From the NCBI GenBank assembly GCA_030614005.1, contig JAUWKS010000057.1, positions 1-20,675 of the forward strand: DNA of 20,675 nt. Reading direction: 5' to 3'. Positions 1-20,675 of the stretch are shown in pieces (positions within the stretch are counted from its first letter, which is position 1; every line of letters begins with the position of its first letter). The notes under the pieces were generated by a model. The model searched no databases, had not been told where the DNA came from, and saw only the letters and a list, made by a program, of their open reading frames with translations. This DNA comes from Candidatus Heimdallarchaeota archaeon. Its GTDB lineage: Archaea; Asgardarchaeota; Heimdallarchaeia; JABLTI01. Made by a program: the position numbers and the translations under genes.

Positions 1-1
1 G

Positions 2-2014
2 GACAATCTCAAGATTTACTTCAATGGCTGAAAGATAGACTTTGTTTTCACTTACATCAAAACTTGTTAGAAATTCATCACAGCTGAAACTTCCTTCAAG
101 ATAAGGTGAGTTCCTATCCTCAAAATTGATGAAATAAAGACATTTTCCCCTATCTAACGCGTAAATAATATCATTACTAATTACAATCTCAGAAAGTCCA
201 TATTCTGTATAGGGAACTATTTGTGAGAATCTAAAAGTTTCAACTGGTATTAATGGATTTGTAATGTTAAATGCATATGTGTCATATCTTGTCGAAACGA
301 AGGCATAATTATCTGAGACATGAAGATTATAAATAGAAGTCGATAAATTAGTGGGTGTTTGAGCTATCTGAGAAAAATTTTGGGATTCACATAAATATAT
401 TGTCAAGTTTAAGTAATTTATTATATAAAGATAATTATCTTGAAAATCAAATTCGTAAAAGAATCCAAAATCTATTAGTTCAACCAATTCAAAATTAGTT
501 TTAGTGCTCAGATCATACACTCCGATAATTTCAGGAATAGAAATATGCTGTTTTTTATAGGAAGCAATTAAATAATCCCCACAGATTTGCATTGAAATGG
601 GTCCAAAGCCATTTGAGTCCGCTAAAATGCTCTCAGTCTGCAAAAGAACTGGATTTTTTAAATCAGAAAAATCAATAATATGAATATCCCCTTCTCCTGC
701 ATTTTGAGTATATACATAAGCTAATTCACTTCTGATTTGAACAAATATACAATGTTTTCCACTGAGAATTCTACTTCTAAATATTGGTTTATCAAAATTA
801 TTAATTTGATAGATTTCTAAGCCACTGTAACTATTGGCAATAAGAACAGTTTTGCCACTAATAGCAACATCATACCCGCGACCTGAAAGATAGTAAATTG
901 AAACAAATGTAGGATTTTGATGATCAAGAAGCGAATAAACTTCTATGCCTTTATCTCTATTAAAAAGAAAAAGGAAATTGCTTATTAGTTGTTGGATTTC
1001 ATAATCACCTGCATTATTATTTCTGGATATCAGAGTGATTTCTGTTGGATTATAAATATCAAAAACATGAATGCCAGTTTCTTGGTCAAGAACATATGCA
1101 AGAGATTCATCGATATCAATTTGATTGAAAATTTTTGTGTTATCCGTTGAATAATCAAGTAGAGTTGGATTGGATGGATCCGAACAATCAATAGCAAATA
1201 CTTGACCGCCTGTAGTAACAGTATAAGCAATATTTCCCGAAACAGAAATATCAGTAAAAGTGCCGTTAATATAGAAGGTTGAATTAAAAATTCCTAGTTG
1301 AACCGGAGCAGTAAAATCGGATATATCTACTATCTCAAATGAGTCATCATACATTAGATACACGTAATCATTTTCAAGATAGATATTTATTATACTAGCA
1401 GCGATTGTTCCATCATATTTGTTAAGATATTTTGGTGAAGATATAGTAGATATATCAAGTAGTACTAACGCACTCCTATCACATCCATATAAAATGTCAT
1501 CATTTATAATACAATCATGTAAATGGACAACATTGCTAATATGATCATTAAAAATTATCTGAGGTTTTATCAAATTAGAAAAGTCAATTATTGCTATTCC
1601 TGTAAATAAGAAATTAACAACTAGTAGATTGTTTATTGCAATTATACCGTTAAGATGATTTGGATAACCGAAATCGACTGTAGATATGTATTTAGGTTTT
1701 TTAGGATCCGAATAATCAAAAGCTAAAATACTAAAATCTGTCGAAATATAAGCTACTTTTTTATTAGAAAATTCTGCTGCAGAAAAATCCCAAATAGTCT
1801 CCCCGATGTTAGAATCATATTCATTCAATTTTGTACAATTTACTCCTGTGTATGAATTATCACCAAAATAGGAATCTGAATCGGGAGATGAAAGTACTGG
1901 TTTTAATGCTATTCCAGTAGCCGAAGGAATAATTGATGTATATAGAAAATTAGTAGCTATTAAACCAATAAGAAGAAGTGATAAAAATCTCTTAGTTGTA
2001 AGGATTTCTGTCAT
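2..2014 (-). CDS. LVIVD-repeat beta-propeller surface protein, paralogue 1 (3' end truncated by the window edge)
   Basis: I translated the minus strand by hand. It is open from ATG 2014 (MTEILTTKRFLSLLLIGLIATNFLYTSIIPS...) to the edge (...YLSAIEVNLEIV) with no stop. GGAGAG lies 10 nt upstream. It has an N-terminal hydrophobic segment and repeats such as FEIVDISDFTAP, IHIIDFSDLKNP and LVLLDISTISSP, and is collinear with 2179..4389. Confidence 0.9.
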   Translation of the reverse strand, partial: MTEILTTKRFLSLLLIGLIATNFLYTSIIPSATGIALKPVLSSPDSDSYFGDNSYTGVNCTKLNEYDSNIGETIWDFSAAEFSNKKVAYISTDFSILAFDYSDPKKPKYISTVDFGYPNHLNGIIAINNLLVVNFLFTGIAIIDFSNLIKPQIIFNDHISNVVHLHDCIINDDILYGCDRSALVLLDISTISSPKYLNKYDGTIAASIINIYLENDYVYLMYDDSFEIVDISDFTAPVQLGIFNSTFYINGTFTDISVSGNIAYTVTTGGQVFAIDCSDPSNPTLLDYSTDNTKIFNQIDIDESLAYVLDQETGIHVFDIYNPTEITLISRNNNAGDYEIQQLISNFLFLFNRDKGIEVYSLLDHQNPTFVSIYYLSGRGYDVAISGKTVLIANSYSGLEIYQINNFDKPIFRSRILSGKHCIFVQIRSELAYVYTQNAGEGDIHIIDFSDLKNPVLLQTESILADSNGFGPISMQICGDYLIASYKKQHISIPEIIGVYDLSTKTNFELVELIDFGFFYEFDFQDNYLYIINYLNLTIYLCESQNFSQIAQTPTNLSTSIYNLHVSDNYAFVSTRYDTYAFNITNPLIPVETFRFSQIVPYTEYGLSEIVISNDIIYALDRGKCLYFINFEDRNSPYLEGSFSCDEFLTSFDVSENKVYLSAIEVNLEIV
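1281..1385. repeat. 105-bp tract identical to 3653..3757 (shared between the two LVIVD paralogues)
   Basis: Direct base-by-base comparison from GAATTAAAAATTCCTAG to TTCAAGATAGATA showed no mismatch. Confidence 0.85.
1738..1865. repeat. 128-bp tract matching 4116..4243 with one mismatch (1801 C vs 4179 T)
   Basis: Direct base-by-base comparison. Confidence 0.85.
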
Positions 2015-2178
2015 ATTAGTTTACTCTCCATTTATGTTTCTACTGTGAGGAATCGTAGGAGATTGAAAATCAAATTCACCTATTCCTATTAGTCATTGGT
2101 CTTTTGAATATTAAACAATTTAGTATTTACATAAATAACCGTCAAAATCAAAAAATGATGATGGTCTTAAACAAGAGA

Positions 2179-4389
2179 TTAATATTCTACTTCTGTATCC
2201 GGGGTTTCGACAGATTTTGCTTTCTCAGAAGCTCTCCTAATTTTTCTTCTTCTTAGAATTAATGTCAATGCAGCTATACCAAAAACAAAACTACCAGTTA
2301 TAACTAAAATAATAATACCTCGTTGTATTATAAAACGAGTTAATTGGACAATCTCAAGATTTACTTCCAAGGCTGAAAGATAGACTTTATTTTCACTTAC
2401 AACAAAACTTGTTATGCTTTCATTACAGCTGAAGATTCCTTCAAGATATGGAGAGTTTCTATCCTCAAAATTGATGAAATAAAGATTACTTCCCCTACTA
2501 CCTGATACGTAATTCCTCTCTAATACGTAAATAATATCAGCACTAACTATTACCTCTTTATAACCACGTTTTGAATGGAGAGCTATTTGTGAGAATCTAA
2601 ATGTTTCAACAGGTGAAAATGGATTTGTTATATTAAATACATGTGTGTCAGATACTGTCGAAACGAAAGCAAAATTATCTGAAATATGAAAGTTATAAAT
2701 ATATGACACTAAATTTAGAGGTGTTTGAGATATAAGAGATAAATTATAAGGTTCGTATGAAAATATCGAAAAATTTTCGGAATCTATTAAGTAAAGATTA
2801 TTATTTTTATAAGCAAAATTAAAAAAGTATCCAAGTTCTATTTGTTCAACCAATTCAAAATTTGTTTTAGTAGACAAATCATACACTCTTAGAATTTTAG
2901 GAGAATACCAAGGAATCACTGAATAGGAAGCTATTAAGAAATCACCACAGACCTGAATGAAAAAAGGATCTCTTTTTAGATTATTTATTTCCACTAAAAT
3001 GCTCTCAGTCTGCAAAAGAACCGGATTTTCTAAATCAGAAAAGTCAACAATATGAACATTTGCTTCCCAGTCATTATCGCTATATACATAAGCTAATTCA
3101 CCTCTAATTTGAACAAATATGCAATGTTTTCCACTGAGAATTCTACTTCTAAATATTGGTTTATCAAAATTATTAATATGATAGATTTCTAAGCCGCTAA
3201 AACCATTGGCAATGAGTACCGTTTTGCCACTAATAGCAACATCATACCCGCAACCTGAAAGGAGGTAAATTGAAACAAATGTAGGATTTTGATGGTCAAG
3301 AAGCGAATAAATTTCTATGCCTTCATTTATATTAAAAAGAAAAAGGTAATCGCTTATTAGTTGTTGGGTTCTATAATTACCGGCATTATAATCTCTGGAT
3401 ATCAGAGTGATTTCTGTTGGATTGTAAATATCAAAAACATGAATACCAGTTTTTTGGTCAAGGACATATGCAAGAGATTCAACGATATTAATTTGATTGA
3501 AAATTGTTGTGTTATCCATTGAATAATCAAGTAGACTTGGATTGGATGGATCCGAACAATCAATAGCAAATACTTGACCACCTGTAGTAACAGTATAAGC
3601 AATATTTCCCGAAACAGAAATATCAGTAAAAGTGCCATTTATATTGTTGGTAGAATTAAAAATTCCTAGTTGAACCGGAGCAGTAAAATCGGATATATCT
3701 ACTATCTCAAATGAGTCATCATACATTAGATACACGTAATCATTTTCAAGATAGATACTTACTATACTAGTAAAATTAGTGATTGTCCCTTCATATTTGT
3801 TAAGATATTTTGGAGAAGATATAGTAGATATATCAAGTAGTATTAACGCATTCCAATCCCGCCCATATAAAATGTCATCTTTTATAATACAATCATCTAA
3901 ATTGCTAACATTACTAATTTGACCATTAAATATTATCTGAGGTTTTTTCAAATTTGAAAAGTCAATTATTGCTATTCCTGTATATGAGAAATCTACAATA
4001 AGTAGATTGTTTATTGCATCTATATTGTAAATATAATTTGAATAACCGAAATCGATTGTAGATATGTATTTAGGTTTATTATGATCCGAAAAATCAAAAG
4101 CTAAAATACTATTACCTGTCGAAATATAAGCTACTTTTTTATTAGAAAATTCTGCTGCAGAAAAATCCCAAATAGTCTTCCCGATGTTAGAATCATATTC
4201 ATTCAATTTTGTACAATTTACTCCTGTGTATGAATTATCACCATAGATGGAATCTGAATCGGGAGTTGAAAATACTTGTTTTAATGCTATACCAGTAATA
4301 GAAGGAATAATTGATGTATATAGAAAATTAGTTGCAAATAAAAGAATTAGAATGATAGAAAATTTCTTAGTTGATATAATTCTTATCAA
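2179..4389 (-). CDS. LVIVD-repeat beta-propeller surface protein, paralogue 2, with C-terminal TM helix and basic tail
   Basis: ORF track gives 2179..4566. It contains repeated L/I-x-I/V-V/I-D-x-S-x-P units and ends in GIIILVITGSFVFGIAALTLIL-RRRKIRR. The start is placed at TTG 4389 because GGAGAG..ACTAAT sits at the same spacing as before the paralogue's ATG; ATG 4413 is an alternative. Confidence 0.88.
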   Translation of the reverse strand: MIRIISTKKFSIILILLFATNFLYTSIIPSITGIALKQVFSTPDSDSIYGDNSYTGVNCTKLNEYDSNIGKTIWDFSAAEFSNKKVAYISTGNSILAFDFSDHNKPKYISTIDFGYSNYIYNIDAINNLLIVDFSYTGIAIIDFSNLKKPQIIFNGQISNVSNLDDCIIKDDILYGRDWNALILLDISTISSPKYLNKYEGTITNFTSIVSIYLENDYVYLMYDDSFEIVDISDFTAPVQLGIFNSTNNINGTFTDISVSGNIAYTVTTGGQVFAIDCSDPSNPSLLDYSMDNTTIFNQINIVESLAYVLDQKTGIHVFDIYNPTEITLISRDYNAGNYRTQQLISDYLFLFNINEGIEIYSLLDHQNPTFVSIYLLSGCGYDVAISGKTVLIANGFSGLEIYHINNFDKPIFRSRILSGKHCIFVQIRGELAYVYSDNDWEANVHIVDFSDLENPVLLQTESILVEINNLKRDPFFIQVCGDFLIASYSVIPWYSPKILRVYDLSTKTNFELVEQIELGYFFNFAYKNNNLYLIDSENFSIFSYEPYNLSLISQTPLNLVSYIYNFHISDNFAFVSTVSDTHVFNITNPFSPVETFRFSQIALHSKRGYKEVIVSADIIYVLERNYVSGSRGSNLYFINFEDRNSPYLEGIFSCNESITSFVVSENKVYLSALEVNLEIVQLTRFIIQRGIIILVITGSFVFGIAALTLILRRRKIRRASEKAKSVETPDTEVEY

Positions 4390-4568
4390 ATTAGTAATCC
4401 TCTCCTTTTTCATTTTGTTGTACCATATAAACAAAACCCACTTGAAAATGATAATCTTTATTTTATAAAAATTTACTGTTTTAGTATTTTTACTGAAATG
4501 TCCACCTAAACAAAAAATCTGAAGTAAAAACTTTTGAAAAAGAGAGTTAGGAGTGAACAACTTCAAAA

Positions 4569-5063
4569 TTATTGTTTGCTAAAACGATTATCGGCTACTG
4601 TCTTTTCAATATCTCTTTTTTCATACCAACCGTTTTTTGCTTCAGGATAAGAATCAAAATCGGTGATGTATGGCTTAATATCCAATAATGGTGTTTGATC
4701 CAACATATCTGCCCCTAAGAAGATAATCTCAATTACATTATTTTTTACATTTATTTCGAGTAATTGAACAACAGAAATACCAATAGGATTAGGTCTATTG
4801 GGTGCCCTAAAAGCAAACAATCCAATTTCGTTTGTACTGAGGAATGGTCTCATTTGTAGTTTTGGTTTTTTAGCTTTGTGAAAATGATAAAGCATTATAA
4901 TATGTGAGAATTCCTTTAATCCTTGTGTTGCTTTTAGATACTCTATCGGTATTATCGCTTTTCCTTTTTCTTTTGAAAATCTAGGTTGAATTGGCATTCC
5001 TTCTGATTTGTTAAATGATGTTCTGATAATTCCTATTGGTTTATATGATATTGTTTGTTCCAT
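4569..5063 (-). CDS. trmO: TrmO/TsaA-like tRNA t6A37 N6-methyltransferase (SAM-binding beta-barrel domain)
   Basis: Motifs YKPIGIIRT, GLKEFSHIIMLYHFH, GLFAFRAPNRPNPIGISVV and GADMLDQTPLLDIKPY. Likely start is ATG 5063 (MEQTISY); the ORF track extends to 5135. Confidence 0.88.
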   Translation of the reverse strand: MEQTISYKPIGIIRTSFNKSEGMPIQPRFSKEKGKAIIPIEYLKATQGLKEFSHIIMLYHFHKAKKPKLQMRPFLSTNEIGLFAFRAPNRPNPIGISVVQLLEINVKNNVIEIIFLGADMLDQTPLLDIKPYITDFDSYPEAKNGWYEKRDIEKTVADNRFSKQ

Positions 5064-5247
5064 AATACTATCCCTATCTAGCAGTGATTGATTTTTACTA
5101 TAAATTTTTTCAGTTAAGAATAATACCAAAATCAAACGAAATTTTTTCTCCGAGTTTTTTTTGTCGAAATATTAATTAAATTCATAATTTTTTCTCGAAA
5201 ATTTTATTATTTTGAGTTTATTATAATGAGTAAAAGAGGTAATCATT

Positions 5248-6057
5248 ATGGTTGACAGAGATTTTAAACCAATTGAAGGAAAATATGAACAAGTAAATGA
5301 CATTTCAATGTATTATGAAGAATATGGGTCTGGAGAACCACTGATTCTTATTCATGGTGGTTCGGGAACAGTACGTACGTGGGATAAACAAATACCATTT
5401 TTTTCCCAATATTTTCGTGTAATAGTTGTTGATTGCAGAGGTCAAGGAAAAAGCAGTAATCCAAAAGGTGATTTTCATTACAAAGAGATGGCAGAAGATT
5501 TTGTAATATTGATAGAGAAATTAGGATTAGAAAATCCAATAATCTTCGGTTGGAGTGATGGAGCACAAATAGCTTTAGAAATAGCAATAAAATATCCGAA
5601 TTTATTAAAAACAATTATTGCTGGTGGTGCACTTCTTGAATCTTCATTAGATTTAAAGGAAGGAATGAAATATATTGGAATTGAAGGACCTGGAAAAATT
5701 AATTTTGAACATTTAGAAAAAACTGTTCCTGGATTTGTTAAGATGCTCCAAGAAGTGCATTCATCTGTTTATGGAGAAAATTATTGGAAAACTTTACTGG
5801 AAAATATAACCAAAATGTGGTTCAACCCTGATGAATATCCTGGTGAAACAGTAAAAGAGATAATAATACCAACTTTGATTTTACAAGGAGATCGTGACGA
5901 ATACATTTCTCTCTCAGAAGCAACTACACTTCATAAATTAATTAAAAATAGTGAATTAGCGATAATACCAAATGCTACACATGAATGTTTTCTAAAACGA
6001 GCAGAATTATTCAACAATATTGCTCTTGATTTCTTATTAAGGCAACAAATAAAATAA
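5248..6057 (+). CDS. alpha/beta-fold hydrolase
   Basis: GSGEPLILIHGG, VDCRGQGKS, nucleophile elbow GWSDG, PTLILQGDRD (acid) and NATHE (His). GAGGT upstream of the ATG. Confidence 0.9.
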   Translation: MVDRDFKPIEGKYEQVNDISMYYEEYGSGEPLILIHGGSGTVRTWDKQIPFFSQYFRVIVVDCRGQGKSSNPKGDFHYKEMAEDFVILIEKLGLENPIIFGWSDGAQIALEIAIKYPNLLKTIIAGGALLESSLDLKEGMKYIGIEGPGKINFEHLEKTVPGFVKMLQEVHSSVYGENYWKTLLENITKMWFNPDEYPGETVKEIIIPTLILQGDRDEYISLSEATTLHKLIKNSELAIIPNATHECFLKRAELFNNIALDFLLRQQIK

Positions 6058-6075
6058 CCAAACGAAAATGACAGT

Positions 6076-6110
6076 AAAAAGAAAAGAAAATCTGTGGAAA
6101 TAATCCACAG
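6076..6110 (-). terminator. hairpin plus U-tract terminator for tldD-pmbA
   Basis: Perfect 7-bp stem CTGTGGA/TCCACAG (6092-6098 and 6104-6110) with a 5-nt loop, followed on the minus strand by TTTTCTTTTCTTTTT. It lies 13 nt after the pmbA stop. Confidence 0.6.
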
Positions 6111-6122
6111 GTGACATTCATA

Positions 6123-7466
6123 TTATCTACCACTAGCAAACTTAGTAGGGTTAAGAAGAACCATAGGTGATTTCATTCCACCCTCAATAAGAAGATCTTT
6201 TCCAACTAATTTGATATTTTTCATAATATCATAGACAGTTGTTCCAAGCATAGTATTTTTAACCGGGAATTTTATTTCACCTTTTTCTACCCAAAATCCA
6301 ACATCTACTTGTTGGCTGATGTTTGTACCAGCCATTGAAAATATTGGACTTTCCATATAAATTCCAGTACCAAGTTCTGCAAAAAGCTCATCTTTTGATG
6401 CAGTTCCAGGTTCAATTTGAATTTGTGTAAGGCTTGGTTTTGGAATTCCACCATATCCTTGTTTTGTTGCACTACCAGTATTTGGAATATCTAGTTTCTT
6501 GGATGTATAAACATCGCTGAGATAGGAAAGTAATGTTCCTTTATCTACAATAGTGATCTTTTGTGTTGCTGTACCTTCGTCATCGAAACAACGGCTGCTT
6601 GAGCCTGCAGTTTCAAGGGGATTATCAATAACGGTTAATTCCGGACTAGCAATTTCTTCTGCAAGTCTATCGTTAAAGAAAGCTGTTCCTTGAATAATAT
6701 TGTAAGCAGAAACACCTTTAGAGAGTATTCCACCAACAGTTTGACGAGTAGCTCTTTTGTCAATTAACAGAGGATATTTACCAGAATCAATTTTTTGTCC
6801 TCCAAGATTGTTAAGTGCTTTATCTGCGGCTTTATGACCTATTTCAGCTGGATCAATATCTTTGAGAGAACGAGCAAAACCATATTCATAGCCAACACCA
6901 ATATCATCGTCTTTGACTATTTTATTATTGATGTAAACAAGCATAACAGAACCTTCTGCTTCTGCAAGAACACCATTTGAATTGACTATAACTTTGCTGC
7001 CAACAGTCAGTCCAACACTTCCACTAACATTCAAAGTAGATTCTTTTTCTAGGGAAGCATTCAATGCTTGAATAGCTGTTTCAACTAGTTTATCACTACT
7101 AAGTGTGGCTAATTCTTTATTGTATAACCCTTTAACTTCAGGATAAGCAGATGCTTTTGATGCAAATCCAATATTGTCTGGGTTGGGACTAGACACTTTG
7201 GCTAAAGAAACAGCATCTTTGACCATTGCATCTAAGAGACTATCATCAAATTGAGTTGAAGTGCTTAAACCAATAGCTTTGTTAATTAAAACGCGCAAGC
7301 CAATACCAGTTTGACTTTTACTATTTGCTTTAACAATACTGGATTCTTCAAGATTGATTGATAGTTGTTTTCCTTGGATAAGGACCACTTCAGAATGTTC
7401 TGCACCAAGTTTTTGAGCCATTTTATTTACTTTTTCAGCAAGAGCTACGATAGTATTATCTGCCAT
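6123..7466 (-). CDS. pmbA: PmbA/TldE family protein (non-catalytic partner, no HExxH)
   Basis: GIGLRVL near the N-terminus, SSRCFDDEGTATQK, and GEIKFPVKNTMLG near the C-terminus. ATG 7466 (MADNT) follows GGAGG and sits immediately after the tldD stop. Confidence 0.88.
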   Translation of the reverse strand: MADNTIVALAEKVNKMAQKLGAEHSEVVLIQGKQLSINLEESSIVKANSKSQTGIGLRVLINKAIGLSTSTQFDDSLLDAMVKDAVSLAKVSSPNPDNIGFASKASAYPEVKGLYNKELATLSSDKLVETAIQALNASLEKESTLNVSGSVGLTVGSKVIVNSNGVLAEAEGSVMLVYINNKIVKDDDIGVGYEYGFARSLKDIDPAEIGHKAADKALNNLGGQKIDSGKYPLLIDKRATRQTVGGILSKGVSAYNIIQGTAFFNDRLAEEIASPELTVIDNPLETAGSSSRCFDDEGTATQKITIVDKGTLLSYLSDVYTSKKLDIPNTGSATKQGYGGIPKPSLTQIQIEPGTASKDELFAELGTGIYMESPIFSMAGTNISQQVDVGFWVEKGEIKFPVKNTMLGTTVYDIMKNIKLVGKDLLIEGGMKSPMVLLNPTKFASGR

Positions 7467-7467
7467 T

Positions 7468-8886
7468 TTATCTTCCTCCAACAACTAAATCTTTCACTGC
7501 AAGTGCAGGACCACTACCAGTAACAGGTATCCATTGACCACCTTTACCACAAGAACCGTTGAATGCAGCATGTTCTAGTTTTCCGACACCAATAGTATTA
7601 GATAAAACTTCCATAATCATACCACTCATAGAAACGTTTTGAGTGATTGCTTTTTGTTTGCCTTTTTCGATTATGTAACCATTTTGAGATGAGAACATAA
7701 ATTGTCCTTTAGCTGGATTAACATAGCCTCCATATGACTTTTCGAGGTACATTCCATCACCAATGATTTCAAATAATTCTTCAAGGCTCTTATCACTACC
7801 TTCGACATAGGTATTACCCATTCGGGCAAGTGGTGGAAAACGAAAGTCCATTGCTCTACCAGAGCCATTGGGTTTTTGACCAAGGATAGAAGCAGTTTCA
7901 AGTGTGTGGAAAAATTCTTTTAGAATACCTTTTTCAACCAATTTACGTGGAACGGCTTTTGTTCCTTCAGAATCATGAGCAAAAGAACCTCGTAAACCTG
8001 GAATAGTTGGATCATCGGTTATGTTAATCTCTTCAACACCAACTTTAGTATTCAATTTGTCATGAAGAATCGATCTTTTAGTAATAATGCCATCAGCCTC
8101 GCATGCATGCCCAAAGGCTTCATGAACGAATACTCCAACTAAGCTTGGATCCATAACTAAATTCATTTTACCACTAATAGGTTTATCAGCAGAAAGAAGC
8201 CCAATTGCTTTTGTACCAACTTCTTTACCTATTTCATCTACATTGAAAGCCATAATAGTCTTTATACCAATTGATGAAGCAATATTTTCTCCAACATTTT
8301 GTTGTAGATTTCCTTCTCGAGCAACAGCTCCTCCGGACAATCGAAAAACACCTGATTCTGTTGAAACATTTGTACCATTCGTTGAAATAATATCTTCAGA
8401 ATTAATTGTTTCTAAATAAATTGCTTGAGAAGTTGCTATTCTTTTATCTACTTCTCTGATGCTTTTTTCAAAATCCTGTGTGATTTTCATTTTCTCTTCA
8501 ATGGAAATATCCTTTGGATCAAGATCAAAACTTATTTTTGTTTCTCCTTGAGTTGAGAATTCAGGATTTATTTTCCGAGGCTCTTTAACCTTTTCTGAGG
8601 CAACTTTTGCCATCGATACTGCTGTTTTAAGACTTTTTGCAAGCGAATTCTTTGATATATCAGCAGTAGTTGCCAGACCCCATGCTCCTCCAACCAAAAC
8701 CCGTACTGCGGCTCCCCCCATTCTATTTGAGGTTACTTCTTCTGTAATTGCATTTTTAACAATCATATTCATTGATTCTGATTGTTGGAAACGAATATCA
8801 GCAAAACCGCCCGGACCAAGATCTATATCATCCAAAATTTTTCGGGCATAATCTTTCATAATAGTATCGTCATAACTTTTATACAT
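7468..8886 (-). CDS. tldD: TldD family metalloprotease
   Basis: HEAFGHACEAD zinc motif, FAHDSEG, GSGRAMDFRFPPLARMGNTY and SCGKGGQWIPV (conserved Cys). Confidence 0.92.
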   Translation of the reverse strand: MYKSYDDTIMKDYARKILDDIDLGPGGFADIRFQQSESMNMIVKNAITEEVTSNRMGGAAVRVLVGGAWGLATTADISKNSLAKSLKTAVSMAKVASEKVKEPRKINPEFSTQGETKISFDLDPKDISIEEKMKITQDFEKSIREVDKRIATSQAIYLETINSEDIISTNGTNVSTESGVFRLSGGAVAREGNLQQNVGENIASSIGIKTIMAFNVDEIGKEVGTKAIGLLSADKPISGKMNLVMDPSLVGVFVHEAFGHACEADGIITKRSILHDKLNTKVGVEEINITDDPTIPGLRGSFAHDSEGTKAVPRKLVEKGILKEFFHTLETASILGQKPNGSGRAMDFRFPPLARMGNTYVEGSDKSLEELFEIIGDGMYLEKSYGGYVNPAKGQFMFSSQNGYIIEKGKQKAITQNVSMSGMIMEVLSNTIGVGKLEHAAFNGSCGKGGQWIPVTGSGPALAVKDLVVGGR

Positions 8887-8987
8887 TAAAAAAGAATACC
8901 ACCAATAAATTAATTGAATATTAATCCATTTTTTTACTAAAATCCGAATACTGCACGATTAATTGAGTGGGTTTTTAATTTGCTTTC

Positions 8988-9000
8988 AAAAAAAAAAGAA
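8988..9000 (-). terminator. oligo-T archaeal-type terminator candidate
   Basis: A10 run at 8988-8997 (T10 on the minus strand) just downstream of the TAG at 9010. Confidence 0.4.
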
Positions 9001-9009
9001 ATTTAAGCC

Positions 9010-10764
9010 CTAGAAGAAACTAAACGTCAAAGGACCTCGAGGTAGAAGCAAGAAAAATAACAGGAAAGATTGCAAAAATGCTGTTATCAGTGGTTTTTTC
9101 CATATACTTTCGAGCAATTCGCCTAAGATAAAGATGAAAGTGATGATCAAAACACTATGAATACCATCGAAGAAATAGATGAGCGTTCCGGAAAAACCAA
9201 TGGCTGCTACACCTGCAATGAAAGGTATTAAGAATAGTAGATAATTAACGAATTTTCTAATGCGCCATTTTTCACCTACTTTCTCAATAAGGTTACTCTC
9301 AATATTAATGAAATAATAACCAACAAAGCTTAGGAGAAAAAGAATAAGCAACCAAAGAAGTCGAATATTAGCTGGAAAAACATGATAGAGGAATGAACTT
9401 AAGAAAATTGCAAATAATGTAGTAAACGCTATGAACACTGCTAACCCAATCAATATCTGACGCCAATTCCATTTTTCTTTTAAATCTTGAATCTTCATTC
9501 GCCATTTTCCTTGAACCCCTGGCATTTTATCAATTGAATAAAAAGTCATCATTAGCATACCATATCCGAAAAATGGGCACAAGTAAATAAAAGCAAAATA
9601 TGGCTTAGCAACTGGAATGAAATTAAAAACAAGAACTGGAATAAAACCAAGGACAAATCCACCGAGAATAAACAATGGTTTAAACCCAAGGAATTTTGAG
9701 AAATTAACTAATTCCAAATATTCGTTACTAACAAGTTTTACTTTTTCGGAATTATCTTCTAATTTTTGATTGCCTTTTATTGAGCTTTCAAAAGCACTCC
9801 ACCAAAAAATACCAAAAATTGCTGTTAGAAATATACTAACAATTTCTACTATGATAAATAATACGCGAAAATCATTGAATGAAGTGAGACCAACCATAGC
9901 ATGAGGATAATCTTCCCACAAACAAAATTTTCGTATTTGATTTATTACAGATGGAGAAATCGGTTCATATGTGTGAACTAATCGTGATACAACAAATAAT
10001 TTTCTCATATACCCTCCAGAAGTATTGGTATAATGCTGATAGAATCTTGGAGCTGTAGATATTTCTTCTAAATCAGCGATTGTAGTATTTGACAATGAAT
10101 TGTATGTATCAATTGCTTCACTAGGTGTAAGGATATCATCCCAAGTCCCAGTGATAATTAAGATATCTGTTGCCGGATTGTTTGGTCCTAAGTCAACAAG
10201 ACCATTATCAGAAGCTTTTGTGGGAATTGCCCCACCAAGTAAAACTAAACCAGAAACATTCTCAGAATCAATTAAAGTAGCACGAAGTATACCAGCGGCA
10301 CCCATACTATGACCGACTAAATGAATTTATGAACTATCTAAACCGGAAATTTGCTTAAATTTCTCTTTAGCCAGCAATATTTGTTCTGCGATGTAATTAG
10401 ATGAATTGTTTCCATCAAGCGAACCCGTTGATCTTCCATGCCCTGCGAAATCAGTTGAAAATACATGGAAACCCAAACGAACCAGATCGTTTGCAATAGA
10501 TTTCATCGATGTTCCATCTTCACCAAATCCATGAAACAACATAACTCCTCTGTTTAAGGTTCCAGGATAATACTTGCTGAATAGTATTTCATCCGAAGGT
10601 CCTTGAAATCTAACAGTGGAATTATCACACAAAACACTATCATTGTAGAGAAGGAAACTCATAGAAGTTAGTGATGATAGAAAACATATTAGAGCAACAA
10701 TTCCAAGAATGATCTTTTTATTCAAACAGATTCCCACACAATTTATTCTACCATAAGAATCCAA
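9010..10764 (-). pseudogene. alpha/beta hydrolase with C-terminal multi-pass membrane domain, interrupted by one in-frame TAA (10327-10329)
   Basis: ORFs 10327..10764 and 9010..10305 are in the same frame. Reading across gives SGLDSS*IHLVGHSMGAAG. FHGFG, DFAGHGRS, GHSMG, TGTWDD and a candidate His (LVHTY) form one enzyme, followed by many hydrophobic helices. The start codon is uncertain. Confidence 0.8.
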
Positions 10765-10806
10765 TCATCTATTATATCTCTTTTTGCTAGATTAGAGCTG
10801 GTATTC

Positions 10807-10821
10807 TTATATTAAATATAA
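10807..10821. promoter_or_regulatory. palindromic TATA-like element in the divergent hydrolase/methyltransferase spacer
   Basis: TTATATT-A-AATATAA, 21-35 nt upstream of ATG 10842. It is AT-only, so it could be chance. Confidence 0.35.
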
Positions 10822-10841
10822 TCAAGGAAACTAGAAGGAAA

Positions 10842-11501
10842 ATGACAGAAAATAAGAACATATCTGTTGCTGCCCCGGATAAATGGATGGCAGGCTGGGA
10901 TAATTATTTTAAAAAATTATTAGAACAATCAGATGATGCATTGATGGATTTATCTGCAATTAGTCATCCAATTTAGTGTTTAGCTGCTCCAATACGTGAT
11001 AAAGCTAATGATATGAAAGGGATTGATTTTGCTTGTGGACAAGGATCAACAACACTCTTTTTAGCCAAATTAGGGGTGCAAATGGAAGCAATTGATGCAT
11101 TAGTCAATGCTATTATCATCGTTAAAAAACGTGCAAAATTAATGGGGTTATCTGATAAAATAAATGCTTATCAAAAAGATATAGATGGTTGGGAGTTAAA
11201 ACCTGAAAGCTATGATATCATTATTGCCACTCAATGTTTACAATACCTCTTTGATCGCGCAATACCAAGATTAGAAGAATTGGCTTCGGCAGTAAAACCT
11301 GGAGGGTTTTTGGTTTACTCTGGGAATGTTCCTCCTCATTTCAAATTAGATCCGCCGATGAAATTTATTTATCAAGAAGAATTAGATGAAATTTTCGAAG
11401 GTTGGTTATATCATAGTAAAGGGACAGATGAACGTTTATTGCGTCCAAATGATCTTAGAGGATATATATGGTTAGTAGCACAGAAACAAAAAAAGGAGTA
11501 A
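10842..11501 (+). pseudogene. class I SAM-dependent methyltransferase, interrupted by one in-frame TAG (10974-10976)
   Basis: ATG 10842 is in frame with ORF 11013..11501: MTENKNISV...SAISHPI*CLAAPIRDKANDMKGIDFACGQG. Motif I IDFACGQG, AIDA, QKDI, YDIIIATQCLQYL and KPGGFL are present. Starting at 11013 would put motif I at residue 4. Confidence 0.75.
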
Positions 11502-11502
11502 A

Positions 11503-13230
11503 TTAGAACTTTTTCCTCTTCTTTTTTGTAAGAACGATTATTGCAACTGTAGCAAATAGAATAACATAAATATTATTCACTGGTACAAAGGCTGAATAAC
11601 CAAAAGGTGTTGTTGGTAAAGTTGATTCATTATCGTCATAAATTAATGGATCTCGTCCTAAAAGAATCTCTTCTCCATCATCAACACCATCTCCGTCTGT
11701 ATCTGCAGTAAAAACAGAAGTGTGGTAAATTGTTGCTTCAAGATTATTCGCTAAATTATCATTGTCTAAATCATCATATCTATCAAACACAAGAGGATTT
11801 AAACCAACCATAATTTCCCACCCATCAAGAAATCCGTCTGAATCGGTATCTGCGTTTGTTTCATTGGTGCAATAAAATTTCTCAGTTAATTCATCTAACA
11901 AATCACCATCATAATCACCGAAACCTGTGTGATAATTTGACCCAAGAAAACATGGCCAAACACTTATACCAGAATCTTGTGAAGTATTTATTTCTAAACA
12001 TTTGACTTTGTCATTATATTCTCCACAGAAAATATTGTTCTTTCCATCTAAATTCAAATCACCTACTAATGGGTTGCTGTACGAAAAATTATGTATTGGA
12101 TAGGCATCTAATACTGTTCCATTATAATCTAAACAAGTTATCTCGTAATTCACTACAATTATTTCTTGATTTCCATCACCGGTTAAATCTGACAAAACAA
12201 CAGAAGATTTTGGTGAATGAGAACCTGCGTCAGTTGTCCAATTTAATGAACCATTACTACTAAAACAATATAACTTGTTAGATGATGACTGAATGAGAAT
12301 TTCTAGTGAGCCTTCATTATCTATATTTGCAATAACAGGTGAACCTTCAAATGTTTCATACTCTGTAGCAGTTGCTGTTACTGACCAAAGTAAACTTCCA
12401 TCAGAATCATAATTACAGAATCTTTCTCCAGTACCAACATAAATCTCATGTTTCCCATCTAAGTCCACATCATATATCGCTGGAGATGAACCTGTGCTTA
12501 ATTCTCCAATTAAAGCTGTTTTCCAAAGAAAATCTCCTTGATCATCAATGCAATAAATATACCCATCAATACAAGTGAAAACAATTTCATATTCAGGATC
12601 GGAATCAACATTTAGCAGTGATGGAGTACAATACACATCGTTATCAGTTGTATATTCCCATCGACTAAAATCATCAGCATTGATACAGATAATTCCAAAT
12701 CTTGTACCAATAATTATTTCAAAAACACCATCTAAATCTTGATCACCAATACAAGGAGAAGAAGTATGAAATGGATAGATACCATAATTTTCGGAAATTT
12801 TCACTGCTTTTTCTTTATTTCCTTTAAAATCGTAAATAAAAATAGTATCTGAATCAAGTCCACCCAGAGTAATTATTTCTAATTGTGAATCATTATCAAT
12901 ATCAACAATACAAGGTGTAGAAATATACTTGAAAGATTCAGATTGTGACCAGATTGTCTTTCCTGTTCTTCCATTTAAACAGTATAAATAAGATCCCGAA
13001 AGAAAAACTATGTCCAGAAACCCATCTCCATTTAGATCTGCATAGTGAGGAGAGCAACCTTCCAATTTTAATTCTCTTTCCCATGTTAAGCTTAATGATA
13101 TTGTATCATCAGAATTTATTCCGTTGTTAAAGTTGTCAAAATTGACGTGGTTACTACTAACACTCAAATCGACAGAAAATGCTCCAAAAAGAATAATTGT
13201 TGCAATCAATAATCCAATTTTTTTCCCCAT
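11503..13230 (-). CDS. FG-GAP/VCBS-like repeat beta-propeller surface protein with DxDxDG calcium-binding (TSP3-like) repeats and C-terminal TM anchor
   Basis: Seven D-x-D/N-x-D-G-like repeats (DLNGDGFLDI, DIDNDSQLEI, DQDLDGVFEI, NVDSDPEYEI, DVDLDGKHEI, NIDNEGSLEI, DLTGDGNQEI) plus DLNLDGKNNI, then DYDGDLLDE, DTDSDGFLDGWE, DLDNDNLAN and DTDGDGVDDGEE. It has an N-terminal signal and a C-terminal TM plus KKKRKKF. Likely start ATG 13230; the track gives 13260. Confidence 0.85.
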   Translation of the reverse strand: MGKKIGLLIATIILFGAFSVDLSVSSNHVNFDNFNNGINSDDTISLSLTWERELKLEGCSPHYADLNGDGFLDIVFLSGSYLYCLNGRTGKTIWSQSESFKYISTPCIVDIDNDSQLEIITLGGLDSDTIFIYDFKGNKEKAVKISENYGIYPFHTSSPCIGDQDLDGVFEIIIGTRFGIICINADDFSRWEYTTDNDVYCTPSLLNVDSDPEYEIVFTCIDGYIYCIDDQGDFLWKTALIGELSTGSSPAIYDVDLDGKHEIYVGTGERFCNYDSDGSLLWSVTATATEYETFEGSPVIANIDNEGSLEILIQSSSNKLYCFSSNGSLNWTTDAGSHSPKSSVVLSDLTGDGNQEIIVVNYEITCLDYNGTVLDAYPIHNFSYSNPLVGDLNLDGKNNIFCGEYNDKVKCLEINTSQDSGISVWPCFLGSNYHTGFGDYDGDLLDELTEKFYCTNETNADTDSDGFLDGWEIMVGLNPLVFDRYDDLDNDNLANNLEATIYHTSVFTADTDGDGVDDGEEILLGRDPLIYDDNESTLPTTPFGYSAFVPVNNIYVILFATVAIIVLTKKKRKKF

Positions 13231-13342
13231 ATCTACATCAAGATAAATAATAATTACCATGATATATAATCATTTTCAAATTAATGCTTCAGAAGCTTTA
13301 ATCTACAAGTGCTTTTCAATTTTCTAGTAGAAAAGATTTTTT

Positions 13343-15793
13343 TTAATATTTATAATGAGTTTCAATAAAGCCTGCTTGTAAACTTGAGAGTAGCAGTTGT
13401 ATGCCATCTGATAATTCCAATAATGTTTTACTTTCAAAATCTCTTTTTTGTAGGATTTGAATTTCTTCGAATAGTTCTGGATGGAATTGCAATGTATAAT
13501 CTCTTTTTATCATATTTGTTTTAGGATTATAATAATAAATGACCATACCAGCTATTTCAGTTAAATAATCTCCATCTTTACTTTCAATGCTATAGAGAGT
13601 TGAGCTTGGTATTTCTAATCCAAATGGTAATGTTGTTAGTTCACTTAAACCCTCATCTTCTAGTAATAATTCGAAATTTTTCTGTGAAAAATCAGCAATT
13701 TTCTTGAATGCCCAATTGAAAAATAGCACTGCTTCTTCATTTACTTCATCACCGTGTAGCATAATAATATCCAAGGTCTCTAATGAGTAAAGATCTTCTA
13801 ACATTCCAGTTTGGAATATAGCTGTATCTTGATATTCATCTAGCATTTCCTTTGAATTTTTGGAAGCTTCTGGTCTGAATTTCACTAGTTTTTTTAACCC
13901 AAATTCAGGTAGTTCATTTTTCTTTACAGCAAAATATTGATCATTTATACTATTAGCAATGATTTCTTCGTTTCGATTCTTAATAGCCAAATTATTTCCT
14001 TGCGATTTTATTTCACCTATTGTTTTCAAAAACTCCTCGCTTACAATTTTACTCTTTTTAGAGATTATTTTGGCAATTTTCTCTGCTTTTTTGCACAATT
14101 CTACAATGTAATCCCTGAATGTTTCTGCTACACCTTGGTGTCCTAAACAAATGAAAAGTGCAGGACTGGATCCAGGGTTATTTCTCGCTAGCATTATTGA
14201 ACGTAGCAAATGCAAATAGTCTTTTCTTTCAAAATTTCCATTTGTAATCTCAGTAAAGCTTTTGCTATCATAAAGTGATTGTCTTCCACCTTCCACGATG
14301 ACATATCTAAAAGATCGTAGAAATTCTCCCAACGATTCGCCAACACAATGCTCTTTGACTTTATCGAGAAATTTGGCATAACTCATTTCAGATAATTCAA
14401 GAATGACAACATTCCAATCAAGTATCTCTTTAGTTATTGTTGCAAAGTTTTTTGATGCATCAATCAATTCTCCCCATTGATTTGATCCAATAACAGTATC
14501 TGGTTTTAAAATAACGGCCCATTTACTTCTTTGATTTGGATTACTAAAATGACTTTTGTATGCTTTTTCGAATTCTGCAATAGAACTAATAGTTATTTGT
14601 TGAGTTTCTTTTTTGTTCAAGAAACGTTGAATTTTCTGCAATGAAATTTCAAATGGTAAATTGAAGAAAGGATCTTTTAGTGGTATTGGGTATCCAATGA
14701 GTTTTTCATATTTCTTTCTGCTAGTATAGGATCTAAAGTCAACACCTGCAAGAAAAGCTATTTTGATGAAAATATCTGCAGGAATTTTCATTTTCTTAGC
14801 GAATTTCTCTAGCTCTTTTTTATGACCTAAAAGATAAGAAAGTTTTATCTGACTGTGAGCAATGCTAAAATCACCAGAAGGTATAGCACCTTTCATTATC
14901 GGTAACCAAGCATTTTGGTAGACAAAATCTTGAGTACCAATGGGCGTTTGGGAGGATAAAATAACGATCTTACCATTCGCAATTGCTTGTTCAATTGCTG
15001 GTAAAGGCGAATGACCGGAATTGATATCAGTGTTTATTGTTCCACTTCCATAGGCATTTAATATTATTCCATCTGCAGAAGCAAATCGTTTCCGGTACTC
15101 TTCTTCAGTCATCATTGGAGTGGTATTTACAACAATTATTTTTTGATTAAATTTGGTGTCGCAAAAAGTGGTAAATCCAACATTCTGACATTCTTTAGCA
15201 ATTCTTTTACAAATTTGAAACCAAGAATCCAAAATCAAATCTGAAGAATCCTTGGACATCAAAGAGATTGATTCGAATTCATGAAAAAAACCAGCGAACT
15301 TTTGAGTAATATAATCTGAAATTAGATTTGCTGTTGGAGTTAACACTCCATCTTCATTGTGCTCAGATTCGATAGTTCCTCCAGTTCTAATAAGAAATAA
15401 TTTATCCAATTTTCGGTTCAAATTCAAAGGATAGGCTCTTCCACGAATGAAAATCTCATCTGAAGAAATCCTTGCTAATTCTTCTCCACGAAAAGCATCT
15501 GGGGACCATTTATCGATTTTCCAGAGATCATCTTGAAAAGCTGCTTGACCATTGTTAAATACAACAAAAATATTTGGTCCTGTAAGTTGTGTTAGTAATT
15601 TGATGGAATTCTCAACATTAGGATATACATCAGAAGAAGAAAATTGCATGCTAAAAGGCACTTGAGATCCTGTAATAGCTACATTTGCTGGGAGATTTTT
15701 GAGAGTATATCTAATAGCACTCAAAGCCCAAGACATAGAATCTGTTCCATGAGTTAAAAGAAAACCGATTTTTTTGGAGTATTTTCGCACCAT
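13343..15793 (-). CDS. permuted L-asparaginase/glutaminase fused to a class I glutamine amidotransferase domain
   Basis: Numbered on the 820-aa track ORF: THGTD 18-22, TGSQ 45-48, Lys96, TGGTI 141-145, DSS 186-188, then the asparaginase C-domain (GIILNAYGSG, SSQTPIG, GAIPSGD, KLSYLLG). GATase1 motifs follow: VEGGRQSLYD, ICLGHQ (Cys553), LHGDEV and QFHPE (His775, Glu777). Start is ATG 15793 or GTG 15805. Confidence 0.85.
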   Translation of the reverse strand: MVRKYSKKIGFLLTHGTDSMSWALSAIRYTLKNLPANVAITGSQVPFSMQFSSSDVYPNVENSIKLLTQLTGPNIFVVFNNGQAAFQDDLWKIDKWSPDAFRGEELARISSDEIFIRGRAYPLNLNRKLDKLFLIRTGGTIESEHNEDGVLTPTANLISDYITQKFAGFFHEFESISLMSKDSSDLILDSWFQICKRIAKECQNVGFTTFCDTKFNQKIIVVNTTPMMTEEEYRKRFASADGIILNAYGSGTINTDINSGHSPLPAIEQAIANGKIVILSSQTPIGTQDFVYQNAWLPIMKGAIPSGDFSIAHSQIKLSYLLGHKKELEKFAKKMKIPADIFIKIAFLAGVDFRSYTSRKKYEKLIGYPIPLKDPFFNLPFEISLQKIQRFLNKKETQQITISSIAEFEKAYKSHFSNPNQRSKWAVILKPDTVIGSNQWGELIDASKNFATITKEILDWNVVILELSEMSYAKFLDKVKEHCVGESLGEFLRSFRYVIVEGGRQSLYDSKSFTEITNGNFERKDYLHLLRSIMLARNNPGSSPALFICLGHQGVAETFRDYIVELCKKAEKIAKIISKKSKIVSEEFLKTIGEIKSQGNNLAIKNRNEEIIANSINDQYFAVKKNELPEFGLKKLVKFRPEASKNSKEMLDEYQDTAIFQTGMLEDLYSLETLDIIMLHGDEVNEEAVLFFNWAFKKIADFSQKNFELLLEDEGLSELTTLPFGLEIPSSTLYSIESKDGDYLTEIAGMVIYYYNPKTNMIKRDYTLQFHPELFEEIQILQKRDFESKTLLELSDGIQLLLSSLQAGFIETHYKY

Positions 15794-15805
15794 CTCTTTG
15801 GTCAC

Positions 15806-15857
15806 AACCGTTTTTTATAAAAATGAAACACAATAAGAAAATAACCTACTAACGGTT
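15806..15857 (-). promoter_or_regulatory. TATA box flanked by an inverted repeat, upstream of the asparaginase-GATase gene
   Basis: TTTATAAA on the minus strand 21-28 nt upstream of ATG 15793. AACCGTT (15806-15812) and AACGGTT (15851-15857) form an inverted repeat around it. Confidence 0.5.
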
Positions 15858-15872
15858 ATTTATCTTTCTTGT

Positions 15873-16898
15873 TTACTTGCTGTTTTTGAAGACATAAGCA
15901 ATTAAATTAGCAATAATATTAGCATAAAAACTAGATGCAATAGCAAGTTCTTCTGTGCCATCTACTCTACTAAAAATTAGCTTGACAGAACCTTTCTTAT
16001 AGGAAACGTTTTGGACAAATTTAACAGCTCGAGCCCAAACTTTTCCATCATCTGAACCAAAAAGAATTCTTGAGTCAGTGATAAAACAATCACAAGGAAT
16101 ATTACAATTAAAAGCTCCACTAACTTTCTCAACATTCCCCCAGAAGAGCACTTTCTCAGTTTTCCAATCAAAACCGGGTATGACAATCTTTATTCGATCT
16201 TCTAAATCGATAATGGATGTTTCACGAATGATCCTAACGCCAGTATCGCTTTTCGCTCTTTCTTCTAAAGCAGGTAGCTTCTTAGTTAATTCCAACAATT
16301 CTTGTAATAATCTATTAGAGAATCTTATCATTGTTTGAGAGCCATTTGTTCCTTTGATAAACAAGGCTTCAGTTTTCCCTAAAATAAGTGCTAATGGTTC
16401 ATCGCTAGCAATGCTATGAACTTTACATTTTTTTGTTGATAAAACATCACGTAAATCCTTAGAGATTTCTAGATTGTCATCTATCCAAGCTTCAGGGAAT
16501 TCATTCTCTTTTATGATAGTAATAACTGAACTTAGATTATTAAAAATCATAACAGGTGAAACGCTACTCTTTTGAGCTGATTTGTCTTGTAATTTAGAAA
16601 TGCCTTTTTTAACACTAGTGATGGTGGAAACTATCGAGTCGATAGCGTTGTCAATAGTATCTTCTGGTGGAAGAGCTTTAAAGAGCATTCCTTTTTCTGC
16701 TGGAACTTTCATTATGAACCCCAGCTCTACTAAACTATCTAAAACAGAGTAAACCTTTGCTCGTGGCACTCCAGATTCTTTTGCTATCAAGTAGGCAGTA
16801 GCTTCACCTAACACAAAACTCGCAATGTATACTTGCGATTGATACCTTTGTAATCCTATTTGAGTTAACCCGTCGATTAGCTTATTGTCAATTTGCAT
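15873..16898 (-). CDS. TrmB-family transcriptional regulator with a C-terminal PH-like domain candidate
   Basis: The N-terminal wHTH LTQIGLQRYQSQVY...ATAYLIAKESGVPRAKVYSVLDSLVELGFI is typical of TrmB. The C-terminal ~100 aa (CFITDSRILF...GSVKLIF...terminal helix) resemble a PH/GRAM-like fold. ATG 16898 is preferred; GTG 16907 is an alternative. Confidence 0.85.
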   Translation of the reverse strand: MQIDNKLIDGLTQIGLQRYQSQVYIASFVLGEATAYLIAKESGVPRAKVYSVLDSLVELGFIMKVPAEKGMLFKALPPEDTIDNAIDSIVSTITSVKKGISKLQDKSAQKSSVSPVMIFNNLSSVITIIKENEFPEAWIDDNLEISKDLRDVLSTKKCKVHSIASDEPLALILGKTEALFIKGTNGSQTMIRFSNRLLQELLELTKKLPALEERAKSDTGVRIIRETSIIDLEDRIKIVIPGFDWKTEKVLFWGNVEKVSGAFNCNIPCDCFITDSRILFGSDDGKVWARAVKFVQNVSYKKGSVKLIFSRVDGTEELAIASSFYANIIANLIAYVFKNSK

Positions 16899-16928
16899 TG
16901 CTATCACTTTTAAGCTTGTAATTTACGT

Positions 16929-16998
16929 ATAGTAATTTACTATTCTAACTAATTAATAGTTTGAAAACGTTTATTAAGGTTACTACTCGAGTAGTAAC
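16929..16998. promoter_or_regulatory. two palindromic operator candidates in the divergent promoter
   Basis: ATAGTAA-T-TTACTAT (16929-16943) and the perfect 20-bp GTTACTACTCGAGTAGTAAC (16979-16998). Confidence 0.6.
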
Positions 16999-17040
16999 TA
17001 TCAGAGTTGTTCTATTAATAAAAAACGGAGTTCAAAATCA

Positions 17041-17772
17041 GTGTCAAGAAGAAAAACGAAAAAAATAAGATTTATGACAGGGTTCGCAATATTAATGATT
17101 ATTTTCTCAATTTGTTTTGCCTTTCCTACAATAATCGAAGGAATCAATGTAGGACGAAATTGGCAAAGCTATACACAAATTGATCAAGTAATTACTTCAG
17201 ACTCATATTCTGTCATTAAATTTGATTTAGAGCCTAGTAATAGGGTATCCGCTGAGATTTCAGCGTACGATGCAATCTTTGTTCATGATGATCCTGTTCA
17301 GGTTATTTTTGCAATATTATCAGAAGGAGAATTTTCAGACTGGTATGATGCAGGAGAAAATGCACCAAATATCATCAACTCAACTCATTTTTATGAAAAT
17401 GCTGAGATCAAATTAGAGAATATAGGTGTCGATCTTGATAGAGACTATTATTTCATTTTCTATAATACAAATGCATTCACAATTCGAGTTGATCTTACTT
17501 TAACAATAATACCTTGGGGTCACATAATAGCAACAAGTATCGTTGGATTTGGTTTTGCAATATGCTTCCTTGGTTTACTCACAAAAATCGGATTTACAGG
17601 ATATTTCGTATTATCTCACAATGAAAAACCAAAAGTGCTCACAGTTCAATCACAAGGTAAAACTGAAGCAATTTTACAACCAGAAAAAGATGAAAACTTT
17701 TGCATTTCGTGTGGTGCACCAATAACCAAAAAGGATGGTCGTTATTGTCCAAGTTGTGGATCATCAACTTAA
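17041..17772 (+). CDS. membrane protein with C-terminal zinc ribbon
   Basis: Two TM segments flank an extracellular beta-rich region. The C-terminus is CISCGAPITKKDGRYCPSCG (CxxC..CxxC). GGAG lies upstream of the GTG start. Confidence 0.8.
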   Translation: MSRRKTKKIRFMTGFAILMIIFSICFAFPTIIEGINVGRNWQSYTQIDQVITSDSYSVIKFDLEPSNRVSAEISAYDAIFVHDDPVQVIFAILSEGEFSDWYDAGENAPNIINSTHFYENAEIKLENIGVDLDRDYYFIFYNTNAFTIRVDLTLTIIPWGHIIATSIVGFGFAICFLGLLTKIGFTGYFVLSHNEKPKVLTVQSQGKTEAILQPEKDENFCISCGAPITKKDGRYCPSCGSST

Positions 17773-17939
17773 GCATCAGCTTATTATGCTTCAAACTAGA
17801 AATAGTTCCCTATATAAAAATAAGAATTCCCTCAAAAATAAATGATACTGAGGTGAGTAAACATCGTCACAAAAAAACATCTCCGGTAAGGTTTGGTCTG
17901 CAACTGTTTTTCCTTATCTGAGTGCCCTCACCTCAGATT

Positions 17940-18317
17940 CTATTTCTTTTTACTCAATATTTCTTTGATTGTTTCTACTAGCTCATCAAGATTGGCTTTA
18001 TCGATGAATTTTACAGCACCCGCATCAAGGCAATCTTCTTCATCTTTAGAAAAACCTGAAACACAGATTATTGGAGTTTGAATGCCCTTTTGTCGTATTA
18101 TTTCCACAGCTTCATGACCATTTAGTTGTGGTAGAGAATTATCACAAATAATAATATCCCAATTCTTTTCAGTCTCTAATAATTTTAATAGCTTATCCTT
18201 ACTATCAACCCAATCATAATTAAGATTAGAATACTCTTGTTTAATATGATGTTGCATTAAGATAACATCATCCTCCAAGTCTTCAATAAACAAGATATTT
18301 GTAATTTCATTCATCAC
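17940..18317 (-). CDS. single-domain response regulator (receiver)
   Basis: ILFIED, IIICD (phosphoacceptor), LPQLNG, CVSG and GAVKFIDK. ATGA overlap with the upstream receiver gene. Confidence 0.88.
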   Translation of the reverse strand: MMNEITNILFIEDLEDDVILMQHHIKQEYSNLNYDWVDSKDKLLKLLETEKNWDIIICDNSLPQLNGHEAVEIIRQKGIQTPIICVSGFSKDEEDCLDAGAVKFIDKANLDELVETIKEILSKKK

Positions 18318-18760
18318 TCATCACAAGTTAATTTTGCTGTTTGATTTAGAACTAACCAGTAAAGACCAAGTTGTTTTACAGCATCTATAAACTGATCAAA
18401 ATCAACAGGCTTTGAAATATACGAGTTCGCTCCTAAACAGTAGCTTTTAACAACATCGCTTTCTTCTTTTGACGTTGTTAAAATTACAACTGGTAGCAGT
18501 TTTGTTCGAGGGTTTTTTCGAATTCGTTCTAATACTTGTAATCCATCCAATTTTGGCATTTTAAGATCAAGCAAAACCAATTCAGGCATTATGTTTTTAT
18601 CACGATTTTTATACTTGCCTTCTGCAAAAAGGTAGTTTAGTGTTTCTTCTCCGTCTTTAACTACTACAAGTTCATTTAGAATATTGCTCTTTTTGAATGC
18701 TCTTTGAGTTAAAAGCACATCGTCGGGATTATCCTCAGCTAGAAGGATTATTTTATTCAT
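18314..18760 (-). CDS. single-domain response regulator, Rcp1-like
   Basis: ILLAEDNPDD, VLLDLKMPKLDG, PVVILTTS, GANSYISKPVDF and the YWLVLN tail typical of Rcp1-type receivers. Confidence 0.92.
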   Translation of the reverse strand: MNKIILLAEDNPDDVLLTQRAFKKSNILNELVVVKDGEETLNYLFAEGKYKNRDKNIMPELVLLDLKMPKLDGLQVLERIRKNPRTKLLPVVILTTSKEESDVVKSYCLGANSYISKPVDFDQFIDAVKQLGLYWLVLNQTAKLTCDE

Positions 18761-19013
18761 TATTATTTATCTCCATTTTTTCGCATTATTTAAAGGCATA
18801 CTTTTCTTCTTTTAAGTCTTATTAGTTTAATTCTATACTTTTCCTTTAAGATTTTCCATTATAGATATTATCACCTTTTTTTCCACTTATTTGATCAATA
18901 TATCCATTTATCATAATTTTTAATGAATTTTCTGCTTGTTTGAGCTATCAATTTTTTTGGGAAGATTCATTTAATAAAAATTTAAGACATAAAGAAAAAA
19001 AATAGAATTTTAT

Positions 19014-19592
19014 CTATTTCAAGAGATCAGTGTACATTTCTTCATCATCTCTTTCTACAGCATAAAGGGTTTTTAGGGAGTCATAAACAGTAACTAGTCC
19101 TATTAGGATAAAAAGACTAAATACTACAATTGAGAAATAAAAGCCCCAAGCTAATTCAGCTCCACCTAATTCAGGTATTGGAACAACGAATGAAGCATGA
19201 AATTTAGTGAAGAGTAGAGTACCAGCTAAACCAAACCCACCACCTAGTATTACAAGAAAAGTGAATATTCGTTTGTCTTCCCGCATTGGCGCAAATGTTT
19301 TATATAAACCACCCAACATTGCTAATCCAATACCAACTGCAATGAAAACTATATTTTCAACAGGAAAATTTCCTATGGCAATCATTATTGCTTCTCCCAA
19401 AATGACAGATTCAACTACACCATCAATTGTTGAAGAAAATTTTGTTCGACCGTTAAAATAAGACCACATCTCGTAAATAATAGTCTCTCCTTCATACTCA
19501 TATGTATAGCATGTATAGTTAAATGGTGCCAAAGTGACAAAAAAAATGCCAATAACAGCAAATACTAGAAATGCTACCCCAAATTTCCTCAT
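19014..19592 (-). CDS. four-TM membrane protein of unknown function
   Basis: Four hydrophobic segments with a beta-rich loop after TM1. Likely start ATG 19592 (MRKFGV); the track gives 19673. An oligo-T tract lies downstream. Confidence 0.75.
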   Translation of the reverse strand: MRKFGVAFLVFAVIGIFFVTLAPFNYTCYTYEYEGETIIYEMWSYFNGRTKFSSTIDGVVESVILGEAIMIAIGNFPVENIVFIAVGIGLAMLGGLYKTFAPMREDKRIFTFLVILGGGFGLAGTLLFTKFHASFVVPIPELGGAELAWGFYFSIVVFSLFILIGLVTVYDSLKTLYAVERDDEEMYTDLLK

Positions 19593-19779
19593 AGTAGAAC
19601 GTTCACTACTCTTCCCAATAATAATCATAATAAAACAAGTAGTAAGTTTACAATATTTAAAAGTAACAAACAAATCTCCATATGAACGTGTGGATATGTG
19701 ATAATATATGAGTGTTACTTTGCTTTTTAATTAAGAATGAAAATAGATGGTATGAGGACTAAATAGTAGGTTAAAGTAA

Positions 19780-20675
19780 TTGATTGCTGCAGAAATCGAA
19801 ACATTCAAATGTTTTATGGAAATCGAACAACGATCTCCGCATACTATAAGACAATATATTGATATCTTAAATTGGTTTGAAAAATTTCTCATTGAATCAA
19901 ATATCGAATTCAGTCAATTAAAAGAAAACGATATTGTAAAATTCCAATTATGGCTAAAGAAAAAGAAAGCAACAAAAGAATTTGTTAAACTACACAAAAG
20001 AAAGCCTTCTGAGCAAGAATTGCTACAATTCTCTCGAGGGTCTAATCTTCATGGAAAAAGTGTTTACAAATATCTTTCAGCGATTAGAAAATTCTTAGAA
20101 GTAAACGAACAGCAGCTAAACTGGACTAAAATACCTACACCGAAATTTGATGATAATTTTAATCCTGATGTTCTTACCACATTTGAAATAACTAAAATAG
20201 TTAATACAGCAGCAAAATATTGTACATTTCAGCATAAGACTATTACAGAAACAAATTGTCTAAAGTGTAAGAAATATAGACAACCGAAAAGCGAGAAAGC
20301 TGCATTACAGAGAAAATATCCTGCAGTTTGTTTTTATTTTGAAGGCTTAAAATTACAAGCAATGTTTCTTCTTGCATATGAAGCAGCATTACGAACGGAT
20401 GAGCTCTGCAATCTCAAAATAAAACATCTAAATCTTACAAAAATGGAAATTTTCATCGAGAAACCTTTGAAACACTCTCAACCTCAAGCAATTCCTCTTT
20501 CAAAAGGTTTAGTGAAAGTTCTAGAACAATATCTCGCTCAGAGAAAAAGCACTAATGAAGGGGAAGAATTTTTATTCCCAACTAAAATGGGCAAAAAATA
20601 TCACCCTAATAATTTTGCTACCCACATTTTTCGACCAATCGCTCGATCAGCAGGTTTTGACATTAGATACTATAC
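19780..20675 (+). CDS. tyrosine recombinase/integrase (Xer-like), truncated by the window edge
   Basis: Not in the ORF track. I translated it by hand from TTG 19780 (AGGT upstream): IETFKCFMEIEQRSPHTIRQY (N-terminal SAM-like domain), KYLSAIRKF, AYEAALRTDELCNLKIKHL (catalytic Arg at 20392-20394), KPLKHS, FLFPT, ending at FDIRYY. No stop to the edge. Confidence 0.88.
   Translation, partial: MIAAEIETFKCFMEIEQRSPHTIRQYIDILNWFEKFLIESNIEFSQLKENDIVKFQLWLKKKKATKEFVKLHKRKPSEQELLQFSRGSNLHGKSVYKYLSAIRKFLEVNEQQLNWTKIPTPKFDDNFNPDVLTTFEITKIVNTAAKYCTFQHKTITETNCLKCKKYRQPKSEKAALQRKYPAVCFYFEGLKLQAMFLLAYEAALRTDELCNLKIKHLNLTKMEIFIEKPLKHSQPQAIPLSKGLVKVLEQYLAQRKSTNEGEEFLFPTKMGKKYHPNNFATHIFRPIARSAGFDIRYY

What the first reader, a model, noticed from the sequence alone, without database searches (positions are those of the whole stretch)
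15185..15793. Asparaginase catalytic domain with its two halves in swapped order (domain-internal circular permutation)
In bacterial-type asparaginases and GatD the order is TGGTI (nucleophile Thr, E. coli AnsB Thr12), then DS(S/Q), then HGTD (Thr89/Asp90), TGSQ/TGAM, the catalytic Lys (Lys162) and the C-domain. Here the protein starts almost directly with GFLLTHGTD-TGSQ-SD-N-VVFN-Lys96-DAF. Only then come LFLIRTGGTI (141-145) and KDSSDL..W (185-195), followed by a normal C-domain. So the order is B-A-C instead of A-B-C, in one unbroken frame, with all catalytic residues retained. No N-terminal piece is missing: an in-frame TAA lies at 15815-15817, a TATA box sits 21-28 nt upstream of the ATG, and the TrmB gene ends at 15873. 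I know of no described natural permutation of this fold. It would re-tether the mobile Thr-bearing lid loop and could alter activation or substrate range.
Basis: partly seen in the sequence, partly recalled or inferred. Interest (0 to 1): 0.85.

Follow-up and report, generated by a model that had tools for sequence, protein, structure and literature searches.

The report
Naturally circularly permuted asparaginase family
This Asgard-archaeal gene encodes an asparaginase-type enzyme whose catalytic domain has its two halves in swapped order; the swap is real, is kept in a whole family of archaeal and bacterial proteins that I could not find described in print, and is predicted to give the normal fold and active site.

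Summary
The ORF at 13343-15793 (- strand; 816 aa from ATG 15793, 820 aa from GTG 15805) matches Pfam Asparaginase_N twice in inverted model order. Model positions 72-185 match aa 8-118 and positions 1-74 match aa 135-207. A normal Asparaginase_C domain follows, then a family-specific helical tail and an atypical class-I glutamine amidotransferase domain.

It is not a mis-assembly. Contigs from three studies bridge both junctions. More than 100 homologues from independent assemblies keep the same order (Asgard archaea, Acidobacteriota, Bacteroidota, WOR-3, Delongbacteria). In a tree the permuted proteins form one branch with support 100.

The genome also has two ordinary GatD genes, so this protein is an additional enzyme. 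Its function is inferred, not shown: a threonine-nucleophile amidohydrolase, perhaps an ammonia donor, because one relative is fused to NAD synthetase.

I found no paper that describes the permutation. This scan met the family before in three other genomes. I class it as a new variant of a known kind.

The parts
13343..15793 (-). Whole gene: permuted asparaginase module, helical tail and class-I GATase-like domain. It has 816 aa from ATG 15793; the ORF listing extends it to GTG 15805 (820 aa, P0001).
   Evidence: Homologue P0002 (99% identity) has 816 aa.
15814..15821 (-). TATA-like box TTTATAAA, 21-28 nt upstream of the ATG. It suggests a leaderless or short-leader archaeal transcript. An in-frame TAA lies at 15815-15817.
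   Evidence: Read directly from the sequence. No promoter test was done.
15425..15781 (-). B half of the asparaginase N-domain (aa 9-127). It holds the HGTD strand (T21, D22), TGSQ, SD/N63, the strand with catalytic K96, and beta-hairpins. It corresponds to PF00710 model positions 72-185.
15170..15424 (-). A half of the asparaginase N-domain (aa 128-212). It holds the beta1 strand ending in TGGTI (nucleophile T144), the lid loop 145-161, helix alpha1, beta2 with D186-S187-S188, and helix alpha2. It corresponds to PF00710 model positions 1-74.
14771..15142 (-). Asparaginase C-terminal domain (aa 222-345), in the normal position after the N-domain.
   Evidence: PF17763, E 1.6e-13. It aligns together with the B half on 5OT0 and 1WLS.
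14606..14770 (-). Family-specific helical tail (aa 346-400; consensus FLSG..FR...SR ... DPF). It is conserved in all architectures of the permuted family, including the stand-alone forms.
   Evidence: alignment A1; model helices 343-352, 360-370 and 385-396 at pLDDT of about 98
13346..14524 (-). Atypical class-I glutamine amidotransferase domain (about aa 428-820) with long inserts. It carries Cys553 (ICLGHQG) and His775/Glu777 (FHPE).
   Evidence: PF00117 scores 17.9-20.5 bits, below the cut-off of 22.8. AF2 pLDDT 88. Foldseek hits GuaA, CTP synthase and PabA GATases. Alignment A2.
15873..16907 (-). TrmB-family regulator gene directly upstream on the same strand. The same pairing occurs beside a 60%-identical homologue in another Heimdallarchaeota MAG.
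   Evidence: The pairing is not seen beside P0022.

Best explanation
The gene encodes a member of a single-origin family of class-1 (bacterial/archaeal type) asparaginase/glutaminase homologues that I could not find described. In this family the N-terminal catalytic domain is circularly permuted. The half carrying HGTD, TGSQ and the catalytic Lys comes first. The half carrying the TGGTI nucleophile strand, the lid loop and the DSS substrate loop comes second. The C-domain then hangs from the end of helix alpha2 instead of from the usual inter-domain linker. The chain is threaded differently but folds into the ordinary asparaginase architecture and the ordinary intimate dimer. T144, T21, D22, K96 and S187 therefore line one pocket that is closed by the partner subunit's C-domain. 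I infer, without direct proof, that it is an active threonine-nucleophile amidohydrolase acting on an L-Asn- or L-Gln-like amide and releasing ammonia. In this Asgard protein the module is fused to an atypical class-I glutamine amidotransferase domain with an intact Cys-His-Glu triad. The product is therefore a two-headed amide hydrolase. It is an enzyme additional to the genome's two ordinary GatD proteins and is possibly controlled by the neighbouring TrmB regulator.
For: Shown:
- Pfam hits lie in inverted model order.
- HGTD precedes TGGTI by about 120-140 residues (about 122 in most) in 102 fetched homologues.
- 52 clusters at 50% identity match colinearly at E<1e-30. Canonical asparaginases begin at about 1e-18 and match in three out-of-order pieces.
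- One ESM Atlas cluster of 125 bacterial proteins matches at TM 0.91 colinearly, against at most 0.59 for canonical clusters.
- In a tree built after reordering the segments, 42 permuted and 58 canonical proteins split on one branch with SH-aLRT 100.
- G20, T21, D22, G46, D59, N63, G142, G143, T144, D186 and S187 are invariant. K96 is present in 41 of 42 sequences at 30-75% identity.
- The AF2 model has pLDDT 94 and pTM 0.93, with the expected secondary-structure elements in B-A-C order.
- The homodimer prediction scores 0.82 against 0.00 for the best of 3 controls. That mark was reached by 20 of 30 proteins solved as pairs of one chain and by 1 of 23 solved as single chains. The runs agree in at least 91% of contacts, and the partner's pLDDT is at least 87. 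Like complexes are solved, so the pass may reflect likeness. Its interface lists 21-23 and 96-101 (B half) and 185-192 (A half) against partner residues 250-260 and 285-298. Partner residue 256 touches 22, 186 and 188.
- Contigs from three studies bridge both junctions with no indel or joint.
- The genome has two GatD genes that pass the equivalog cut-offs, one of them beside GatE.

Inferred:
- The amidohydrolase activity itself.
- A possible ammonia-donor role, from a fusion to a NadE domain with an intact PP-loop in a Bacteroidales MAG, seen on 5 contigs.
Against: No activity was measured. The lid loop has no conserved Tyr at the place of EcAII Tyr25; the family has TGGTIE and G.L.P instead, so the catalytic details may differ. 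Its placement therefore rests on the model's confidence and on the dimer contacts. No conserved neighbouring gene points to a pathway. A second hydrolase domain in the same chain has no known parallel, and its purpose is unexplained. At least one family member (P0165) has lost all the motifs.
Confidence: 0.85

Rival explanations
1. The swapped order is an assembly or binning artefact: a chimeric contig that joins parts of one or two ordinary asparaginase genes.
For: The window comes from a metagenome-assembled genome of 126 contigs. Metagenome-assembled genomes can contain chimeric contigs.
Against: One 3408-base contig of run X2 covers the whole 14900-15900 stretch. Contigs of X1 and X5, from other studies, bridge the junction near 15180, and a contig of X5 also bridges the one near 15410, without joints, indels or loose ends. 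More than 100 homologues from independent assemblies, at 30-99% identity, have the same order. No remnant of a second copy of either half is present.
Confidence: 0.01
2. The permuted module is a catalytically dead scaffold or ligand sensor, a pseudo-enzyme. The real activity of this protein would lie in the class-I GATase domain.
For: The usual lid Tyr is not conserved. One relative (P0165) has lost all catalytic motifs. Many relatives are fused to receiver domains, as signalling proteins are.
Against: Both Thr residues, Asp, Lys and the DS loop are invariant or nearly so across 42 sequences at 30-40% identity. That level of conservation is expected for catalysis and not for a scaffold. The fusion to NadE fits a working ammonia source.
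Confidence: 0.1
3. The module is a dedicated glutaminase subunit that hands ammonia to a synthetase, as GatD does for GatE. It would not be a free catabolic asparaginase. In this protein it would work together with the fused GATase or with an unlinked partner.
For: There is a NadE fusion with an intact SGGKDS loop that passes TIGR00552. The nearest solved relatives include GatD.
Against: Only one such fusion cluster was seen. Most members stand alone or carry a receiver domain, and no synthetase gene is a conserved neighbour. The Asgard form carries a second glutaminase-type domain rather than a synthetase.
Confidence: 0.3

Closest known systems
Type I (cytosolic/archaeal) L-asparaginases, for example Thermococcus kodakarensis 5OT0, Pyrococcus horikoshii 1WLS and E. 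coli AnsA 2P2D
   Different: The order of the two halves of the N-domain is inverted. The C-domain is attached after helix alpha2. There is an extra conserved helical tail of about 55 aa. A conserved Glu follows TGGTI, and there is no conserved lid Tyr. The TIGR00519 score is 80 against a cut-off of 260.
GatD, the glutaminase subunit of archaeal GatDE (1ZQ1, 2D6F)
   Different: There is no GatD N-terminal domain. The GatD equivalog scores are 72-76 against cut-offs of 310-324. The genome already has two true GatD genes, one of them beside GatE. The domain is permuted.
Engineered circular permutants of Ntn-type (class 2) asparaginases, hASRGL1 and Taspase1
   Same: Each is a circular permutation in an enzyme that is called an asparaginase. 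These papers are the only hits for 'asparaginase' with 'circular permutation' or 'permuted' that concern an asparaginase-family enzyme.
   Different: They have a different fold (Ntn hydrolase). To my knowledge they were made in the laboratory to bypass autoproteolysis; I did not read these papers. They are neither natural nor related to the class-1 fold.
Triad class-I glutamine amidotransferase domains (GuaA subunit A 7D97, PabA 8RP0, CTP synthase 2V4U). This comparison concerns the C-terminal half of the protein only.
   Same: The fold is shared (TM by target up to 0.68), as are the nucleophile elbow C-L-G-H-Q and the H-P-E motif.
   Different: This domain is roughly twice as long because of large inserts. 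Its Pfam score is below the cut-off. It is fused to an asparaginase-type module instead of a synthetase. In other Asgard genomes it occurs as a stand-alone ORF of about 395 aa.

Membership tests
Class-1 L-asparaginase/glutaminase superfamily (PF00710 + PF17763) | TGGTI strand with the nucleophile Thr (EcAII Thr12) | tested here: met
   T144 is invariant in 42 of 42 sequences and T141 is present in 39 of 42.
Class-1 L-asparaginase/glutaminase superfamily (PF00710 + PF17763) | Second triad: HGTD Thr/Asp plus the catalytic Lys (EcAII Thr89, Asp90, Lys162) | tested here: met
   T21 and D22 are invariant and K96 is present in 41 of 42. K96 aligns with the catalytic Lys of 5OT0.
Class-1 L-asparaginase/glutaminase superfamily (PF00710 + PF17763) | Substrate-binding DS(S/T/Q) loop | tested here: met
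   D186 and S187 are invariant and S188 is present in 41 of 42.
Class-1 L-asparaginase/glutaminase superfamily (PF00710 + PF17763) | Both Pfam domains score above the gathering threshold | tested here: met
   PF00710 scores 77 bits against a cut-off of 22.5. PF17763 scores 51 bits against 34.6.
Class-1 L-asparaginase/glutaminase superfamily (PF00710 + PF17763) | Colinear order of the N-domain (TGGTI half before HGTD half) | tested here: not met
   Model positions 72-185 lie at aa 8-118 and positions 1-74 at aa 135-207. This is the finding itself.
Class-1 L-asparaginase/glutaminase superfamily (PF00710 + PF17763) | Intimate dimer with the active site closed by the partner's C-domain | tested here: inconclusive
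   This is a prediction only. The score is 0.82 against 0.00 for the best control. The mark was reached by 20 of 30 proteins solved as pairs of one chain and 1 of 23 solved as single chains. The contacts involve 21-23, 96-101 and 185-192 against partner residues 250-260 and 285-298. The pass may reflect likeness to solved dimers.
Class-1 L-asparaginase/glutaminase superfamily (PF00710 + PF17763) | Asn or Gln amidohydrolase activity | not testable with these tools
   This needs an enzyme assay.
Type I asparaginase (TIGR00519) / AnsA (NF006998) | Score above the curated cut-off | tested here: not met
   The scores are 80.4 against 260.5 and 53.3 against 376.
GatD (TIGR02153 / NF003217) | Score above the equivalog cut-off, the GatD N-terminal domain, and pairing with GatE | tested here: not met
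   The scores are 72-76 against cut-offs of 310-324. No extra N-terminal domain is present. The genome's true GatD genes lie elsewhere and score 551 and 512 bits, one of them next to GatE.
Class-I glutamine amidotransferase (PF00117), C-terminal half | Pfam gathering score | tested here: not met
   The score is 17.9-20.5 bits against a cut-off of 22.8.
Class-I glutamine amidotransferase (PF00117), C-terminal half | GATase fold with a Cys-His-Glu triad | tested here: met
   Foldseek hits GuaA, CTPS and PabA GATases at E down to 9e-6 and TM by target up to 0.68. C553 is kept in 18 of 21 sequences, and H775 and E777 are invariant.

The most novel reading that the evidence does not exclude
The permuted asparaginase module is a previously unrecognised, portable ammonia-generating (glutaminase/asparaginase) unit. 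In different lineages it has been wired to different controllers and users: receiver domains, NAD synthetase, and in Asgard archaea a second, class-I type glutaminase. On this reading the permutation created the free N-terminus next to the active-site face that makes such N-terminal fusions possible. The NadE fusion would then be a third kind of glutamine-dependent NAD synthetase.
Probability: 0.25. Interest if true: 0.75.

Novelty: new variant of a known kind. Interest (0 to 1): 0.62.

Why it matters
Class-1 asparaginases are among the best-studied drug enzymes and are used against leukaemia. As far as I could find, their chain topology has been treated as fixed. A natural, conserved permutation shows that the fold tolerates new termini between helix alpha2 and the HGTD strand, and also a different attachment point for the C-domain. 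This is directly useful for engineering fusions, tethers and switches. It also adds a whole family to the classification of asparaginases. That family includes receiver-regulated and synthetase-fused forms with unknown roles in nitrogen metabolism. Standard annotation labels its members only as 'asparaginase domain-containing' or 'hypothetical'. Pfam does find both halves, so the permutation can be detected systematically. The Asgard form, with two different amide-hydrolase chemistries in one chain, poses a clear biochemical question.

Tried and rejected
- **Non-sequential superposition of the A half on a solved asparaginase:** not possible. Model coordinates are not exposed, and Foldseek and VIA align sequentially.
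- **AlphaFold DB clusters:** the best TM by query was 0.55, with no colinear full-length match. This does not show that the family is absent from UniProt.
- **Scan of genome contigs:** Only five permuted loci (L011-L015) were recovered, so the scan says little about distribution.
- **Conserved gene neighbours:** none were found around the bacterial or archaeal homologues, apart from TrmB in two Heimdall genomes. The link to asparaginyl-tRNA genes noted in earlier finding e1-2511785 was not seen in the loci I read.
- **Expression:** no RNA holder was listed.
- **Cluster look-up for taxonomy of the non-Asgard GATase-fused members:** no names were returned.
- **Literature:** five searches and one paper checked gave nothing on a natural permutation of this fold. 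The library lacks most subscription journals.
- **Intermediate forms (A-B-A-C or tandem N-domains):** I looked among the weaker hits and found only fragments and one degenerate member.

Full report
**What is there**

The - strand carries one unbroken ORF at 13343..15805 (820 aa from GTG), kept as P0001. Upstream in frame lies TAA at 15815-15817. A TTTATAAA box lies 21-28 nt before ATG 15793, and the preceding TrmB-family ORF ends at 15873. A 99%-identical homologue has 816 aa, and most relatives start four residues later than P0001. The real start is therefore most likely ATG 15793.

**The permutation at sequence level**

Pfam finds Asparaginase_N (PF00710) in two stretches, plus Asparaginase_C. 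Scanned separately:
- aa 1-125 match model positions 72-185 (E 1.1e-14);
- aa 126-222 match model positions 1-74 (E 1.1e-7);
- aa 222-337 match PF17763.

A six-frame search of the whole genome gives the same two hits at 15452-15799 and 15185-15403. phmmer against PDB sequences aligns aa 9-123 to residues 73-186 of T. kodakarensis asparaginase, aa 215-340 to its residues 196-318, and, weakly, aa 135-198 to its residues 2-65. The motifs are HGTD 19-22, TGSQ 45-48, SD 58-59, K96, TGGTI 141-145 and DSS 186-188.

**It is not an artefact**

The stretch occurs in runs of five studies of cold-seep and marine sediments. One 3408-base contig covers 14900-15900 entirely. Contigs from two further studies bridge the junction near 15180, and one of these studies also bridges the junction near 15410, with no joint, indel or loose end.

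The independent evidence from homologues is stronger still:
- A search of 5.8 billion proteins returned about 66 proteins that cover 89-99% of aa 1-400 colinearly. In every one, HGTD precedes TGGTI by about 120-127 residues.
- An exhaustive HMMER search of 1.84 billion representatives found 52 clusters at E<1e-30, nearly all matching as one or two colinear stretches. Ordinary asparaginases appear only from about 1e-18 and match in three out-of-order pieces.
- With both sets fetched, 102 proteins show the permuted motif order.
- The ESM Atlas holds a bacterial cluster of 125 members (402 aa) that matches the model at TM 0.91 over 394 residues. Canonical clusters reach at most 0.59.

**A family with one origin and several architectures**

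For a tree I reordered the segments to A-B-C inside a script only. The 42 permuted and 58 nearest canonical proteins fall on the two sides of one branch with SH-aLRT 100, so the order changes only once on the tree.

Within the permuted side, the architectures form groups:
- stand-alone proteins of about 390-405 aa;
- an N-terminal receiver domain, about 540 aa;
- an N-terminal NAD synthetase (P0032), found on five contigs of a Bacteroidales MAG, with an intact SGGKDS loop and a pass of the nadE model;
- the C-terminal GATase-like form, about 770-840 aa, to which the window's protein belongs.

Named sources include Heimdall-, Thor- and Gerdarchaeota, Acidobacteria/Aminicenantes, WOR-3, Rikenellaceae, Bacteroidaceae and Delongbacteria. 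All of them are MAGs.

Among 300 genomes sampled from the window's own phylum, 13 have a strong match, and 7 of the 10 sampled genomes of its own family do. Three genomes of another genus carry only the GATase-like half, as a separate ORF of about 395 aa, and no permuted asparaginase was found in them. These three genomes are about 80% complete.

**Conservation and fold**

In alignment A1 (42 sequences, 28-75% identical to P0001), T21, D22, T144, D186 and S187 are invariant, together with several Gly. K96 is present in 41 of 42, H19 in 39 and T141 in 39. These are the counterparts of EcAII Thr89, Asp90, Thr12, Ser58 and Lys162. That correspondence follows from the alignments and from established knowledge of the family.

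AlphaFold2 with A1 gives pLDDT 94 and pTM 0.93. Only the lid region 141-160 is lower, at about 80. The secondary-structure elements run in the order expected for B, then A, then the C-domain, followed by three extra helices (343-396) that are conserved in the whole family.

I could not superpose the A half directly, because no coordinates are available. Indirect evidence comes from a homodimer prediction. It scored 0.82 against 0.00 for the best of three controls. That mark was reached by 20 of 30 proteins solved as pairs of one chain and by 1 of 23 solved as single chains. The runs agree in at least 91% of contacts, and the partner's pLDDT is at least 87. Because like dimers are solved, the pass may reflect likeness. 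The interface lists residues 21-23 and 96-101 of the B half and 185-192 of the A half against the partner's residues 250-260 and 285-298. Partner residue 256 (Asn in 34 of 42 sequences, in the G-x-G-N motif) touches 22, 186 and 188. The two halves therefore converge on one pocket that is closed by the other subunit's C-domain, as in canonical enzymes.

**What it probably does**

The genome has two ordinary GatD genes (551 and 512 bits), one of them next to GatE. The permuted protein is thus an additional enzyme and scores far below the GatD and type I cut-offs. Invariant catalytic residues argue for an active threonine-nucleophile amidohydrolase. The DSS loop and the C-domain N256/D293/Y296 motifs resemble those of type I enzymes that bind free L-Asn or L-Gln.

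The NadE fusion suggests that the module can serve as an ammonia source, and the receiver fusions suggest regulated activity. In the window's protein the C-terminal 390 residues form a class-I GATase fold (AF2 pLDDT 88; Foldseek hits to GuaA, CTP synthase and PabA GATases). It has Cys553 and His775/Glu777 and long inserts. Why two hydrolase chemistries sit in one chain is not explained.

No conserved operon partner was found. Only the upstream TrmB gene recurs, in one other Heimdall genome.

**Comparison with what is known, and novelty**

Five full-text searches and one paper checked gave no description of a natural permutation of the class-1 asparaginase fold. The relevant hits for 'circular permutation' concern Ntn-type enzymes (ASRGL1, EcAIII, Taspase1), which have another fold. 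No AlphaFold DB cluster representative matches colinearly.

This scan has met the family before in three other genomes (e1-2511785, e1-354015, e1-4661755), and the two follow-ups among them reached the same conclusion. The GATase fusion in this window was noted separately (e1-5383225).

I rate it a new variant of a known kind. The chemistry and the fold are classical, while the topology, the family and its fusions are new.

Noticed in passing
window 13346-14524 (-): The C-terminal half is an atypical class-I glutamine amidotransferase with an intact Cys-His-Glu triad and about 200 residues of inserts. The same domain occurs as a stand-alone ORF of about 395 aa in three Asgard genomes of another genus, next to bactofilin-like genes (L097 2803-3978, L098 448-1629).
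   Followed up: partly
G258:C55:210789-213208 (L096): A congener's copy of this gene matches with several in-frame stops (TGA, TAG and TAA), so it may be a pseudogene there.
   Followed up: no
L006 8001-9914 (Bacteroidales MAG GCA_017450585.1): This is a fusion of NAD synthetase and a permuted asparaginase (P0032, 637 aa). It lies convergent to a gene for the ATP-pyrophosphatase part of GMP synthase; no GATase Pfam family is listed for that product.
   Followed up: partly
window 17940-18760 (-): Two adjacent single-domain receiver (REC) genes lie about 2 kb from the permuted asparaginase gene. Bacterial relatives of the enzyme carry a fused receiver domain. A functional link was not tested.
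   Followed up: no
window 15812: Contigs of three runs read G instead of T at 15812, just upstream of the TATA-like box. Other differences from the window are single substitutions.
   Followed up: no
P0165 (345 aa, metagenomic): This member is colinear with the permuted family but lacks the HGTD, TGGTI and DS motifs. It may be a pseudo-enzyme offshoot.
   Followed up: no
window 6123-8886 (-): A tandem PmbA/TldD metallopeptidase pair lies here. Further along are LVIVD-repeat and FG-GAP beta-propeller genes (2-4566 and 11503-13260). None has an evident link to the finding.
   Followed up: no

Follow-up and report, generated by a model that had tools for sequence, protein, structure and literature searches.

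A conserved Asgard archaeal protein combining a permuted asparaginase-type module with a class I glutamine amidotransferase-type module

In the 20,675-nucleotide window (the whole stretch of DNA analysed here), one minus-strand gene encodes an asparaginase-type amidohydrolase and a class I glutamine amidotransferase (GATase)-type amidohydrolase in a single chain. The preliminary description of this DNA had proposed such a fusion; we confirmed that it is genuine, with both catalytic sets intact in the window protein, and found that it recurs in many independent assemblies and is not peculiar to one of them. The fused protein is a real, conserved, uncharacterised enzyme of Asgard archaea. Both halves come from very well-studied superfamilies, yet the fused chain, the swapped segment order of its asparaginase N-domain and the heavily modified, synthase-less GATase clade represented by its second half all appear to be undescribed, and our literature search for an asparaginase-GATase fusion found no paper on this architecture. 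We give an even chance to the reading that the gene encodes a self-contained, synthase-less, two-headed amidohydrolase, with one head for asparagine or glutamine and the other for glutamine or a gamma-glutamyl amide. If both heads are active, the protein would be a compact model of combined threonine-based and cysteine-based amide splitting, and would point to a step that has gone unrecognised in how Asgard archaea signal or handle nitrogen or amino acids. Its practical value is modest; it would offer an asparaginase scaffold that is new and unusual in topology.

Architecture and distribution of the fused gene

The coding sequence and its modules are located as follows.

13343..15793, minus strand: coding sequence of the fused asparaginase-GATase enzyme, 816 aa from ATG 15793, stop codon at 13343-13345 (ORF list, translation)
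15440..15781, minus strand: second half of the asparaginase N-domain, placed first; residues 9-122, equivalent to canonical residues 73-185
15170..15418, minus strand: first half of the asparaginase N-domain, placed second; residues 130-212, equivalent to canonical residues 1-72
14786..15163, minus strand: asparaginase C-terminal domain, residues 215-340, with a G-S/G-G-x-x-N loop at 253-258 (PF17763, 51 bits against a cut-off of 34.6)
14612..14785, minus strand: residues 341-398, a helical extension belonging to the permuted asparaginases (N-terminal half of the former 'linker')
13346..14611, minus strand: residues 399-820, a class I GATase-fold module interrupted by three insertions (model, fold matches, conservation)

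The open reading frame is single and unbroken, and spans 13343..15805 on the minus strand (820 aa) if begun at a GTG codon. All homologue starts correspond to ATG 15793, the equivalent of M5, which gives 816 aa. Residue numbers in this report are counted from the upstream in-frame GTG at 15805 and are 4 residues ahead of the ATG numbering. The earlier coordinates followed the ATG and the earlier residue numbers (T144, C553, H775 and E777) followed the GTG, leaving a 4-residue mismatch; the codons of these residues were checked and lie at 15374-15376, 14147-14149, 13481-13483 and 13475-13477, respectively.

The same architecture was found in 27 homologues, close or distant. Among 1.84 billion representatives the fusion formed approximately 17 clusters at 50% identity, and it was carried by 13 of the 300 Asgard genomes surveyed; it appears to occur mainly in the Asgard lineage. 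Datasets listed with the gene were cold-seep and marine-sediment metagenomes from five studies, all of DNA and none of RNA. Both modules also occur as separate stand-alone families, which points to an origin of the two-headed protein by fusion of two families that existed separately. A search for longer fused forms (>1435 aa) returned none, which is weak evidence. The GATase module was found within 8 kb of none of approximately 40 stand-alone permuted-asparaginase loci from metagenomes, and an asparaginase neighbour was seen at none of the few stand-alone GATase loci examined. The stand-alone loci thus gave no independent sign of a shared pathway for the two activities.

The two heads meet at approximately residue 398. 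The region that had been described as a linker of about 100 aa proved not to be a spacer, as it is folded and conserved, with half belonging to each module. In a predicted complex of residues 1-424 with residues 425-820, the score was 0.66 compared with 0.00 for the best control (58 of 80 solved complexes and 2 of 110 mismatched pairs reach the mark used), the runs agreed on at least 54% of contacts and the partner pLDDT was at least 76. We rejected this score as a sign of head-head binding because the cut lay inside the GATase domain. The confident contacts all involved residues 399-424, which pack on the GATase core, and none joined the asparaginase core to the GATase core. Since residues 399-424 belong to the GATase module, these contacts say nothing for binding between the two heads, and the idea of an inter-site tunnel is likewise unsupported.

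The asparaginase-type module

Pfam assigned the first module to PF00710 with 77 bits (cut-off 22.5) and to PF17763. Its model has the two-domain alpha/beta fold (Foldseek E 1.2e-12) and matched the asparaginase structure 5ot0 with a VIA Z of 21.8 and an rmsd of 2.9 A over 243 residues (model residues 10-363); against type I asparaginases and GatD together, Z was 21-22.

Within the N-domain, the two halves have exchanged places along the chain. The half that comes first carries HGTD (Thr21-Asp22), GSQ and Lys96; its residues 9-118 correspond to PF00710 profile positions 73-185, with phmmer matches to 5ot0 and 1wls, and profile positions 67-185 map to 15452-15799. The half that follows carries TGGTIE with the nucleophile position Thr144, the flexible loop and DSS at 186-188; query residues 135-206 align with asparaginase residues 2-72, and PF00710 positions 1-74 lie at 15185-15403. 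The C-terminal domain aligns with 5ot0 residues 196-318. The segments thus run 73-185, 1-72 and C-domain, whereas canonical asparaginase controls gave the order A-B-C with the same HMMs. The canonical placement of the TGGT segment before the HGTD segment was not found here, and the structural alignment begins at chain residue 74.

Residues T144, T21, D22 and K96 were invariant in 19 of 19 aligned sequences and in all 35 fused sequences examined, and Ser187 and the C-domain G-x-G-x-x-N loop were likewise invariant in every fused member, down to approximately 30% identity. The first head is a type I asparaginase/GatD-like unit with swapped N-domain halves and complete threonine machinery, in which Thr144 on the TGGT loop would serve as nucleophile with a Thr21-Asp22-Lys96 triad. 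By analogy with its family, it may form an acyl-threonine intermediate while deamidating free L-Asn, free L-Gln or both, and is probably dimeric. Next to the nucleophile the family has TGGTIE instead of TGGTIA, and the loop tyrosine is missing; these changes could alter specificity. In the helical extension, Gly354, Phe357 and Asp378 are invariant and the model places helices at 343-396. The same extension is present at the C-terminus of the stand-alone permuted asparaginases.

Comparison with type I L-asparaginases of archaea (5ot0 of Thermococcus kodakarensis, 1wls of Pyrococcus horikoshii and 4q0m of P. furiosus) gave VIA Z 20-22, with an rmsd of approximately 2.8 A over approximately 243 residues. 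The fused protein matches these enzymes in its two-domain fold, and it retains their nucleophile threonine in TGGT, their HGTD-Lys triad, the substrate loop DS[ST] and a C-domain loop rich in glycine. It differs from them in its swapped halves, in having Glu or Asp for Ala after TGGTI, in the missing loop tyrosine and in the addition of a helical extension of approximately 55 aa followed by a 420-aa GATase module. It scored 80.4 bits on the type I equivalog TIGR00519, far below the cut-off of 260.5, and was also below the cut-offs of the GatD equivalogs TIGR02153 (72.1 versus 324) and NF003217 (76.3 versus 310).

GatD shows that an asparaginase fold can work as a glutaminase. GatD of the GatDE complex (1zq1, 2d6f) belongs to the same superfamily as the first head (Z 21.1; NF003217 E 1.8e-21), but the fused protein lacks the GatD N-terminal domain and starts inside the asparaginase domain, and no GatE is present in the window. 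Elsewhere in the same genome there are two canonical GatD genes (512-551 bits), one of them adjoining GatE, and identity of the fused protein as GatD, the subunit of a tRNA-dependent amidotransferase, was therefore rejected. In other asparaginase fusions, namely a GatB-asparaginase (L060) and the 60-kDa lysophospholipase/asparaginase with ankyrin repeats (9s7z), asparaginase is likewise one part of the chain; those proteins keep the canonical segment order, have other partner domains and contain no second amidohydrolase.

The GATase-fold module

The model of the second module had a pLDDT of 84.6 and a pTM of 0.90. Its PF00117 score was 17.9 bits, under the cut-off of 22.8, which makes it a clear case of a domain missed by Pfam-based architecture searches; a stand-alone relative (P0038) scored 24.5 bits. 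When a profile of the module was run at E<=1 against PDB sequences, it gave chance helical matches and no GATase, and among 1.84 billion representatives it found no canonical GATase. Despite the sub-cut-off score, the GATase1 fold is unambiguous: Foldseek gave a probability of 1.0 to the GMP-synthase GATase subunits 7d97 and 2a9v, VIA Z was 16.4 for 1o1y, 15.9 for 3l7n, 15.7 for GGP1 and 15.7 for PabA (8rp0), and the Atlas rows were GATase clusters. In hhalign, EGGRQSLYD and ICLGHQ fell on SGGPNSVYD and LCYGHH of the GMP synthase of the same genome.

The triad reported earlier, Cys553, His775 and Glu777, is present in the window protein, and the motifs GGRQSLYD (506-513), ICLGHQ (552-557), PEFG (633-636), HGDEV (684-688, with HGDE at 684-687) and QFHPE (773-777) are present and conserved. 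The oxyanion motif EGGRQS occupies 505-510 (G506-G507). Approximately 190 of 396 module residues are insertions; the N-terminal strand-helix at 399-424 packs on the core, and a KPD motif follows at 434-436. The second head has a class I GATase fold, probably of the GuaA type, with Cys553-His775-Glu777 and the EGGRQS oxyanion loop; via a thioester, it may cleave either L-Gln or a gamma-glutamyl amide or peptide.

Compared with GuaA-type GATases (TM1158 1o1y, SMU.1228c 3l7n, the GuaA subunits of M. jannaschii and T. acidophilum, and PabA), the module has the fold in common over approximately 200 residues (Z 15-16.4), together with Cys-His-Glu in G-x-C-x-G-H-Q and Q-F-H-P-E, an SGGP-like loop, E-F/Y-G and H-G-D. 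It departs from them in the inserted residues, which form two inserts besides a long hairpin of helices that follows the nucleophile helix, and in the extra N-terminal strand-helix, and a synthase partner was not found. The GATase1 fold can also act as a plain gamma-glutamyl hydrolase, as in gamma-glutamyl peptidases, PuuD/SpuA and gamma-glutamyl hydrolase. These synthase-less C26-type hydrolases, which have fold and triad in common with the module, were among its top structural matches (Arabidopsis GGP1 9k7i, Z 15.7; SpuA/PuuD 7d50, Z 13.9; gamma-glutamyl hydrolase 4l7q, Z 13.0), so a missing synthase is not by itself an anomaly for this fold. The structural scores of GGP1 and SpuA tied with those of amidotransferase subunits, and there was no PF07722 match at E<=0.1; the motifs (QFHPE, HGD) were nearer to GuaA. 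The earlier placement in a subgroup resembling GuaA glutaminase and gamma-glutamyl peptidase is consistent with this fold ranking.

Cys553 was kept in 18 of the 19 sequences of the A1 alignment, and H775 and E777 were invariant there and kept in all fused members examined. The Cys, His and Glu, the GG loop, HGD and the Gln of GHQ were all kept in 30 of 34 fused sequences examined, despite their deep divergence, and the motifs were also kept in stand-alone homologues from the three domains of life, including cyanobacterial and protist ones (marine Synechococcus and some anaerobic protists). The concern that one domain might be degenerate in homologues held for this module in part, as Cys553 is replaced by Gly in four fused lineages (P0027, P0043, P0044 and P0081); it did not hold for the asparaginase residues, which never vary. 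P0081 also lacks the oxyanion and GHQ motifs and still keeps the module. These replacements suggest that catalysis by the second head is dispensable in some lineages, and the extreme divergence of the module means that its substrate could differ from glutamine.

Genomic neighbourhood and alternative functions

Directly upstream of the enzyme gene and co-oriented with it is the following gene.

15873..16907, minus strand: TrmB-family regulator gene, 344 aa (PF01978, 59.5 bits)

The TrmB gene had been counted as part of the system. It was a neighbour at only 10 of 16 loci, all from one syntenic clade, and we no longer treat it as a defining component. The orthologue lies directly upstream in the window and at L001, L008 and L016-L021, and 4 kb upstream at L002; it is absent at L003, L004, L005, L007, L023 and L024, and neither the Gerd-type locus nor P0022 nor any distant fused member has it. 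TrmB is a lineage-specific candidate regulator in the Heimdall-type clade only. No conserved synthase was seen in the 16 neighbourhoods, none is present in the chain, and neither a synthase gene nor a common neighbour was found across nine fused loci outside the close clade.

Weighed against the two-headed hydrolase, a role in signalling or conflict instead of catabolism is unlikely but has some contextual evidence on its side. One head or both would then synthesise or break down a small molecule or peptide containing an amide, and the output would be read by the adjacent regulators or controlled through them, namely the TrmB-family protein and a histidine kinase with two stand-alone receiver proteins. 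The block of two receiver genes, a Zn-ribbon membrane protein, TrmB and the enzyme is conserved in the Heimdall-type clade, and at the Gerd-type locus two receiver genes lie directly upstream of the enzyme without TrmB; this synteny within the close clade may merely mirror relatedness. Distant fused members adjoin genes for STAND-type AAA_16/TPR, M48 peptidase, transglutaminase, CAP, VWA, Tubulin_2 and NYN proteins, and at L007 an LmjF365940-type deaminase gene lies 4 nt downstream of the fused gene. These neighbours have only M48 in common, seen twice, and guilt by association is weak for that reason. Stand-alone permuted asparaginases lie in variable islands and not in amino-acid catabolic operons; some are fused to Sel1 repeats, and they adjoin Amidase_2, DUF1810 and multi-copy unknown genes, which also fits signalling. 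According to a 2026 preprint (10.64898/2026.10.19.760177), enzymes of the asparaginase family are predicted to produce diffusible messengers in conflict systems built on V4R, a prediction that favours this role, although its asparaginases were not shown to be the permuted clade. When the enzyme and five neighbours were scanned with PADLOC, the sole match was a weak one to a receiver domain.

The remaining alternatives concern how many heads work and for what. That the asparaginase head is the sole enzyme, the GATase-fold module being mainly ligand-binding, regulatory or scaffolding, is distinctly improbable. Most members would then have kept the triad to bind glutamine or a gamma-glutamyl group and not for turnover. 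The invariance of the asparaginase residues beside the Cys553 to Gly replacements, the retention of the module in P0081 and the large insertions and extreme divergence, which suggest an altered role, all agree with this; the retention of motifs in 30 of 34 fused sequences and in stand-alone homologues is instead the pattern of an active site under selection. We regard a true amidotransferase, in which ammonia released by the GATase head, or by the two heads together, would pass to an acceptor in a partner or in a reversed asparaginase module, as equally doubtful. In its favour, GuaA/PabA-type modules such as this one usually work for a synthase, and asparaginase-type GatD is an ammonia donor in GatDE; archaeal GuaA GATase subunits pair with partners encoded by separate genes. 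The chain, its neighbourhoods and the search for longer forms yielded no synthase, however, and the confident predicted contacts do not link the two catalytic cores. A related idea, that a transamidase fills a gap in Asn/Gln supply, was rejected because the genome has conventional routes (an Asn_synthase-domain gene, a GatA-type amidase, and the two GatD genes plus GatE), leaving no gap that calls for a new amidotransferase.

Coupling of the two heads is very improbable. The enzyme would then be an ATP-free amide shuttle (Gln + Asp <-> Glu + Asn), in which ammonia from the Cys site would pass to the acyl-threonine in the permuted asparaginase site, or would break down one compound bearing both a gamma-glutamyl and an asparagine-type amide. 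If true, such a reaction logic would be new to both superfamilies and largely confined to Heimdall-type Asgard archaea.

In the Heimdall-type clade, the gene encoding the proposed two-headed hydrolase would have its own TATA-like promoter behind the TrmB-family gene, whose product may control it. The spacer between the two genes contains the following region.

15811..15861, minus strand: putative intergenic control region with a palindrome and a TATA-like element (sequence)

The palindrome AAATAACC-N7-GGTTATTT at 15839-15861 occurs once in the window compared with 0.06 expected, and is followed by the TATA-like TTTATAAA at 15815-15822, approximately 25 nt ahead of ATG 15793. Genome-wide, AATAAC-N9-GTTATT showed no enrichment (2 sites versus 7 for the reversed control). 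A palindrome-like element was also present in the orthologous spacers of L016-L020.

Gene start and domain architecture

The fused enzyme is read from a single open frame, within which the asparaginase domain falls into three parts:

13343..15805, minus strand: fused-enzyme open frame, 820 aa counted from GTG
residues 9-122: asparaginase N-domain, piece 1 (canonical positions 73-185)
residues 135-206: asparaginase N-domain, piece 2 (canonical positions 2-72)
residues 215-340: asparaginase C-domain, by alignment

Because every homologue begins at the position of Met5, the start is likely the ATG at 15793, giving a protein of 816 aa. Residues are numbered here from the GTG to match the preliminary description, which was inconsistent in taking its coordinates from the ATG and its residue numbers from the GTG; the residues themselves stood, the codons of T21, D22, K96, T144, C553, H775 and E777 having been checked directly.

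Pfam matched Asparaginase N (77 bits) and Asparaginase C (51 bits), the former as two pieces in reversed order. HMMs built from three segments (A, canonical positions 1-72; B, 73-185; C, the C-domain) ordered every fused protein as B-A-C and the ordinary asparaginases used as controls as A-B-C. The AlphaFold model of the fused enzyme was confident (pLDDT 82.7), and the asparaginase head (head 1) as modelled superposed on type I asparaginases and GatD (Z 20-22); the sequential structural alignment began only at residue 74, as expected because the halves of the N-domain are swapped. The catalytic set, comprising T144 (TGGTIE), T21-D22 (HGTD), K96, S187 and the glycine-rich loop 253-258, was invariant in 35 of the 35 fused sequences examined, at identities down to about 30%, and the head was degenerate in none of them. 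Two changes are particular to the family: TGGTI is followed by Glu or Asp, and the loop tyrosine is absent.

The assignment of the GATase head (head 2) was thin by sequence and clear in the predicted structure. PF00117 scored 17.9 bits, under the 22.8 cut-off, and a profile built on the module's own family retrieved no GATase from PDB sequences. Residues 425-820 modelled alone (pLDDT 84.6, pTM 0.90) matched GMP-synthase GATase subunits with a Foldseek probability of 1.0, and the Z scores by VIA were 16.4 for TM1158, 15.9 for SMU.1228c and 15.7 for both GGP1 and PabA. About 200 of the 396 residues aligned structurally, the remainder being insertions, chiefly a long helical hairpin behind the nucleophile helix. 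The GATase motifs named in the preliminary description were borne out by hhalign, which paired EGGRQSLYD and FICLGHQ with SGGPNSVYD and GLCYGHH of the same genome's GMP synthase.

Residues 341-424, first described as a linker, were folded and conserved. The first half, to about residue 395, recurs at the C-terminal end of permuted asparaginases that stand alone, and the second half (399-424) was predicted as a strand-helix packed on the GATase core; an N-terminal extension in stand-alone GATase relatives fits its being part of that module. Because the halves belong to the asparaginase family and the GATase core, respectively, the fusion joint is at about residue 398.

Occurrence of fused and stand-alone relatives

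A word search found 27 homologues, labelled as Heimdall-, Gerd-, Thor- or Asgard-group MAGs, and window DNA recurred in metagenomes that five studies obtained from cold seeps and marine sediments. The fusion is thus not unique to this assembly, a possibility that had been raised at the outset. In the phylum, 13 of 300 genomes matched; 7 of 10 matching phylum genomes belong to the window's own family, and one genus has the stand-alone GATase module only. In a related Heimdall-type genome (L021 5781-8185; genome G258, contig C55) the orthologue is a pseudogene with five stop codons, in four pieces, beside intact TrmB, Zn-ribbon and methyltransferase genes.

Searching 1.84 billion representatives with the GATase-module profile returned only 128 proteins, about 17 of them fused clusters, all ordered B-A-C-linker-GATase, and the remainder either fragments or modules that stand alone (380-630 aa). 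The picocyanobacterial and protist modules, all hypothetical proteins, bear the insertions and an intact Cys-His-Glu triad:

P0041/P0164 (WP_006042952.1): Synechococcus WH 7805 (marine)
P0047: Pelomyxa schiedti (Archamoebae)
P0052: Mastigamoeba balamuthi (Archamoebae)
P0040: Ploeotia vitrea (euglenid)

A cyanobacterial cluster of the ESM Atlas matched the GATase model with a TM of 0.80 across 355 residues. Bacteria, Rikenellaceae among them, have permuted asparaginases without a GATase (385-414 aa). Among the loci of these stand-alone enzymes (L025-L061), some encode an asparaginase fused to C-terminal Sel1 repeats (L041 7983-9659, L044 7995-9665), those in L060 and L061 are extended at the N-terminus by about 175 aa, and the genes that recur nearby encode a 433-aa protein present in multiple copies and without Pfam match, Amidase_2 and DUF1810. 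The metagenomic contig of L060 also carries, about 1.8 kb downstream of the permuted homologue, an 802-aa GatB_N + GatB_Yqey + asparaginase fusion in canonical order (9453-11858).

Neighbourhood and control region

The close clade (at least 57% identity) shares a block of receiver, receiver, Zn-ribbon membrane protein, TrmB, enzyme and methyltransferase, with the Zn-ribbon and methyltransferase genes on the opposite strand. The pairing with TrmB noted in the preliminary description holds in the window and close clade, where TrmB lies directly upstream (window, L001, L008, L016-L021) or 4 kb off (L002), but not beyond: in a Gerd-type locus two receivers abut the enzyme instead, and TrmB is absent from the P0022 locus and those of all distant members. 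The sole neighbour common to distant fused members is an M48 peptidase, found twice: in L007 it lies directly upstream of the enzyme, and in L003 it is 4 kb upstream of P0030. In L007, a distant, high-GC member, an LmjF365940-type predicted deaminase gene (4163-5071) starts 4 nt past the enzyme stop.

15815-15822: TATA-like TTTATAAA, ~25 nt upstream of ATG 15793
15839-15861: perfect palindrome AAATAACC-N7-GGTTATTT, just upstream of the TATA-like box
17041-17772, plus strand: Zn-ribbon protein gene, 243 aa, divergently paired with the TrmB gene

By usual archaeal spacing, the TATA-like box fits a leaderless or near-leaderless transcript from the enzyme's own promoter. A similar element (AAATAAC...TTATTT) lies in the TrmB-enzyme spacers of orthologous loci L016-L020, and the palindrome was not enriched across the genome; as an operator bound by the TrmB-family protein it is no more than a candidate. 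Regulators of the TrmBL1 type activate from sites upstream of the TATA box, and the palindrome's placement would fit activation.

The Zn-ribbon gene holds the same position in 10 related loci; its product has N-terminal and late transmembrane segments and a C-terminal double zinc ribbon, with no family assignment beyond the ribbons. Because orthologues align across ORF breaks, window genes 9010-10764 (minus) and 10851-11501 (plus) each carry an in-frame stop: the 560-aa alpha/beta-hydrolase of L002 aligns continuously over ORFs 10327-10764 and 9010-10305, and a 231-aa methyltransferase aligns from 10851, where the window ORF starts only at 11013.

Coupling of the heads and possible function

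In the best supported reading, which we give about an even chance, the fused enzyme is a two-headed amidohydrolase that works without a synthase. Head 1 would be a Thr-based asparaginase/glutaminase and head 2 a Cys-based glutaminase or gamma-glutamyl hydrolase, substrates suggested by family chemistry; two pre-existing families would have been united by fusion, and in one clade a local regulator of the TrmB family would govern the gene. That the enzyme is instead an amidase of signalling or conflict is unlikely; this reading is favoured by the loci of distant and stand-alone members, whose surroundings resemble variable islands, and by a 2026 preprint predicting asparaginases as messenger makers (10.64898/2026.10.19.760177). 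It is quite improbable that the enzyme is a genuine amidotransferase whose partner escaped notice, and no synthase-like gene recurred across the examined neighbourhoods of the enzyme. We also think it very doubtful that the GATase module is mainly regulatory. Most relatives keep the C553/H775/E777 triad and the GG, HGD and GHQ motifs; Gly replaces the nucleophile in P0027, P0043, P0044 and P0081, and in the last of these the oxyanion and GHQ motifs are gone as well. Head 2 thus appears to be under selection in most lineages and dispensable in some.

Full-text literature searches found nothing on the asparaginase + GATase architecture, and the names given in databases go no further than 'asparaginase domain-containing protein' or 'hypothetical'. 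Because both folds are classical, the two-headed amidohydrolase varies known kinds and is no new kind of system.

The relative orientation of the modules seems uncertain, since pTM was 0.64 for the full-length model vs 0.90 for the GATase module alone. Complex prediction of residues 1-424 against 425-820 passed its mark (0.66 vs 0.00 for the control); it says nothing on contact between the asparaginase and GATase cores, because every confident contact came from residues 399-424, inside the GATase module. The stand-alone permuted-asparaginase and GATase families are not each other's neighbours in about 40 loci examined, and the genome has ordinary Asn/Gln routes (an Asn_synthase-domain gene, a GatA-type amidase, two GatD genes and GatE). 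From these contacts, neighbourhoods and routes, there was no sign of an inter-site tunnel or of a missing pathway for the fusion to fill. The two GatD paralogues (C81:31234-31803 and C74:9558-10145; L009, L010) are full-length and canonical, at 551 and 512 bits, and only one adjoins a GatE gene.
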